64,000 nt of DNA from Candidatus Bathyarchaeia archaeon (GTDB lineage: Archaea > Thermoproteota > Bathyarchaeia > Bathyarchaeales > Bathycorpusculaceae): the NCBI GenBank assembly GCA_038883655.1, contig JAVZLQ010000002.1:153625-217624 (forward strand), read 5' to 3'. Every line of letters begins with the position of its first letter. Positions within the stretch are counted from its first letter, which is position 1. Below are positions 1-64,000 of the stretch, in pieces. A program made the translations under genes and the position numbers. A model generated the notes under the pieces. The model saw nothing but the letters and a program-made list of their open reading frames with translations, ran no database searches and had not been told where the DNA came from.

Positions 1-205
1 CGAAGCGCTGTGAAAGCACGGTTTTGCCCGTTCCAACATCACCAGTTATTATTATTCTCTGAGCCATTTTCCCCGGAAATTGCAGTAAAAAGCTAAAGAA
101 ATGTCTCAAAAGCCGCAGTTCATTTTCTCTGTGGGGAAGCCTAATTGGCACGTAGCTTATGTCAAGTTTTGTTTCATCCTTGAACACACTGCTTTGCCAA
201 TACAA
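1..205 (-). CDS. cdc6: Orc1/Cdc6 replication initiator, 5' fragment (runs off the window edge)
   Basis: Not in the ORF track. Manual translation from TTG at 205 gives MYWQSSVFKDETKLDISYVPIRLPHRENELRLLRHFFSFLLQFPGKMAQRIIITGDVGTGKTVLSQRF, which has the Orc1/Cdc6 N-terminal signature (VFKD..KL...YVP..LPHRE) and Walker A GDVGTGKT. Confidence 0.9.
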   Translation of the reverse strand, partial: MYWQSSVFKDETKLDISYVPIRLPHRENELRLLRHFFSFLLQFPGKMAQRIIITGDVGTGKTVLSQRF

Positions 206-528
206 ACTTGCGCAAGCCCCAAAAATATTATGTGCACGCTTTGTTATCTTTTTCCCCAGCCGAACATTACATCAACAACAAAGAACCAAAAATCTAGAGG
301 GGCTATCTACTTTAGCGGTCTCGAACAGCCCAAAATTGACGTTGGAAAAACAGAAATTTTAGACGCTGACATTATGGGATAATGGCGTTTAATCCTTATT
401 TTACAGTTCAGGCTTTAATTTAGGCTTTTTATGGAAAAATAGATGAGAAAGAAGGGCGACCTTGCAGAGCATTCTTAAGAGGAAAGATTTTTAAGCAAAA
501 CTTGTTAATTTCATTTCGATACTGAGAA

Positions 529-1083
529 ATGATTCCCAAATACTTCTTCCTAACAAAGGGTGTCGGAAAACACAAGGAGCAACTCCAATCCTTCGAGTTG
601 GCATTGAGAAACGCGGGAATACACCACTGCAATATAGTAAATGTTTCAAGCATAATACCGCCAGGATGCAAACTAATCCCGAGAGAAAAAGGACTGAAAA
701 TGTTGAAGCCTGGAGAAATAACCTTCGTTGTTTTGGCTAGAAACTCGACGAATGAGCCGCATAGGCTGATTGCGGCATCCATAGGCGTAGCCATACCTTC
801 TGGCAAAAACAATTATGGCTATCTCTCCGAACATCACTCTTTCGGGCAGACGGACGAGGTAGCGGGTGAATATGCGGAGGATTTAGCTGCAACTATGTTG
901 GCTACAACAATGGGAATACCATTTGACCCAGAAAAGGCTTGGGATGAAAGAAAACAGCTGTTCAAAACAACTGGCATGATAATTAAGACAACGAACATTA
1001 CGCAGTCCGCAACTGGCGACAAGAACGGCTTGTGGACAACGGCAATAGCCGCGGCAGTTTTTGTTCCGGAGAAAAGGCGCTAA
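529..1083 (+). CDS. pdaD: Pyruvoyl-dependent arginine decarboxylase
   Basis: [11 protein letters not shown] and [11 protein letters not shown] (Ser-Ser autocleavage site), GYLSEHH; 184 aa. Confidence 0.9.
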
Positions 1084-1106
1084 AGCGGACCATAACAATC
1101 CATTTT

Positions 1107-1592
1107 TTATTTTAGCTTTCTTATGAGCCGCCCTTCTCTGTCTATCTCTCCCCTGCGGATTCTTGTTGTGGAGATTGGCGCATGATTTTCCGAAGGAACC
1201 ATGTCAATAACAACGATTTCAAGCGGTTTTAAGCCTCTTCTTTCCCGTTCAACGTTAATCCTACGCGCCATAGGCTCGGTTTCACGACTAACAATAAGCG
1301 CTTCAATACAACCTTCCGAAAGCGTCACGCCAAACGGGTCATTTAGCGGTATAACTTCAGCCCTTTCCAGAAAACCCATCTTACGCAAAAATTCCTTAAG
1401 CTCACGTAGCCTCTCGTTGTATGGAGCTGTAAAATGAGGTTTCATTAAACTTTCAACAAGTTTATCAGAGCATAAGCCAATCAAAACGCGCTCGCCAACC
1501 TCAAAGGCTTTCATAAGCAAGGCGCGATGTCCCTTATGAAGCTCGTCAAAAGTGCCGCCGACAGCCACCACCTTAAATTTTTGTTTCAACAT
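1107..1592 (-). CDS. coaD: Archaeal phosphopantetheine adenylyltransferase
   Basis: VGGTFDELHKGH (HxGH), VSRET, ISTTRIRRGEID; adjacent to pantoate kinase. Confidence 0.9.
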   Translation of the reverse strand: MLKQKFKVVAVGGTFDELHKGHRALLMKAFEVGERVLIGLCSDKLVESLMKPHFTAPYNERLRELKEFLRKMGFLERAEVIPLNDPFGVTLSEGCIEALIVSRETEPMARRINVERERRGLKPLEIVVIDMVPSENHAPISTTRIRRGEIDREGRLIRKLK

Positions 1593-1599
1593 GCCTTCC

Positions 1600-2535
1600 T
1601 CATTTCACTAGTCTTGCGCCTTGAAAGTCAATCTCAGCGACTAGAATCTTTTCTGGTGGCAGAACCTTCTTAAAAGCTTGAGCTACATGCTCCGCGTTTT
1701 CCAACGTTGCAATTGCATGTACTGCTTCGCCAACCATGTTCTGCGCTACGCCGATAGCCCCAGCTTCCTCTGCGATTTCAATCAATTTTCGTACACGCTC
1801 TGTCATAAACCCCGTTTTCTCTGCAAACTCGCGGCAACACGCCAAAAAATTTTCAATCGAAGGATCGGCAAGGATTTTCTCCAAGGTTTTCTTTCCCCAC
1901 TTGTTAACAGCCAAACGCCTTTCAGGCGAAGATAGCACTTCCTTCGTGGGTATTGGTCCAAAAACTCCAGCCACAACAACGTAATCCTCAACAATTGGTA
2001 TGCGGTCTATTGTAGCTGTTCCAGGCGCGCCAGGCTCTACTGTTAGGACGCAACCGCCAATCATCAGCGGTCCAACAGTACCCAAACCAGTTTTACACTT
2101 AACTTCTGCTACGTGTGCTATCCTGCCCAGTTGATTGTAAGTCATTTTCAAGCGTAGAGCTTCTGCTAGAGCCAAAGCTGTTGTTAGGGCTCCTCCAGCG
2201 CTTGAGCCGAAGCCAGCGCCAATTGGAACATCAATTTTATGTCTAACCTCAACAGCGTAATTGCCATTCGCCTTTTCCAAGAGCATTTGCACAACAGACC
2301 TTGTTGTTTCAGCTTCAGGCGCCAAACGGTCATTGATAAAAATTTCAATGCTATTTTTTTCAGCTTCTTTCACTTTCACTCTTGTCAAAACTCCCTTTTT
2401 GAAAGCGAAGCCTCCTCCACGTGCCCCGACGCATTCAAGGTCCAGAATTGGATTGCCATTGGGCGAGGTGTCGCATATTTCGAAGAAGCTTGAAATTCCA
2501 GCCGGAGAGAAAGCCTTTGAAGTGTTTTTTGTCAA
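1600..2535 (-). CDS. Pantoate kinase (GHMP kinase family)
   Basis: N-terminal AFSPAGISSFF, GHMP motif VPIGAGFGSSAG, AHVAEV..KTGLGTV, QNMVGEAV. Confidence 0.88.
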   Translation of the reverse strand: MTKNTSKAFSPAGISSFFEICDTSPNGNPILDLECVGARGGGFAFKKGVLTRVKVKEAEKNSIEIFINDRLAPEAETTRSVVQMLLEKANGNYAVEVRHKIDVPIGAGFGSSAGGALTTALALAEALRLKMTYNQLGRIAHVAEVKCKTGLGTVGPLMIGGCVLTVEPGAPGTATIDRIPIVEDYVVVAGVFGPIPTKEVLSSPERRLAVNKWGKKTLEKILADPSIENFLACCREFAEKTGFMTERVRKLIEIAEEAGAIGVAQNMVGEAVHAIATLENAEHVAQAFKKVLPPEKILVAEIDFQGARLVK

Positions 2536-2544
2536 TTGTTTCCC

Positions 2545-3381
2545 CTATTGTTCGGTTTTTTGCGCAGTTTTTAATGAGGGGTAAGCCTTGTAGCATGCTT
2601 TTATGATTGGTGGTCCTAGGAGGAGGATGAATGGAATTTCTGTGGCGAAAGTCCAGACAAATATTATTGGTATAAACGATGATGGTATTGGATTTTTGAA
2701 GTAACCCTGGGGAGAGAAGAATATTTGGCTGTAAGCCCAAACTACGAGGGCTATTATTGCGCTTCCTACGCCAAGTCCCGTGACGGAGCCTACACCGTAA
2801 TTTTTCCATTCAGGCCACAGCTTTGCAATTATAATCATGATTGCGAGGCTTGCGATAACCGTTAAGACGAATAGGAGGATAATTTCGGAAGTGGATAATG
2901 TAAATGAGAAGTAAGCGGCGGATTCTGTTGGCAGAAGAACTGTTGGCAGTAAGAGACCAGCGGCTATAATTAGGCTTCCCATAACCGCGCTTGAACTTGT
3001 CTTCTTCCAGTCAAGTGTTGAACGGAAAAGATAGCCCAAAATGTAGAATCCAGCAAAATTGGCTGTGACACCAGCTGACAAACTAAGCAAGGCATCTCCA
3101 TGAAATAGCATGTCCCTTATAAAAATGCCGATTGCGGCGCCCACAGCCCCAGTTAATGGTCCGAAGAGGACGGCGAATACTGCAGGTATAACTGCTGCTG
3201 GCCAGAAAGCTACTCCGCCGACGGTTATGCCCAAATCTGTTAAGCGTCCAATTACGGCGTATAGGGCTGCGCATACGCCCATCATGGCTATGTTGAAGGC
3301 TTTCATTTTGCTTTTTCTCCTTTCTGGGGTTTTCGGAGTTTTGCTTTCTAGATAAGAGTTTCCTATGAATTGTTTAAACAT
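2545..3381 (-). CDS. ECF transporter S-component-like membrane protein
   Basis: Multiple TM helices; A.LYA...FWPAAVIPAVFAVLFGP..GAVGAAIG.FI.D pattern; same strand as and 9 bp from the pantoate kinase gene. The start may be the internal ATG (MKAFNIA). Confidence 0.6.
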   Translation of the reverse strand: MFKQFIGNSYLESKTPKTPERRKSKMKAFNIAMMGVCAALYAVIGRLTDLGITVGGVAFWPAAVIPAVFAVLFGPLTGAVGAAIGIFIRDMLFHGDALLSLSAGVTANFAGFYILGYLFRSTLDWKKTSSSAVMGSLIIAAGLLLPTVLLPTESAAYFSFTLSTSEIILLFVLTVIASLAIMIIIAKLWPEWKNYGVGSVTGLGVGSAIIALVVWAYSQIFFSPQGYFKNPIPSSFIPIIFVWTFATEIPFILLLGPPIIKACYKAYPSLKTAQKTEQ

Positions 3382-3425
3382 GTTTAAACTAGACGTTAAG
3401 GCGATTTGTTGAACTGTTGTACGGT

Positions 3426-3450
3426 TATGTGTAGTTTTGTTCTACGCACA
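3426..3450. promoter_or_regulatory. Palindromic operator-like element, copy 1
   Basis: TATGTGTAGTTTTGTTCTACGCACA; 24/25 identical to 4148-4172; dyad TGTGTAG-N7-CTACGCA; lies upstream of the pilin gene. Confidence 0.7.
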
Positions 3451-3480
3451 AACCATCATATTTCTAGGCGAGGTGATTTT

Positions 3481-4059
3481 GTGGCACGGAGAGAAAATAG
3501 AATGAAGATGTTAAGGAATAAGAAAGCTTTAAGCACGGTGGTTACTACACTGATAATCCTCGTAGTTTCAGTGCTTCTAGCAACTGTGGTGACGTTCTAC
3601 GCCATAAACGTAACGACAACGCGAGTACAAGAAGAAAGCCTACAAGTATTCAAACTACACATATGGCATGACGGATCGAGTGCCGTAGCTGCATTCCTAA
3701 TAATCAACACTGGCGGACGTGACGTTGTAATAGACAAAATTGCTGTTAGGGGTCAAGAATGCGACTGGAATGGCTCGCTAACCAAGGTGTATTACAATAA
3801 GACGCAAGACACGATAAACGTTGACTTGCCCTACGCGAAGCCATCAGAAGCCTCTATGCAAATAACGATTGGTACGAAAAGTTACACTTTCACCGTGGCG
3901 GAAGATGACTTAATTTTGAAGTCAGGCTGGAGCATGATTGTGTACATACTTAACCCAGATCACATTTCCGTCAACGACATCGGTGTCACTGTGGGCGTAA
4001 CGATTTTCACTGCTAATGCTCAGTATTACAAGGAAGCCAATGTTGAAGCTGCAAGTTAA
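3481..4059 (+). CDS. Archaeal type IV pilin/archaellin-like protein (probable major pilin)
   Basis: Class III signal peptide RNKKA|LSTVVTTLIILVVSVLLA; GTG start after SD GAGGTGA; followed by a T-rich terminator. Confidence 0.8.
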   Translation: MARRENRMKMLRNKKALSTVVTTLIILVVSVLLATVVTFYAINVTTTRVQEESLQVFKLHIWHDGSSAVAAFLIINTGGRDVVIDKIAVRGQECDWNGSLTKVYYNKTQDTINVDLPYAKPSEASMQITIGTKSYTFTVAEDDLILKSGWSMIVYILNPDHISVNDIGVTVGVTIFTANAQYYKEANVEAAS

Positions 4060-4081
4060 GCGTTAAAGGCGTAGCCCCTCG

Positions 4082-4107
4082 CTTTTTCTTTTCCCCTATT
4101 TTGTTTT
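4082..4107 (+). terminator. T-rich archaeal terminator after the pilin gene
   Basis: CTTTTTCTTTTCCCCTATTTTGTTTT begins about 22 nt after the stop codon. Confidence 0.5.
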
Positions 4108-4147
4108 GAATATGTTTTCTGAAGCTTGATTTTAGATATTGACGCTC

Positions 4148-4172
4148 TATGTGTAGTTTTGTTCTACACACA
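4148..4172. promoter_or_regulatory. Palindromic operator-like element, copy 2
   Basis: TATGTGTAGTTTTGTTCTACACACA with a perfect dyad TGTGTAG-N7-CTACACA, upstream of the pilus assembly operon. Confidence 0.7.
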
Positions 4173-4235
4173 CTATCTTATCTTAAGAATAGGCGAAACG
4201 TGTTTTAGGCGTTAAGAGAGGAGGCTATAACACAA

Positions 4236-5063
4236 GTGCACAAAAAGCATCTGAAGCGTTTGTTAGCTTCGAATAGGGCTTTGGCAATACCAGTAACATA
4301 CCTTATACTCTTTGTTTCGCTTACGGCAATAATCTCCATAACATACAGTTTCGCAATAATCAAAATAGGCTCCAGAACCGCAGCGCTCAAAACTTCAATC
4401 GCAAAACAGAACATGCAGGCGCTTGACAACGCAATACTGTCAGTTGCGTGGAGCTTCGGAGCTTCAGAAACAGTTTACATGGAAGACTGCGGAGGCACAT
4501 TCAAAACAGATCCCACAGCCAAAAGCCTAACCATAAACATAACTGACGAGCTGGCATTTTCTGAAACCGTGTTCAACAGCACAATTGGAAAAGCCTACTA
4601 CGAGCTTGAGCCTTCGGAAAACTATTACGATGGACTTTACGTTAGAGGCGACAGCAGAACAATAGTGAACGAAAGCGCGCTCACTTTAACGCAACTCTAC
4701 TTTGGAGCAAGCGCAAACGCAAAAGAACTAACATTGTGCTATCGTCCATTTGCAACATCCACCAACATAGGCACAGAAAACGGAAAACCACTAAACCTGA
4801 TACGCATTTACATAATAAACCTAAACGCCCCGCAGGCGCTTACTCTAAAAGGAAAATTCTACCTAAAAGTAACATCAACAAACGTCACAACAACAGTGCG
4901 CCAGTACACTTTTGAAAACGCATTTTCTCATTTGGCGCTTAAAGCGGAAATGGACGGTACAGCAACAACCATTAGGCTTCCAGTTTCTAGAAACGCTGAA
5001 GGCGCGGTGGTAAACTTGGAAATAGTTGTCTGCAACATTGAAGTTCAAAGGGCGGGGGTTTAA
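4236..5063 (+). CDS. Pilin-like protein (minor pilin)
   Basis: Basic leader then SNRA|LAIPVTYLILFVSL hydrophobic helix; beta-rich extracellular region. Confidence 0.65.
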   Translation: MHKKHLKRLLASNRALAIPVTYLILFVSLTAIISITYSFAIIKIGSRTAALKTSIAKQNMQALDNAILSVAWSFGASETVYMEDCGGTFKTDPTAKSLTINITDELAFSETVFNSTIGKAYYELEPSENYYDGLYVRGDSRTIVNESALTLTQLYFGASANAKELTLCYRPFATSTNIGTENGKPLNLIRIYIINLNAPQALTLKGKFYLKVTSTNVTTTVRQYTFENAFSHLALKAEMDGTATTIRLPVSRNAEGAVVNLEIVVCNIEVQRAGV

Positions 5064-5513
5064 ATGCCAACAATAGCTGCAAGCCACCTATACACCTTCG
5101 CCGCTCTAATCGCTGTGGGCAGCCTCCTCACAACATCCTTCATGGTTTACGCGAACACCATACGCGAAACATCAGAAAACAAAAAACTGGAAGCTATAAT
5201 GAATCTTGTAGCCGCAAAGAGCATAAGACTAATAACGCTTACGCTTTCCACAAATGCTTCAACGGAAACTTTTCTCCAACTGCCAACCAAAATAGGCGAT
5301 AAGGATTATTGGCTTAAACTTGAAAACGGCACGTCAAAGGCTTGGCTTGAAGGCGGATTTGGAAGTACTCCAACGGAAAGCGCAATTCGAATTAGCGTAG
5401 CGAAGAATGTTTTGGCTACGGGCGTTTACATAAGCGGTTATGGCGCTGCACGGTTAAAGTGCTTTTTCGCTTCTAATATCGTTCAAATTCAAATTTCAAA
5501 CGGAGGAGAATAA
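5064..5513 (+). CDS. Pilus-associated membrane-anchored protein
   Basis: N-terminal TM helix; abuts its neighbours in the pilus operon. Confidence 0.55.
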   Translation: MPTIAASHLYTFAALIAVGSLLTTSFMVYANTIRETSENKKLEAIMNLVAAKSIRLITLTLSTNASTETFLQLPTKIGDKDYWLKLENGTSKAWLEGGFGSTPTESAIRISVAKNVLATGVYISGYGAARLKCFFASNIVQIQISNGGE

Positions 5514-5514
5514 A

Positions 5515-7113
5515 GTGAAATTTAACCTTAAACCAATAAAGAAGAAGGCGGAAGCGGAAGCCTTCCAAGAAATGATGCGCGAAGAAGGCGGAATAGTTGA
5601 CGTTTTAGAAACAAAAAAATGGAGCGTTCCAGAAGGCTACGTTGAAGTTGAATATTATCCGTTAAAGCCTCCATTCTCTTACGCCGCAATAATCCAAAAC
5701 GAAGAAACACTTGAGTACCTCTATATCCTTGACGAGTTACCGCTGACAAAGGCTGAACGTGAAAGCTACTTTAGGCTCAGAAACATACTCGAATACGAAC
5801 TGCAAGCCCCCGAAGGCGAAGAAACGCTGGCGGAATCATTTAGAAGACAGATTCCCCAAATACTGGCTAAACACCAAAAAGCGTTTGTCGGCATCTCGCC
5901 TGTTGGAATGCGCAAAGTCATCTACTACCTTGAAAGGGACATAGTTGGTTATGGAAAAATAGATCCGCTAATGTATGATGACTATGTTGAGGACATTGGC
6001 TGCGGCGGTGTCAACAAGCCGATTTTTCTTTGGCATAGAAAGTACGAGAATATAAAGACAAACATTGTTTTCAGAGACGAGCAGGAACTAGACGACTTTA
6101 TAATGCGCGTAGTTCACAAAGCTGGAAAACACGTTAGCATAGCCTTCCCGATAGTTGACGTGACGCTGCCAGAAAAGCATAGACTTGCAGTTTCATTTGG
6201 AAAGGAAACAACACCCTCTGGTACATCTTTTACAATAAGGAAGTTCCGCAAAGACCCATTCACAATAATAGACCTAATAGAAAACGAAACAATAGACGAG
6301 AGCATAGCCGCCTACCTTTGGCTCCTAATGGAAAACAAGATGTCATTGATGATTATTGGAGCTACTGGCGCTGGAAAAACAACAGCCCTAAACGCAATAG
6401 CTTGCCTCATAAAACCAAATCATAAAATAATATCCGTTGAAGAAGTTGCGGAGATAAACCTTCCACATGAAAACTGGACATCAACAATTGCCCGTTCAGG
6501 ATTCGGCGTTGAAAGCGAAGGAGAAATCACGCTCTACGACTTGATCAAGTCTGCTGTTAGGCATCGTCCAGACCTTATAATCGTAGGCGAAATTAGGGGA
6601 GAAGAAGCCTACGTGCTCTTTCAAGCTTTAGCAACTGGACACGGTGGACTATGCACACTACACGCTGAAGACGTGAACACGGCAATTAAAAGGCTTACAC
6701 AACCGCCAATGAACATTCCGCCGTCGATAATTCCATTGATGAACTGTGTAATAACAGTAAAACACGTTAGAACGCCGGTTTTCCTAGAATCTGGAAAGCG
6801 CCTTTCAAGCAGAAAGTTCATAAGCATTTCAGAAATAAAGGATGCGAACAACTTTCAAGAAGTTTTCAGCTGGAACCCGTCCACAGACACCTTTCAAGAG
6901 AGGCTTGCTGAAAGCTACCTGCTGAAGAAGATGGCTACAAGCTTAGACATTCCAGTTGAGAAGCTCGTAGATGAACTTGAGTACCGCAAACGCGTTTTGG
7001 TGCACATGGTTGAGCATAACATTCGCGATTACAGAAGCGTCAACAAAGTCCTAAGCAAATATTACAACAACCCGCAGCTATTCCAAAAGGAGTTTCTAGA
7101 AAAGGGCAGGTGA
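5515..7113 (+). CDS. Type II/IV secretion ATPase (ArlI/PilB/TadA family)
   Basis: Walker A GATGAGKTT, FTIRKF, RHRPDLIIVGEIRG, TGHGGLCTLHA. Confidence 0.93.
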   Translation: MKFNLKPIKKKAEAEAFQEMMREEGGIVDVLETKKWSVPEGYVEVEYYPLKPPFSYAAIIQNEETLEYLYILDELPLTKAERESYFRLRNILEYELQAPEGEETLAESFRRQIPQILAKHQKAFVGISPVGMRKVIYYLERDIVGYGKIDPLMYDDYVEDIGCGGVNKPIFLWHRKYENIKTNIVFRDEQELDDFIMRVVHKAGKHVSIAFPIVDVTLPEKHRLAVSFGKETTPSGTSFTIRKFRKDPFTIIDLIENETIDESIAAYLWLLMENKMSLMIIGATGAGKTTALNAIACLIKPNHKIISVEEVAEINLPHENWTSTIARSGFGVESEGEITLYDLIKSAVRHRPDLIIVGEIRGEEAYVLFQALATGHGGLCTLHAEDVNTAIKRLTQPPMNIPPSIIPLMNCVITVKHVRTPVFLESGKRLSSRKFISISEIKDANNFQEVFSWNPSTDTFQERLAESYLLKKMATSLDIPVEKLVDELEYRKRVLVHMVEHNIRDYRSVNKVLSKYYNNPQLFQKEFLEKGR

Positions 7114-8627
7114 CCAGTTTGCAAGTGTCAATAAAAAAGCCTAAAATCCTCGGATGGATCTTCAACCTACTTGGCGGAGAAGACGCAAGTGAAATAAACC
7201 GTGAACTTCCGTTCGCTGCCTTGCTCTTCACGCTTTTGGCTGCGAGTGGTGTAACAATTTATGAGAGTTGGAAGAAACTCCGCGACATAGACTTGTTGCC
7301 AATGTTCCGCAAAGAGGCAAAAGAAATTGTTAGACAAGTGGAGGTTTTAGGCTACGATCCACTAACGGTTATGCATAGGAGGGCGGAAAAAACAAAGTCG
7401 AAGAACTATCGTGAATTCCTCTTGGGCTATGTTTCATCGGTTAGAAGTGGAGGAAACATCGTAAACTATCTTAAGAGCAAATTGCGTTCGATTTTTGAAG
7501 TTCAAAGTGCAGCAGCAATACGTTCAATTGAACGATTAGGCACGCTTGTTGAAGCCTACGCAGTAATGTTAATCGTAACATTATGCTCATACATACTCTT
7601 CATAATATTTGCAACAACATCCGTCTTCGAGCCGATGAAGGTAAGTGGCACACCTGGAGTCTCTGCAGAAATCGTTTGCATACTAATATTCTTCGTCACG
7701 CCTACGATTTCCATAATTTTTATGGCATTAGCTCACACAGAAAGAAAAAGCAACCTTATGGAAGTCAAACGGCCGTACTACGCCACAATAATTCCAGTTA
7801 TAGCCGCCTCAAGCCTAATAGCCGCCATACACTTTTTGCCGCAACTCCAATTCTTGGAAAGCCCACAAACTTTTCCCGCTGTTGTAACAGCTTGCCTATT
7901 GGCTGTTTCGATTCCGCCAGCGCTCGTTTACATGGGAATAGCAAAAATGAACTCAGACGCTGAAAACGCCATGCCAAACTTCCTAAGAGACATAACTGAG
8001 TCAAGAAAAATCGGGCTTTCTCCAGAAAAGAGCATAATACACGCTGCAAAACGCAAGGGCTACGGCAAATTCTCAGAAGTGCTAACGCTAATAAGAAGCC
8101 AAATGGAGTGGGGAGTCTCCCTCAAAAAAGTCTTCACAAACATTAAAAAGAAAATCCAAAACTGGCCTGTCCTCGTCAACTTCCTAATCCTCGTCGAAAC
8201 AATAAAGATTGGCGGGGGTTCGGCTGCAGCCCTAGAAATACTGACGGACTATAGCGAAAAGCAGAAGGATGTTGAGGTTAACAAGAAGTCAATGCTTAGA
8301 CCATACGTTTTCCTTGCTTTCATCTGGAGCGTTCTAATCGCCCTAACAACAACAATGGTTGCGTTAACGGTTTATGCGTTAACGCAGATATCTCTTCCAG
8401 GCTCAACAGCCATGCCGCTTGAGGCGATGCAGGAGCAGCTGAACATATTTTCGGTAGGCATAATCTTGCAGTGCTGGCTTTCAGGGTTCTTTGTCGGCAA
8501 GGTTAATGAAGGCACATGTGCCGCTGGGTTCAAATATTCAGCCATGCTTGTGCTGACAGCTTATGTTTCGCTTTTGCTATCGCAGAACCTTCTAGGCGGA
8601 CTGTTCGGAATTGTGCCTGCTGGTTAG
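7110..8627 (+). CDS. Type II secretion F-family platform membrane protein (ArlJ/TadC-like)
   Basis: Two T2SSF-like cytoplasmic domains (ELPFA.., MPNFLRDITE) with TM bundles; overlaps the ATPase stop codon. Confidence 0.88.
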   Translation: MTSLQVSIKKPKILGWIFNLLGGEDASEINRELPFAALLFTLLAASGVTIYESWKKLRDIDLLPMFRKEAKEIVRQVEVLGYDPLTVMHRRAEKTKSKNYREFLLGYVSSVRSGGNIVNYLKSKLRSIFEVQSAAAIRSIERLGTLVEAYAVMLIVTLCSYILFIIFATTSVFEPMKVSGTPGVSAEIVCILIFFVTPTISIIFMALAHTERKSNLMEVKRPYYATIIPVIAASSLIAAIHFLPQLQFLESPQTFPAVVTACLLAVSIPPALVYMGIAKMNSDAENAMPNFLRDITESRKIGLSPEKSIIHAAKRKGYGKFSEVLTLIRSQMEWGVSLKKVFTNIKKKIQNWPVLVNFLILVETIKIGGGSAAALEILTDYSEKQKDVEVNKKSMLRPYVFLAFIWSVLIALTTTMVALTVYALTQISLPGSTAMPLEAMQEQLNIFSVGIILQCWLSGFFVGKVNEGTCAAGFKYSAMLVLTAYVSLLLSQNLLGGLFGIVPAG

Positions 8628-8652
8628 CTTTAAACCCCAAGGTGATGTTTGA

Positions 8653-9720
8653 ATGCCTACAGCTTCCATCGACACGTTCATCGCATGTTCACTTATGGTT
8701 CTATTAGTGTTGACTGCCATGGCTAACACTTCAAAGCTTCTTTACCCGCACGTGAATGGTGATGACACGGAAAACATAGCTGAAAAGTACAGACAAATTT
8801 CAGAGTACATTCTATTAAGTGCTGGAGAACCATCAGAGTGGGGTAAAAGTGCATTAGTAATTCCGGAAAATTTCGGATTAGCCAAAAGTGATTCAAGCGT
8901 TGCGTTTGATTTGGATGTGGACAAGGTTTCAAGGCTAAACAGCGAGAACGCATACGCATTAAGCTATGCACAAGCCTTTTCAGCCCTCGGCATGCCAGAA
9001 ATCTCATTTAAACTAGAAATTACGCCGATATTTAATACGGCCATAAACCTAACGACAACTTATTCAGCGGCAGATGAAACAACATACCAATTCACTATAG
9101 TAACTGAAAAAAACGGCTTACCAGTTGGGACAGAGCTAAACTATTACGTAATTGCGAGAGACTATTTGGACTCTGGTTTTGCTACAATCGCCAATGGCGA
9201 AGCACAATTAAACATCACAATTCCAAACAGCGTTGAAGGACCAGCCATTCTGGTGGTGTTTGCAAGCGCAATATCATACTCTAGAATCGTCTCTTTTAAG
9301 GTGTACGCGTTTGCGCATAATTCGCTTGAACCGCATCAGAAAGGCACATTTTTGAAACTTAGTCCACTGAACCAAAGCTTATACGTTGCACTCTTAAACC
9401 AGGAAACCAGTTTGTCAGAAGCCTATGCTTTGGCACCCAGCCACTACTCGGTTTTGACGCAGACCTCAAGCGAAAACCAGTTCGCCACATATGCCATTCC
9501 ACAATTTGTAAATGCAAGTCCAATAATCCTCGTTGTCTTAGGATGGAACGCAACAACGTTCTTCGTAGAGTGGACAGTCTACCCGCAGCTGCCACTTCAA
9601 TTTGGCGTGAACTTCCAAAACCCAAGTACGCTTTCTGATGTCTTTGCGTACACGTACATTGTTACTGTAAATTCGGCACTTTACGAGTGTAAGGTCTGGC
9701 TTGGAGGACCAAGGGATTGA
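8653..9720 (+). CDS. Pilus-associated membrane-anchored protein
   Basis: N-terminal TM helix, G.P..WG and FGLA motifs, beta-rich body; inside the pilus locus. Confidence 0.55.
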   Translation: MPTASIDTFIACSLMVLLVLTAMANTSKLLYPHVNGDDTENIAEKYRQISEYILLSAGEPSEWGKSALVIPENFGLAKSDSSVAFDLDVDKVSRLNSENAYALSYAQAFSALGMPEISFKLEITPIFNTAINLTTTYSAADETTYQFTIVTEKNGLPVGTELNYYVIARDYLDSGFATIANGEAQLNITIPNSVEGPAILVVFASAISYSRIVSFKVYAFAHNSLEPHQKGTFLKLSPLNQSLYVALLNQETSLSEAYALAPSHYSVLTQTSSENQFATYAIPQFVNASPIILVVLGWNATTFFVEWTVYPQLPLQFGVNFQNPSTLSDVFAYTYIVTVNSALYECKVWLGGPRD

Positions 9721-10139
9721 GAAGAGCGAACAAGGGGCAGATAAGAATAATTGAGGCGTTCCTAGCCGTAATTATAGTTTTTTCTGCTTTTGCTGTTTCC
9801 GGAAATCTTCCACAAAACCAGAAAGTGACAAGAAAAGAGGATTTAGTTTCGGTTGGGCTTAACGCGCTGTTGCAATTGGATTCCGACGGCTTTTTGGGCA
9901 GATGTATCGACAACGCTGAATGGTCTAGACTTCGAGAAGCCTTAGGCTTACTATTGCCAAGTGGTGTTGCATTCAATTTGACGGTATACAACGGCACAAT
10001 GCAAAAGGTTAACTCTGAAACGATTGCCAACAGCGGGCTGAACAGCCAAAAAACAACATTCGTCGAATACATATGCGCAAGCCAAAACGTAACCTTCCAT
10101 TGTTACATTTTACACTTGTATTTGGCGGTGGTTGCATGA
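9717..10139 (+). CDS. Minor pilin
   Basis: Class III signal peptide RRANKG|QIRIIEAFLAVIIVF. Confidence 0.75.
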   Translation: MRRANKGQIRIIEAFLAVIIVFSAFAVSGNLPQNQKVTRKEDLVSVGLNALLQLDSDGFLGRCIDNAEWSRLREALGLLLPSGVAFNLTVYNGTMQKVNSETIANSGLNSQKTTFVEYICASQNVTFHCYILHLYLAVVA

Positions 10140-10903
10140 AGGCACATAGACGCAATTTTAGAGAAAACAAGTCTGGACAGCTACTCATAGTTGCTGCTTT
10201 GGCAATAGCCATGCTAATCGCATCCGCTTCAATCTACGTTTACGAGTTGAACGTTGAACAAAACGGTCAAAGCTATTATCAAATAGCAAACTTTGTTCCA
10301 GTTATAAAGCAGTGCACAAAAAATGCCTTGATAAGTTCGCTTGCAAACGTTTCCAATGGCGGCGCAAAAACAGTTTTAGCAACAAACCTCGAGCGGCTCG
10401 CAGGGACCATCAGAGGCCTAAGGCACCAAGCAATTTTCCAGCTTACCTTCAGCTTATATAACAATTCAGATTACGAGTCTGGCGTTAGGCTTCTTTGGGG
10501 CGCCGAAAACTTTGGATTATCAAGCGCCTACGCAAGCTTTACGTTAAACGTTCAAGGCATAGAAAACGTGGAGTTAGACTACACAATAAACGTGACGACA
10601 GCCATACTTGTTGAAGGCTTTTACACGGGAGATGGCAGCGAGAAGAATGTTACAGTGATGTGCCACATTTATAACGAGGGAAAACCAGCCCAAGCAAAGA
10701 ACATAAACCTATTCTATGAAGTGGGCGATGCTTGGGTTCCAGTGGACTCGTTAAACAACATTTTAATGGTGGATTTTGAAAACGGCACATACGCCATATC
10801 ATTTTCAGCCACAATCCCATCGGATGTAGTCCGCGTTTCAACACACATAACAGACATGCGCGATATACTCGTTTACGCCAATGCTACGTGTACCAATGCA
10901 TGA
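10136..10903 (+). CDS. Minor pilin
   Basis: Class III signal peptide ENKSG|QLLIVAALAIAMLI; ATG overlaps the upstream TGA (ATGA). Confidence 0.7.
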   Translation: MKAHRRNFRENKSGQLLIVAALAIAMLIASASIYVYELNVEQNGQSYYQIANFVPVIKQCTKNALISSLANVSNGGAKTVLATNLERLAGTIRGLRHQAIFQLTFSLYNNSDYESGVRLLWGAENFGLSSAYASFTLNVQGIENVELDYTINVTTAILVEGFYTGDGSEKNVTVMCHIYNEGKPAQAKNINLFYEVGDAWVPVDSLNNILMVDFENGTYAISFSATIPSDVVRVSTHITDMRDILVYANATCTNA

Positions 10904-10976
10904 ACGCGTAGCCAGGCATTTTCGAGTTCCTTAAATATTTACGGCAACTTATTCTAAACTGCGTGAAGGCTTCGAA

Positions 10977-11663
10977 ATGACAATGCAAGAGTGGCGGAAC
11001 ATCTGCACACTTTTAAAATTGGCTGAAATGGGCGCGCATCGAAGAACAGCAAAAATTTCAACAGAGTACTTAGCCGAAAAACTCGGCACATCCCAGCAAA
11101 CAGCATCAAGATATCTAATAGATTTAGAGCGTAAGGGACTAATCAAAAGAACCATAACACCTGAGGGCTGCCTCATAAAAATGACAGAAAATGGCATAAA
11201 AGAGCTTAAAAAACTATACTCAAACCTACGCTTCCTAATGGAAGCGGCATACCCGCCATCAATAACCTTGGAAGGCGTGCTTTTCACTGGTTTGGGCGAA
11301 GGCGCCTACTACACATCAATAGATCAATATAGAAAACAGTTCATCGAAAAGCTTGGTTTCGACCCATACCCAGGAACGCTCAACCTAAAGCTTACAACAG
11401 ATTACGACATCAAGGCACGTGCCGAACTTGAAGCTTACCCAGCAATTGAAATTGAAGGATTTAAAGATGAAAACCGCACCTATGGACCAGTTAAATGCTA
11501 TCCAGCAATAATACAGAACAAGGTGAAGGGTGCCTTGGTTTCTGCTTTGCGCAGCCATTATGATTCTTCGGTTATAGAAGTTATAGCTCCAGTATTTTTG
11601 AGGAAACACTTAAACCTTAAGGATGGACACAAGGTTAAGGTTGAAATATTAACACTCCCATAG
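10977..11663 (+). CDS. ribK: CTP-dependent riboflavin kinase with N-terminal HTH (RbkR-type)
   Basis: HTH LAEKLGTSQQTASRYL, then GLGEGAYY and LGFDPYPGTLN. Confidence 0.92.
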   Translation: MTMQEWRNICTLLKLAEMGAHRRTAKISTEYLAEKLGTSQQTASRYLIDLERKGLIKRTITPEGCLIKMTENGIKELKKLYSNLRFLMEAAYPPSITLEGVLFTGLGEGAYYTSIDQYRKQFIEKLGFDPYPGTLNLKLTTDYDIKARAELEAYPAIEIEGFKDENRTYGPVKCYPAIIQNKVKGALVSALRSHYDSSVIEVIAPVFLRKHLNLKDGHKVKVEILTLP

Positions 11664-11824
11664 CTGCCAATAGCCTGCTTACTCGGTACATATTAGTTAA
11701 ACTGCCCATGCTGTTTGAGATTTGGTAGCTGTTCCGGCGGAAATCCGCTAAGTTGCCGTGTAAACAATTGCATTTAACGCTAGTGCTTATAGTGTTAATG
11801 TAAGTTCCTTTACTCGAAAGGCGG

Positions 11825-12295
11825 TTATCTCCCATAGTTTTCAATAATTTTTTGTTTAATTTTAGATGAACTGTCCAATTCGCCATCTCCAAACTTGCCA
11901 ATTTTCACAATTTTTATGTTCAGACCCTTCTCCGCCACATATTTTCTTACAGCTTGCTCCATACCAGTAACGTGGCTGTCATGACCAACAGCTATTACAT
12001 CCGGCTTAATTTTTTCAATAACCTTTCCAATATCAAACTCTTCATACCCAAGGATTGCTTCATCAACAACCTTTAAGGATTCAACCAATGCACGACGCTG
12101 GCTTTCGGGCATTATTGGTTTTTTGCCCTTGCGCTTTTCCACGGTGCTGTCTCTTGCGACAATAACTATGAGTTCAGCGTTTTCGCCTCCAGCCTTCTTT
12201 GCCTCTTCAAGAAACCTCACATGGCCTAGATGAAGTAAATCGAATACTCCAGAAGCTAAAACTATTTTCCGCTTTCCCCTGTTCTTGTTTGCCAT
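11825..12295 (-). CDS. ribL: Archaeal FAD synthase
   Basis: SGVFDLLHLGH, VIVARD, KPDVIAVGHD, SSSKIK. Confidence 0.85.
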   Translation of the reverse strand: MANKNRGKRKIVLASGVFDLLHLGHVRFLEEAKKAGGENAELIVIVARDSTVEKRKGKKPIMPESQRRALVESLKVVDEAILGYEEFDIGKVIEKIKPDVIAVGHDSHVTGMEQAVRKYVAEKGLNIKIVKIGKFGDGELDSSSKIKQKIIENYGR

Positions 12296-12546
12296 TCGAA
12301 TTTCACCGCTCCTAACAGTTTTAACGCGTCAAGCAAGCCTTCACAATAGGCGATAGAAGCTAGGCTTACCTCAAATTTCTTTCTATCTCTATAATACTTT
12401 GCGTCTTCTAAATAGGCTTTGGCAAAATCCAAAACCTTCCTAACACTACTCGCATCAAGATTTACAATATTCTTCGCAACTTCTATCCCGCAGAAAACAT
12501 GCTCAGCGGAAGCAATATACTTAGAAACAAGCTCCTCAAGGCTCAT
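12262..12546 (-). CDS. DUF357 family protein
   Basis: AYLEDAKYY...AYCEGLLDA; usual position downstream of dph5. Confidence 0.8.
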   Translation of the reverse strand: MSLEELVSKYIASAEHVFCGIEVAKNIVNLDASSVRKVLDFAKAYLEDAKYYRDRKKFEVSLASIAYCEGLLDALKLLGAVKFEWQTRTGESGK

Positions 12547-13346
12547 TCAACAAGCCCCCTTACCTCCTCTGGAGCATCAGCCAAGACAATGAGCGCCTCA
12601 GCCTCCATAAAGTGAAGCTTTCCTGGGAAAATAAGGCTGTGCGGCGGTCTTCCAAAATCATAATTTATAATTTCCTTCAAGAAGCCAGCCTTTACAACTG
12701 GATCATCACTTCCAGCCCTTGCCACGCCAACAACAAGTGTATCGCCAACAATTACTCCTAGATCTCGCTTCTTTTCGATTTTCAAGAGTAAACTTAATGC
12801 TTCGTTTATGCTTAGGTAACGCTCATCCTCAACGTTTATATCAAGTAAGCAGAGCGTATGTAGCCCCAACCCTTTATTTTGGTTTATAACTTCATATGGC
12901 GTTTCGGAAATCGTCTCGCTCGGGAAGGGTATTGTGACGCTTTTCCCAAACTTGTAATTGTGCAAGCCAGACAAGCCAATAACCGCGGAAATTATTGACG
13001 CACCATGTATTATGCGTGTGCTTATTCCTAACTTTTCAGCATGAATTCTCAAAGTAACATGTGTAGTAGCTATAAGCGGGTCACCAGGAACAAGAAGAAC
13101 AACCTTGCCATCTCTTGCAGCCTTCAAAATTTTTTCTCCACTTTCATCTTCAAGCTCCTTTCGGGAAACAACATGAAGGTTCTTTCCAGAAATTTCTTCA
13201 AGACGCCTAATGGAAAAGTTCGGCATAATACTCGTGTAAAGCTCTATGAAGACCTTATCCGCCATCCTAACCTCTTCCAAACCGCGTAGGCTTATGCCCA
13301 ACTCGTCATTTAAACCAAGTCCAACAAAGACTATTTCGCCAACCAA
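12543..13346 (-). CDS. dph5: Diphthine synthase
   Basis: VGLGL, ELYTS, VPGDPLIATTH, GLHNYKFGKSVTIPF, GLHTLCLLD. Confidence 0.95.
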   Translation of the reverse strand: MVGEIVFVGLGLNDELGISLRGLEEVRMADKVFIELYTSIMPNFSIRRLEEISGKNLHVVSRKELEDESGEKILKAARDGKVVLLVPGDPLIATTHVTLRIHAEKLGISTRIIHGASIISAVIGLSGLHNYKFGKSVTIPFPSETISETPYEVINQNKGLGLHTLCLLDINVEDERYLSINEALSLLLKIEKKRDLGVIVGDTLVVGVARAGSDDPVVKAGFLKEIINYDFGRPPHSLIFPGKLHFMEAEALIVLADAPEEVRGLVE

Positions 13347-13436
13347 GCTAACTCCTTCCCAAACACCATTAAAGCAACAATTAAACTTAAAACCATTAAC
13401 GTTCTAAACTTAAAAGACATAAACAGAGGGAGTGAA

Positions 13437-14258
13437 ATGAAAGTTTTTATATCCGCCGACATGGAAGGCGTTGCCGGCGTAGTTCACGAAGAGCATGTCA
13501 TGCGTGACGGAAAAGAACATGAAAGGGCGAGAAGACTTATGACGCAAGAGGTCAACGCTGCAATTGAAGGCGCGCTGGAAGCTGGAGCAAAGGCAATAGT
13601 TGTAAACGATTCTCACGGCACAATGCGAAACATAATACCAGAAGAACTCCACGAAGCAGCAGAACTTGTCACAGGCTCGCCAAAGCCCTTATCCATGATG
13701 CAAGGCATAGACGAAACATTCAACGCAGCATTCTTCATAGGCTATCATGCCATGGCAAGCGGCTTTCCAACAATAATGGGACACACATATCACGGAAGGG
13801 TCGTCTACAATGTTAAAGTCAACAACAGAGTAATGGGCGAAACTGGCATAAACGCGGCTGTAGCTGGCTACTACAACGTTCCATTGGTCCTTGTAACAGG
13901 CGACGAAACAGTGACGAAGGAAGCAGCAGAAATCCTTGGAAAGGTTAAAACAGTAGCTGTGAAAAAGGCTTATGGAAGATTTGCAGCCCAATGTTTATCC
14001 CCAACCAAAGCGCGAAAACTAATCAAAGAAGCAGCTTGCCAAAGCCTAAAAAACCTAGGCGAATCTAAACCCTTCAAAATAAAGCCGCCAATAACATTCG
14101 AAATAGACCTCATAAACACTGGAATGACCGAAATGGCACTGCTAATCCCAGGAGTAAAACAGGCAGCAAGCCGAACAGTAACCTACACATCAAACGACCT
14201 AATAGAAGCCTTCAAAGCCTTCAGAGCCATAACAACACTAGCAGCCACAACCATCTAA
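13437..14258 (+). CDS. dppA: D-aminopeptidase, peptidase M55 (DppA)
   Basis: ISADMEGVAG, VNDSHG, GYHA, HTY, VTGD. Confidence 0.9.
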   Translation: MKVFISADMEGVAGVVHEEHVMRDGKEHERARRLMTQEVNAAIEGALEAGAKAIVVNDSHGTMRNIIPEELHEAAELVTGSPKPLSMMQGIDETFNAAFFIGYHAMASGFPTIMGHTYHGRVVYNVKVNNRVMGETGINAAVAGYYNVPLVLVTGDETVTKEAAEILGKVKTVAVKKAYGRFAAQCLSPTKARKLIKEAACQSLKNLGESKPFKIKPPITFEIDLINTGMTEMALLIPGVKQAASRTVTYTSNDLIEAFKAFRAITTLAATTI

Positions 14259-14322
14259 AAGCACAAACCAAAGGCTAAACTTATTAACAACCCCATAAAT
14301 GCATATTCTAGAAAATCCAAAC

Positions 14323-14460
14323 GGGCCCGTAGCTCAGTAAGGTTAGAGCGGCGGACCAAACCGCTGCACGGGATGGGTTGAGGCTCTTAACCCGTAGGTC
14401 CCGGGTTCAAACTTGAAAAGGCAAAGCGCCATCAAGGAACAATTCCCGGCGGGCCCGCCA
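14323..14460 (+). tRNA. tRNA-Lys(CTT) with two introns (14355-14382 at position 30/31; 14411-14442 at 58/59), CCA encoded
   Basis: Removing both introns gives GGGCCCGTAGCTCAGTAAGGTTAGAGCGGCGGGCTCTTAACCCGTAGGTCCCGGGTTCAATTCCCGGCGGGCCCGCCA, a complete cloverleaf. Both intron junctions fold into BHB motifs. Confidence 0.92.
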
Positions 14461-14743
14461 TCTCAAAATTATTTTTCGATTCTGATAGAATTTGGAAATG
14501 TTGTTTATCAGTCATATTTCGTTGTCCGAAAATATTGTTGATATATCTTGCTGAGGTGCGTGTTTTCGGAGAGGGCTTTGAGAGACAAGGAGAGTTTAAG
14601 AAGGAATGATGGTGCCAGAGATTTATCTTCTTTTTCAGAACGTTACACATCTTTCATGCGCTATTTGAAGTTTTGAAGGAAACGGACAAAAAGTATAAGA
14701 AGAAAAGTTGAAGGCAGCAGAATTCCTGCTGTCTTGTTTCATT

Positions 14744-15775
14744 TTATGTGGAACTTGCATATTTTGCGGCGTTCACTGTTTTTTTTAGGAGCAGTTGCGC
14801 AGCTTCTTGTGTTGGCCACCCGCCCAGTCCGCAGTCTGGTCCAGTGAAAGTCATTGTTTCTCCAAATTTTTCCTTTGCTTTCTGAAATCGTTTTTTTATG
14901 TTTTCTTCGCTTTCAACAAGCTGTTCGGCAGCTGGCTTAGTTACGCCTCTCTCGTATAGTTCTGCTATGATGTTGTTTATGTCTGTTCTTGATATGCCAA
15001 CTCTTATTTGTTTGCCAGCGTTTTCCAAAAGCCTCTTTGAAACTGCTTCGATGTTTTTTGGTGAAGCAGCATACTCAAGCGAAACGACATCCAAATTTTT
15101 TACTTCAAGCATGTCCGTAATTCTTGAAGGCGAGTGTAAGTGTATCTGCTTTATAGCACCAGTAAAATCAAATGTTTTTTCCATAACCTCCAAGATTATG
15201 TTCTTATCTGCTGAAATTTCCTGAAAGCCAAAACTTGGTTCATCGATTGAGACAACTTCTGTCTTTACGTATTTAGCGTCCAGCATAGCGTTTTTTGCGA
15301 AGCGTTTAACGGTTTCGGCGAACATTAAGAGTATGTCCCTATAAGCCGTTTTTCCAACTATTCTTAGGTATAGCTCCATTGGACCAGTTATGCACACACG
15401 TAACGGTATTTTTCTTCCAAATTCTTCAGAAAGCGCCTTAGCTTCCTCGTTTATTACGTGCACTTCTGGTATTATTGCGTTTTTCACTTCTACCTCGTAA
15501 GTGCCAATCGTCATAGCCTCTATGATAACTTCTGCAAATTGATTGTAGATGTCATAATGTTGAGGATAGTTAATAACATCCAAACCAGTTTGGCACTTTA
15601 TTCTAAAAGAGTCAACTATTACATTATAGAAGTTTTCTCGCAGAAATTCATCCCTTTTTATGTCTTTTCCTTCGCTTATGTCTTTTCTTGCGAGCCTGTA
15701 TGCCCTTTCAAACTGTTCTCTGCTTGTTGTGGATGGAAGCGGAAAGCTTCCTATATCATCAATAAGGGTTTCCAT
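14744..15775 (-). CDS. Core (folate-independent) methionine synthase, MetE C-terminal domain only, MesC-like
   Basis: DDIGSFPLP, CITGP, SIDEPS, QIHLH, GPDCGLGGW; 343 aa single barrel. Confidence 0.7.
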   Translation of the reverse strand: METLIDDIGSFPLPSTTSREQFERAYRLARKDISEGKDIKRDEFLRENFYNVIVDSFRIKCQTGLDVINYPQHYDIYNQFAEVIIEAMTIGTYEVEVKNAIIPEVHVINEEAKALSEEFGRKIPLRVCITGPMELYLRIVGKTAYRDILLMFAETVKRFAKNAMLDAKYVKTEVVSIDEPSFGFQEISADKNIILEVMEKTFDFTGAIKQIHLHSPSRITDMLEVKNLDVVSLEYAASPKNIEAVSKRLLENAGKQIRVGISRTDINNIIAELYERGVTKPAAEQLVESEENIKKRFQKAKEKFGETMTFTGPDCGLGGWPTQEAAQLLLKKTVNAAKYASST

Positions 15776-15893
15776 GGGTAAATGAGTGTTTGCAAGCCTA
15801 ATTTAAAACTAACTTTTTATGCAAATATGCGGGGCGCTTTAAAGCGTAAGAAATATAAGTTAGCTTTGTTCAGTGAGCACATGATGATGTGAA

Positions 15894-16853
15894 ATGAATG
15901 TTTGGAAACTTCGTGCCTCAATGATTGGAACCTTGGCCATAATAATAGGCTTGTCCACGTTAGTCTTTACAGTTATCCTTAGCCTTATCGGTTCATTTAG
16001 CCTTATAACTCTAGGCGTTCTTGTTGTTGCCTTCAACATCCTTCAGTGGCTGATATCGCCATACATTATTGATGCGCTTTACGGTACGCGTGAATTGCCT
16101 GAAAGCGAAAACCCGAAGCTGCATGAAATAATTGAGAAGTTAAGCGCGAAAAGCGGGATTAGGAAGCCAAAGCTTATGCTTGCACAGATTCCAATTCCAA
16201 ACGCTTTTGCCTACGGTTCGCCCATAACTGGAAACCGCGTTGCAGTCACAAGTGGTTTGCTAAAAACTTTGGAGACAGAGGAAGTCGAAGCTGTCATTGG
16301 ACATGAGCTTGGACACTTGAAGCATAGAGATGTGCAATTAATGATGTTTGTTTCGCTTTTGCCCGCTTTGCTTTATTACATTGGCTACTCGCTTATACTC
16401 TCATCCATGTATCGCGGACAGAGAGAACAAGGCAGCGGCGGAGCAGTTTTAGGTTTTGGCTTTATGGCTTTCTCGTGGATACTTAACATGTTCATACTCT
16501 ACTTGAGTCGTCTCCGCGAGTATTATGCTGACAACCACAGCGTCCAAATAGTTGATGATGGAGCGCGGAAACTTTCAGAAGGCTTGGCAAAGATAGTTCA
16601 TGCGACACGAAACATGCGCAGAATGCGCAGGGACGCGCAGCACCTAAACGCGTTCAAAGCCCTCTTCATCACAGACCCAGACCGCGCTGAAAACGATGCA
16701 ATGGAAATGTCTGCTGTGGCTGGTGGAAGCGACCAAAAGCTTGTTCAGGAAATTCTATCCCAAAGGGTTACAACCATTGATAGGATAGTTGAAATTTTCT
16801 CGACGCATCCCAACATTGTGAAGAGGCTTAAGGCGCTACAACAGCAAGCATAA
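15894..16853 (+). CDS. htpX: Zinc metalloprotease HtpX (M48)
   Basis: PNAFAYG, GHELGHLKHRD, SRLREYYAD, FSTHP. Confidence 0.93.
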   Translation: MNVWKLRASMIGTLAIIIGLSTLVFTVILSLIGSFSLITLGVLVVAFNILQWLISPYIIDALYGTRELPESENPKLHEIIEKLSAKSGIRKPKLMLAQIPIPNAFAYGSPITGNRVAVTSGLLKTLETEEVEAVIGHELGHLKHRDVQLMMFVSLLPALLYYIGYSLILSSMYRGQREQGSGGAVLGFGFMAFSWILNMFILYLSRLREYYADNHSVQIVDDGARKLSEGLAKIVHATRNMRRMRRDAQHLNAFKALFITDPDRAENDAMEMSAVAGGSDQKLVQEILSQRVTTIDRIVEIFSTHPNIVKRLKALQQQA

Positions 16854-16933
16854 GCCATTTTTCACCTTATTTTTGAAAAAGTTAAAACATGTAAGCGTTA
16901 TTCTCTACTAGGCAATAAAAGCATGAGAAGTGG

Positions 16934-18163
16934 TTGGATATGCAGTCTCAAGTATTCCATGAGATTGATAAAGCCAAAAACGACATGATACAAGCATTAA
17001 TGGAGCTTATTCGTGTCCCTGCGATTGCGCCAGAAAATGGTGGGGAAGGCGAAACCAGAAAGGCTGAAAAACTGCTTGAAATTCTTGACAGCGTCGGCTT
17101 TGACAAGATAGAGCGTTATGATGCCGTGGATGAAAGGGTTCCATCCAAAAGGAGACCAAACATAGTAGCATACTGTCATGGCGAAAATGTTGCCGAAAAA
17201 CTTTGGATAATAACGCACATGGACGTTGTACCGCCCGGGGAGGAATCGCTGTGGACTGTTACAAAGCCTTTTGAACCGCTTTTTAGCGAAGGCAAAATCT
17301 ATGGGCGTGGAAGTGAGGACAACGGACAATCAATGGTTGCTTCGATTTTCGCGGTTAAAGCCTTAAGAAAACTGGGCTTAAAGCCAAAAAGAACGGTTGC
17401 GTTGGCTTTTGTTGCCGACGAGGAGCAGGGAAGCAAATACGGCATACAACACCTTATAGGGCAAGGGCTCTTCGAAAAAGATGATTTGATAATTGTTCCA
17501 GACGGCGGAAGCGAAGATGGGAGCTTCATCGAAATAGCTGAAAAAAGCGCCTTGTGGTTTAGGATACGCACAACTGGACAGCAAGTGCACGCAAGCAGAC
17601 CGCACAAAGGGTTAAACGCGCACCGTGTGGGAATAGAATACACCATAGCCCTTGACAAGATGCTTCACGAGAGGTATTCGCTTAAAGACGCGTATTTCGA
17701 CCCTCCGGAAAGCACCTTTGAGCCTACAAAGAAGGAGAAGAACGTTGACGCGGTTAACATAGTTCCAGGCGAAGACATAACATATTTTGACTGTCGAATA
17801 CTGCCAAACTATGATTTGGACGAAATCTTGCAGAACATTCGCGCTTTGGCTGAGGAATTCCAAAAGAAAACTGGAGCAAAAATAAGCGTTGAAGTTGTGA
17901 GCAAAAGCGTTGCGCCTAAGCCAACAGACCCCAACTCAAAAGTTGTAACAATGTTAAAGAAAGCGTTAAGGAAAATTAGAGGAATAGAGCCAAAAGTTGG
18001 AGGAATAGGCGGGGGAACATGCGCCGCCTTCTTCAGAAGAATAGGTGTGCCAGCAGTCGTCTGGTGCACAATTGATGAGACGGCGCATCAGCCAAACGAA
18101 TACGCAAAAATAGAGAACATGGTAAACGACGCAAAAACGTTCGCGTTAATGGCAATTTCATAG
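16934..18163 (+). CDS. M20 family metallohydrolase (DapE/ArgE-like)
   Basis: HMDVVPPG, GRGSEDNG, ADEE, GGGT, AHQPNE. Confidence 0.88.
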   Translation: MDMQSQVFHEIDKAKNDMIQALMELIRVPAIAPENGGEGETRKAEKLLEILDSVGFDKIERYDAVDERVPSKRRPNIVAYCHGENVAEKLWIITHMDVVPPGEESLWTVTKPFEPLFSEGKIYGRGSEDNGQSMVASIFAVKALRKLGLKPKRTVALAFVADEEQGSKYGIQHLIGQGLFEKDDLIIVPDGGSEDGSFIEIAEKSALWFRIRTTGQQVHASRPHKGLNAHRVGIEYTIALDKMLHERYSLKDAYFDPPESTFEPTKKEKNVDAVNIVPGEDITYFDCRILPNYDLDEILQNIRALAEEFQKKTGAKISVEVVSKSVAPKPTDPNSKVVTMLKKALRKIRGIEPKVGGIGGGTCAAFFRRIGVPAVVWCTIDETAHQPNEYAKIENMVNDAKTFALMAIS

Positions 18164-18207
18164 AGAGTGGGAAAAATTTATATGGTTGGATAATCCATCC
18201 AATAACT

Positions 18208-18762
18208 ATGGAGAACAGTAGGACTTCCCAACTTGCCTTTTTCAGCATCCTAACAGCAATCTGCCTTGCCTTGCAGTTATCACCTAGACCCCCGAACGTC
18301 GAATTCACATCCCTTTTCACGTTCATCATCGGCTTTATTTATGGGTGTCTTGCTGGAATGCTTTTTGGTGGTTTTGTTATGTTTGTCAACGGATTTTTCT
18401 CTCCATGGGGATTTGCTGGTCCAAATATGCCTTTTCAAATGGTCGGCATGTCCTTAATTGGTTTAGCCGGAGGCGTATACCAAAAGTTTTCGAAAGACTA
18501 TAATTCGAAAAGTTTTTGCCTTGAAGCTGCAGTTTTAGGTGCCTTTTTCACAACACTTTACGACCTTATAACAAATCTCGGAGTTGCTCTCCAATTTGCC
18601 CTTTCCGGCACGCCACCCAATTTAGCAGTGTTAACCGCCCTAGCTTACGGGACTTCCTTATCTCTAATTCATGTAGCATCCAACACAGCCTTGTTTGGAG
18701 TTGCCCTCCTACCGCTAATTAAAGCCTTGCACAACGTCATGGTGGTTAAAAAATTTGGTTGA
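18208..18762 (+). CDS. ECF transporter S component, CbrT-like
   Basis: About 6 TM helices; PNVEFTS..F, N.FFSPWG, YDLITN, H..SN. Confidence 0.65.
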   Translation: MENSRTSQLAFFSILTAICLALQLSPRPPNVEFTSLFTFIIGFIYGCLAGMLFGGFVMFVNGFFSPWGFAGPNMPFQMVGMSLIGLAGGVYQKFSKDYNSKSFCLEAAVLGAFFTTLYDLITNLGVALQFALSGTPPNLAVLTALAYGTSLSLIHVASNTALFGVALLPLIKALHNVMVVKKFG

Positions 18763-19546
18763 AAAAAGAACATTAACATTTGCAATCTTAGCCGTGATTG
18801 TTTGGGCGTTTTTAGCTACAAGTATCGCAACATACTATTACATTCAACAGTTAACGGTAAAAAACCAACTTGATGAGAAACAACAATTGCTGACCGATTT
18901 ATCAGAAAGCTATGAGGAGTCTGTTGTAAAGCGAAACTTACTGTTTGCCGAGTATGGCGCGTTGCTTGGGGAATATCAATGGTTTCAAGGCGATAATTAC
19001 TCCTTGTTCATGAGTACTTACGCACGACTGCTTCTAAATCTAAAAGAAAATTATACGGTTATACTTAACGAGTTTCCAGAATTAAACGAAACCTACAATC
19101 TTTTACTAAACAAATCCCAAGAACTAAGTACAAAAAGCGAAGTGACAAAGGAAGAATTCGGTGCGTTACTGGAAGGCTTCTATAAATTGTTCACCGCCTT
19201 GTCGCTGAAAGAATTAGAGAACACTATTGGCAAGGCAAGTCGGATACAAGTAAGCCTATGCATAAACTACACCCTATTAGGCGGAACCATAGAATGGCAC
19301 AACATCTCCATCTCATCCCACGCCACCCTATTTGATTTAACGCGAGAAGTAGCCAACGTTACATATGAGTATTGGGCAACAATAGAACCAGGCCATATAA
19401 TTATAAAATCAATTAATAATCAAACGGCTTGGTGGCTTTGGTACTACTGGGATGAAAACATAAACAATTGGGTATGGGGACCCGTTGGCTGTGACGCTTG
19501 GACTTTGAAGAACAACGGAATCTACAAATGGGATGTCTACTCATAA
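18755..19546 (+). CDS. Membrane-anchored coiled-coil protein with C-terminal DUF4430/transcobalamin-like domain
   Basis: N-terminal TM helix, coiled coil, then TLFDLT...IIKSINN..WWLWYYWD...GPVGCDAWTLKNN..YKW. Confidence 0.6.
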   Translation: MVEKRTLTFAILAVIVWAFLATSIATYYYIQQLTVKNQLDEKQQLLTDLSESYEESVVKRNLLFAEYGALLGEYQWFQGDNYSLFMSTYARLLLNLKENYTVILNEFPELNETYNLLLNKSQELSTKSEVTKEEFGALLEGFYKLFTALSLKELENTIGKASRIQVSLCINYTLLGGTIEWHNISISSHATLFDLTREVANVTYEYWATIEPGHIIIKSINNQTAWWLWYYWDENINNWVWGPVGCDAWTLKNNGIYKWDVYS

Positions 19547-19610
19547 AAACCTAAGCAAATAAACCAAAAGGATTTTAATTTGAAAAAAGAACTGAACGTT
19601 ACAAGAAAAT

Positions 19611-20321
19611 ATGAGGGAACAAATCTTGAACAAAATAGAAACTATATTTGATAAAGCTCGCAAGGCTGGAAGAAAATATCTCCTTGAAACAGAAGCCAAA
19701 AGCGTCTGTATCGAATATGACATTCCAGTCACTAAGTTTAAGCTAGCTAAAAATGAGGCTGAAGCTGTTAAATTTGCAGAAGAAATAGGTTATCCGGTTG
19801 TTCTAAAAATCGTCTCACCTGACATTATTCACAAGTCTGATATTGGCGGGGTTATGGTCAACTTGAAAGATGCAAAAGATGTTCGAGGCGCCTACAAACG
19901 GATTTTGGAAAACGTGAAAAAGAATAAAGCCGACGCGAGAATAGAGGGCGTACTTGTTCAGGAGATGGCTCCGCCTTCAACTGAGATCATAGTTGGCGCT
20001 GTTAAAGACCCGCAGTTTGGTCCAGCCTTGATGTTTGGTCTTGGCGGAATTTTCGTTGAGGTTTTACGGGACGTCGCCTTCCGGATTGCGCCTATAAGTG
20101 AGGATGAAGCTCGCGAGATGATTGGCGAGATTAAGGCTTACCCGTTATTAAAGGGTTATCGCGGCTTGCCCCCAGCAGATATCGAAGCCATAGTCAAGAT
20201 TCTCGTCAACACTTCAAGGCTTGTTATGGAGCATCAAGAGATCAAGGAGCTTGATTTGAATCCAATAATGGTTTATGAGAAAGGCGCAAAAACGGTTGAT
20301 GCGAGAATCATCCTTGAATGA
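19611..20321 (+). CDS. acdB: Acetate-CoA ligase (ADP-forming) beta subunit
   Basis: GYPVVLKIVSPDIIHKSDIGGV, DPQFGP, GLGGIFVE, ELDLNP (ATP-grasp fold). Confidence 0.9.
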   Translation: MREQILNKIETIFDKARKAGRKYLLETEAKSVCIEYDIPVTKFKLAKNEAEAVKFAEEIGYPVVLKIVSPDIIHKSDIGGVMVNLKDAKDVRGAYKRILENVKKNKADARIEGVLVQEMAPPSTEIIVGAVKDPQFGPALMFGLGGIFVEVLRDVAFRIAPISEDEAREMIGEIKAYPLLKGYRGLPPADIEAIVKILVNTSRLVMEHQEIKELDLNPIMVYEKGAKTVDARIILE

Positions 20322-21159
20322 TTATGCAACTATGCCAAAAAGCGAAGTTTTCGCGAATATCTGCATACCACCCGAAACGCCCTTCTTTTTGAGAATTGAT
20401 GGATGGAGGTTCCAAAAGCTATCAGAAGACATAGGCGCCAAAAAACCATTCGACGAGAAATTTGCAAAATGCCTAGTATATTCTGCAGAAACAATTTTTA
20501 AAGCGGGCTTCGACCCAACTTTGGTTTATGTTGCAAGCGACGAACTGAACATACTTTTTCTAGAGGAATCACCATTCAACCGACGCGTTGAAAAGATCGA
20601 TTCCGTAATTCCAAGTCTAGCTTCAACAGCATTTGCGCTATGCGTGGAAAAACTGTTTAAGAAAAAGCCCACTGTAGCTTTCGACTCCCGCATAGTAGTG
20701 GTTTCAAGCGAAGATAGGATAATCAAGTATTTGGCTTGGAGACAAAGCGACCTATGGAGAAACCACAATAACGCTTATGCCTACTGGCTCTTGCGTAAAA
20801 ATGGATGTAAGCCGTCAGAAGCCTCGAGAAAGCTTAGGGGGCTAAAAACAGAGGAGCTCCATGAAATAGCGTTTAAACACGGCTTAAATTTGGCTGAAAC
20901 ACCCGCGTGGCAGAGAAGGGGCATCCTCATTTACAAGGAACCCTATACCAAATGGATCGAAAACCACGTTGCTGGACGATGGAGGCTAAAGGCGGAGTGG
21001 AACACGCCACTTTTTACGTCTGATGATGGAGTAAAGCTAATCAAACAGATTATAGAATGGAAAAAGCGAAAGAGGAAAAAGGTTGTCAGAGCAACAGAAA
21101 ACCCAGCAAATATCAGAGCTAAGCCAAAAACTCTCCGTTTTAAAAGAGCAGAGGGATAA
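20314..21159 (+). CDS. thg1: tRNA(His) guanylyltransferase Thg1-like protein
   Basis: RIDGWRF, KPFD, SDELN, FDSR, WRQ, PAWQRRG. Start codon uncertain (TTG 20314 or ATG 20332). Confidence 0.88.
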   Translation: MNDYATMPKSEVFANICIPPETPFFLRIDGWRFQKLSEDIGAKKPFDEKFAKCLVYSAETIFKAGFDPTLVYVASDELNILFLEESPFNRRVEKIDSVIPSLASTAFALCVEKLFKKKPTVAFDSRIVVVSSEDRIIKYLAWRQSDLWRNHNNAYAYWLLRKNGCKPSEASRKLRGLKTEELHEIAFKHGLNLAETPAWQRRGILIYKEPYTKWIENHVAGRWRLKAEWNTPLFTSDDGVKLIKQIIEWKKRKRKKVVRATENPANIRAKPKTLRFKRAEG

Positions 21160-21946
21160 GCTTAAAGCTGAGGCTGAAGCTTGGGCTGAAAAAAGAGACA
21201 AGCTAAACGAGCAGATCAGGCGCTTACGCGCAGAAATTTTTGAACTAAAGAATGAAAGGAACAAGCTAAACGAGGATGTCAAGCAACTCAAACAGAAAAG
21301 AAACGGAATACTAGAGAAAATACGCGCAAAAATAGAAGATGCAAAAAGCCTCAACGAAGAGCTAAAAGAACTGAACAAGAAAAAGCCACGCAAGAACATA
21401 AGCGCAGTTCAAAAAGAAATTGATGCCATCGAATGGAGAATCCAAACAAACCCACTAAATCTCCAAGAGGAAAAAATGCTTGTTGAAAGGATAAAGAATC
21501 TAGAAACTCAACTTGCGATGCTCAAGAAAATCGAGCAGACAAGCCAAAAGCTGCTCGAGCTGCGCGCTGAGATCAAAGCTCTTGAAACCGAAGGACGGAC
21601 TTGCCATGAAAGGCTAACTGAACTGGCTAAGAAAAGCCAAGAACTGCATGAAAAAATGCTTGCGAAGATAGAAGAACTTGGCAAGGTTAAGACAGAGGCT
21701 GATGAGTTTCACAAGCAGTTTTTGGATGTTAAAGAGAAGATTGCGCCAATTAACGAGGAGATTCAAGGTCTTCTAAGCCAAATGAGGACATTGAAAGGCG
21801 AACTGTTAAAAGAGAAAATGGAAAAAGCCAAGGAAAATGAGCGAGTTCTCCGCGAGAAACTTAAACAGCAAGTTAAGGAAAAACTCAGATGTGGAGAAAA
21901 GCTGACATGGGAGGAATTCCAACTCCTCGAGGACGAGGATTTATGA
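21083..21946 (+). CDS. Archaeal coiled-coil protein (COG1340-like)
   Basis: Long heptad coiled coil, IEWRIQT..L..EE, C-terminal GEKLTWEEFQLL; precedes a DUF373 gene. Confidence 0.75.
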   Translation: MSEQQKTQQISELSQKLSVLKEQRDKLKAEAEAWAEKRDKLNEQIRRLRAEIFELKNERNKLNEDVKQLKQKRNGILEKIRAKIEDAKSLNEELKELNKKKPRKNISAVQKEIDAIEWRIQTNPLNLQEEKMLVERIKNLETQLAMLKKIEQTSQKLLELRAEIKALETEGRTCHERLTELAKKSQELHEKMLAKIEELGKVKTEADEFHKQFLDVKEKIAPINEEIQGLLSQMRTLKGELLKEKMEKAKENERVLREKLKQQVKEKLRCGEKLTWEEFQLLEDEDL

Positions 21947-21997
21947 CACAAAATTAAAGTGTGGCAACTATAAAGTAAATTGAGGAACAGGTAAATA

Positions 21998-23188
21998 ATG
22001 GCTGAAGAGAAGAAAGAAGCTAAAAAAGAGCAAAAACGCACTCTAATTTTGTGTGTTGATAGAGACGGCGATTTAAGTGTAAAGGCTGGAATAAAAACAC
22101 CAGTTGTGGGCAGAGATGTAAACCTAAACGCAGCGGTGGCTCTTGCCCTTAAAGATCCAGAAGAGCCAGATGCAAACGCCATGTTTGAAGCCATACGCAT
22201 ATACGACAAACTTAGGGAGGAAAATCAAAACGAAATTTTCGAAATAGCCACAATCGCGGGTTCTGAGCTTGGCGACGTTAGCGCTGACAGAAAAATCGTC
22301 AACGAGTTAAACAGTGTGTTAAGCACTTTTCCAGCAAACGAGGTCATACTCGTGACCGATGGTTATTCTGACCAGGCGGTTTTGCCACTCGTGGAATCTA
22401 GGGTTCCAGTTTCATCCGTGAATCGCATAGTCGTGAGGCACAGCGAATCCATAGAAGAGACAGCCGCCCTTTTCACACGGTACTTGAAAATTTTATTGGA
22501 AAACCCGCGTTATTCGCGAATAGCCCTAGGTCTCCCTGGTCTTCTAATTTTAATTTTGGGCATACTCTCAATCTTCAACTTGCTCTACTATTATTGGATA
22601 GCCTTCGTCTTTGTCATAAGCGCTTATATGCTGATCAAGGGCTTTGGAGTGGACAAAGCAGCTAAAAGTGCTTATGAATGGGTTAAGGAGTATACTCCAC
22701 CGCCAATGCATGTGCAAATTTCGAATTACTCCATGATTGCTGGAGGACTGTGTATAGCCATTGGCAGCTATCTTGGATGGACAAGCGCAGCGAACTATGT
22801 AGCAAGCATCACTCCGCCACCAGATCCAACTGGATGGTTTGGCTTTTTACCGCGGATAATTGCCTACTTCATTAAAGGCGCAATGGACTTGATCATTGTC
22901 GGTATCTGCGTGACACTTTCTGGTAGAGCTGTGCGATGGTACATAGAACGCGATGTCCGCCTTCTTCGAAACGCCGTACTAATAGTTTTAATAGCTTGGT
23001 CAAGGTGGATTTTAGAGGGAACAGCAAACGTTTTAATAGAAGAGGGCTATGGTAAGCTTATCTTCGCGATAATTGTTGGAATTTTGATTGGGATAGCCTC
23101 AAGCATGGTTGCATTTGTTATACATAGGTCTGCTAAAGGATTTTTCATGGAATCTAAAGAGGGTGAAGAGGAGCTTGGAGAAAGCTGA
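21998..23188 (+). CDS. DUF373 family membrane protein
   Basis: LCVDRDGD, PVVGR, DPEEPDAN, VTDG.SD, followed by a TM region. Confidence 0.85.
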   Translation: MAEEKKEAKKEQKRTLILCVDRDGDLSVKAGIKTPVVGRDVNLNAAVALALKDPEEPDANAMFEAIRIYDKLREENQNEIFEIATIAGSELGDVSADRKIVNELNSVLSTFPANEVILVTDGYSDQAVLPLVESRVPVSSVNRIVVRHSESIEETAALFTRYLKILLENPRYSRIALGLPGLLILILGILSIFNLLYYYWIAFVFVISAYMLIKGFGVDKAAKSAYEWVKEYTPPPMHVQISNYSMIAGGLCIAIGSYLGWTSAANYVASITPPPDPTGWFGFLPRIIAYFIKGAMDLIIVGICVTLSGRAVRWYIERDVRLLRNAVLIVLIAWSRWILEGTANVLIEEGYGKLIFAIIVGILIGIASSMVAFVIHRSAKGFFMESKEGEEELGES

Positions 23189-23963
23189 AATTGGGGTTAT
23201 AGGCGGAACAGGCTTTGAAAGCTTATTTGAAGGCGCCGAACAGCTGCGCGTTGGAACACCTTATGGTGTTGCTCCACCACTTTCTATTGGAAATCTAGGC
23301 GGTAAGAAAGTTGTTTTTCTCCCAAGGCATGGTCCAAACCACTCTTTGCCTCCGCATAAGGTGAATTATAGGGCGAACATTTACGCTTTGCACAGCCTTG
23401 GCGTAAAGCGGATTATTGCAATAAACGCTGTGGGCGCAATAAATCGTAATTTTAAGCCTTCAGACATTGTGCTTCCACACGATTTTGTTGATTTCACAAA
23501 ACTTCGTCCAACAACCTTCTACGACGAGGCCCCAGTAACGCATATCGACGTTTCACAGCCATATTGCCCAGAAATACGGAAAGTCATCATTGAAACCGCG
23601 AAGAAACTTGGAGTAGATTTGTGGAGCGAAGCGATACTCGTTTGCACTGAAGGCCCAAGATTTGAGACCGCTGCTGAAATTGAGATTTTTAGGCGTTTGG
23701 GATGCGACGTGGTTGGGATGACCGGTGTTCCAGAGGTTGTTCTTGCTAGGGAGCTTGAAATTTGCTATGCCGCCCTATGTTTCGTGTCGAATATGGCTGC
23801 TGGCATCCAAGCGCGTCTAACACCAATGGAAGTTAGGGAAGTCTCAGCAAAAGTCATGCCAAAACTTAATCAACTTTTAACCAAAACAATAAAGGCTTTA
23901 CCAAGCACGCGTGAAGGCAAATGTATATGTGCTGATGCCCTTAAAAATGCGAGGTTCAAGTGA
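23175..23963 (+). CDS. mtnP: S-methyl-5'-thioadenosine/thioinosine phosphorylase
   Basis: IGVIGGTG, PRHG..H..PPH.VNYRANI, EGPRFETAAE, VGMT..PE; TTG start after GAGGAG. Confidence 0.9.
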   Translation: MEKAEIGVIGGTGFESLFEGAEQLRVGTPYGVAPPLSIGNLGGKKVVFLPRHGPNHSLPPHKVNYRANIYALHSLGVKRIIAINAVGAINRNFKPSDIVLPHDFVDFTKLRPTTFYDEAPVTHIDVSQPYCPEIRKVIIETAKKLGVDLWSEAILVCTEGPRFETAAEIEIFRRLGCDVVGMTGVPEVVLARELEICYAALCFVSNMAAGIQARLTPMEVREVSAKVMPKLNQLLTKTIKALPSTREGKCICADALKNARFK

Positions 23964-24745
23964 TGTTTAAGACTCTGCTTTCAACAATCGGCGCCTATAA
24001 GCTATATGAGAAATGGCTTTGGCATCAAGTCAAAAATGGCAACAAACCCGAACACATAGCAATAATTCTGGATGGAAACAGACGGTGGGCTTCCGAGAAA
24101 GACCTTAACCCATGGATTGGACACGCAAAGGGCGCGGAAAAAGTGGAACAACTCCTCGGCTGGTGCTTGAAACTTAAGGTTAAGTCCATAACGCTTTACG
24201 CTTTTTCTACCGAAAACTTTCGACGAACAAAAAGCGAAGTTGAAGAAATTATGCGCATAGCGGAAGAGGAATTTAGAAAAATCCTAACGGATGAACGCAT
24301 ACACAAAAACAAGGTTCGCGTGAAAGTGATAGGCAGACTAAACTTGCTTCCAGAAGACTTGAGACGCCTAATAAAGGATGTCGAAAACGCAACACAAAAT
24401 TATGACCAGTACTTCCTAAACATAGCCTTCGCCTACGGCGGAAGAGCAGAGATCGTCGACGCCGCCAGAAAAATAGCTGAAAAGGTCAAGGCTGGCGAGC
24501 TAAAGCCAGAAAATGTTGACGAAGAAACATTTGAAAAACACCTTTACACCGCACACATGCCAAAACAGGATCCAGACCTTATCATTAGAACTTCTGGCGA
24601 AGAAAGGCTAAGCGGCTTCCTCCTTTGGCAGTCAGCTTACAGCGAACTATGCTTTTTAGATGTTTATTGGCCCGATTTCCGATTCATAGACCTTTTAAGG
24701 GCTGTAAGAACATTCCAGAAACGCAAGAGGCGTTTTGGAGCCTAA
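23960..24745 (+). CDS. uppS: Polyprenyl diphosphate synthase (cis-prenyltransferase)
   Basis: PEHIAIILDGNRRWA, YAFSTENF, YGGR.EI, IRTSGEERLSGFLLWQ. Confidence 0.95.
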   Translation: MMFKTLLSTIGAYKLYEKWLWHQVKNGNKPEHIAIILDGNRRWASEKDLNPWIGHAKGAEKVEQLLGWCLKLKVKSITLYAFSTENFRRTKSEVEEIMRIAEEEFRKILTDERIHKNKVRVKVIGRLNLLPEDLRRLIKDVENATQNYDQYFLNIAFAYGGRAEIVDAARKIAEKVKAGELKPENVDEETFEKHLYTAHMPKQDPDLIIRTSGEERLSGFLLWQSAYSELCFLDVYWPDFRFIDLLRAVRTFQKRKRRFGA

Positions 24746-24752
24746 AAGCCTT

Positions 24753-25976
24753 TTAAGCTCTCTTTTTGGCGCTCACTATGGATATTACGTCCCTATCTTT
24801 TAAAACGTAGTCTTCGCCTACGCGTTTACGCTCTCTTGCCTCAATAGCGTATATGAAGCTCTCGCCCAATTCGGTGTGTATTAGATAAGCGAGTTGGCGT
24901 GCAGTTGTCCCGTAAGGAACGAGGTAGGCGTCTGGCAGAACTCTGCCGTTATGGTCTGAGAGGTGTTCCAAATCTTCTACTGGGTAAACTGTTATCATGT
25001 TTAAGAGTTTGAAGTAAGCCATGTTTATTGCTTCCTGAACTCCAGTGGACCCATATTTTAGGAGTATCTTCTCCCTTATGGTTTCCAAGGCTTTAACTTG
25101 GTTTGGGGTCAGCTTTTCTTGGTCTGTTATGCGGAAGTTGCAATCTCCAGGTCTATAGTCTATTAACTTTTTTTCTGCTGCTCTTCGCAGGGCTAGTTCT
25201 GCTTCTGCACAGCATGGAACCACAATGTAGTTGAGCTTCTTTAATCTTTCAAGGTTCTGTTCTGCCGTTGGAAGGTCTATTTTGTTTGCGGCTATAAGCA
25301 TAGGCTTGGCTATTTGCCTTAAAGTGTCGACGAATTTTATGAATTCCTCCTCGCTCCAACTTGTTGGCTTGTCAGCGTTTAACCCCGCTTTCCTAACAGC
25401 CTCGAAAATGTGGACACGCTTAATTGCGAGTCCGCTGAGTCTCTCCTCAAGCATAGAGTAGAGGTCTTTGGCTTCAGCCTCAACCGTTCTTGCAATTTTC
25501 GGCCAATCACGTTTTAGGATGTTTGCCATCCACATCGTAATTTCATGTTCAAGAAACTTTACGTCTTCAAGCGGGTCGTGTTCGCCTGGCTTGCACATTC
25601 TCCCTTCGCAGTCTGTTCCTCCAGAAGCATCTATTATGTGTATAAGTGCGTCAGCCTTCCTAATCTCATCCAAAAACTGGTTGCCCAAACCCCTTCCTTG
25701 CCACGCTCCGGGCACAAGCCCCGCACAGTCTATGAACTCAACTGGAATAAGCCTAACACCATCAAGGCATAGGGAATTCACAGGCGTGTCCTTAACCCCG
25801 AATTCTTCGTGGACGCATGGTGTTCGCACATAGCCTACTCCCCGGTTCGGCTTTATTGTTGTAAATGGATAGTTGGCGATTTCGGCTGGTGCAAGAGTGG
25901 CAGCGCTAAAAAAAGTGGATTTGCCAGTGTTGGGCTTACCAACAATGCCCAACAATCGTGAATAGGATTTCTGCAT
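24753..25976 (-). CDS. ychF: YchF/OLA1-like OBG-family NTPase
   Basis: GKPNTGKST, YPFTT, DCAGLV, NKID, C-terminal TGS domain. Confidence 0.9.
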   Translation of the reverse strand: MQKSYSRLLGIVGKPNTGKSTFFSAATLAPAEIANYPFTTIKPNRGVGYVRTPCVHEEFGVKDTPVNSLCLDGVRLIPVEFIDCAGLVPGAWQGRGLGNQFLDEIRKADALIHIIDASGGTDCEGRMCKPGEHDPLEDVKFLEHEITMWMANILKRDWPKIARTVEAEAKDLYSMLEERLSGLAIKRVHIFEAVRKAGLNADKPTSWSEEEFIKFVDTLRQIAKPMLIAANKIDLPTAEQNLERLKKLNYIVVPCCAEAELALRRAAEKKLIDYRPGDCNFRITDQEKLTPNQVKALETIREKILLKYGSTGVQEAINMAYFKLLNMITVYPVEDLEHLSDHNGRVLPDAYLVPYGTTARQLAYLIHTELGESFIYAIEARERKRVGEDYVLKDRDVISIVSAKKRA

Positions 25977-26062
25977 TCCAAATTCCTAGCAGATATTTGT
26001 GGCGAATGGTTGTATATGATTTGCGTTTCGCCTGATCTGTCGCTGCCAAGATTTTTGATTTT

Positions 26063-26428
26063 CTAGAGTATAGGTAATTTTCTAGAGCATAGGTAAATTA
26101 GGGATATTGCTGGCACAACGAAACCCAATGCTGCAGTGTACTGTATTGTTAAACCCCATAAATCAAAAGCTATGGTTGCAACGCTTGCGAAGATTGTGCC
26201 CCAAAACCCCCATTTTCGCCTCATCAACAAGCCAAAAGCGGCTATGAATCCACAAATTCCCAGAAAAACGAACATTACAAATATCACTAGAGACGTTGCA
26301 TACGTGATGGGCACGTCTAAAAACTGGCCCATCCCTTCTGGTCTGCCGAGGAATGCGAATAAAAGTCTGCCAACAGATTGAAGTAGCCATAAAACGCATA
26401 TGAATAGGATTCCTTTGCTTTCCGCCAT
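26063..26428 (-). CDS. Small 4-TM membrane protein
   Basis: Hydrophobic helices and a GL..RRKWG motif. Confidence 0.6.
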   Translation of the reverse strand: MAESKGILFICVLWLLQSVGRLLFAFLGRPEGMGQFLDVPITYATSLVIFVMFVFLGICGFIAAFGLLMRRKWGFWGTIFASVATIAFDLWGLTIQYTAALGFVVPAISLIYLCSRKLPIL

Positions 26429-26434
26429 GTCACA

Positions 26435-26899
26435 TCAGCCTTTATTGAGTTGAGCGGCTATGGCCTTTCCAAATTCCTTGCACTTTGAAAGTTCATTCTC
26501 CACAATTGGTCCCTTTATTCCTTAAACTTTTATTGATAAGCCGCTTGCTATTTGCTTTAGTTCTGGAGCTTTTTCGCTTATACGTTTCTCCATCTTCTTA
26601 ACAGCCTTTTCAAAGTCTTTTCCCATGTACGTGTCGAAAACAGCGAACATTTTCCCCTTCAACTGCAGTCCACTGAGCTTGTCAATGAAGCCCTTAATCC
26701 CTCTGGTGGGTCCACCAATGTGATTTGGAGAACCTATGAGAATGACATCGTAATCAGCAACTTTTCCAAGGTCAACCTCCTTAAGCTCCTTGATTGAGGC
26801 TTCTATTCCGCCAGTCTCCTTCATGCCTTCAACAATTGTTTCTGCCACGCGTTTGGTGTTGCCATACTTTGACTCGTAAACTATAAGCACTTTTACCAT
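26435..26899 (-). pseudogene. Flavodoxin interrupted by an in-frame TAA at 26522-26524
   Basis: YESKYGNTK and IGSPNH.G motifs. The reading frame continues past the TAA as GIKGPIVENELSKCKEFGKAIAAQLNKG*, the expected last flavodoxin helix. Confidence 0.75.
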
Positions 26900-27033
26900 A
26901 AAACAGCCCATCAATTATCTCTCTTGTTAGAGCTTTAAGACTTGTGTACGCTATCTTCTTAAATAAATGGCGCCTAATGCTTCAGTAACAAAATAATATA
27001 AGCGCTGCATGTCCTATAAAAGAGGGAAACCAA

Positions 27034-27999
27034 TTGACATTAAACACAACAAAAGATAAACTTGCTTACATGTTTAGGAAGATGGTTGAAATCCGCCTTT
27101 TCGAAGAGAAAGTTTTTGACCTTTACGCGCAAAACCTTGTTCCAGGCACAATCCACCTTTACGCTGGAGAAGAAGCCGTCGCCGTAGGCGTCTGCAGCAA
27201 CCTCCGAAAAGACGATTACATTACAAGCACTCATAGGGGTCATGGACACTGCATCGCAAAAGGCGCAGACCTAAAGCGTACAATGGCAGAAATTTTGGGC
27301 AAGAGAACTGGCTACTGCAAGGGCAAAGGCGGTTCGATGCATATCGCCGACTTCAGCATTGGCATGCTTGGCGCGACAGCCGTGGTGGGAGCTGGAATAC
27401 CAATAGCCGTCGGCGCTGGGCTGTCAATAGCACTTAGAAAAACAGACCAAGTCGTAGCGTGTTTCTTTGGTGAGGGCGCCTCAAACCAGGGAACATTCCA
27501 CGAAGGCATCAACATGGCTGCTGTCTGGCGGCTTCCAGTAATATTCGTCTGCGAAAATAACCTCTACGCCATGGGAACACGCCAATCAAGAGTCATGCTT
27601 ATAGAGAACATCGCGGACAGAGCGGCAGCTTATGGCATCCCAGGCGTGGTTGTTGACGGGAACGATGTTTTGGCTGTTTATGAGGCTGCGCAGAAGGCTG
27701 TTGAGAGGGCGAGGAAAGGCGGGGGACCCACACTTATTGAGTGTAAAACTTATAGGCATAAGGGACATTCCCGTGTGGACCCTGCGCGGTATAGGCCAAA
27801 AGAAGAGGTTGAGGAGTGGCTAGCAAAGGACCCGATTAAGCGCTTTAAGGAGAGGCTTCTGCAGGATGGCGTTTTAACAGCAGAAGAGATTAGAAAAATC
27901 GAGGAGGATGTTGCGGCTGAGATTGAGGAAGCTGTTCGATTTGCTATGGAAAGTCCGTATCCAGCGCCAGAAGAAGCTTTGGAGGACGTTTACGCCTAA
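27034..27999 (+). CDS. pdhA: Pyruvate/acetoin dehydrogenase E1 alpha
   Basis: STHRGHGH, GKGGSMH, TPP motif GEGASNQG...ENN, TYRHKGHS. Confidence 0.88.
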   Translation: MTLNTTKDKLAYMFRKMVEIRLFEEKVFDLYAQNLVPGTIHLYAGEEAVAVGVCSNLRKDDYITSTHRGHGHCIAKGADLKRTMAEILGKRTGYCKGKGGSMHIADFSIGMLGATAVVGAGIPIAVGAGLSIALRKTDQVVACFFGEGASNQGTFHEGINMAAVWRLPVIFVCENNLYAMGTRQSRVMLIENIADRAAAYGIPGVVVDGNDVLAVYEAAQKAVERARKGGGPTLIECKTYRHKGHSRVDPARYRPKEEVEEWLAKDPIKRFKERLLQDGVLTAEEIRKIEEDVAAEIEEAVRFAMESPYPAPEEALEDVYA

Positions 28000-28014
28000 T
28001 TGGAGGCTGAGACA

Positions 28015-28989
28015 ATGCGCAAGATAACTTATAGGGAAGCGCTGCGTGAGGCTTTACGCGAAGAGATGCAACGAGACCCAACAGTTTTTCTTTTAGGCGA
28101 GGATATTGGCAAGTATTGGGGAGGAGCATTCAAAGTTACAGAAGGCTTGGCTGAGGAATTCGGTGAGGAAAGGGTTAGGGACACACCGATCTCTGAATCA
28201 GCAATTATTGGAACTGGTGTGGGCGCGGCGATAACGGGCATGCGTCCAGTTGCAGAAATAATGTTCGGCGACTTAACTGCTTTAGCCATGGACCAAATTG
28301 CAAATCAAGCAGCAAAGATTCGGTACATGTTCGGCGGACAAGCCAAATGCCCACTTGTCATTCGAACACCGTTCGGAGCTGGTGTAAACATCGCTTCCCA
28401 TCATTCGCAGAGTCTAGAGGCATGGTTCATGCACGTTCCAGGCTTGTACGTGGCTGTACCTTCCACGCCATACGATGTGAAGGGGCTTTTGAAGTCTGCA
28501 ATTAGGGGCAACAATCCAGTCATGTTCTGTGAGCACAAGCTGCTTTATCCAGTTGAGGGTGAAGTTCCAGAAGGGGAGTACACAATTCCATTTGGGGTTG
28601 CGGACGTGAAACGTGAAGGCGCAGACGCGACGATAGTGGCTACGCTTTACATGGTGCACAAAGCACTTAATGCAGCAAAAAAGCTGGAAAGCGAGGGGAT
28701 AAGTGTTGAAATAGTTGACCCGCGAACATTGACGCCGCTTGACAAGCAGACAATTATAAAGTCTGTCAAGAAGACTGGACGCCTAGTCATTGTATCTGAA
28801 GATTGTAAGACGGCAGGCGTAAGCGCGGAAATAGCTGCAGTGGTGGCTGAAGAAGCCATAGACTATTTGGACGCGCCCATAAAGCGTGTTGCCGAACCAG
28901 ACACGCCCATACCATTCAGCCCACCGCTGGAACAGTACGTAATTCCAGACGAAAAGGCGATAATAAAAGCAGTGAAAGAAGTGGTATAA
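28015..28989 (+). CDS. pdhB: Pyruvate/acetoin dehydrogenase E1 beta
   Basis: GEDIG, DTPISE, EIMFGD, HHSQS, SVKKTGR. Confidence 0.9.
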   Translation: MRKITYREALREALREEMQRDPTVFLLGEDIGKYWGGAFKVTEGLAEEFGEERVRDTPISESAIIGTGVGAAITGMRPVAEIMFGDLTALAMDQIANQAAKIRYMFGGQAKCPLVIRTPFGAGVNIASHHSQSLEAWFMHVPGLYVAVPSTPYDVKGLLKSAIRGNNPVMFCEHKLLYPVEGEVPEGEYTIPFGVADVKREGADATIVATLYMVHKALNAAKKLESEGISVEIVDPRTLTPLDKQTIIKSVKKTGRLVIVSEDCKTAGVSAEIAAVVAEEAIDYLDAPIKRVAEPDTPIPFSPPLEQYVIPDEKAIIKAVKEVV

Positions 28990-28996
28990 ACAAACG

Positions 28997-29521
28997 TTAA
29001 TTCTCGTCGCGCCCGAGGTGCAGTTGATATATTACAATGTTTAACTTTTTGCCCCATGGCGCTTCAACCGTTTCCTCTTTTACCATCTTGAAGCCGTTCT
29101 TCTCGTAAAACCTTCTAGCGTGAGTTTCCTCCCTCCCAGTAACCACAAACACATTTTTTATGCCTTTATGTTCTAAGTTTGAAAGGGCGAACTGCAACAG
29201 TTGAGTGCCTATTCCTCTTCGTTCATGCGGCGGAAAGATTATGATTCTGTCTAACTCAGCTGTGCTTGCATTTTTTTGTATGGTTTGGGCGAATCCTATT
29301 ATATTGCTGTTTTCGAGCGCAAGGTAAAATGTTGCTTTGCCTTCTTTAACTGCTTTTTGAAGCGTTTCTTCTGCAAAAGCTTTTTTAACATAATTGTCTG
29401 GAATGCCAAACTTAACAACATTGTCAACGTATATTTTGCTCTTTTTATCTTCTAAAATTGAAAGAAGCTTCATGCCAAGAGCTTTAATATCTTTGTCATC
29501 TGCTTTTCTAATAGTCACCAT
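28997..29521 (-). CDS. GNAT acetyltransferase
   Basis: Acetyl-CoA motif RRGIGTQLL and ARRFYEKNGF. Confidence 0.85.
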   Translation of the reverse strand: MVTIRKADDKDIKALGMKLLSILEDKKSKIYVDNVVKFGIPDNYVKKAFAEETLQKAVKEGKATFYLALENSNIIGFAQTIQKNASTAELDRIIIFPPHERRGIGTQLLQFALSNLEHKGIKNVFVVTGREETHARRFYEKNGFKMVKEETVEAPWGKKLNIVIYQLHLGRDEN

Positions 29522-29644
29522 GTTTATTGGCAACTCCAATAATTGGTAAAAGGAAATGTAAAAATGAAATGCCCTTTATAAAAGATTTTGCACAAGCGAA
29601 AATGAAATAAAAGGGCAAAACGACATGACAACGGCGGAATCACC

Positions 29645-30730
29645 ATGGTATCAAAGGTTGTTATGCCAAAGCTCAGCTTAACAATGAAGGAGGGCACCGT
29701 TGGCAAGTGGTATAAGCGTGAAGGCGAGAAAGTGGAAAAAGGCGAGCCAATAGTCGAAATTATCTCTGAAAAAGCCACCTACGACCTTGAAGCCCCAGCT
29801 TCGGGCATACTACGCAAAATACTTGTAGGAGAGGGCAGCGATGCCCCAGTTGACGCTGTCCTCGCCTTTATCGCAGATCAAGACGAGCCGCTGCCAGAAG
29901 CAGAAATCCAAACAGAGAAGCCAGCGGAAAAGGAAATTTTGGCTTCACCAGCCGCCAAACGGCTTGCAAGAGAACATGGAATAGACTTATCTCTCATTAA
30001 AGGTAGTGGTCCAGAGGGCAGAATCGTCGAGGAGGATGTTAGAAGGTTTATTGCGGAATCTTTGGGCCTCGCGCCGAAGGTTAAGGAGGTTGTTCCTCTA
30101 ACTGGCTTTAGAAAGACATCGGCCGAGCGTGTAGCATCAAGCTTTAGAACTGCACCACATAGCACATTGATGATGGAAGTCGACGTTTCGAAAGCTATTG
30201 AGCTCCACGAGAAGCTTAATGTTTCCTATACGGCCATAATTGTTGGGGCAGCCGCGAAGACTCTCCGCGATTATCCGCTTGTGAACTCAACGTTGGAAGG
30301 CGAGAAAATAAAAATTTTTGAAGACATAAACATTGGAGTGGCAACAGCCACCGAACACGGTCTAGCAGTTCCAGTTATTCGCGACGCCGACAAAAGGTCT
30401 GTTGAGGAGCTAGACAAAGTTATAAGAGAGTTAACAGAAAAGGCAAGGCAAGGGAAACTCTCAAAAGAAGACGTGAGCGGTGGAACGTTCACCATCACAA
30501 ATCTTGGCATGTACAACGTTGACTTTTTCACACCCATAATTAATCCACCAGAAGCCGCCATACTTGGAGTCGGAAAAATAACTCAAAAACCGGCCGTTGT
30601 CGATGGAAAGGTTGAGGTCAAACCATTGATGATGCTTAGCCTCTCCTACGACCACAGAATTATCGACGGCGCACCAGCAGCGGAATTCTTAGGCAAAGTT
30701 AAAGAAAGAATTGAGAAAGGCTTGGTTTAA
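29645..30730 (+). CDS. pdhC: Dihydrolipoamide acyltransferase E2
   Basis: Lipoyl domain (SEKA), E3-binding domain ASPAAKRLA...GSGPEGRI, catalytic DHRIIDG. Confidence 0.92.
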   Translation: MVSKVVMPKLSLTMKEGTVGKWYKREGEKVEKGEPIVEIISEKATYDLEAPASGILRKILVGEGSDAPVDAVLAFIADQDEPLPEAEIQTEKPAEKEILASPAAKRLAREHGIDLSLIKGSGPEGRIVEEDVRRFIAESLGLAPKVKEVVPLTGFRKTSAERVASSFRTAPHSTLMMEVDVSKAIELHEKLNVSYTAIIVGAAAKTLRDYPLVNSTLEGEKIKIFEDINIGVATATEHGLAVPVIRDADKRSVEELDKVIRELTEKARQGKLSKEDVSGGTFTITNLGMYNVDFFTPIINPPEAAILGVGKITQKPAVVDGKVEVKPLMMLSLSYDHRIIDGAPAAEFLGKVKERIEKGLV

Positions 30731-30733
30731 ACT

Positions 30734-31075
30734 TTAGGCTTCTTTAACCTTTTCAGCTGTTTCAACCGCTTCTTTTAGACTTTTGCTGACAAGCTTCAAT
30801 CTAACCTCCTTAATCATCGACACACCGCGACTAGTGATTATTGAGCCAGCCCAAACAATAATAATGAAGATGAAGAAGAAAACAAGGGCGTTACCAAAAA
30901 CAGCCATAGCCTCAACAAAATCGCCTGCGCCCACTGGAGTTTGGATAAACTGAGGAATCTTCGATTGACTTATAAGTGTTATAATTGCGAGAATTGCTGG
31001 AATCACAATTAAGACTAAGCCTAAAGCAAGCAACACGTAACCGACAATCTTCTCAGCTTTCTTTTCCGTCTTCAT
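30734..31075 (-). CDS. Small 2-TM membrane protein
   Basis: Two hydrophobic helices; ORF track. Confidence 0.6.
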   Translation of the reverse strand: MKTEKKAEKIVGYVLLALGLVLIVIPAILAIITLISQSKIPQFIQTPVGAGDFVEAMAVFGNALVFFFIFIIIVWAGSIITSRGVSMIKEVRLKLVSKSLKEAVETAEKVKEA

Positions 31076-31210
31076 AAAAGCGAATACGCCACTAGTTAAT
31101 AAAAACCTTATTCCAAAAATAAGTATGTTAAGCGCTTTGTTTCCGCATGTACGACGGAATAATCTTGTAGATGCATCAAAAGTGTTTTATTTTGAATAAT
31201 TAAAGATTGG

Positions 31211-31699
31211 ATGCCAGGTGAAAATGTGGATGGTACATTAATCGCCGGCAAAACGCTTGCTAGGATTGGCGGAGCACTTCTTATAGTCGGATTACTAATA
31301 TCCTTCATCGTTGTTGCCTCCCTTTTAAGTTCATTAGCAATATATGTGCTCCTTTATCCTCTTGTGTTTATAGGCGCTCTTCTGAACCTAATTTCAGCAA
31401 TAATGCTCCTCGCAACAGATAACGGAGTGATCATGATTGTTGCTGGTACTCTTGGTGCAACCTTCTCGATACTGTCGATTGGGGGGATTGTGGGGTTGAT
31501 AGGTGGAATATCGGGTTTAATTGGAGGAATTTTGGTTCTAGTTGCACAACCAGCACCTGCGCCAGCACCAGCATTTACACCACCAATACCTCCACCAACG
31601 CAACCTCAAGCAGCAGTATGTCCAACATGTGGGGGGCCACTCGTGTATGTTCAACAGTATCAAAGATGGTATTGTAACAAATGCCAACGATATGTATAG
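31211..31699 (+). CDS. Membrane protein with Pro-rich linker and C-terminal zinc ribbon
   Basis: About 4 TM helices, PAPAPAP linker, CPTCGGPL.Y.QQYQRWYC.KC. Confidence 0.7.
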   Translation: MPGENVDGTLIAGKTLARIGGALLIVGLLISFIVVASLLSSLAIYVLLYPLVFIGALLNLISAIMLLATDNGVIMIVAGTLGATFSILSIGGIVGLIGGISGLIGGILVLVAQPAPAPAPAFTPPIPPPTQPQAAVCPTCGGPLVYVQQYQRWYCNKCQRYV

Positions 31700-31843
31700 A
31701 CTTATGAAAAGTTAGCATAGCGTAGTCTTTGATAAACAGAATTAATTACTTTTCAGAAAATCTGGAAGAACAAACCACTGTTTTGATTAACTTCAATTTG
31801 GAAAATTTTAAGTGCTTAATCATCAAAAAAGTGTTGAGCTAAA

Positions 31844-32866
31844 ATGAAAGCTGCAGTATATTATAGCCAAAAGGACATTCGTGTCGAGAATTTGCCCATT
31901 CCAAAAATTGGTGAAGACGAAGCACTCGTGGAGATGAAGGCTTGTGGAATCTGCGGTTCAGACATGATGGAGTGGTACCTAAAAAGGCGTGCTCCACTTG
32001 TTCTTGGACATGAGCCAGCTGGCATAATAGCCAAAAAGGGAAGAAAGGTTAAAGATTTCAATGTTGGCGAAAGAGTTTTCGTCCATCATCATGTTGCTTG
32101 CCTGAAATGTCACTACTGCTTGCACGGCGATTACACGCTCTGCGAACAATTCCATAAAACGCACCTAGACCCAGGCGGATTTGCAGAATACTTCAGAGTG
32201 CCAGCTCCAAACCTTCAAATTGACACTTTAAAGATTCCAGAAAGCCTAACATTTGAGGAGGCAACATTCATAGAGCCAGTTGGCTGCTGCTTAAGAGCGA
32301 TAAAGAAATGCTGTTTGCAGGCCGGCGATTCCGTCGCTGTTATCGGCTCTGGAGTTATAGGGATAATCCATGTGGCGCTAACGAAAATTTTCGGAGCAAC
32401 AAAAATAGTTGCAAGCGACATTGTCGATTTTAGGCTTGAAGTGGCGAAAAAATTCGGTGCTGATGTGACAGTTAACCCTAAAAAGGAAAATTTAAAGAGC
32501 GTTGTTGAAGCTGAAACAGACGGGCTCGGAGTGGATGTTGTCTTTGTTACAGCCCCAAGCCTAGAAGCCTACAAGGCTGGCTTAAGCGTTTGCCGCAAAG
32601 GCGGAAAACTGTGCGTGTTCGCCCCAACAAGCTCCGAAGAAAAGCTTCAGCTAAGCCCAAAAGAGCTGTTCTTTTCAGAAATCAAAATAATCCCATCATA
32701 TTCGACTTCGCATTTAGAAACACGTTTGGCTTTGGAGCTAATAAAATCTGGAAAACTGAGTTTGAGGGAGTTAATTACGCATCGTTTTAGGCTTGAAGAG
32801 GCAGCTGAAGCCTTCAAAACAGCCCTAGAAAACAAAGAAAGCCTAAAAATCATAATACATAACTAG
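31844..32866 (+). CDS. Zn-dependent MDR alcohol/polyol dehydrogenase
   Basis: CGICGSD, GHE.AG, CLKCHYC..GDYTLC, GSGVIG. Confidence 0.9.
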   Translation: MKAAVYYSQKDIRVENLPIPKIGEDEALVEMKACGICGSDMMEWYLKRRAPLVLGHEPAGIIAKKGRKVKDFNVGERVFVHHHVACLKCHYCLHGDYTLCEQFHKTHLDPGGFAEYFRVPAPNLQIDTLKIPESLTFEEATFIEPVGCCLRAIKKCCLQAGDSVAVIGSGVIGIIHVALTKIFGATKIVASDIVDFRLEVAKKFGADVTVNPKKENLKSVVEAETDGLGVDVVFVTAPSLEAYKAGLSVCRKGGKLCVFAPTSSEEKLQLSPKELFFSEIKIIPSYSTSHLETRLALELIKSGKLSLRELITHRFRLEEAAEAFKTALENKESLKIIIHN

Positions 32867-32903
32867 TCATGGGATTGCAATAAACAATAGAAGGCTTTCG
32901 CGG

Positions 32904-33107
32904 TTGCATAGACTGGAATTTTCCTGGAAGCTGCTGTTCGCCGCCTTGGTTCTCGTGGCAGCTGGCCTGTTCTTAATGCTTCAATGTTCAAATACGCTTT
33001 TTGAGACGAATCCTCTTGCCATTGTTTTCATGTTATTGGCTGTAATTTTCATTCTTTCTGGAATAATCTTAATCCTTGCTGGTTTAGCGGCTATGGCTTC
33101 TGTTTAA
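32904..33107 (+). CDS. Small 2-TM protein
   Basis: Hydrophobic 67-aa ORF filling the gap between the two ADH genes. Confidence 0.45.
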   Translation: MHRLEFSWKLLFAALVLVAAGLFLMLQCSNTLFETNPLAIVFMLLAVIFILSGIILILAGLAAMASV

Positions 33108-33159
33108 AGGTTAACGAGGAGAAATCTCCATATACTCTAGTCCACAATCTTAGAGGCAA

Positions 33160-34197
33160 GTGATACAAATGAAGGCTGCAATGCTTTATGGCGTAAAAGA
33201 CTTGCGAGTTGAAGATGTTCCAAAGCCAAAAGTTAACGCTGGCGAAGTCCTCGTTAAGGTTAAGGCGGCAACAACATGCGGAACAGACCTAAAAATTTTC
33301 CAGAGAGGCTACGTTGAGAAGGTGATAAGGCTTCCAACGGTTTTTGGGCATGAGTGGGCTGGCGAAGTTGTGGAAGTTAGCGAAGGCCTAGAATGGCCTA
33401 GGAAGAGTATGCGTGTGCGCGCTGGAAACAGCGCTCCATGTTTACATTGTGTGATGTGCCAGAAGGGAAAGTATAATCTTTGTGAGAACATGATTTGGCT
33501 TTGGGGTGCGTATGCGGAATACATTAAGGTTCCAGCGCGGATGGTTCTCGTCAACATGCAAGAGATTCCACCGCATGTTTCTTTTGAAGAGGCAGCCATA
33601 ACAGAGCCCTTAGCATGCGTTTTGCACGGAGTGGAAGAGGCTGGAGTTAGGCTTGGCGATAATGTGGCGATAATTGGCGCTGGACCAATAGGGTTGCTGC
33701 ACTTGTTAACTGTCAAGCGAGTTGGCGCCGAAAAGGTCATAATGATAGACCTCATTGAGGAAAGGTTGGATTTCGCGAAAAAGCTTGGCGCAGACGAAGT
33801 TGTCAACGCTGGAAAAGGCGACGTCGTGGAAAAGGTTAAACAGTTAACAGACGGTTATAGCGTTGACGTAGCAATAGAAGCCATTGGTTTGCCTCAAACG
33901 TGGGAGCAAGCCCTAAAACTCGTCAGAAAAGGCGGAAGAGTTTTAGAATTCGGCGGATGCCCGCCTGGAACAGAGATTAAAGTTAGCACGGAGATGCTTC
34001 ATTACGGGGAAGTCACGGTTCTAGGCACTTTTCACGCGACTCCGCTACATTTTAGGAAAGCCCTAAGCCTAATAGCCTCAAAAGCAATTGATGTTAGACC
34101 ATTAATAACAAGAAGGATGGGATTGGACGAAATTAGGGAAGCCTTCCAAATACTCGCCACATCAAAAAATGAAATTAAAATTGCAATAATTCCATAA
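33160..34197 (+). CDS. Zn-dependent MDR alcohol/polyol dehydrogenase
   Basis: CGTD, GHEWAG, CLHCVMC..GKYNLC, GAGPIG. Confidence 0.9.
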   Translation: MIQMKAAMLYGVKDLRVEDVPKPKVNAGEVLVKVKAATTCGTDLKIFQRGYVEKVIRLPTVFGHEWAGEVVEVSEGLEWPRKSMRVRAGNSAPCLHCVMCQKGKYNLCENMIWLWGAYAEYIKVPARMVLVNMQEIPPHVSFEEAAITEPLACVLHGVEEAGVRLGDNVAIIGAGPIGLLHLLTVKRVGAEKVIMIDLIEERLDFAKKLGADEVVNAGKGDVVEKVKQLTDGYSVDVAIEAIGLPQTWEQALKLVRKGGRVLEFGGCPPGTEIKVSTEMLHYGEVTVLGTFHATPLHFRKALSLIASKAIDVRPLITRRMGLDEIREAFQILATSKNEIKIAIIP

Positions 34198-34224
34198 GGC
34201 TCGGGTGCCTTCAATTACGCTTAC

Positions 34225-34638
34225 TCAAAGCCACATGCATTTTGAGTACTCAACGTATTTTTGTACAAGATTTGTGGCATCATGCTCACCCATGCTGGGC
34301 GAATGTCGTGCACATAAATGGAACACCTGCACTCGATTGTCATTGAAAAGTTTGGAAATTTGAGCTCGCAATCCTACATGCCTACTTTCAAGACGCGCGA
34401 ACTGCACAGCGATTTTCTTAAGTCTAGATTCAAGGGTTCTTTTTTGCTCCTCTAATTCTTTGATTTTCTGTAGAAGTTGCTCCTCTGAGTAAGGAGACGC
34501 CATTCCAAGTTGTAGGACCTTCTGAATAAACGTTGTGTCGTTTACGGGAATTTTTAGCTTTTCAGCAAGTTCTAAAATCTCGCAGTTTTGGTCCACATAA
34601 ATTGTTTTCTGATCTTTCTTTAGTTTAATTTTAACCAA
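34225..34638 (-). CDS. Hypothetical coiled-coil protein ending in CMWL (gene 4 of the riboswitch operon)
   Basis: ORF begins 6 nt after the upstream stop; central coiled coil. Confidence 0.65.
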   Translation of the reverse strand: MVKIKLKKDQKTIYVDQNCEILELAEKLKIPVNDTTFIQKVLQLGMASPYSEEQLLQKIKELEEQKRTLESRLKKIAVQFARLESRHVGLRAQISKLFNDNRVQVFHLCARHSPSMGEHDATNLVQKYVEYSKCMWL

Positions 34639-34644
34639 AACTAA

Positions 34645-34920
34645 TCACCCTTTTCCATTCAAGAGCGCTTCAAGTTTTTCTTGATCTTCAATTAGCTCCT
34701 CCAGCATTCTTTCATCTCTTTTTATGTCGTTCGGCAGTTCCTTTACTCGCTTCTTTAGATACGTTATTCTCTCTTTTAGAGACAGCGTTTCATGCGCAAG
34801 GATTTGAATTCTGAGCGTGAGTAATCCTTTACGGATTATGCTTTCTGCCTGGTCGCCGAGGTTTTCGTATACCTTTGTCGGAATAAAGATTTTGGCACGT
34901 TTATTTTTAACATTGTTCAT
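34645..34920 (-). CDS. Hypothetical coiled-coil protein (gene 3 of the riboswitch operon)
   Basis: ATG at 34920 preceded by GGAGGT; overlaps the end of the DUF6062-like gene. Confidence 0.65.
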   Translation of the reverse strand: MNNVKNKRAKIFIPTKVYENLGDQAESIIRKGLLTLRIQILAHETLSLKERITYLKKRVKELPNDIKRDERMLEELIEDQEKLEALLNGKG

Positions 34921-35623
34921 TTGCAAGTGAACCTCCCGTAACGCTGATTCCTCTTCTACCGACGATTCTCTGAACACTCCTTAAAGGCACGTCTTCTACA
35001 CTTTTTCGATCCGCTTCTGAGAACTCATAGCTTTGCCGTCTAATATATTCGGAGAGTTCTGATTGTAAACGTTGAAGATTTCTCTCTTCAACCTCAACAA
35101 TGATTTTGATGGTTTCTTGATTATGCGTTGTATTCTTCAGCATTTTAAATAAAAGTGCAAAGTGAGGGATGCAAAGACTTTTGGAATCCTTGAAAAGTTT
35201 GAGAAATTCTTCGCTATGTGAAGATAGCAGTTCAATGATTTTTTTAATGTAGACTTTCATGAAACTGGCTAGATGGGTGCATGCGGGACAGTTGGCTGTT
35301 CGGATGGAAATCTCTCCCTGATTCTTTCTTTGCTTATGCAAGTCATGGAGAAGCCTTTCTATAATACTTTGCGTGATTAGGGCTATTCCGTGACCATCTG
35401 AGCTTCCAGGTTTTGCAGCCGTTATCAGCATTCTGTAAAAGTGATGATTGCAGAATCCTCCACTTTTAACAAGTTTTTCTCTTGCTTTAGAGTCCATTAC
35501 AAGCTCGGAAAGATAAGTGTCTATGTATTTTCTTTCAATTTCATCTTCTAATGCGCAAAGAAAACATTCTGCATCGCTTTTGATTATTCTTTCAATGCGG
35601 GGGTATGTTACGTCAATGCTCAT
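34907..35623 (-). CDS. DUF6062-like Cys/His protein
   Basis: Duplicated motifs CFLC...GFCNHH and CPAC...LCIPH, and C-terminal L.EYIRR..YEF. Confidence 0.7.
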   Translation of the reverse strand: MSIDVTYPRIERIIKSDAECFLCALEDEIERKYIDTYLSELVMDSKAREKLVKSGGFCNHHFYRMLITAAKPGSSDGHGIALITQSIIERLLHDLHKQRKNQGEISIRTANCPACTHLASFMKVYIKKIIELLSSHSEEFLKLFKDSKSLCIPHFALLFKMLKNTTHNQETIKIIVEVEERNLQRLQSELSEYIRRQSYEFSEADRKSVEDVPLRSVQRIVGRRGISVTGGSLANEQC

Positions 35624-35627
35624 GCAG

Positions 35628-36503
35628 TCACCACTGTTCTCTAATTTTCTTTAATACTGTTACAGCGTATAAGGTGTCTTCAAAAGTGGATATCCCAATG
35701 TCTGATCTTGCAAATCCGCCGTTTGCATTTTGACATTTAAGAACAAAATCAGCTGTCTGGTTTGGATATTTTAAGCGCTTGCCAAGAATATTAAGCGTCA
35801 TTGTTCCGTAGTAAGTATGTTCCATGTATGGAGTGGAACTATTAGGCACCACGGTGAAGCCTCCATAAGGCTTTTCGCATGCCCTAACATAATCGAGAGT
35901 TTCCTTAAGCGACTTAACTGGATAACCAAGATTAAAAAGTGAAGCCACAGCATGATAGGTAGAATTCAAATTCGAATGTCCATAAGCCCCAAAACCACCA
36001 TCAATGTTTTTGAAACTCAGCAACCACTCCGTAATCTTCTCATAGTTAACTTCTACACCGACAATTTTAGCAAGCTCGATTGCCATAAGCGCTAAGAGAA
36101 ATTCCGAGGCAACCTCAACATAAACGTCGATGGTTTCAAATTCGCCTTTGACAACTGGCAGAGAAAGAACAAACTTTTTCAAGTTTTTTCCGTTCGGCTT
36201 TTCACCGCACAGTCTTAAGGCTTTGGCTACATAGTAATGCGAGTAAAGGTTTTCTGCGGCAAAACTGCATAGCCATTCAACAGTCTTTTCAACATTTGGA
36301 AAAGGAGTGTCTAACAAATCCAAAATTGCCAACCCATAATACGTATCTTGGGCGTTAGATTCTGTGCCTTGGCAGAAAGCGTATCCACCATCCTCATTCT
36401 GCCGACTAACAACATAGTTAACTACACGTTTACTCCATAGGTCAGCATGTCGCGTATTTTCCAAAACCGCAAACCGCCCCACTTCAGGCAACCTGTCATT
36501 CAC
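35628..36503 (-). CDS. Prenyltransferase/squalene-oxidase repeat protein (COG1689-like)
   Basis: Repeats RQNEDGGY, FKNIDGGF, CEKPYGGF, CQNANGGF, each followed by a TY/TL helix. The in-frame TTG at 36491 lies 8 nt after an SD-like GGTGA. Confidence 0.8.
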   Translation of the reverse strand: MNDRLPEVGRFAVLENTRHADLWSKRVVNYVVSRQNEDGGYAFCQGTESNAQDTYYGLAILDLLDTPFPNVEKTVEWLCSFAAENLYSHYYVAKALRLCGEKPNGKNLKKFVLSLPVVKGEFETIDVYVEVASEFLLALMAIELAKIVGVEVNYEKITEWLLSFKNIDGGFGAYGHSNLNSTYHAVASLFNLGYPVKSLKETLDYVRACEKPYGGFTVVPNSSTPYMEHTYYGTMTLNILGKRLKYPNQTADFVLKCQNANGGFARSDIGISTFEDTLYAVTVLKKIREQW

Positions 36504-36523
36504 CCATATACTTTTGAAACTGG

Positions 36524-36585
36524 GTAGAAGCTATCAGCCCCTGCACATGCAGAAGCAAGGGCGGTTAAAGGCGAGCTTCATCGCC
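36524..36585 (-). ncRNA. Fluoride riboswitch (crcB RNA motif)
   Basis: GGCGAUGAAGCUCGCCUUUAACCGCCCUUGCUUCUGCAUGUGCAGGGGCUGAUAGCUUCUAC: P1 GGCGA/UCGCC, AACCGC junction, P2 GCCCUUGC/GCAGGGGC, GCUGAU, pseudoknot GAAGCU/AGCUUC, 3' UAC. Confidence 0.92.
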
Positions 36586-36612
36586 TTGAATTTTATAGAG
36601 CCTCAAAGAGTA

Positions 36613-36628
36613 AATATAAACATTTCTT
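36613..36628 (-). promoter_or_regulatory. BRE/TATA promoter of the riboswitch operon
   Basis: Minus strand AAGAAATG-TTTATATT, about 28 nt upstream of the aptamer start. Confidence 0.6.
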
Positions 36629-36746
36629 ACTAACCTTTAATTTTCTCATTTCCACTCATGTTAGCCATGGAATTTAATTGAAAGCAACAATATTTTAATT
36701 AAATGTTATTAGGAGTAAATGTTAATCTATGGTATGGTGTTGTGGC

Positions 36747-37154
36747 GTGAAGTTTACTTATACTGGTATCCGCGTCAGGAACTTAGAGCGTTCGGTAGAG
36801 TTTTATACAAAAATAATGGGCATGAAAATAGTGCGTAGGGGTACGATGGAGGCAGGCGGCGTCTATGTGCAGCTAAAAAGCGAAAAATCACCGCAGGTTT
36901 TAGAGCTGAACTATTATCCGCTTGGAACAAAGTTTTATGAGGAATATGTTGCTGGTTCCGAGCTTGACCACTTGGCTTTTTGGTGCAAAGACGTCCGAAA
37001 AGAGTATAGGCGTGTTCTCGCTGGTGGCGCAACTCCGGCTGTCGAGCCATGGGACGAGAATGGTTATACGTTGGCGTTTGTTAGAGATCCTGACGGAATT
37101 TGGATTGAGCTTATAGGGCGAGCCATCAAAAGTAAGCGTAAAGCTGAGCCTTAA
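36747..37154 (+). CDS. VOC/glyoxalase family protein
   Basis: GIRVRNLERSVEFYT, LELNY, DHLAF, AFVRDPDGIWIEL. Confidence 0.88.
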   Translation: MKFTYTGIRVRNLERSVEFYTKIMGMKIVRRGTMEAGGVYVQLKSEKSPQVLELNYYPLGTKFYEEYVAGSELDHLAFWCKDVRKEYRRVLAGGATPAVEPWDENGYTLAFVRDPDGIWIELIGRAIKSKRKAEP

Positions 37155-37170
37155 GCATGGTCGGCGTGGG

Positions 37171-37572
37171 ATGGTTGTACCTAAAGGCTTAATCCTACGA
37201 ATAGCCACAAAAGAGTGGGTAAACCAGGTTTTTGATTATGCCATGTATTTTACTAGCGTTCGTAGAAGGATGTCTGCTGGGCAAATTGTAATGTTCGTTC
37301 ATAAGACAGAGTTTGGGGATGCCTTCATAGGCTACGGTGAAATTGGAAACGTGTACGTTGTTGAGGAGCTTTCTGAAGTTGAAAAAGGCTTATGCGAAAA
37401 GTGGAGTTGGAAAAGAGCCATAGAATTCAAATATGTTGTCAAGTTTGAGAAGCCACTACCAATAAGGGAGACGTTCCTCAAAAATTTGAAGGTTAGGGGC
37501 AAAACTTTGCATTGCTTTCCGCTTAGCGAAGAATATTTGAATCAAATAATAGGGAAGGCTGAGAAAAGATAG
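37171..37572 (+). CDS. EVE/PUA-like domain protein
   Basis: RRMSAGQIVMFV...FIGYGEI...KFEKPLP pattern. Confidence 0.55.
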   Translation: MVVPKGLILRIATKEWVNQVFDYAMYFTSVRRRMSAGQIVMFVHKTEFGDAFIGYGEIGNVYVVEELSEVEKGLCEKWSWKRAIEFKYVVKFEKPLPIRETFLKNLKVRGKTLHCFPLSEEYLNQIIGKAEKR

Positions 37573-37594
37573 ATGTGAAAGGTTTAAGCGTGTT

Positions 37595-38224
37595 CTACCA
37601 TGAGCATGGAATGTATTCGCGCAACCTAAACTTGACGTTTAGGCTTTCTGCGATTTCCTTAACCTTTTTAACGTCAACCTCTGGGATTGCAACAGCGGTA
37701 ACTTCCACATCAAATATCTCTCTAGCCTTTCTTACAAAGTCGAGGACGCTTTCAAAAGCTTTTTCAAATTTTGGCTTGCAAACTTGTCTATAGGTTTCGC
37801 CGTCCTGAGCGTTTAGGCTAACGCTAATTCTGTTTACGCCAGCGTCGCGCAGTTCTTTTACTACGTCTCTTCCAACGTTAATTAGGTAGCCGTTGCCGTT
37901 GGTGTTCACTCTGATTGTTACTGGCTTGCCATAAAACCTTCTAATCCACATGCAAACTTGGACTACGGCGTCTAACCTCTCAAGAGGTTCGCCGAAGCCA
38001 CAGAATATTATTTCACTCCAGTTTCGCAGGTTTATAACGTTTTGCAGCTCATTTAAAATTTCCTTGATTGTTGGTTCCCTTTCCAGTTTGAGCTTGAATC
38101 CGCCTACGCCGTCTCTGAAATTTCTTATGCAGAAGTAGCAGTTGTTTGAACACCTATTTGTTATGTTTAAGTAAAGGTTGTTTCCAAGCCAGTAAACTAT
38201 ACTTGCACTCTTGCCCTTTTGCAT
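37595..38224 (-). CDS. Radical SAM protein, TatD-associated family
   Basis: YLNITNRCSNNCYFCIR, FCGFGEP, RVNTNG, SVSLNA. Confidence 0.85.
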   Translation of the reverse strand: MQKGKSASIVYWLGNNLYLNITNRCSNNCYFCIRNFRDGVGGFKLKLEREPTIKEILNELQNVINLRNWSEIIFCGFGEPLERLDAVVQVCMWIRRFYGKPVTIRVNTNGNGYLINVGRDVVKELRDAGVNRISVSLNAQDGETYRQVCKPKFEKAFESVLDFVRKAREIFDVEVTAVAIPEVDVKKVKEIAESLNVKFRLREYIPCSW

Positions 38225-38320
38225 GTGGCCCCCTCGTTTAAGTCATGTATGAGAGGGTGAATGAAAGAATTTAAATGCTGATGCCAGTTTATGCTTCTGT
38301 TATTGCGAGGGACACTAATC

Positions 38321-39949
38321 ATGGTTAAATACATTTTTGTAACGGGCGGCGTGTTAAGCTCTGTTGGTAAGGGAATTGTAACTTCTTCTATTGGAAAGAT
38401 GCTTCAGGCAAGGGGCTTTAAGGTTACAGCTGTGAAAATCGACCCCTACGTAAATGTTGACGCTGGGACAATGAACCCCTACATGCATGGAGAAGTTTAT
38501 GTCACCGATGATGGCGGCGAAACAGACCTAGACCTCGGCTGGTACGAACGCTTTTTGGACTTAAACCTTCGAAAGGACAATAACATCACAACTGGCTTGG
38601 TTTACAAGGCGGTTATTGAAAAAGAGCGTAAGGGCGACTTTCTCGGAAGGTGCGTTCAAATAGTACCACATGTGACAAACGAGATTAAAAGTCGCATACG
38701 CGCTGTTGCAAAACACGCTGATGTGGATGTTGTCTTAACTGAGGTTGGCGGAACAGTCGGCGACATTGAAGGCTTACCGTTTCTAGAGGCTATACGCCAA
38801 ATGCGCTTAGAAGAAGGTTACGAGAACACGCTTTACGTTCATGTTGCATTGGTTCCGATACTGGATGTTACAAAGGAGATGAAAACCAAACCGCTCCAGC
38901 ACAGCGTAAACGAGTTAAGGCGCATAGGTATTCAGCCAGATGTTATAGTTGCACGCTGTTCAGAAATGATAGACTCTGAAGCACTGCGTAAAATAGCGTT
39001 GTTTGGCACAATACCCGAAAACGCTGTTTTCTGCTCCTACAACGTCGAAACAATCTACCAAGTGCCACTAATTTTGGACGAGCAAGGCATGGGCGAATTC
39101 ATATGTAAAAGGCTTGAGCTTCCGCAGCACAAACCAGACTACGTCGAATGGAAACGCTTTGTTGATGCAATACTACAGCCAAAATACGAAGTGAAAATAG
39201 CTCTCGTTGGAAAATATGCTGGATTGGCTGACAGCTACGTAAGCATGAACGAGGCACTTCGTCACGCTGGCGCCGCTTGCAAGGCGGAAGTTTGCATAAG
39301 CTACATTGAAGCTGAAACCTTCGAAAAGAACCCCAAAGACGTGGAAAAACTGCGGGAGTATGATGGTATATTTGTGCCATACGGTTTTGGTCCGAGGGGC
39401 ACGGAAGGCAAGATAATGGCGATAAGGTTTGCAAGGGAAAACAACGTTCCTTTTCTCGGCATATGTTATGGCTTCCAACTTGCAGTTGTCGAATTCGCGA
39501 GACACGTATGCGGCTTAAAGGATGCAAGCAGCACAGAAATCAATCCTTCAACGCCCAATCCAGTAATTGACCTCATGCCAGAACAACGCGGAATAGAAAT
39601 CAAAGGCGCAACGATGCGCCTAGGGGCACACAAAATTATTGTTAAGCCTTGCACAACCGCGTATGCCCTCTACAAAAGCGAAGAAATCTATGAACGGCAC
39701 CGCCACAGATTCGAGGTTAACCTTAACTATTTAGAAACTTTTGAGAAGAACGGTCTAGTGTTTTCAGGAAAAAGCGCTGATGGAAGGCGCATGGAAATCC
39801 TTGAGTTGCCAAGTCACTTCTTCTTTTTTGCTTCGCAGTTCCACGGAGAATTCAAAAGCCGCCCTGGAAAGCCAGACCCAGAATATTACGGCTTTGTTAA
39901 GGCGTGTTTAGATAAAAAGTTGGGCAAGCCCAAGCCCGATTTTCAATAA
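38321..39949 (+). CDS. pyrG: CTP synthase
   Basis: [50 protein letters not shown]. Confidence 0.97.
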
Positions 39950-40374
39950 ACCCTATGATATGGTCTCAAAAGCTCCTCAAGAATTGAGAGCATCGTTGGA
40001 ACCTTCGCCACAATATCGCTGAAGGTTATTATGCCCACAAGTTTGCCGTCATTCATCACTGGAAGACGTTTGACGCGCTTTTTCGCCATAAGTTTGGCTG
40101 CTTCCTCGATGCTTGCGTTTTCATTTATTGTTTGAACAGGGCTTGTCATAACTTGTCTTGCTGTTAGGGTTTCAGGCGCAAGGCAGGGCTCAACAAGTCG
40201 CCTTAAAATGTCGCGTTCAGTTATGATGCCTACTGGTCTATCTCCTTGAACAACTATTATTGAGCCTATGTCAAACTTGTTCATGGTTGCGACAACCTCC
40301 TTAACCGTGGTGTCTGGACGCACAACCCTAACATCCCTTGACATGATATCTCTAACCAAAACTATTCCAGCCAT
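39943..40374 (-). CDS. CBS-pair protein
   Basis: VRDIMS...GIITERD and VMTSPV...GIITFSD. Confidence 0.9.
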
Positions 40375-40478
40375 ACGAAATTTTGCCTCCAACAACCTCT
40401 ACAATTTTATTGCATTAATCCCTTATTTATTTTGATGTGGTTAAAAATAGATGCACAAAGTTTGGAGAACATGCCTTC

Positions 40479-40979
40479 ATGAACTCTGAAAAGAGTGAAG
40501 CTTTTAGGAAACGCTTAGAAGAAGCCAAGAATTATAGTGAAATATGGGAAGTCGTTAAAGACACCGTTGAGTTTTCGCTTCACAAGCGCAGAGGTGGAAT
40601 GATGCTTTTTTTGGACGATCTGCCTATTCAACTAGGCGCTTACCATCCAATAGGAACAAACAACATAGTCTTAAACAGGCGTCTAGTTCAAATAGTCGAG
40701 GGCGCGCTCAAATCAAGGCGTGTTGTTAACGCTCTAGTTTATAATCTTCTTTTGCACGAGTATCTCCACGCTCTGGGCAAGTATTCAGAATTTGAAGTTA
40801 GACAACTTGTCTATGAGATTGCAAGGCAATGCTTCGGAGAAGAGCATGTGGTAACCGCTATTGCAAAGAAAAGTCCATGGGCTTTGCTTAGCGGCATACC
40901 GCTAGAAGCAGTTAATATTCCAAGGAAGGTTATGGAAATCGTGAAGGACTTCGAGAAAACAGATGGATATATAGTTTAA
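40479..40979 (+). CDS. Conserved archaeal HEXXH protein (putative metallopeptidase)
   Basis: LGAYHP.GTN.IVLN, LLHEYLHALG. Confidence 0.7.
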   Translation: MNSEKSEAFRKRLEEAKNYSEIWEVVKDTVEFSLHKRRGGMMLFLDDLPIQLGAYHPIGTNNIVLNRRLVQIVEGALKSRRVVNALVYNLLLHEYLHALGKYSEFEVRQLVYEIARQCFGEEHVVTAIAKKSPWALLSGIPLEAVNIPRKVMEIVKDFEKTDGYIV

Positions 40980-41029
40980 ATTTTGTGAAAAGAGATAAAT
41001 TAGATGGCACCTAGTTTTTATGACAGTCC

Positions 41030-41905
41030 ATGAATCTAAAAAGTGAAATTGGCAGGAACATACCGAACAAGTTCATTGAAAATGGAAAAATGTTAATCAG
41101 CAAAGTTACAGTTAAGCGCGACTTGAAAGAAAGCATTTTGCACGCTGTAAATTTGATTGGCGGCTTCAAGAAGGTTATTGAAAGCGGCGATGAGGTTCTC
41201 TTAAAACCAAACTATAACAGTGCAGACCCACCGCCAGCCTCAACAGACCCGAAATTTTTGAGAGTGTTGGTGGAGCTTCTTTACGAGCATGGCGCTGGAA
41301 AAGTTGTTGTGGGCGAATCTTCCATGCAGACGCTTTCAACTAGGAAGGTTATGGAGAAAACTGGCGCTTTAAAAGCGCTAAGCGATAGCGGGGCAGAACT
41401 CGTCTTTTTCGATGAGGGGAAATGGGTTAAGATTGATGTGGACGAAAAATACTTGAAGAAGGCGAGTTTGCCGGAAAGAGCCTTACGTGCTGATAAGCTT
41501 GTTTATTGTTGTTGTATGAAAACCCATTTTAAAGCGGATTTCTCATTTAGCCTAAAGCTTGCAGTAGGCTTTTTGAAGGGAAGCGAAAGGATAGCGCTCC
41601 ACTTAATGCATTTAAAAGAAAAAATTGTCGACTTGAACCTTGTGGTGCATCCAAACCTAATAGTTATGGATGGACGAAAATGTTTCATCACGGGCGGGCC
41701 ATTCAGCGGGGAAAAACGCGAACCAAACGTTATTCTTGCTTCTGGAGACCGCATAGCCATGGATGTTGAATCAATAAAGATAATTGAGAGTTTTGATGGC
41801 GCAGTTTTGAAGGGTGACCCATGGAGCTACACGCAAATAAAGCGTGCTGTTGAGCTTGGTTTAGGCGCAAAAAGCGAACAAGACTATCAAGTTATTTCTG
41901 AATAG
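41030..41905 (+). CDS. DUF362 family protein
   Basis: VLLKPN, STDP, VGESS, MKTH, IVMDG, DRIAMD. Confidence 0.85.
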   Translation: MNLKSEIGRNIPNKFIENGKMLISKVTVKRDLKESILHAVNLIGGFKKVIESGDEVLLKPNYNSADPPPASTDPKFLRVLVELLYEHGAGKVVVGESSMQTLSTRKVMEKTGALKALSDSGAELVFFDEGKWVKIDVDEKYLKKASLPERALRADKLVYCCCMKTHFKADFSFSLKLAVGFLKGSERIALHLMHLKEKIVDLNLVVHPNLIVMDGRKCFITGGPFSGEKREPNVILASGDRIAMDVESIKIIESFDGAVLKGDPWSYTQIKRAVELGLGAKSEQDYQVISE

Positions 41906-41914
41906 GCGCAAAGG

Positions 41915-42922
41915 CTACTTTACCCTTTCAAAGCGTATGATGTAAACAAGCTGGTTTTCGTCCCATTCCCCATAGCGTTCAATCCATTTCCGCTTAAACT
42001 CTTCTAGGGTGTAACCGCCCTCCCTTTTCGCGTCTTCTTCATCAAAATACTTCAGCTTCTTCCTTTCCACAGCAGTGATGCGCAAGTCCGCGACATGCGG
42101 TTCCCAGATGATGGCGCGGGCTACGGCTCCAACCTTAACCTTTGAGTCTGGCGCTTCGATGCTTGTGCGCTGTGTTTTAACTCCTTCAAGCAGAGGCTTC
42201 TTATCCTCAGCTGCGAAGGGCATTTCAAACGGCGCGCTTTTGACATCTTCAACAATTTTTTCTATGGGCTTTTCTGGTTCAAGTGCAACCTTCTTGATAA
42301 GCTCTTTTCGCTCTTTAACCGGAAGCCGCTCCTCAGCTAGCCTCTTAATAACCTCAACTTTCTTTTCTGGCTCCTTCAAAGAACGTCCAACAGCCACAGC
42401 AGTTTGATAATCAACTTTTCCTTCTGGCACATGCCCAGAAATAGTTGAAGGCGCAACATACCTATGCGCTTCTTCTGGAACGACCTCGGCGGCTTGAAGC
42501 CAAAGTGAAACAGCATTTACGCTTACACCTATCTTTCCAGCTAGGGCTGCCTTCGATGGATACTTAGCGCGGCATTTCTCCAGTAAATACTTGCACACCT
42601 TTCCCTTCTCGATCGCGTTTAAGTCTTCACGTTGAATGTTCTCGGTAAGGTTTAGTTGGACAACCTCGTCGTCGCTGTACGCTCTAACTATTGCTGGGAC
42701 TTTCTGTAATCCAGCCTGCTGCGAAGCCCTATAGCGCCTTTCGCCAACAACAACCTCGTACTCATCTGTGCCAGCTGGTCTAACTATTATTGGCTCGAGA
42801 AGCCCAACTTCACGTATGCTTGAAGCCAACTCATTAAGGCGTTCAATATTCAGCTCCAAACGCGGATTAAGCCTACTTGGACGAATCCGTTTAAGCTCTA
42901 TTTCCTTAATTGCTTCAGTCAT
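41915..42922 (-). CDS. ParB/Spo0J-family protein with C-terminal ASCH domain
   Basis: NPR, SIREVGLLEPI, GERRYRA, ENIQREDL and an HTH; the C-terminus has G.KTQ...DAKREGG..LEEF...W...YG...VYIIRF. Confidence 0.8.
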   Translation of the reverse strand: MTEAIKEIELKRIRPSRLNPRLELNIERLNELASSIREVGLLEPIIVRPAGTDEYEVVVGERRYRASQQAGLQKVPAIVRAYSDDEVVQLNLTENIQREDLNAIEKGKVCKYLLEKCRAKYPSKAALAGKIGVSVNAVSLWLQAAEVVPEEAHRYVAPSTISGHVPEGKVDYQTAVAVGRSLKEPEKKVEVIKRLAEERLPVKERKELIKKVALEPEKPIEKIVEDVKSAPFEMPFAAEDKKPLLEGVKTQRTSIEAPDSKVKVGAVARAIIWEPHVADLRITAVERKKLKYFDEEDAKREGGYTLEEFKRKWIERYGEWDENQLVYIIRFERVK

Positions 42923-42938
42923 GATTTACACCATGCGC

Positions 42939-43493
42939 TTACAATCCTATCTCGGAAGCCGCACCCTTCAAACCGTTTAGAGCTATTTCAAAAAACTTCT
43001 CTCTAGGAATTCCGATTTCCTCGCAGACGAGAATTCTTTCTCTGTCAGCGCCACGTGCAAAATCCTTATCCTTAAACTTTTTCGCGACGCTTTCAACCTT
43101 GACATCAGCCAACTTTTTAGAAGGCATAACTAAAGCGCAAGCTACAAGTAAACCCGAAACGGCATCAGAAGCAATCAACGCCTTTTCCATGCGAGTTTCT
43201 GGCATGACACCAGTATGCACAAAGTTATGCGCCTTAACCGCACGGACAACCTCCTCCGGCACAAGTCCTTTCAAAATTTCCTCAGCCAAGAGGCTATGTC
43301 TCTCTGGATTCGCCTCAGTCTTCTCATAATCCACATCATGAAGCAAGCCAACCAACCCCCACAATTCTTCGCTCTCTCCAAAATGTTTCGCCAAACTTCG
43401 CATTATTGCCTCAACAGCAAGCATGTGATAAACAACATTACGTTTGGTGACATGTTTCTTGACAAGGTTTAAGGCTTCATCACGCGTTAGCAA
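42939..43493 (-). CDS. HD-domain hydrolase (COG2316-like)
   Basis: HMLAVEA.M, GLLHDVD, AHN, K.KDKDFARG. Confidence 0.85.
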   Translation of the reverse strand: MLTRDEALNLVKKHVTKRNVVYHMLAVEAIMRSLAKHFGESEELWGLVGLLHDVDYEKTEANPERHSLLAEEILKGLVPEEVVRAVKAHNFVHTGVMPETRMEKALIASDAVSGLLVACALVMPSKKLADVKVESVAKKFKDKDFARGADRERILVCEEIGIPREKFFEIALNGLKGAASEIGL

Positions 43494-43556
43494 GAGCCCA
43501 CCCTAACCACACAATTTTGAGGTTTATCCTTATAAACTCTCAGGCAAGCAAATGAG

Positions 43557-44471
43557 CTATTCAAATCCTCCATACATCTGGTCTGGAGCAAGTATTCTTG
43601 GATATTTACTTCGTAGAAGCAACCTTGCGGCGTAGCACATGTGGCATGCATCAGCGTAGGCTTCTTCATGTGGCAAGTCAAATTCTTCAACCAGCGCTTT
43701 TGGACCGCCATTGATTAGAGGCTTAAGAATTGGATTTTCATGTGGATTGTACGTCTCAATTATTTTTGAGAATGACCTTTCCCAAGCATTGCCAATTGAA
43801 ATTCCTTGACAAACATGCACATAACCCAGCGGGTCTACATGAACACGCTCTGGACTAGCTAAATTTTCATATGGACATTTTGTATATTCAAGCCAGCTTT
43901 TCTTCTGCACTTTGTCAGCCAATTTTAAAGTTGCTCTGCCGCGGAACATTAAATCACAAAGGTCAACTTTCGCCCCTTCAATCTCACTGGGACATGGAGG
44001 CGCCACATCAGGGTATTTGACGGCTATAACCCCAACCTTTATGTTAAGCCTTTTTGCGGCTCTGACAGCGTTTTTCACATTTTCCGTTTCCCATACCTCG
44101 CCATGATAGATGTCGCTACTCGGGCTAAGTTCAACATCTCCTGCTTCAGCTATAGGCAATAACCATTCGACAGCATCATCCTGGCAGTTGGCCCAGTAAC
44201 AGTTTGAGAGAATCTCAACGTGGAAACCCATGTTCACTGCTTCTTTAACAGCCCTAACCATTATCGGGTAATAGAGAAACGGTTCTCCACCTTCTATCGA
44301 AATGTAATTCACGGTTCCAAGCTTTTTGGCAGAAGCCAAAATACTTCTTACCTGCTTGAGTGTGAAGGTGCCTTTCGATTCTGGGCTTCCCCAAACAAAG
44401 CAGTGATCACATTCTAAATCGCATTTGTAGGTTAGCAGAAAGTGAACACCTTTCAAATTCATTCGCACCAC
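43557..44471 (-). CDS. Radical SAM protein
   Basis: CDLECDHC, GGEPF, SPASM-like VHVCQGISIGN, CHMC. Confidence 0.85.
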   Translation of the reverse strand: MVRMNLKGVHFLLTYKCDLECDHCFVWGSPESKGTFTLKQVRSILASAKKLGTVNYISIEGGEPFLYYPIMVRAVKEAVNMGFHVEILSNCYWANCQDDAVEWLLPIAEAGDVELSPSSDIYHGEVWETENVKNAVRAAKRLNIKVGVIAVKYPDVAPPCPSEIEGAKVDLCDLMFRGRATLKLADKVQKKSWLEYTKCPYENLASPERVHVDPLGYVHVCQGISIGNAWERSFSKIIETYNPHENPILKPLINGGPKALVEEFDLPHEEAYADACHMCYAARLLLRSKYPRILAPDQMYGGFE

Positions 44472-44607
44472 CTGTTAAAGGTTATATTGTTGATTGTGGA
44501 ATTAAATGTTGGGACGCTTTAAAAGTCGCGCTTTTGTGGGCGGAATTAGGTAAAGTATATAATGTTGTTCAAAGTCCATTTTGCTTCATTGCTGGTGTAA
44601 AGCGCTG

Positions 44608-45681
44608 ATGGATTCGCTGAAGTTTAAGCTTACGTGGAAAAGTTTAATTCTGCCAGCGCTTGGAATAGTTGCTTTCATCATATACATTTATCTCTTCAAC
44701 GTGGACATACCAAAAATAATTGATATAATTAAAAAAGTAGACCTTTACTTTTATTCTTGGGCAATAATCTTCCTTTTTCTTCAGACATTCTTTTTCGCGC
44801 TTTCATGGCGCTTTTTGGTAAATTTTCTTTCAGTCAAGCTTTCGGTTGTAAGGGCATTCTTCTATGTTTGGTACGGCATTTTCATAGACATAATTATACC
44901 AGCAGAATCGCTAAGCGGAGAACTTTCAAAAGTATATTTAATTGCCAGGGAGCAAAACGGCACAAGCGGGAAAGTAGTTGCATCGCTTGCTGTTCAAAGA
45001 TTCATTGGAATGACGGTTAACGTACTAACGCTGCTCATGGGTGTCGGTCTGTTAATAGCCAAGGGAAAACTTGGCGGAATAATCCTAAACTTGGCTGTTT
45101 TCTTAACAATAACGATAACAGCTTTTCTTGCGGCTCTGCTCCTTCTATGCATAAAGGAGGAGTGGACCAAGAAAATTGTCGACTCAATTCTGAGGTTTGT
45201 TGAATGGATTGGACGTGGGCGCTTAAAACTGACAAAAATTAAGCGAGAAGTTGCTCAAGCCCTGCGAATTTTCCACGATTCAATGAAAAGTTTTGGACAT
45301 GCATACAAAACGCTTTTTGCGTCATCAATGTTTTTTATTGCCGCGTGGATCCTAAGCCTAGCATTGGATTATCTCATTTTTATGTCTGTGGGTTCCCCTG
45401 TGCCTTGGGAAGTCATAATGGTATCCGCCTCAATTTTTGTCGCTGTAAAATCGATTCCAATAGGCGTGCCCTTTGAGATCGGATTGCCGGAAATAACCAT
45501 GACGACGCTGTACATTGCTTTTGGTGTACCTCCAGATATAAGCGCGACTGTTACGGTTCTAAATAGGATTTTGACTTTGTGGCTTCGGTTTTTCGTTGGG
45601 TTTGCAATTCAAGAGTGGATTGAAATAAAGGCTATAAGAATGTTTAACCAAAGCGCAAGTGAAACGGCAGACAAAACCTAA
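44608..45681 (+). CDS. UPF0104/lysylphosphatidylglycerol-synthase-TM (flippase-like) membrane protein
   Basis: Multi-TM; IIPAESLSGE, P.GVP.EIG..E, NRILTLW. Confidence 0.8.
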   Translation: MDSLKFKLTWKSLILPALGIVAFIIYIYLFNVDIPKIIDIIKKVDLYFYSWAIIFLFLQTFFFALSWRFLVNFLSVKLSVVRAFFYVWYGIFIDIIIPAESLSGELSKVYLIAREQNGTSGKVVASLAVQRFIGMTVNVLTLLMGVGLLIAKGKLGGIILNLAVFLTITITAFLAALLLLCIKEEWTKKIVDSILRFVEWIGRGRLKLTKIKREVAQALRIFHDSMKSFGHAYKTLFASSMFFIAAWILSLALDYLIFMSVGSPVPWEVIMVSASIFVAVKSIPIGVPFEIGLPEITMTTLYIAFGVPPDISATVTVLNRILTLWLRFFVGFAIQEWIEIKAIRMFNQSASETADKT

Positions 45682-45710
45682 ATTATACTTTAACCTTTTT
45701 TCAATCGCTC

Positions 45711-46181
45711 TTGGTGGCGCAGATGCAAGTAACAGTTGAAGACGCTTCTCCTAAACATTTAGATAGGCTTTACGAGATTGAAATTAAATGTTTTGAAAAG
45801 GAAGCCTTCACGAAAGAGCAAATTGCCAGCCTCCTCACGAATTATAACGCGATAGGCTTAATTGCAAAATTGAACGAAGAAATAGTTGGCTTTATCATCG
45901 GCATGTTACATCAAGAAGAGGGCAAGACTGTTGGGCACATTTTGACTATAGATGTTTTGCCAGAATATCGCAGAAGGGGTATAGGGTTAAGACTCTTAAA
46001 CGAAATTGAGGAGATTTTTAGGGGCAAAGGCGCAAATGTCTGCGTCTTAGAGGTTCGGGAAGACAATATTGCAGCTTTAAGGCTTTACAAGAAACTTGGA
46101 TACAAAAAGATTGCAAAGCTCAAATATTATTATGGAGACGCGCATGGCATTTTCTTGCGCAAAGATTTAACTCAAATTTAA
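45711..46181 (+). CDS. rimI: N-terminal acetyltransferase RimI/Ard1
   Basis: GHILTIDV.PEYRRRGIG, LEVRE.N..A..LY, YYGD. Confidence 0.85.
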   Translation: MVAQMQVTVEDASPKHLDRLYEIEIKCFEKEAFTKEQIASLLTNYNAIGLIAKLNEEIVGFIIGMLHQEEGKTVGHILTIDVLPEYRRRGIGLRLLNEIEEIFRGKGANVCVLEVREDNIAALRLYKKLGYKKIAKLKYYYGDAHGIFLRKDLTQI

Positions 46182-46592
46182 GAGTTTCAGTTTAGTTTTT
46201 TCGTCAAAAGCCCTTTGGAGAATTACGTTCTCAAACGCAATTATTACTAGTTCAGCGGTTGCGCCCACAATCGAATTTTTCATTAAGTGTCCGCCGAATG
46301 CCTCGCATTTTTCGTTTGAGACAACAATGTGCGCATGAATTACTGTTTCGCCATTTTCGTCTACAGCGATGTTTCCCATGCAAGAAGCTATTTCAAGGGG
46401 CCCATCGATCCTTTTTGAGTAATATTGTCCCTCCCTGTAGAAGCCAAGCACAACCTCCTTTAAACTTCCAATTAGGATGAACATTCCCGCTTTTACCACG
46501 CTTTCCTCAGCCCTTTTCTTGATTGCATCAGCCAAGTCCTCCCCCTCTAAAAGGCGGAAAATGTAAACTTTTCCAATACTTCCTTTTGGCAT
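46167..46592 (-). CDS. PPC/DUF296 domain protein
   Basis: RL..GEDL, IGSL, EIASCMGN, HAHIV, GGHL. Confidence 0.88.
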   Translation of the reverse strand: MPKGSIGKVYIFRLLEGEDLADAIKKRAEESVVKAGMFILIGSLKEVVLGFYREGQYYSKRIDGPLEIASCMGNIAVDENGETVIHAHIVVSNEKCEAFGGHLMKNSIVGATAELVIIAFENVILQRAFDEKTKLKLLNLS

Positions 46593-46652
46593 TATCTGCC
46601 CTCCAACATTGTTTGAAACGTAAACTCTAAAAGGAGCTATGTCAAATATGTT

Positions 46653-46937
46653 TTGTGGTGGAAATTGCGCAGTAAAAAGAAGCGTGGAGAATCTCAGAGG
46701 CTTGTTAAGGCTATAGTTGTTCTTATTCGGAACACTACTTGGCGATGTGGCAGGCTTGAGAAGTCTATAGTTAGGCACCTTTATGCGCGTAAAGCTGGTT
46801 TTGGAAAGCCGGAGGCTCCAGTCACGGACATGATCAGAAGTTTTAATTTGTCTGGGAAAAAACGGAACGAATTTTTAGACGCGATTAGGCGTTTGGAGAG
46901 AAGGAATATCGTAAGAATCTTAAGCGTTATGAACTAA
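46653..46937 (+). CDS. Small basic hypothetical protein (possible winged helix)
   Basis: Fills the intergenic gap; DAIRRLERRNIV resembles a wHTH end. Start codon uncertain. Confidence 0.5.
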   Translation: MWWKLRSKKKRGESQRLVKAIVVLIRNTTWRCGRLEKSIVRHLYARKAGFGKPEAPVTDMIRSFNLSGKKRNEFLDAIRRLERRNIVRILSVMN

Positions 46938-46954
46938 CCCTTTAAAGGCTATCA

Positions 46955-47443
46955 CTAATATTTTTCAGTGAGCCTTTTTGCCTCGCTAATCCATCTGCCA
47001 GTTATTTTCGGCGAAATTTGGAGCTTTGAGGCTAAGTCCTCTGCTGAAGCTTTCGCTAGGTCTTCAAGCGTATTTATTCCAAGAGCCTTTAGCTGTTCTG
47101 AACGTTTTGCTCCGATACCCTTAACTTTTGTAAGTTCTGATGTGGGCAGCATCGACAATGGAGCAGCTTCAACAGTTATCTCCTTTTTCTCCTCTTGTAC
47201 TGTTTCGATGGTTGGTGATGGAGCGGGTGCAGGCTCTGGTGTTGGCGTAGGCGTTGGTGTTTGTGGCAGAGGTGCCGCTTGAGGTTTTGGTCTTTGAGTG
47301 TAACCTAACCCTATGAATAGAAATCCTAAAACCGTCGTTGTTATTATCCATAGTGGTTTAAGTTCAAGTTCGACGAATACGACCATTAGAGTTATGATGA
47401 AAAATATTATTGCCACTGCATAAAGGGCGTAATCTGAACGCAT
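46955..47443 (-). CDS. 2-TM protein with Pro/Thr linker and helix-hairpin-helix domain
   Basis: LTKVKGIGAKRSEQLKALGINTLEDLA (HhH_5/DUF4332-like). Confidence 0.75.
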   Translation of the reverse strand: MRSDYALYAVAIIFFIITLMVVFVELELKPLWIITTTVLGFLFIGLGYTQRPKPQAAPLPQTPTPTPTPEPAPAPSPTIETVQEEKKEITVEAAPLSMLPTSELTKVKGIGAKRSEQLKALGINTLEDLAKASAEDLASKLQISPKITGRWISEAKRLTEKY

Positions 47444-47563
47444 ACTTTTCTTCTCCCTACCCCATCTATGTTTTATGGAAGAGTTTAAATAATTTTCTAA
47501 ATTTCTGACATAAAAAGGCGGAAATTCGCTATTTTTGACGTTTCTTTCACCTTAATTTCAGCT

Positions 47564-48946
47564 TCACTTAAGCAGTTCTTCTTCTGGTGGGGGCTTCTTT
47601 ATTAAGCCATGCTTCATTAAAAGTTGTAAAGATTCTCTGGCATTCTGAATTATCGCAACGGCTCTCTCGTAAAGCTCTTGTCTGCTCAGCTTAACTCTCG
47701 CCACACCTTCTTCTATAGACTTAAGCGCGCATGCAACAGCTTCTCTTGGAAACACTTCCCACTCCTCCATCCTCGGCAGGATATCCTCCTCATGCATCCC
47801 ACGCTCTTCCGCAAACTTTGCAAGCTCTTGAGCCGCGGCAATGCACATGTCATCTGTAACAGTTTTCGCCTTAACATCTAGAACTCCGCGGAAAATCGCT
47901 GGAAAGCCAAGGCTATTATTAACCTGATTTGGAAAGTCGCTCCTTCCAGTGGCTACTATGCGGGCTCCAGCCTCTTTTGCCTCCCAAGGCCATATTTCAG
48001 GAATCGGATTTGCACACGCAAAGATTATTGCGTCGTCAGCCATAGTTGCAACCCATTCTTTCTTTATTGTGCCTGGCCCCGGCTTTGACGCTGCCACTAC
48101 AGCGTCTACGCCTTTGAAGGCTTCTGCTATGTCGCCTTTTCTTCCTTCGCCATTAGTTATCTGTGAAAGTTCGTATTTCCATGGGTCTTCCTCTTTTTTG
48201 ATGTCCTCTCTTCCCGGGTAGATTATGCCTTTTGTGTCTACCATTATTATGTTGGCGGGTTTCATTCCCCACCTTATTAGGACGTAGGCTGTTCTGATGT
48301 TGGCTGCGCCCGCTCCGACGAGTGTTACGAGGCTTTCTTTTGGCTTTTTGCCAACTATCTTGAATGCGTTTATCAAGCCTGCAAGTATTACCGTCGCTGT
48401 GCCCTGCTGGTCGTCGTGCCACACTGGAATTTGTAGGCGTTTTCGCGCCTCTTCAAGCACGTAGAAGCATTTTGGCTTTTCAATGTCTTCTAGGTTTATT
48501 CCGCCAAATGATGGTTCAATGAGTTCGCACGCGCGAATTATTTCTTCTGGATCCTTTGTCTTTAAGCATATTGGAAAGGCGTCTACACCGCCCAAGTACT
48601 TGAAGAGTAGGGCTTTTCCCTCCATAACTGGCATGGCTGCTTCTGGTCCAATGTCGCCTAAACCCAAAACGCGTGTGCCGTCTGAAACTACTGCCACGTA
48701 ATTCCACCTATTTGTCAGTTCAAAGGATTTGTCTGGGTTTGCTTGGATTTCTTTACATGGTGCGGCGACGCCTGGTGTGTACCATATTGCGAAGTCAGCA
48801 GGGCTTGTTATGGCGCATTTAGGCATGACTTGAACTTTACCTTCATAGAACTTGTGCATTGGCGGAGCTAGCTGCGAAGGCTTTTTTGCTTTTGCCAACA
48901 ACTCTTCCACCGTAGGTTTTCTTTCTTCTTTTTTAACTGGGCACAT
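47564..48946 (-). CDS. NAD(P)-dependent malic enzyme
   Basis: YTPGVA, GLGDIGP, VMEGK, INLEDI, HDDQQGTA, TGRSDFPNQVNN. Confidence 0.93.
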   Translation of the reverse strand: MCPVKKEERKPTVEELLAKAKKPSQLAPPMHKFYEGKVQVMPKCAITSPADFAIWYTPGVAAPCKEIQANPDKSFELTNRWNYVAVVSDGTRVLGLGDIGPEAAMPVMEGKALLFKYLGGVDAFPICLKTKDPEEIIRACELIEPSFGGINLEDIEKPKCFYVLEEARKRLQIPVWHDDQQGTATVILAGLINAFKIVGKKPKESLVTLVGAGAANIRTAYVLIRWGMKPANIIMVDTKGIIYPGREDIKKEEDPWKYELSQITNGEGRKGDIAEAFKGVDAVVAASKPGPGTIKKEWVATMADDAIIFACANPIPEIWPWEAKEAGARIVATGRSDFPNQVNNSLGFPAIFRGVLDVKAKTVTDDMCIAAAQELAKFAEERGMHEEDILPRMEEWEVFPREAVACALKSIEEGVARVKLSRQELYERAVAIIQNARESLQLLMKHGLIKKPPPEEELLK

Positions 48947-49246
48947 TACAATCCTTCCCTTTTATGGAATGTTGTGTTCTGCTTATTAGAGCTTTAAGGA
49001 TTGCGGTGAATTTTGAAAGAAGCGTTCAACTAATCTGTCTATTTGAAACCAAATTCTAAGCACAAATTTTGCTAATTCATACTTTCTTCATTTATATTTA
49101 AAACGGAACTATATGCCGTAAACTCAAATTGGTATCGTAGAAAATAGGAAAATTTTATTCCATAGAATATTTAAGCGAGGCCGAAATTAAACTAAAAGAA
49201 AATAAGAGCTAACAAAGATGTGCGAAAAATATAGCGCCGCGTGTTC

Positions 49247-49732
49247 CTAATACCTTCTTCGGAACCCGCCTCTTCTCTCGTTTCTGCCGAAGTCTCTTCT
49301 TCCACGTCCCCTGAATGGACGTCTCTGCTGTTCATAAACCTTGTTTGACATGTTGTTTTCGGTGTTAACTTCAACGGCTAACGCTTCCTTTGCAACTTCT
49401 AATGTGCCGAACCTTCCAACGTTTAGGCGCATGTTGCCCTTAAAAAGTGTCACGTAGCCATTGCCTATGTTTATTGTGTCACCTTCATGCACCTTTTCGA
49501 TGTTGTCGTCCCAAAGCGTTAGGTAAACGCATCCTGTTTCGTCGCCTATCAGTGCGTCGCAGACGCGGTGTGGCGCGCCGTCTCTTCCAGCGGCTATGTT
49601 GCGTATGTCACTTTTTGAAACAACCTTTGCTTTCACATTAACTGCCCTTGAGGCAGGGCTTAACTCGGCTATTTTCACGTCTACTGGTTGTCTACTTCCC
49701 GAAAAACTTTCAACAGCCAAACCTTTCAACAC
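49247..49732 (-). CDS. ssb: Single-stranded DNA-binding protein (single OB fold, basic Arg/Gly tail)
   Basis: VNVKAKV, GDETG.V.LTLWD, NGYV..F.G..RLNVG..G. Confidence 0.85.
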   Translation of the reverse strand: MLKGLAVESFSGSRQPVDVKIAELSPASRAVNVKAKVVSKSDIRNIAAGRDGAPHRVCDALIGDETGCVYLTLWDDNIEKVHEGDTINIGNGYVTLFKGNMRLNVGRFGTLEVAKEALAVEVNTENNMSNKVYEQQRRPFRGRGRRDFGRNERRGGFRRRY

Positions 49733-49806
49733 CTACATAGTATAACAGACAAAAATAACGGGCTTGAACACTTAAGGCTTTTGGTTTGAATTGTGAACAG
49801 CACAGT

Positions 49807-50904
49807 CTATATTAGGAATTTGCCGTTTTTGTAGAAGAGTTTGCCGTCCGCGTAGATTTCGCCGTCCCTCTTCATATCCTTAAGAATATCCCAGTGGATT
49901 GCCGACTTATTTAAGCCTCCAGATTCTGGGTAGGAGTTGCCAAGTGCAAGGTGAATTGTTCCGCCCATTTTTTCGTCGAAGAGCATGCTCTTTGTAAACC
50001 TTGTTATTGCGTAGTTTGTTCCAATGGCGATTTCGCCTATACGATCCGCACCTTCAACCTTTAGGATTTGCTGCAAAAATTCGTTGCCCTTCACCGCCGA
50101 AGCCTTAACAACTTTGCCGTCCCTAAAGGTGAGCGTTATGTCCTCAACTTCTCTGCCTGCAACTATTCCTGGAAAAGTGAAGCGTATTGTGCCATTCGCT
50201 GAATTTTCAATTGGTGCTGTGAAGACTTCGCCGTCGGGCATGTTTTCCTTTCCATCGCAGTTTATCCACTTTCTCCCCTTAACGCTGAAAGTTAGATCTG
50301 TGTCCTCGCCAACAATTCGGATTTCGCTTGTTTGGTTTAAAAAGTTGCAAATTTGTTCTTGTTTGTCATGAATTTGTTTCCATTCCGCGATGGGGTCTTC
50401 CTTATCGACGAGGCAGCTGCCATAAACAAAGTCTTCGTATTCAGTTAAAGCCATAGCAGCCTCTTGCGCTTGCGCCTCAATAGGATATGGCAAAACAGTC
50501 CACCGCAATTTTCCCTCTGCAACACGTTTACGGAATATCTCGCTAATTTCTGCCCGTGAAGACGCGTGAAGACGCACCTTTTCTGGATCTATGTTTGTCA
50601 GTCCCTTCGGGTTCGGCTCGCAATAAACGCGTATGTTCACGTCGATGTTTTCAACCAGAAACCTTTCAAGTGGAGAAACAAAGGTGAGCTGATGTTCCTT
50701 CGCGTATTTATAAAATGTGTATGCAACATCAATGTTCGCTAAAATAAAGGGATGAGCATCCTTAAGCAAACACTGCTTGTAAACTTCATTCAGCAATGGA
50801 AAAGCCAGATCACTCCCTTGAATAGTAACGAACTCATTTGGCTTGACGCTAACACTATATTCGACACAGAGCCTTGCAAGCTTTTCAATTCTGGGATCAA
50901 CCAT
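49807..50904 (-). CDS. Aminopeptidase M29 (AmpS/AmpT)
   Basis: NMPDGEVFTAP, GEIAIGTN, LFDEKMGGTIHLALG, SAIHWD. Confidence 0.92.
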   Translation of the reverse strand: MVDPRIEKLARLCVEYSVSVKPNEFVTIQGSDLAFPLLNEVYKQCLLKDAHPFILANIDVAYTFYKYAKEHQLTFVSPLERFLVENIDVNIRVYCEPNPKGLTNIDPEKVRLHASSRAEISEIFRKRVAEGKLRWTVLPYPIEAQAQEAAMALTEYEDFVYGSCLVDKEDPIAEWKQIHDKQEQICNFLNQTSEIRIVGEDTDLTFSVKGRKWINCDGKENMPDGEVFTAPIENSANGTIRFTFPGIVAGREVEDITLTFRDGKVVKASAVKGNEFLQQILKVEGADRIGEIAIGTNYAITRFTKSMLFDEKMGGTIHLALGNSYPESGGLNKSAIHWDILKDMKRDGEIYADGKLFYKNGKFLI

Positions 50905-51030
50905 AAACGAACCCAGCCGAAATATTCTATAGGGGAGGTCTATGTAAAAATTTTGTTGATAGAACCATATCAGCGGCAAACTTTAAAGTTAAGGTAAAGC
51001 AAACCTAATATTAGTGAAGAGAGGATCAAG

Positions 51031-51407
51031 ATGAAGTTTATAGAATTTTTGAACTGTCAGAAAAAGAAATCGTATACATACTGCTCATCACGATTGCATT
51101 TGTTTTTGCTGCTTCGTGGATGCGTGTAAGCTTAGAAACGATATATACGGACACTTCAGATTATCCCGTTGTTGTTGAACATTATGGCTTCCCATTTGAC
51201 ATAATGAAAAAAATTAACACATACACCAACATGACAATTGCTTTTAGGGGAACCCTTGAATCGGTGGGGCTTGTGGAATCCACCATAGAATTTGTACCAG
51301 TTGGGATTATGCTTGATTTTTTGGCTTACGGAACCCTCTCACTCGTTATAATCAAAATATCAGAAAGGATGATGAATGAGATAGAATATTATAAACATAG
51401 GGATTAG
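51031..51407 (+). pseudogene. Membrane protein, probably frameshifted in a T5 run at 51046-51050
   Basis: ATG 51031 with SD GAGAGGA. Adding one T joins MKFIEF to FELSEKEIVYILLITIAFVFAASWMRV..., restoring an N-terminal TM helix. Confidence 0.5.
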
Positions 51408-51491
51408 AAGATTAGAATAATCATTAAAATCCGTAGTAGTTTCCGAAATATCTAAATGCAGTTGAAGAAATCTTCATTTCACAGAATAACC

Positions 51492-51566
51492 GGGCCGGTA
51501 GTTCAGTTTGGTATGAACGCCTGACTTGCACTCAGGAGGTCGCGGGTTCAAATCCCGCCCGGTCCA
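51492..51566 (+). tRNA. tRNA-Ala(TGC), no intron, CCA not encoded
   Basis: GGGCCGG/CCGGTCC acceptor stem with G3:U70; anticodon TGC at 51527-51529; T arm GCGGG-TTCAAAT-CCCGC. Confidence 0.95.
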
Positions 51567-51661
51567 CTTAATTTTTTAAGCGTTCTGGCTCGTTCTTCGT
51601 ATAGAGGATTTTTCCAGAAATTATAAAAACTTGGGTGGAAGAAAGATTATTGTTGATGTGT

Positions 51662-52048
51662 ATGAGGGGCAATTTTGTGTTGGTGGTTGTTGTGCTTCTG
51701 TTGTTAGGCGTGATTCTTCAGTTTCACGAAGCTAATGCCGTTGGTCTGGCGTTAGACCAGTGTGCTGATGATTTTGGCTCTGCTTGTAATATTCAGCTTG
51801 TTGAGGATTTTTGGCCTAACTTGACTTTGCCCAGGTATGGCGTTAGGCATAGGTTTCCAATTGACTATTCGGGTGGTTTAGGGGTTGATGGCGAAGCGGC
51901 TTTGGATTCGGTTGAGGATTCTGATGCTGAGGTTTTAACCGTTCCAGAGTTTCCGCCAGTTTTGATTTTGCCAGTTTTCCTCGCCTTAACATTGTTTGGC
52001 GTTGTTACTTGCAGGAAAAGCGCTTTGTTTCGTATGCGGCGCAGCTAG
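51662..52048 (+). CDS. Small secreted protein with PEF-CTERM-like sorting signal
   Basis: Signal peptide; C-terminal VPEFP + TM helix + basic tail RKSALFRMRRS. Confidence 0.7.
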   Translation: MRGNFVLVVVVLLLLGVILQFHEANAVGLALDQCADDFGSACNIQLVEDFWPNLTLPRYGVRHRFPIDYSGGLGVDGEAALDSVEDSDAEVLTVPEFPPVLILPVFLALTLFGVVTCRKSALFRMRRS

Positions 52049-52119
52049 AAGAAGATTCCATAAAATTCATATTTGTAATTAATAATACTTTATTTGCCTA
52101 AAACGTAGGAGAGAGGAGA

Positions 52120-54366
52120 ATGAAAAAACTATTTGCTTTGGTATTTGTTTCAGTGCTTCTAGCGTCCTTGATACCAATAAACATGACAGCTGCCTCAACA
52201 GTGATAGCCGGACCAGTTTACGGCGTTTCGCATCCAAAAATTACACGCCCCTCAGACCCAGATGAAATTCCAGGGCTTGACGCCTCATCCTTCCTAGAAA
52301 ACGCGGTAGCCCCAGGCATAGTACCTATGCTTACGCCACATTCTCCATGGACTATTGCCGTTATAGACGATTATTATGGCGGATGGTATTACCTAGACTT
52401 TCAGCTTGTGTTGAGTGGTGAACACTGCAACATATGGGTTGGATTAGCTCCGGATGTCTGGACTGGCGGATATAGAGACGAATGGGACACAAAAGGAACA
52501 CCAGATGTTAGCGACGACGTGTTCTACTTTGCCTATCCATGGAGCTATCGTGGCGGCGCGTTCTGGGGAGCCCCACGCCTTCAACCAGGCTACCGCGACT
52601 ACATCTTCGGAAGCCAACTAATCCAAATAATGCACGCGTTCGACGAAAACATATGGGAGAAGGATACGTCGTTCTTCGGCATGTATAAGGACCGCCTAGG
52701 TCCCTTAAACGACTATAAGATACAAATACTGATATTCAATATACGTGATGTGTTGTTCTGGGATCCAGTTAATGCTCCTGGATTCATTGAAGGCTACTTC
52801 TGGTCTTATGTGAGCAATCTTTACAATGCAAACATAATCCACATCGATACATACCAGTGGTTCAGAAGGCAAGGACCAAGCCCAACAGGCGGTGACCCAG
52901 CATACTATGTATATCCACCGTATCCGCCAACCGCCTGCATGCCATACGAGTATGAGGGCACATTCGCCCACGAATTCCAGCACCTAATCCACCGCGACAT
53001 AGACCCAGACGAATACTCATGGCCAAACGAGGGCTGCTCAGAACTAGCCCAAATAATATGCGGCTACGGATTCCCATCAGGCCACATATACTACTACTTG
53101 CGCTACTTCTGGGACACATCGCTTGTAGTCTGGGAAGGAACCCTATCAAACTACGGCGCCGTCGCCCTATGGACATACTACATATACGAGCACTACGGAA
53201 GACAATTCATATGGGACCTTGTCCACGAACAAGCAAATGGAATAGAAGGCTACAACAACGTCTTCAAAGCTCACGGTATAAAGAAGGACTTCGACCAAGT
53301 CTTCCAAGAATGGGCAATTGCAAACTACCTAGACGACACAAGCTTTGCTAAAGGAATTTACGGCTACTATGGCTTAGACTTCGGCACAGCAGCCACACGA
53401 GGCTGGAGCATACCATACGCAATACAATATTGGGGAACCTATGACGAAACATACCCAACAGGATGGATCCTGCCAGAACGTCTACCATACATCGTCTGGT
53501 ACTGGGAACTATACAACGGCGAACCAGAACTGAAAGTATACTTCGACGGCGACGACTACGCTGGCGTATTCCCACACAGCGGCTCATACGAATGGCATTC
53601 AGATGGAACAGCGTGGTCATGGTTCAGATTGGGCCAAACCTTCACGATACCAGAAACAGGTGCAACCCTCAAATTCTGGACATGCTACGAAATCGAGGAA
53701 GACTGGGACTACGGCTACGTTGAAGTTCACGACCTAACAACAGGCGAATGGTACACACTGCCAGGAATAGGAACAATATCAACACTGCCAAACCCGCAAG
53801 ACAACCCCAACTGTCCAGACGCATTTGAGCCATTCGCATATTATGCTGCAGGAAAGTGGAACGCGTTCACAGGAAGCAGCGGCGGCTGGTACCAAGAAAT
53901 AATGGATCTAACATCATTCGCTGGACACACAATTGAGCTGTACTTTACATACTGGACTGACGGCTACACGCTGTGGCTAGGATGGTACATAGACGACATA
54001 GAAATACCAGAAATAGGCTTCTACGACGATGTTGAAGCTGGCGCAAACGGATGGACAGCAACAGCAGGATGGTACATAACAACAGGTGTAGTAACGAATG
54101 ACTTCACAGTTAACGTCATAGAGACAACGAACATAATCAAAGGGAAAACAACGAGAACATTGTATCACATAAGCCCCGTGAAACTAAACGATGCAACCGA
54201 AGAAGGATGGGAACTGATAAAAGTTGTCAATACAGCCGCAGTACAAAGTGGTCCAGCAGTATTGGTAATGGCAAGTCAACCGGGCTACGAACACTCGTTC
54301 TACACCGAATTGCTCTTCATAGTAGACGACGCACCCTTCGAATTAATACACTGGTGGACACACTAG
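52120..54366 (+). CDS. Secreted zinc metalloprotease (immune inhibitor A/M6- or M30-like)
   Basis: Signal peptide, AHEFQHLIH...W.NEG, and a C-terminal InhA-like beta domain (YEIEEDWDYGYVEV, FTYWTDG, GWYIDDI). Confidence 0.8.
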   Translation: MKKLFALVFVSVLLASLIPINMTAASTVIAGPVYGVSHPKITRPSDPDEIPGLDASSFLENAVAPGIVPMLTPHSPWTIAVIDDYYGGWYYLDFQLVLSGEHCNIWVGLAPDVWTGGYRDEWDTKGTPDVSDDVFYFAYPWSYRGGAFWGAPRLQPGYRDYIFGSQLIQIMHAFDENIWEKDTSFFGMYKDRLGPLNDYKIQILIFNIRDVLFWDPVNAPGFIEGYFWSYVSNLYNANIIHIDTYQWFRRQGPSPTGGDPAYYVYPPYPPTACMPYEYEGTFAHEFQHLIHRDIDPDEYSWPNEGCSELAQIICGYGFPSGHIYYYLRYFWDTSLVVWEGTLSNYGAVALWTYYIYEHYGRQFIWDLVHEQANGIEGYNNVFKAHGIKKDFDQVFQEWAIANYLDDTSFAKGIYGYYGLDFGTAATRGWSIPYAIQYWGTYDETYPTGWILPERLPYIVWYWELYNGEPELKVYFDGDDYAGVFPHSGSYEWHSDGTAWSWFRLGQTFTIPETGATLKFWTCYEIEEDWDYGYVEVHDLTTGEWYTLPGIGTISTLPNPQDNPNCPDAFEPFAYYAAGKWNAFTGSSGGWYQEIMDLTSFAGHTIELYFTYWTDGYTLWLGWYIDDIEIPEIGFYDDVEAGANGWTATAGWYITTGVVTNDFTVNVIETTNIIKGKTTRTLYHISPVKLNDATEEGWELIKVVNTAAVQSGPAVLVMASQPGYEHSFYTELLFIVDDAPFELIHWWTH

Positions 54367-54528
54367 CAAACAAATGCAGCTTCAAACAACCCATTTCCCT
54401 TTTTTATGAATCAAAATATCTTAACGAATACGTGAATAGCTATTGGCATACTAACACTGACTCACCATCCATTATACTTATGTCTTCGTTTGTTCCTTTG
54501 TAATGTGACGAAGGGAGAGAAAAGTGCA

Positions 54529-55866
54529 ATGAGAGCACTTGAATCATTACTCATATTTACCATGGTGACGGCGATCTGCTTGCCATTCATTGTTCAACCA
54601 AGCAACGCAAGCTCAACAATATATATCAAAGCAGATGGAACCGTAGAACCAGATACCGCTCCAATATCAACGATTGACAAAAAAACATACACCTTTATAG
54701 GTAACGCTAACGATGAAATTGTGGTTGAAAGATCAAACATAATAATTGACTGCAATGGACACATTATTGAAGGAAGTGGAACAGGAAACGGTTTCACCCT
54801 TTACGACGTTACAAATGTTACCATAAGAAATGGCAACATCAGAAACTTCCAATACGGCATTTACCTTGAATCAGCGTCCCACAACTTCATACATGGAAAC
54901 AATATAAGTGCAAACAGCTACGATGGCATAGCAGTCTGTTTCTCCTCAGACAACAACGAAATCGCCAATAATAACATCGAAAATAACGGATGGTTTGGAA
55001 TAGGAATCTACTACTCAAACAGCAACACCATAACAAGAAACAAAATCACAAACAATAACGACGGCATCTGGCTATATTATGCCCTAAACAACACAATATC
55101 AGCAAACAGCATATCAACAAACAGCGAACATGGAATCCAACTCTACTATACGTCGAGCAACAACATATTCCACAACAGCTTTACAAACAACGCATTTCAA
55201 GTTTACACCGAAACCTCTGTCAACATTTGGGACAACGACTACCCCTCAGGAGGCAACTATTGGAGCGACTACCAAGGTGCAGACTCTAATGGTGATGGTA
55301 TAGGAGATACACCATATACTATTGACGAAAACAACCAAGATCGTTACCCCCTCATGAAACCGTGGACAAACATCGCCATTTTAAACACTTCACCATCCAA
55401 AACTGTCGTAGGAGAAGGAACCACACTGTACGTATACGCATCTGTTCAAAATCAAGGCTGGAACACCGAAACCTTCAACATCACCATTTACGCTAACACA
55501 AGCGTAATAGAAACATGTGAACTAACGATCAGAAGCGGAGCCGTAACAATCCTAACCTTCACATGGAACACTTCCGGCTTCGTTAAAGGCAGCTACACTT
55601 TACGAGCTTATACGGAGCCTATTCAAGGCGAAACAGACAAGCATGACAACGCGTTTGAGTATGGCTTTGTTCTGGTCACTATTGCTGGTGATGTTACTGG
55701 CGAAATATGGGTTGACATGCTGGACATAAGCATACTCATAGACAAATTCATGAGCAGCCCAACGCACCCACTTTGGGATCCAAACTGCGACGTTAACGAC
55801 GACCAAAGCGTAGACATGGCAGACATATCAATAGCCATAGACAACTTCATGCGAGAAGACCCATAA
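54529..55866 (+). CDS. Surface protein: NosD/parallel beta-helix + CARDB-like Ig + dockerin-like domain
   Basis: Asn-rich beta-helix repeats, GGNYWSDY.G.D.NGDGIGDTPY, V.NQG..ETFN, and paired GDVTG..VDMLDI / DVNDD.SVDMADI. Confidence 0.82.
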   Translation: MRALESLLIFTMVTAICLPFIVQPSNASSTIYIKADGTVEPDTAPISTIDKKTYTFIGNANDEIVVERSNIIIDCNGHIIEGSGTGNGFTLYDVTNVTIRNGNIRNFQYGIYLESASHNFIHGNNISANSYDGIAVCFSSDNNEIANNNIENNGWFGIGIYYSNSNTITRNKITNNNDGIWLYYALNNTISANSISTNSEHGIQLYYTSSNNIFHNSFTNNAFQVYTETSVNIWDNDYPSGGNYWSDYQGADSNGDGIGDTPYTIDENNQDRYPLMKPWTNIAILNTSPSKTVVGEGTTLYVYASVQNQGWNTETFNITIYANTSVIETCELTIRSGAVTILTFTWNTSGFVKGSYTLRAYTEPIQGETDKHDNAFEYGFVLVTIAGDVTGEIWVDMLDISILIDKFMSSPTHPLWDPNCDVNDDQSVDMADISIAIDNFMREDP

Positions 55867-56041
55867 AACCCACTTCTAGTAGCGATGACTTTACAGCTTT
55901 AGGTACCGAAGTGACTTCAGACGTTAAAGATGTTTGGTTTTGAACAATATTCAAGTAGTGTTCGCATGCGTTTAGGAAAGAAAATGGAAAATGAGCGTGT
56001 AAACGGCATATTTGCAATTGGTAGTCCAGAGAAAGGCTAGT

Positions 56042-56812
56042 TTAGAGTCTTATTGCTTTTCTGGCAAACGTTACATAACCAGTGTGACCAGTCATCAGCG
56101 TTTGTGGCCGCGTTTTCCCACGTTCAACTTGCATTCCACGGATTAAACATTCAACAGTTTCCACGTCCACAAAACCGTTTTCTTTTAGGGCTTCAACAGT
56201 CTTTACCACCTGGTCTATTGTGGGGCTAAAAGAGACCAGCGTTCCACATGGTTTTAAGGCGTTATAGGCATGTGGAATCACAAGCCAAGGCGTAGCCAAA
56301 TCTAATATGACTGCGTCCACGTCTGACTCGTCTATGCCAGCGGTGACATCCTTATTTTTAAGTTCCACGAAGTCCACCAAGCCTGCCCTTCGCAAGTTTT
56401 TCTCAGCAGTTTCCAAAAATTCCCCTCTCGCTTCGTAGCTGTAGACTTTGCCGTTTGGCTTAACATAATGCGCTAGGGCTGTTGTCAAGGCGCCTGTTCC
56501 AGTTCCAGCCTCGACAACACGGCTTCCAGAGCCTATGCTGCTGAACATTATTATGAGTGCTATGTCCTTGGGGTATGTTATCTGCGTCTGCCTAGCAGCC
56601 TTCATAATGTAATCACGCAGTAGAGGCTTTAAAGCTACAAATTCGACGCCCATGCTGCTGAGAACAACAGAGCCATATTCCCTTCCAATTAAATCATCAA
56701 ATTTTATGAAACCCTTATGTGTGTGAAAGCTCTTTCCAGTCTCAACCCTAACCAAATAGGTTCTCCGATGGTCGAGGAATAATAAAATGTAATCGCCATC
56801 TTGAATTTGCAA
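56042..56812 (-). CDS. trmI: tRNA (adenine57/58-N1)-methyltransferase
   Basis: FHTHKG, QITYPKD, EAGTGTG, LDLATPW, TRP...GHTGY. Confidence 0.93.
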   Translation of the reverse strand: MQIQDGDYILLFLDHRRTYLVRVETGKSFHTHKGFIKFDDLIGREYGSVVLSSMGVEFVALKPLLRDYIMKAARQTQITYPKDIALIIMFSSIGSGSRVVEAGTGTGALTTALAHYVKPNGKVYSYEARGEFLETAEKNLRRAGLVDFVELKNKDVTAGIDESDVDAVILDLATPWLVIPHAYNALKPCGTLVSFSPTIDQVVKTVEALKENGFVDVETVECLIRGMQVERGKTRPQTLMTGHTGYVTFARKAIRL

Positions 56813-56898
56813 TTTCTCCTCCGCAATTTCTTAAAACGAGTAGCAAATAATAACATTGCGATGCTGCAGAAAAGTTAAGTCTCCAAAAGTAGACATGG

Positions 56899-57960
56899 AT
56901 GTTGGAGTTGAAAAGTTTGAAGTATAATTTAGCCTTTATAGGTTTTGGGAATGTTGGACAAGGACTTGCAACAATACTTGCCGATAAGAAGGCTATGCTG
57001 AAAGAGCGTTATGGCTTTGATTTTCAAGTAGTAGCCATCTCAGACATAAAGAAGGGCTCGATTTATAATGAAGCGGGGCTTAAACTGAAAGAAATTTTAC
57101 GCCTTGCACGGAAAACTGGAACAATCGAAGATTATGAAGGAGGACGTAAAGACCTCTCAAGCATAGAAATAATCGAAAAAAGCAACGCAGACATAGTACT
57201 CGAGGCAACATGGACAAACCTTGAAAACGGCGAACCAGGACTAACCCATATCAAAAAAGCTCTTGAAAATGGCAAACACGTAGCAACAACAAACAAGGGT
57301 CCAATAGCCTTAGCTTACCACGAGCTAATGCGAACAGCAAAAGCACATAACGTGTTCTTGAGGTTTGAGGGCACAGTTATGAGTGGAACACCTGCAATCA
57401 ACTTAGCTTTAGAAGATTTGGCTGGAGCGCATGTAAACACCGTTAGAGGGATAGTGAACGGCACAACAAATTACATATTGACGCGTATGGAAAAGGGCGC
57501 TACCTACAAAGGTGCTTTAGAAGAAGCACAAAGGCTGGGTTATGCCGAGGCGGACCCGACAATGGATGTTGAGGCGTGGGATCCCGTGGCGAAAATAATA
57601 ATTCTCGCTAACGTTGTCATGGGAGGAAGCCTAAAAGTGAAGGATGTTGAAAGAGAAGGCATAACAAAAATAACTCTCAGCGACATTAAAGCGGCGAAGA
57701 AGGCTGGCGAAAGAATAAAGCTGATAGCTAAAGCGTGGCGCGAAAGCGGCAAGGTTAAGGCTAAAGTTTCGCCTGAAAAAGTTCCATTAACTGACGTTTT
57801 AGCCCACATTGAAGGGACACTTAACGCATTAACATTCAACACGGATGTTCTCGGAGATGTTACTGTTGTTGGACGTGGCGCAGGTGGCATAGAAGCTGGC
57901 TACGCATTATTAAGCGACATGCTTGCAATACACAGATACCTAAGTGGAAAAGTCAGCTGA
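56899..57960 (+). CDS. hom: Homoserine dehydrogenase (no ACT domain)
   Basis: GFGNVG, TTNKGP, FEGTVMSGTP, NGTTNYIL, GYAEADP, GRGAGG. Confidence 0.9.
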   Translation: MLELKSLKYNLAFIGFGNVGQGLATILADKKAMLKERYGFDFQVVAISDIKKGSIYNEAGLKLKEILRLARKTGTIEDYEGGRKDLSSIEIIEKSNADIVLEATWTNLENGEPGLTHIKKALENGKHVATTNKGPIALAYHELMRTAKAHNVFLRFEGTVMSGTPAINLALEDLAGAHVNTVRGIVNGTTNYILTRMEKGATYKGALEEAQRLGYAEADPTMDVEAWDPVAKIIILANVVMGGSLKVKDVEREGITKITLSDIKAAKKAGERIKLIAKAWRESGKVKAKVSPEKVPLTDVLAHIEGTLNALTFNTDVLGDVTVVGRGAGGIEAGYALLSDMLAIHRYLSGKVS

Positions 57961-57971
57961 AGTGAGACGGC

Positions 57972-59786
57972 ATGCTTGGAGGCTACGTTGGAAAGGGCTT
58001 GAGGGTCAATTTAACAGAAGAGAAAATACGCGTAGAAAAACTTGAAGGGGAAAATGCAAGAAAGTTTATCGGCGGGAAGGGTTTAGGAGCAAAAATTCTC
58101 TATGACCAGTTAAAGCCAAACGTCGACCCCCTAAGCCCAGAAAACATGTTAATATTCGCTTCAGGACCCTTAACGGCTACGTTGGCGCCCACATCTGGAA
58201 GGTGGGCCGTTATTACAAAGTCTCCTCTAACGAATCTTTTTCTGGACAGTCAAGTTGGTGGACACTTCGGCGCAGTCATGAAACTTGCTGGTTTTGACTA
58301 CATGATTTTTGAGGGAAAAGCTGCAAGTCCGGTTTACTTGCGGGTTCATGGCGAAGACATTGAAATTAGAGAAGCGAGCAAAATTTGGGGAAAGGGTTGC
58401 ATAGAAACTGAGAAAATGCTGAAGGAGCATTTGGGTGGAGACGTCCACGTGGCATCAATAGGACCAGCTGGAGAAAACCTTGTTCGTTACGCGTGCATCA
58501 CAGTTGACTTGTATAGGCAGGCTGGAAGGGGTGGGGCTGGCGCTGTTATGGGTTCTAAAAATTTGAAGGCTGTCACTGTGAAGAGTGCTGGGGTAAAAGT
58601 GGAGTATGCAGATCCTGAAGGTTTTAAAGAAGCCTCTCGAAAAGCCTTTAAAAAAATTGAGGAGAACCCTTTCATACCCTTGAGGAGACGGTATGGCACA
58701 CCAGTTTGGATAGCGCCCGTAAACGAGTTTGGTATATTGCCAACGAGAAACTTTAGGACTGGTGTTTTTGAGCATGCTGAAATGATAAGTGGCGAGACCA
58801 TGCGGAGCAAAATTGTTGTCGGTGATGGGACATGCTACAACTGTTCAATTCGATGCTGGAAATACACGCATGTTGAAACTGAAAGATACAAAGTGGAGGA
58901 GCTTGCTGGTCCAGAATATGAAACAATAGCCCTAATGGGCTCAAACTGTGGCGTAAACTCGATTGAAGCCATAGCATATGCCAACCTCTTATGCGACGAC
59001 CTTGGACTGGACACTATATCAACCGGCAACGCGATTGCCTTCGCAATGGAGTGCTTCGAAAGAGGCTTAATCAACGAGAAGGACGCTGATGGGCTTAATC
59101 TAAAATTTGGCGATGCAGAAGCGGAGATAGAAATGGTGAAAAGAATAGCCTATAAAAGGGGTTTGGGGAACATTCTCGCCGAAGGCGTCAAAAAGGCAGC
59201 GGAAAATATTGGACAGGGCTCATGGAAGTTTGCAATGCACGTTAAAGGCATGGAAGTTCCCGGATACGATGTTAGGGGTTCAACGGGCATGGCTTTAGCC
59301 TACGCGACATCTGATAGGGGTGCTTGCCACCAAAGGGCTTGGACTGTCCGTGCTGAAATGCAGGGAAAACTGGCGCCCTTATACTCAACCAAAGACAGGG
59401 CAAAGTTTGTTAAGGAAGTGCAAGATGAAAGGGCTATGTGCTTTTCGCTGGTTCTCTGCGATTTCGCCCCACTGGAAGTCGGCGACTTCGTCGAACTTCT
59501 GAACAAGGCAACGGGATTTAATTTCACTCTGGAGCAGTACCTCAAAACTGGGGAGCGCATTTGGAACTTGACACGCCTATTCAACTTACGTGAGGGCTTA
59601 ACGAGAAAAGATGACACCCTACCAGAAAGATTCCTAACGGAGCCGTTGCCAGACGGCGCGGCTAAAGGGCATGTGGTAACAAAGTCTATGCTTGAGGAGA
59701 TGCTTAGAGAGTACTATTTCCTACGGGGCTGGGATGAAAACGGCGTTCCAACCAAAGAAAAGCTTAGAGAACTTGAACTAAACTAG
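57972..59786 (+). CDS. aor: Tungsten aldehyde:ferredoxin oxidoreductase family protein
   Basis: KSPLT, GPAGE, GRGG.GAVMGSK, C..C...C, EYET, DDLGLDTIS, RGACH. Confidence 0.92.
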   Translation: MLGGYVGKGLRVNLTEEKIRVEKLEGENARKFIGGKGLGAKILYDQLKPNVDPLSPENMLIFASGPLTATLAPTSGRWAVITKSPLTNLFLDSQVGGHFGAVMKLAGFDYMIFEGKAASPVYLRVHGEDIEIREASKIWGKGCIETEKMLKEHLGGDVHVASIGPAGENLVRYACITVDLYRQAGRGGAGAVMGSKNLKAVTVKSAGVKVEYADPEGFKEASRKAFKKIEENPFIPLRRRYGTPVWIAPVNEFGILPTRNFRTGVFEHAEMISGETMRSKIVVGDGTCYNCSIRCWKYTHVETERYKVEELAGPEYETIALMGSNCGVNSIEAIAYANLLCDDLGLDTISTGNAIAFAMECFERGLINEKDADGLNLKFGDAEAEIEMVKRIAYKRGLGNILAEGVKKAAENIGQGSWKFAMHVKGMEVPGYDVRGSTGMALAYATSDRGACHQRAWTVRAEMQGKLAPLYSTKDRAKFVKEVQDERAMCFSLVLCDFAPLEVGDFVELLNKATGFNFTLEQYLKTGERIWNLTRLFNLREGLTRKDDTLPERFLTEPLPDGAAKGHVVTKSMLEEMLREYYFLRGWDENGVPTKEKLRELELN

Positions 59787-59873
59787 TTCATGCGAACAGC
59801 CAAATTTTCTGGTTTATATGAAACGCTTATAATTGAATGGGGGCAGATACTTTCTCGGAACGGGAGGATTGCC

Positions 59874-61157
59874 TTGGAGAAGCTTAAAAGAAAATTAGAA
59901 GTCGCTGAAGATAAACTCAGAGAGATAAACGATTTTCTCCTTAAAAGGGAGAACCCGCTAATAAATGAGCTGCTAAAAATCATCGATAAGTACGGCGGCG
60001 TCGAGGAAATAAATCGCAGGGCTAGGGAGTCAAGCAAACTTGAAAACATTCTGGCAAGACTTGAAAAGAAAAAGTCGCCATTCATAGAGGATTTGGAATG
60101 GCTTATGAAGCAACGCGACAAAGAAGCGTTCATCAGCATACCCGCATACCGCAGAAAAGTCTTAGGGAAAAAGGCTGATTCCATGCGGTTTGATGATTCG
60201 TTTGCTGTTACCCTTGAAATTAGCGCGTGCAACTTTTTCCCATGGATAATTGAGGAGGCAAGGCAGTCCATAAAGAAGGGCGAACTGATGCCTGCACGTT
60301 ATATTCGCGTCAGAAATATGAAAGAGCAGGTTGAAGATGATGATATACTTGCTTTTGCTGCTGCCATGCAAATTATGGGCGCATCTTACGTTCAAACACT
60401 GGACACAAAGGGAACAATGCCTGGACAAGACGGCAACCCCATAAACGTGCATTTGGGCGGACCAGAAACCATAACTGGGTATTTCGGCGGAATAGGGGTA
60501 CCTAATGAGTACGCTTTAAAATGGGTTGAAGAGTACTTATACTATCACACGGAGTACGGCGTTAAACAGGTTTTGAATTTTAATGCTGGAACTATAATGC
60601 TTGGTTATTTGCTTTACAAGCTTGGAATAGACATTGAATTCAAAATTTCAGTCTACGCCGGTAATGACAACCCATACTTCATCTTCTGGACGCTGATGAC
60701 AGCCAAACTTTTCAGCCGAGAAGACGGCACAACACCGCTGATAGGGTTTAATCTCTCAAACTCCGTGAACAACAAGACAATCGAGCTTGCAGCCTACATA
60801 AGGAAGGCCTTCGGCTTCGAAGATATTGTGCGCATTGAGCACCACATCGTGGAAACACAGAAGAGCATTGTTAGGCAACCCTACGACAGGCTAGAAGAGC
60901 TTTTAGAATTGGCAGACCACATCAAAAACATAAGTGCCAAACACGAAGGCGGAATTCCAGAAATCGACAAGAAAAGAGAGCACCCGTCAGACATACTTGA
61001 CTACTTCATGCCGAAAAAGGAGATAATTGCGCAAGGGCTCATGCCAAAGCTGCTGCAAAACTACATGGACAAACATGAAGCCGTAAACAGAACAGCGAAA
61101 GCGTTAACAGAGCGTGGACTAACGTTCATCGCAGCCCCAAACCTACACAAAAAATGA
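59874..61157 (+). CDS. Uncharacterised soluble protein (~430 aa)
   Basis: Long ORF; TTG after GGAGG; motif-like segments TLDTKGT, VHLGGPETITGYFGG, FKISVYAGNDN, RIEHH, SAKHEGG. Confidence 0.75.
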   Translation: MEKLKRKLEVAEDKLREINDFLLKRENPLINELLKIIDKYGGVEEINRRARESSKLENILARLEKKKSPFIEDLEWLMKQRDKEAFISIPAYRRKVLGKKADSMRFDDSFAVTLEISACNFFPWIIEEARQSIKKGELMPARYIRVRNMKEQVEDDDILAFAAAMQIMGASYVQTLDTKGTMPGQDGNPINVHLGGPETITGYFGGIGVPNEYALKWVEEYLYYHTEYGVKQVLNFNAGTIMLGYLLYKLGIDIEFKISVYAGNDNPYFIFWTLMTAKLFSREDGTTPLIGFNLSNSVNNKTIELAAYIRKAFGFEDIVRIEHHIVETQKSIVRQPYDRLEELLELADHIKNISAKHEGGIPEIDKKREHPSDILDYFMPKKEIIAQGLMPKLLQNYMDKHEAVNRTAKALTERGLTFIAAPNLHKK

Positions 61158-61175
61158 AAGCGTAAAGTGCTGATA

Positions 61176-61931
61176 TCACCAGTAATCCTTTGGTTTCCGC
61201 ATGACCAGGTAAACGGTTGTGGCAACAAAGAATATTGTTGTAACTGCCAACACGCCTACTGCCACTCTTGTGTTGTTGAGCTCGTTTAGGCTTCCCTGAA
61301 GAGTTGTGTAGTTTTGTAGTAGTTCCCAATAAGTCTCGTTTAAACTTAGCAGTTCGTCTATTGTTAAGTTCTTGCCAAAACTTTCCCAGAAAGTCTGATT
61401 CAACAGTGAAAAAGTACCATTCAATTCTCTATATTTCTCTTGAAGTTCCTCGTATCGGATATTTCTTATAGCAGTCATCGAGAAACCTTCCAAATATTTT
61501 AGAGGCAAGTCAACAATGGAATATTCCAGATAAAGCTCTGCATACGTGACTCCCCAAACATCGTCTGGCACGTGCGCAACTACTTCAAACTCACCAGTAT
61601 TGTTGAAGGGCAAAGAAGCATTTTCCAAGAGGCATGTGCTGTTTAGTGTGAGCTTTTGTGCGCCTTCTCTGAAGCCGTAAATGGTAAGGTTTAGGTAGTC
61701 AATGTGGACGGGCTCGGCTGTAGAATTGTACCAGAGTTTAATGGTTAAATTTTCATTTGGAATAGTCTCGTTTATGGCATTAACTCTAATAGTGATTCCA
61801 GCATACTTCTTGTAGAAAAATGTCTGCATTTCATTTGCCTGTGCGCTTGTTCGGCAAAAGGTTGCGGAGGTCAATATTAATATTGCAACAAGTGTAATAA
61901 TCCTAGATTTTTTCAATTTTTCACCTTCCAA
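61176..61931 (-). CDS. Secreted, C-terminally anchored coiled-coil protein
   Basis: Signal peptide, Ig-like region, coiled coil with N-x-T sites, C-terminal TM helix + RKPK. Confidence 0.7.
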   Translation of the reverse strand: MEGEKLKKSRIITLVAILILTSATFCRTSAQANEMQTFFYKKYAGITIRVNAINETIPNENLTIKLWYNSTAEPVHIDYLNLTIYGFREGAQKLTLNSTCLLENASLPFNNTGEFEVVAHVPDDVWGVTYAELYLEYSIVDLPLKYLEGFSMTAIRNIRYEELQEKYRELNGTFSLLNQTFWESFGKNLTIDELLSLNETYWELLQNYTTLQGSLNELNNTRVAVGVLAVTTIFFVATTVYLVMRKPKDYW

Positions 61932-61998
61932 GGGACAAGATGCTGATTTAGCTTATAGTTTATTTAACAATTTCTCACGGTTCAGAAGCCCAGAAGGG

Positions 61999-62238
61999 CT
62001 ATTTTAGTGAGCGAATAAAGTGTTGATAAATGTATATAAAGTAGATGAAAGCGAACGCTGTTAAAACTATTTCAAAGAATAATATGGCTGGGTTGTTCTC
62101 GACAGCCATAAAATATCCGTGTTGGAGTATGTCTGCGAAAACTAGGATTTGGAGGAATATGGCGCCTCCTAGGCAGCTTAAGCCCAAAATGTGGAACAGC
62201 GTGCGCATTCTGCGGTCAAGCTTTGGCGCGGCATTCAT
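61999..62238 (-). CDS. Small 2-TM membrane protein
   Basis: Two hydrophobic helices with a GYF.AVEN loop. Confidence 0.55.
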   Translation of the reverse strand: MNAAPKLDRRMRTLFHILGLSCLGGAIFLQILVFADILQHGYFMAVENNPAILFFEIVLTAFAFIYFIYIYQHFIRSLK

Positions 62239-62406
62239 CTTTTATCGTGAATAACAAGAAACAATACTTTGACTTATAGGTTATGAATCCCCACACACTA
62301 CCAAGCCTTATGATTAAAATTTTTAATTAAAACTTAACATCACGCGCACAAAAACCTAGAGAGGGTATCCAATTTAGCAGCGCGAAAACAGCTAAAATTG
62401 ACTGGG

Positions 62407-63324
62407 CTAGGCCTCTGCTAACTTTCCAATAGCTTCCTTGATGGTTGTAACGGACATTTCAAAACGCCTTCGTGTTTCGGGCTGCAGTTCAAGCTCCAAA
62501 ATCTTTTCAACGCCGTTCCTGCCCAAAACAACTGGAACGCCTATTGCAATATCTGAAAAACCGTACTCGCCTTGTAAGTAGGTTGATACTCCCATTACGC
62601 GGTTTCTTCCTCGCATAACGGCATCAGCCATCACGGCGATTACTGCTGCTGGCGCATAAATCGTCGCGCCTTTAAGCCTTATAACATCCGAGCCGGACGT
62701 CACAGTCAAATTAACTATTTTCTCGATTTGTTCCTTGCTCAGTAAGCGCGTTATTGGTATGCCAGAAACAGAAGCATACTCAATAAGCGGAACCATCGAG
62801 TCGCCATGTTCGCCTATGACAAGCGCGCGTATGTCCTCCCTTGAAACGTTAAGTTCAGAGGCAATGTAAGACCTAAAACGCAAAGTGTCCAATATGTTGC
62901 CCATACCGAAAACGCGGTTACGCTCAAAACCAGACTCCTTGTAGGCAACATAAGTCATTACATCAACTGGATTCGTAACCATCATAATCTTACAATCGGG
63001 TGCATACTTCACAATCTCCCTAACTATTGACCGCACTATCCTCGCATTCTTATTCATCAAATCAATCCGCGACATCCCGGGCTTCCTCGCCTCACCAGCA
63101 GTCACAATAACAAGCTCTGAACCGCTCATCTCGCTGTAGTCGCTTGTCCCCTTTATTTTTCCGTCAAACTCTATTGCTGGCGCCGCCTGCATCATATCTA
63201 GGGCTTCGCCTCTCGCTAGGTTCTCGTAAACATCTATCAAAACAACATCACCTATGCGGTATCTTAAAATGTTGAAGGCTGCTGCGCTTCCGACGCGTCC
63301 GGCGCCAACAATGGTTATCATCAT
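62407..63324 (-). CDS. mdh: LDH-like malate dehydrogenase
   Basis: GAGRVG, TAG.ARKPGMSR.DL, VTNPVD, LDTLR, GEHGD. Confidence 0.93.
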   Translation of the reverse strand: MMITIVGAGRVGSAAAFNILRYRIGDVVLIDVYENLARGEALDMMQAAPAIEFDGKIKGTSDYSEMSGSELVIVTAGEARKPGMSRIDLMNKNARIVRSIVREIVKYAPDCKIMMVTNPVDVMTYVAYKESGFERNRVFGMGNILDTLRFRSYIASELNVSREDIRALVIGEHGDSMVPLIEYASVSGIPITRLLSKEQIEKIVNLTVTSGSDVIRLKGATIYAPAAVIAVMADAVMRGRNRVMGVSTYLQGEYGFSDIAIGVPVVLGRNGVEKILELELQPETRRRFEMSVTTIKEAIGKLAEA

Positions 63325-63363
63325 AGGTTTAAGATAGGCGTTATCTGCCAAAAATAGGTTTTG

Positions 63364-64000
63364 TTAGATTGTATATTCCTTTTCCTTTTCAACTAATATC
63401 ACTTTGCCTTTCAAATCTCTTATGAAGTTGGCGAAGAGGCTTGGCTTTTCCGTGTGCACGGGAAAGATTTGTTTTGCTTCGATTTCTTTTAGGATATTCT
63501 TCAACGGTATTGGCATTATGTGTCCGGAAACATGCGCGTGGTATTGTGGCAAACCATAATGCTCAAGCCAGTTAAGAAGCCTCTCATAGTCTATTTCCAT
63601 CTCCTCGTTGAAAGGCTCAGACGCAGAAAGCACATAACAGCTTCCAGCTTCTGGCTTAATCTCAACAAGTTCCTCCAAATCGTAGAAGGATAATGCCAAA
63701 ACAGTTTTGCACTGTTGCTTCGAAACTTCGGATGCACTCTTAACTTTGTCCGAGTACTTTTCAATTATTGCGTTTTCCCACTTTTCCCTTACACGCTTCG
63801 ATTTTCGAAAAACCAAAATACTCTCATCACTCAACCGCGGAACCTCTAAATGCTTGTCCTCGCGCAGCGCTTCCATCAAGTAGGCTTGTTTCAGTGAAAC
63901 GGCAAGGCAACGCCCATTGTTCTTGGCGGCGCGGTAAAACGAATTAAGCCTATCAACATCGGTAGAAGCGAAGTCAGCCAACACGATGCCGCTTGCCTGC
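63364..64000 (-). CDS. MBL-fold/beta-CASP (RNase J-like) hydrolase, 3' part (starts beyond the window)
   Basis: SEPFNEE, HAHVSGH, PVHTE. Confidence 0.8.
   Translation of the reverse strand, partial: QASGIVLADFASTDVDRLNSFYRAAKNNGRCLAVSLKQAYLMEALREDKHLEVPRLSDESILVFRKSKRVREKWENAIIEKYSDKVKSASEVSKQQCKTVLALSFYDLEELVEIKPEAGSCYVLSASEPFNEEMEIDYERLLNWLEHYGLPQYHAHVSGHIMPIPLKNILKEIEAKQIFPVHTEKPSLFANFIRDLKGKVILVEKEKEYTI

What the first reader, a model, noticed from the sequence alone, without database searches (positions are those of the whole stretch)
34225..36628. Fluoride riboswitch controlling a four-gene operon of unknown function, with no fluoride exporter in the window
Seen: a crcB-motif aptamer (36524-36585, minus strand) with P1, P2 and the pseudoknot all pairing, about 28 nt downstream of a TATA box. 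It is followed by four tightly packed genes (gaps 4, -14 and 6 nt): a prenyltransferase-repeat protein, a DUF6062-like Cys/His protein and two small coiled-coil proteins. Established: these riboswitches turn on fluoride-resistance genes, typically Fluc/CrcB or CLC-F exporters. From memory, COG1689-type genes have been listed among associated genes without a known function. Inference: all four proteins look soluble, so this may be an uncharacterised non-exporter fluoride-stress module, for example one that protects or replaces a fluoride-sensitive Mg/PPi enzyme or partners an exporter encoded elsewhere.
Basis: partly seen in the sequence, partly recalled or inferred. Interest (0 to 1): 0.9.

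Follow-up and report, generated by a model that had tools for sequence, protein, structure and literature searches.

The report
Fluoride riboswitch operon without exporter
A genuine fluoride-sensing RNA switch in a hot-spring archaeon controls four soluble proteins of unknown function instead of a fluoride pump, and the first of them belongs to a protein family that sits behind such switches in most places examined, which points to an undescribed way of coping with fluoride.

Summary
Rfam RF01734 matches window 36518-36594 (-) at 51.3 bits against a cut-off of 34. It is the only copy in the 1.42 Mb, 93% complete genome.

Four tightly packed genes follow. They encode a 287-291 aa prenyltransferase-beta-like (alpha/alpha)6 toroid ("PT"), a DUF6062 protein with two CxxC+CxxH pairs, and two small proteins with no family.

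No CrcB or CLC gene scored above its family cut-off in this genome or in its three genus mates.

The link between switch and PT is conserved:
- RF01734 lies upstream of the PT gene in 22 of 26 loci from public genomes.
- It precedes every intact, fully assembled PT copy in 61 related genomes.
- It lies upstream on the same strand in 47 of 80 metagenome loci of a distant PT clade.

PT lacks the zinc ligands of true prenyltransferases, and the genome has no alpha subunit.

The leader can form a 14-bp helix between the aptamer and codons 3-7 of PT, plus a hairpin over the Shine-Dalgarno. This suggests a translational ON switch, but it is conserved without covariation.

The biochemical role is unknown. 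My best guess is a cytoplasmic protective or damage-control complex. The finding counts as a new variant of the known fluoride regulon.

The parts
36613..36620 (-). TATA-like box TTTATATT, about 27 nt upstream of P1. The transcript probably starts at or just before the aptamer.
   Evidence: Read from the sequence. A/T-rich TATA-like boxes stand at the same distance in the leaders of related loci. No promoter scan or RNA data.
36518..36594 (-). Fluoride riboswitch aptamer (crcB motif, RF01734). P1 lies at 36570-36585 and P2 spans 36537-36562. The pseudoknot strands are 36574-36579 and 36527-36532.
   Evidence: cmscan gives 51.3 bits against a cut-off of 34, E 2.7e-11, full model. It is the only copy in G000.
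36552..36566 (-). 5' strand of the proposed anti-aptamer helix (AACCGCCC.UGCUUC). It includes the 5' strand of P2, so the helix and the aptamer exclude each other.
   Evidence: Duplex energy -21.8 kcal/mol, z -2.72 against dinucleotide shuffles. The helix is part of the minimum-free-energy fold and of the RNAalifold consensus of 15 leaders. 98.6% of cells pair, but covariation is not above shuffles.
36472..36485 (-). 3' strand of the anti-aptamer helix (GAAGUGGGGCGGUU). It covers codons 3-7 (E V G R F) after the TTG at 36491.
   Evidence: The site uses GGG in 15 of 15 leaders and CGG in 14 of 15. These are the rarest Gly and Arg codons in the window's long ORFs, at 9.6% and 6.2%.
36501..36526 (-). 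Hairpin that pairs the aptamer's 3' tail UACCCA (36521-36526) with UGGGUG (36501-36506), the Shine-Dalgarno-like GGGUG 8-9 nt before the TTG start.
   Evidence: It is in the minimum-free-energy and centroid folds. Across 30 leaders, tail-to-downstream pairing has only weak support: mean z -0.87, and 7 of 30 below -1.5.
35628..36503 (-). PT, a single (alpha/alpha)6 toroid protein with the prenyltransferase-beta-like fold. The mechanical ORF starts at the GTG at 36503 (291 aa). The start that fits gene calls in homologues is the TTG at 36491 (287 aa).
   Evidence: PF00432 at 93.9 bits. The model has pLDDT 89.6. The best Foldseek matches are GGTase3 and RabGGTase beta, E from 1.3e-8, TM up to 0.75. 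The start codon is read from P0002, P0073, P0090 and P0106 in the alignment.
34907..35623 (-). DUF6062 protein, 238 aa, all-helical. Invariant residues are C20, C23, C58, H61, C112, C115, C151 and H154, that is two CxxC+CxxH pairs that probably form two Cys3His metal sites.
   Evidence: PF19538 at 119.8 bits. Invariant columns come from 27 sequences. The model has pLDDT 83.5 and 12 helices. There is no convincing PDB fold match.
34645..34977 (-). cc1, a small protein without a family. The likely start is the ATG at 34920 (91 aa), which overlaps the end of DUF6062 by 14 nt.
   Evidence: Homologues stand in the same position in L026/L034, L024 and L020.
34225..34638 (-). cc2, a small protein of 137 aa without a family. 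It is the last gene of the operon.
   Evidence: Homologues stand in the same position in L034, L024, L020 and L041. The Atlas search gave no usable hit.
34164..34169 (-). Run of six T on the operon strand, about 55 nt after the cc2 stop. It is a possible archaeal termination signal and lies inside the 3' end of the convergent alcohol dehydrogenase gene.
   Evidence: Read from the sequence only. Not tested.

Best explanation
The window holds a genuine fluoride riboswitch at the 5' end of an mRNA for four cytoplasmic proteins.

How the switch works is inferred, not shown. Without fluoride, the 5' strand of P2 pairs with codons 3-7 of the first gene, and the aptamer's 3' tail pairs with the Shine-Dalgarno sequence. 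Fluoride locks the aptamer and its pseudoknot, frees the ribosome site and turns translation on.

The first gene encodes a single (alpha/alpha)6 toroid. It has the fold of the beta subunit of protein prenyltransferases but lacks that enzyme's zinc ligands, and the genome has no alpha subunit. The family is preceded by a fluoride riboswitch in most loci examined. This holds in Bathyarchaeia, in one Asgard record and in a distant clade from metagenomes. It is therefore a dedicated fluoride-response protein. DUF6062, with two probable Cys3His metal sites, is its most frequent partner.

This genus has no Fluc/CrcB and no CLC gene that passes the family cut-off, so the module most likely acts inside the cell. 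My best guess, which is inference only, is a catalytic protective or damage-control complex. It would serve Mg- or phosphate-dependent chemistry that fluoride poisons, or remove a toxic species that fluoride creates. I do not think it is an exporter or a stoichiometric fluoride sink.
For: Riboswitch: 51.3 bits against a cut-off of 34, and the only copy in the genome.

The association is conserved:
- In 61 related genomes, 11 carry RF01734.
- Of 13 above-cut-off sites outside G000, 10 stand before a PT homologue. Two more stand before CrcB-like genes and one before an MFS gene.
- The PT profile finds 11 genomes. The only copies without a detected riboswitch are a broken gene (G008, an internal TAG and a split) and one cut by a contig end (G014).
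- In public genomes, 22 of 26 PT loci have RF01734 upstream on the same strand. In 21 of them the aptamer lies next to the PT gene. In L050 a NUDIX gene stands between.
- In the distant PT clade (39-53% identical among its representatives, 28-36% to the window protein), 51 of 80 metagenome loci hold at least one RF01734. 47 have one upstream on the same strand, and 28 have one within 200 nt. Of the 39 loci with at least 2300 nt of upstream sequence, 26 have one.

Fluoride context. In other loci the same operons or islands carry CrcB plus DUF190 (L053), enolase, a Na+/H+ exchanger, MFS_1, NUDIX, HIT and glutamine synthetase.

No exporter. CrcB and CLC are not found above cut-off in G000, G001, G002 or G003. 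The only signal is one CLC match below cut-off in G003.

Fold. The PT model has pLDDT 89.6 and matches RabGGTase beta with TM up to 0.75. The zinc ligands D238, C240 and H290 of RabGGTase beta align with Y226, E228 and D276 (the residue numbers are recalled). No PPTA alpha subunit is found in the genome.

DUF6062. Eight invariant Cys/His residues. In the 61 relatives, 8 of its 9 copies lie beside PT.

Expression platform:
- Duplex z scores have a mean of -2.3, with 17 of 30 leaders below -2.
- The minimum-free-energy fold contains both helices, z -2.21.
- The 14-bp helix is kept in 15 of 15 aligned leaders, with 98.6% of cells paired against 34-53% when the partner is slid.
- Rare GGG and CGG codons are fixed at the site.

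Habitat. The DNA is held only by hot-spring metagenome runs.
Against: - No experiment or RNA data: fluoride binding, induction and co-transcription are all inferred.
- The anti-aptamer helix shows no covariation beyond shuffles (324 of 500 shuffles reach the observed score). Both strands are also constrained, one by the aptamer and one by the coding sequence.
- Pairing of the tail with the Shine-Dalgarno region is weak across leaders (mean z -0.87).
- Four of 26 PT loci have no RF01734 even at E <= 1. In the distant clade, 13 of 39 loci with enough upstream sequence have none.
- Many loci come from related or duplicate contigs. At least L034, L047 and L050 are contigs already counted among the relatives, and L062-L065, L076/L078 and L132/L133 are near-duplicates. 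The counts therefore overstate independent events.
- Nothing in the sequences says what PT or DUF6062 does. The 'catalytic protective complex' is a guess. It rests on exclusion (no membrane segments, too little protein to act as a sink) and on neighbours such as HIT, NUDIX and enolase.
- The genome is 93% complete, so a missing exporter cannot be ruled out for G000 alone.
Confidence: 0.55

Rival explanations
1. The soluble proteins are accessories of a membrane transporter encoded elsewhere. PT and DUF6062 would regulate, load or assemble an exporter, for example the riboswitch-linked MFS_1 family or CrcB. Resistance would still come from export.
For: In relatives, the PT operon or its immediate neighbourhood holds an MFS_1 gene in 10 loci (cluster c2; PF07690 at 140.7 bits). 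It continues into CrcB plus DUF190 in L053 and L047. The MFS_1 family has a riboswitch of its own in L030, L048 and L049.
Against: G000 has no orthologue of that MFS. Its best match is a generic MFS at 26% identity on another contig. No CrcB or CLC gene scores above cut-off in the four genomes of the genus. PT occurs with many different neighbours, and no single transporter travels with it.
Confidence: 0.15
2. PT acts on isoprenoid lipids as a terpenoid cyclase or prenyl-binding protein. It would change the archaeal membrane so that less HF diffuses in. The module would be a barrier response rather than detoxification.
For: The fold matches include squalene-hopene cyclases (8paj, 8pak) and the single-barrel terpene cyclase MstE, at E 3e-7 to 8e-5. 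Pfam also gives SQHop_cyclase_C at 28.4 bits. In the distant clade a dynamin-family GTPase, a membrane-remodelling type of protein, is the commonest neighbour. It occurs 36 times in the 80 loci, often between the riboswitch and PT. Na+/H+ exchangers in the same islands fit a response built around pH and HF entry.
Against: I saw no DxDD motif in the family alignments. The residues that align with the zinc ligands of prenyltransferases are not kept. The protein has no membrane anchor. Most conserved residues belong to the structural repeat motif.
Confidence: 0.13
3. The operon is a regulatory relay. DUF6062 and the two small proteins would be fluoride-induced regulators that extend the response to distant genes, which would matter in a genome with a single riboswitch. 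PT would be a sensor or cofactor.
For: G000 has only one RF01734. The small proteins are rich in charged residues and have short N-terminal domains. A second pair of small proteins (c9, c10) stands in the same position in other loci, and both pairs occur in tandem in L034. The c9 and c10 profiles match each other at hhalign probability 89.5.
Against: No DNA-binding family was detected at E <= 0.1 in Pfam or NCBIfam. The Atlas gave nothing usable for cc2. The small proteins are missing from most PT loci. The DUF6062 model matches no regulator fold.
Confidence: 0.07
4. The link is incidental or not about fluoride. The aptamer would sense another ligand in these archaea, or the exporter would simply be missing from incomplete assemblies.
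For: All genomes involved are metagenome-assembled, and G000 is 93% complete with 6.5% contamination. No ligand test exists for any of these RNAs.
Against: The aptamer matches the full RF01734 model with its conserved core. In related genomes the same aptamers precede CrcB. In metagenome loci they share islands with enolase and Na+/H+ exchanger genes. These are gene types that the literature I recall links with this riboswitch. Four of four genomes of the genus lack CrcB and an above-cut-off CLC.
Confidence: 0.05

Closest known systems
Fluoride riboswitch regulons (crcB motif, RF01734; Weinberg 2010, Baker 2012)
   Same: The aptamer is the same family, with a full-length match above the gathering score. 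As in the described cases, it sits in the 5' leader and is expected to turn genes on (passages of PMC2864571 and PMC7266159). In related loci the same aptamers precede CrcB, and enolase and Na+/H+ exchanger genes share the islands.
   Different: The controlled genes here are four soluble proteins without known function, and the genome shows no Fluc or CLC-F. The predicted expression platform hides the ribosome site and the first codons, not a terminator. I could not see Baker 2012 or its gene lists, so this family may be listed there.
Thermococcus kodakarensis fluoride riboswitch upstream of TK0513, next to crcB (TK0514)
   Same: [quoted passage not shown] The order riboswitch, PT, CrcB, DUF190 in L053 would match if TK0513 is a PT homologue. 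A passage of PMC8241225 says this riboswitch presumably regulates translation.
   Different: I could not obtain the TK0513 sequence or Speed 2018. Homology of TK0513 to PT is therefore an untested lead. T. kodakarensis has crcB beside the gene, whereas this genus has none.
Beta subunits of protein prenyltransferases (RabGGTase, GGTase-I/III, FTase; PF00432)
   Same: The fold is an (alpha/alpha)6 toroid with the repeated GGF motifs. phmmer gives E 8e-9 over residues 26-284. Foldseek gives E from 1.3e-8 and TM up to 0.75.
   Different: The positions that align with the zinc ligands read Y226, E228 and D276 (ligand numbers recalled). No alpha subunit (PPTA repeats) is found in the genome. The protein is shorter, at about 290 aa, and appears to stand alone. 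It should not be filed as a prenyltransferase.
DUF6062 (PF19538)
   Same: Clear member at 119.8 bits against a cut-off of 27.
   Different: The family has no described function. The link to fluoride riboswitches and to the PT toroid was found here. I found no paper that holds the term: one search listed 25 of 208 papers, none with it.

Membership tests
Fluoride riboswitch (RF01734) | Covariance-model score at or above the curated gathering score over the whole model | tested here: met
   51.3 bits against 34, model positions 1-64 of 64.
Fluoride riboswitch (RF01734) | P1 and P2 stems, and a pseudoknot between the P1 loop and the 3' tail | tested here: met
   P1 and P2 pair in the cmscan alignment. 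GAAGCU at 36574-36579 is complementary to AGCUUC at 36527-36532 (read). The Rfam model does not score the pseudoknot.
Fluoride riboswitch (RF01734) | Selective binding of fluoride with Mg2+ | not testable with these tools
   This needs in-line probing, ITC or NMR.
Fluoride riboswitch (RF01734) | Location in the 5' leader of genes that mitigate fluoride toxicity | tested here: inconclusive
   The position in the leader is met. The genes controlled here have no known role. In related genomes the same aptamers precede CrcB, and enolase and Na+/H+ exchanger genes share the islands in metagenome loci.
Protein prenyltransferase beta subunit | (alpha/alpha)6 toroid fold with PFTB repeats | tested here: met
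   PF00432 at 93.9 bits. Foldseek finds RabGGTase beta with TM up to 0.75.
Protein prenyltransferase beta subunit | Catalytic zinc site (Asp, Cys and His; D238, C240, H290 in rat RabGGTase beta, numbers recalled) | tested here: not met
   In the phmmer alignment these positions face Y226, E228 and D276. In the family alignment Y226 and E228 are nearly invariant, while position 276 varies.
Protein prenyltransferase beta subunit | Heterodimer with an alpha subunit made of PPTA repeats | tested here: not met
   PF01239 has no match in G000, which is 93% complete. PT is the only PF00432 gene in the genome.
Class II terpene cyclase | Catalytic DxDD (or DCTA) acid motif | tested here: not met
   I saw no such motif in the alignments of 28 and 35 family members. 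NCBIfam cyclase models score far below their cut-offs (32.8 against 322.7).
DUF6062 (PF19538) | Pfam score above the gathering score over the whole domain | tested here: met
   119.8 bits against 27, profile positions 10-239 of 243.
Fluoride exporters (Fluc/CrcB, CLC-F) | A CrcB (PF02537) or CLC (PF00654) gene in the operon or the genome | tested here: not met
   No match in G000. None above cut-off in G001-G003. The controls matched in 11 and 12 of 14 known genomes.

The most novel reading that the evidence does not exclude
The PT toroid, with DUF6062 as its metal-binding partner, is the core of an exporter-independent fluoride defence. Archaea that lack Fluc and CLC-F would use it. It would be an enzyme or enzyme complex that removes, or prevents the formation of, a toxic species that fluoride creates inside the cell. 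Examples are metal-fluoride or fluorophosphate adducts on nucleotides or phosphoryl-transfer enzymes. That would make it a third kind of fluoride resistance, beside export and overproduction of the target enzyme.
Probability: 0.3. Interest if true: 0.9.

Novelty: new variant of a known kind. Interest (0 to 1): 0.72.

Why it matters
From what I recall of the literature, known fluoride resistance rests on export by Fluc/CrcB, CLC-F or FEX, plus extra copies of enzymes that fluoride inhibits.

Here a whole genus of hot-spring Bathyarchaeia keeps a fluoride sensor but no recognisable exporter. The sensor's main target is a protein family preceded by fluoride riboswitches in most loci examined, in several lineages.

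That makes the family, and DUF6062 with it, one of the best-marked unknowns of the fluoride regulon. The ligand of the switch states the condition under which the proteins matter, so their function can be tested directly.

It may also explain why the validated riboswitch of T. kodakarensis sits before TK0513 rather than before crcB. If the proteins act catalytically, the mechanism would be new. It would also offer tools for fluoride tolerance in engineered microbes.

Tried and rejected
Complex prediction of PT with DUF6062 (after two 'busy' answers) gave no verdict, with scores of 0.00 in both runs. It counts neither for nor against binding.

P0089 (403 aa, PF00432 plus PF19538) looked like a natural fusion. 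Its DUF6062 part starts mid-domain and lacks the first CxxC and the C-terminus. I treat it as a possible deletion or assembly chimera, not as evidence.

Fold searches for DUF6062 gave only generic helical-repeat rows. The best Foldseek E-value was 0.39. The best Z in the wide VIA-align search was 4.8. No fold is assigned.

The Atlas gave no usable hit for cc2. For PT it gave only prenyltransferase-like clusters.

hhalign between the families of small proteins gave 89.5% probability for c9 against c10. The other four pairs gave 1-29%. Common ancestry of the two pairs of small proteins is therefore not shown.

Expression: no RNA holder was listed. Two runs labelled metatranscriptomic are flagged as probably DNA and are kept as contigs, so says nothing about transcripts.

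A stoichiometric fluoride sink was considered and set aside on general grounds, since protein amounts are far below toxic fluoride concentrations. It was not tested.

Literature:
- 'DUF6062' occurred in none of the 25 papers listed out of 208.
- 'fluoride riboswitch' with 'prenyltransferase' found 1 paper, an unrelated review by its title.
- 'COG1689' found 0 papers.
- 'fluoride', 'riboswitch' and 'Bathyarchaeota' together found 0 papers.
- 'TK0513' found 1 paper.
- I saw passages only of PMC4247193, PMC7137780, PMC8241225, PMC2864571, PMC9855744, PMC3849170, PMC7266159, PMC3124441 and the bioRxiv preprint 10.64898/2026.10.21.760802.
- Supplements are closed. The gene lists of Weinberg 2010, and those of Baker 2012 (a paper not held here), may already name this family.

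Full report
**1. The observation**

A scan of the whole window against Rfam with gathering thresholds returns two matches. One is a tRNA. The other is RF01734, the fluoride riboswitch aptamer, at 36518-36594 on the minus strand. It scores 51.3 bits against a cut-off of 34, at E 2.7e-11, over all 64 model positions. P1 and P2 pair in the printed alignment. The P1-loop stretch GAAGCU (36574-36579) is complementary to AGCUUC (36527-36532), which is the pseudoknot (read).

A TTTATATT box lies at 36613-36620, about 27 nt before P1.

Pfam names the first ORF PF00432 (93.9 bits) and the second DUF6062 (119.8 bits). The last two match nothing above cut-off in Pfam or NCBIfam. None has a hydrophobic stretch typical of a membrane span.

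**2. No known exporter**

The window lies in a genome of 1.42 Mb in 19 contigs, 93.25% complete and 6.51% contaminated. This riboswitch is the only RF01734 match in it.

CrcB (PF02537) and CLC (PF00654) give no match. The same searches matched in 11 and 12 of 14 control genomes. The three other genomes of the genus are 95-98% complete. They also lack CrcB and any CLC match above cut-off; G003 has one match below it.

In the 61 genomes of the order that were searched, CrcB was found in 6 and CLC in 7.

**3. The association is conserved**

RF01734 occurs in 11 of the 61 genomes. I fetched DNA downstream of all 16 sites outside G000, 13 above the cut-off and 3 below it, and compared the downstream ORFs with the four window proteins.

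- Ten of the 13 above-cut-off sites stand directly before a homologue of the first gene, here called PT. In one case the gene is split, and in one a NUDIX gene comes first.
- The other three precede CrcB-like genes (G060, G033) or an MFS_1 gene (G003).
- Searching the same genomes with a PT profile finds PT in 11 genomes. The only copies without a riboswitch are a broken gene in G008 and one cut off by the contig start in G014.
- DUF6062 occurs in 8 genomes as 9 copies, and 8 of the copies lie beside PT.

In the collection of one genome per species, 26 loci encode a PT relative. Twenty-three are labelled Bathyarchaeia, Bathyarchaeota or Bathyarchaeales. One is labelled Freyarchaeota, one Nanoarchaeia, and one an uncultured archaeon.

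Twenty-two of the 26 have RF01734 on the same strand upstream. In 21 of them the aptamer lies next to the PT gene. In L050 a NUDIX gene stands between. The other four have none even at E <= 1. At least three of these loci are contigs already seen among the relatives, so the two counts overlap.

**4. A distant clade shows the same link**

A search of 1.84 billion representative proteins finds 1190 relatives at E <= 0.001, of which 37 are at E <= 1e-30. Thirty-four representatives, 28-51% identical to the window protein, keep the motif set RQNxDGGY, SNxxDTYYAL, NxDGGFG, CE..GGF and CQNxNGGFxRS..GISTLExTYYA.

I took one clade of eight representatives, 29-36% identical to the window protein. It found 80 metagenome loci. 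Rfam scans of all 80 gave these counts:
- 51 loci have at least one RF01734.
- 47 have one upstream on the same strand.
- 28 have one within 200 nt.
- Of the 39 loci with at least 2300 nt of upstream sequence, 26 have one.

Several loci hold three riboswitches (L112, L115, L116, L132, L136). Near-duplicate contigs are among the 80.

The recurrent neighbours are:
- a dynamin-family GTPase (36 members in the 80 loci, often between the riboswitch and PT);
- a HIT protein (21);
- enolase (13);
- a distant DUF6062 (12);
- an AAA/STAND ATPase;
- a Zn-ribbon plus HEAT protein;
- MFS_1;
- a Na+/H+ exchanger;
- glutamine synthetase.

Enolase and Na+/H+ exchangers are gene types that, as I recall the literature, are already linked with this riboswitch. 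They anchor these islands to fluoride.

**5. Gene order around the window's relatives**

PT is the first gene after the riboswitch in all loci but two: L050, with a NUDIX gene first, and L023, with a 66-codon ORF first. DUF6062 follows in 15 of the 34 loci laid out. After it come one or more of the following:
- cc1 and cc2;
- another pair of small proteins (c9, c10);
- a 107-aa protein;
- MFS_1;
- CrcB plus DUF190;
- NUDIX.

L053 reads riboswitch, PT, CrcB, DUF190. A same-genus genome (G002) has two copies of the operon, one of them with both pairs of small proteins.

**6. What the proteins are**

The PT model is confident (pLDDT 89.6, pTM 0.87) and has twelve helices. The best Foldseek matches are beta subunits of RabGGTase and GGTase-III, with E from 1.3e-8 and TM up to 0.75. 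FTase beta, squalene-hopene cyclases and the cyclase MstE follow.

By sequence, RabGGTase beta matches residues 26-284 at E 8e-9. In that alignment the zinc ligands of the enzyme (D238, C240, H290; numbers recalled) face Y226, E228 and D276. The genome has no PPTA-repeat alpha subunit and no other PF00432 gene. I saw no DxDD motif. PT therefore has the prenyltransferase fold but fails the tests for membership of the enzyme family.

DUF6062 is all-helical (pLDDT 83.5). Its invariant residues are C20, C23, C58, H61, C112, C115, C151 and H154. These form two CxxC+CxxH pairs at helix starts, most simply two Cys3His metal sites. No solved structure resembles it convincingly.

**7. How the switch probably works**

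Gene calls in homologues start at a TTG two codons before the conserved E-V-G-R motif. In the window that is the TTG at 36491, 8-9 nt after a GGGUG.

The aptamer stretch AACCGCCC.UGCUUC (36552-36566, including the 5' strand of P2) is complementary to GAAGUGGGGCGGUU (36472-36485, codons 3-7).
- Across 30 distinct leaders, the best duplex between this aptamer stretch and the downstream 90 nt has a mean z of -2.3 against dinucleotide shuffles. It falls below -2 in 17 leaders; for the window z is -2.72.
- The minimum-free-energy fold of the 135-nt leader contains this helix. It also contains a hairpin that pairs the aptamer tail UACCCA with UGGGUG (-47.9 kcal/mol, z -2.21).
- RNAalifold on 15 leaders keeps the 14-bp helix.
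- On that alignment 98.6% of cells pair, against 34-53% when the partner is slid. Covariation does not exceed shuffles, since 324 of 500 reach the observed score. The helix is therefore conserved but not proven by compensatory change.
- The site uses GGG in 15 of 15 leaders and CGG in 14 of 15. These are the rarest Gly and Arg codons in the window's long ORFs, at 9.6% and 6.2%. That hints at a constraint on the RNA.

A second group of leaders instead pairs the tail with the start region. Over all leaders that support is weak: mean z -0.87, with 7 of 30 below -1.5.

I infer a translational ON switch. A passage in PMC8241225 says the same is presumed for T. kodakarensis.

**8. What the module does**

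This is not shown by anything here. The following is established:
- The proteins are soluble.
- They are made when the fluoride sensor is on (inferred).
- The genus has no known exporter.
- PT travels with fluoride riboswitches in many contexts.

I set aside a stoichiometric sink on general grounds. The neighbours in other genomes are largely Mg- and phosphate-dependent enzymes or nucleotide hydrolases (enolase, glutamine synthetase, HIT, NUDIX), plus ion and pH transporters.

I therefore commit, at modest confidence, to a cytoplasmic catalytic protective or damage-control complex. Three rivals remain:
- an accessory of an exporter encoded elsewhere;
- a lipid-modifying barrier response, suggested by the cyclase-like fold and the dynamin neighbour;
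- a regulatory relay through DUF6062 and the small proteins.

**9. Comparison with what is known, and limits**

The riboswitch class is well known. In T. kodakarensis the riboswitch lies upstream of TK0513 rather than of crcB, which puzzled the authors (passage of PMC4247193). The order in L053 would match if TK0513 is a PT homologue. I could not get that sequence, nor Speed 2018, nor Baker 2012.

My literature searches found no paper that links fluoride riboswitches with prenyltransferase-like proteins, DUF6062 or Bathyarchaeota. Supplements are closed and may list the family.

No RNA data exist for the stretch. The DNA is held only by hot-spring metagenome runs.

**10. Verdict**

The riboswitch and the operon are real. 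The finding is a new variant of the fluoride regulon, with a conserved and dedicated effector family of unknown function.

Noticed in passing
L030:1547-3691 (G003), L048:5496-6859, L049:1454-2874: An MFS_1 transporter family of about 400-430 aa has a fluoride riboswitch of its own in three loci. It also closes several PT operons. It is a candidate for a fluoride-linked transporter outside the Fluc and CLC families. G000 has no orthologue (best match 26% identical).
   Followed up: partly
L112, L115, L116, L132, L136 (metagenome loci): These 'fluoride islands' hold three RF01734 aptamers within 2-5 kb, on both strands. They control, or lie next to, a dynamin-family GTPase, a HIT protein, enolase, a Na+/H+ exchanger, glutamine synthetase and an AAA/STAND ATPase. 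As far as I recall, dynamin-like GTPases, HIT proteins and glutamine synthetase are not usual members of the fluoride regulon.
   Followed up: partly
window 36475-36581: In four hot-spring runs the summed contig depth over the aptamer bin is 88-1034, against about 3-28 in the gene body. Loose contig ends fall at the aptamer borders (36520-36524 and 36585-36586). Many different contexts in these communities seem to share a nearly identical aptamer core.
   Followed up: no
G008:C33:43155-44010: This PT homologue is broken by an internal TAG and split into two frames, in a genome where no RF01734 was found. It looks like a decaying copy.
   Followed up: no
L040:1153-3794, and likewise L042, L046, L047, L050, L057: Upstream of the riboswitch and on the opposite strand, related loci carry a sugar-phosphate nucleotidyltransferase with hexapeptide repeats and a phosphoglucomutase/phosphomannomutase. 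A PfkB kinase lies downstream on the opposite strand. These may be only shared synteny among relatives. The window has a glyoxalase-family gene there instead (36729-37154 +).
   Followed up: no
P0089 (403 aa): This predicted protein joins a full PT to the middle part of DUF6062. It lacks the first CxxC and the C-terminus. It may be a deletion variant or an assembly chimera rather than a true fusion.
   Followed up: partly
L026/L034 (G002:C3:140-3418) and L025 (G002:C10): One same-genus genome has two copies of the riboswitch-PT-DUF6062 operon. One copy carries both pairs of small proteins (cc1/cc2 and c9/c10) in tandem.
   Followed up: partly
window 31844-32866 (+) and 33160-34197 (+): Two zinc-type alcohol dehydrogenase-like ORFs converge on the end of the operon. 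Pfam was run only on the second one. The T-run that may end the operon's transcript lies inside the 3' end of the second one.
   Followed up: no
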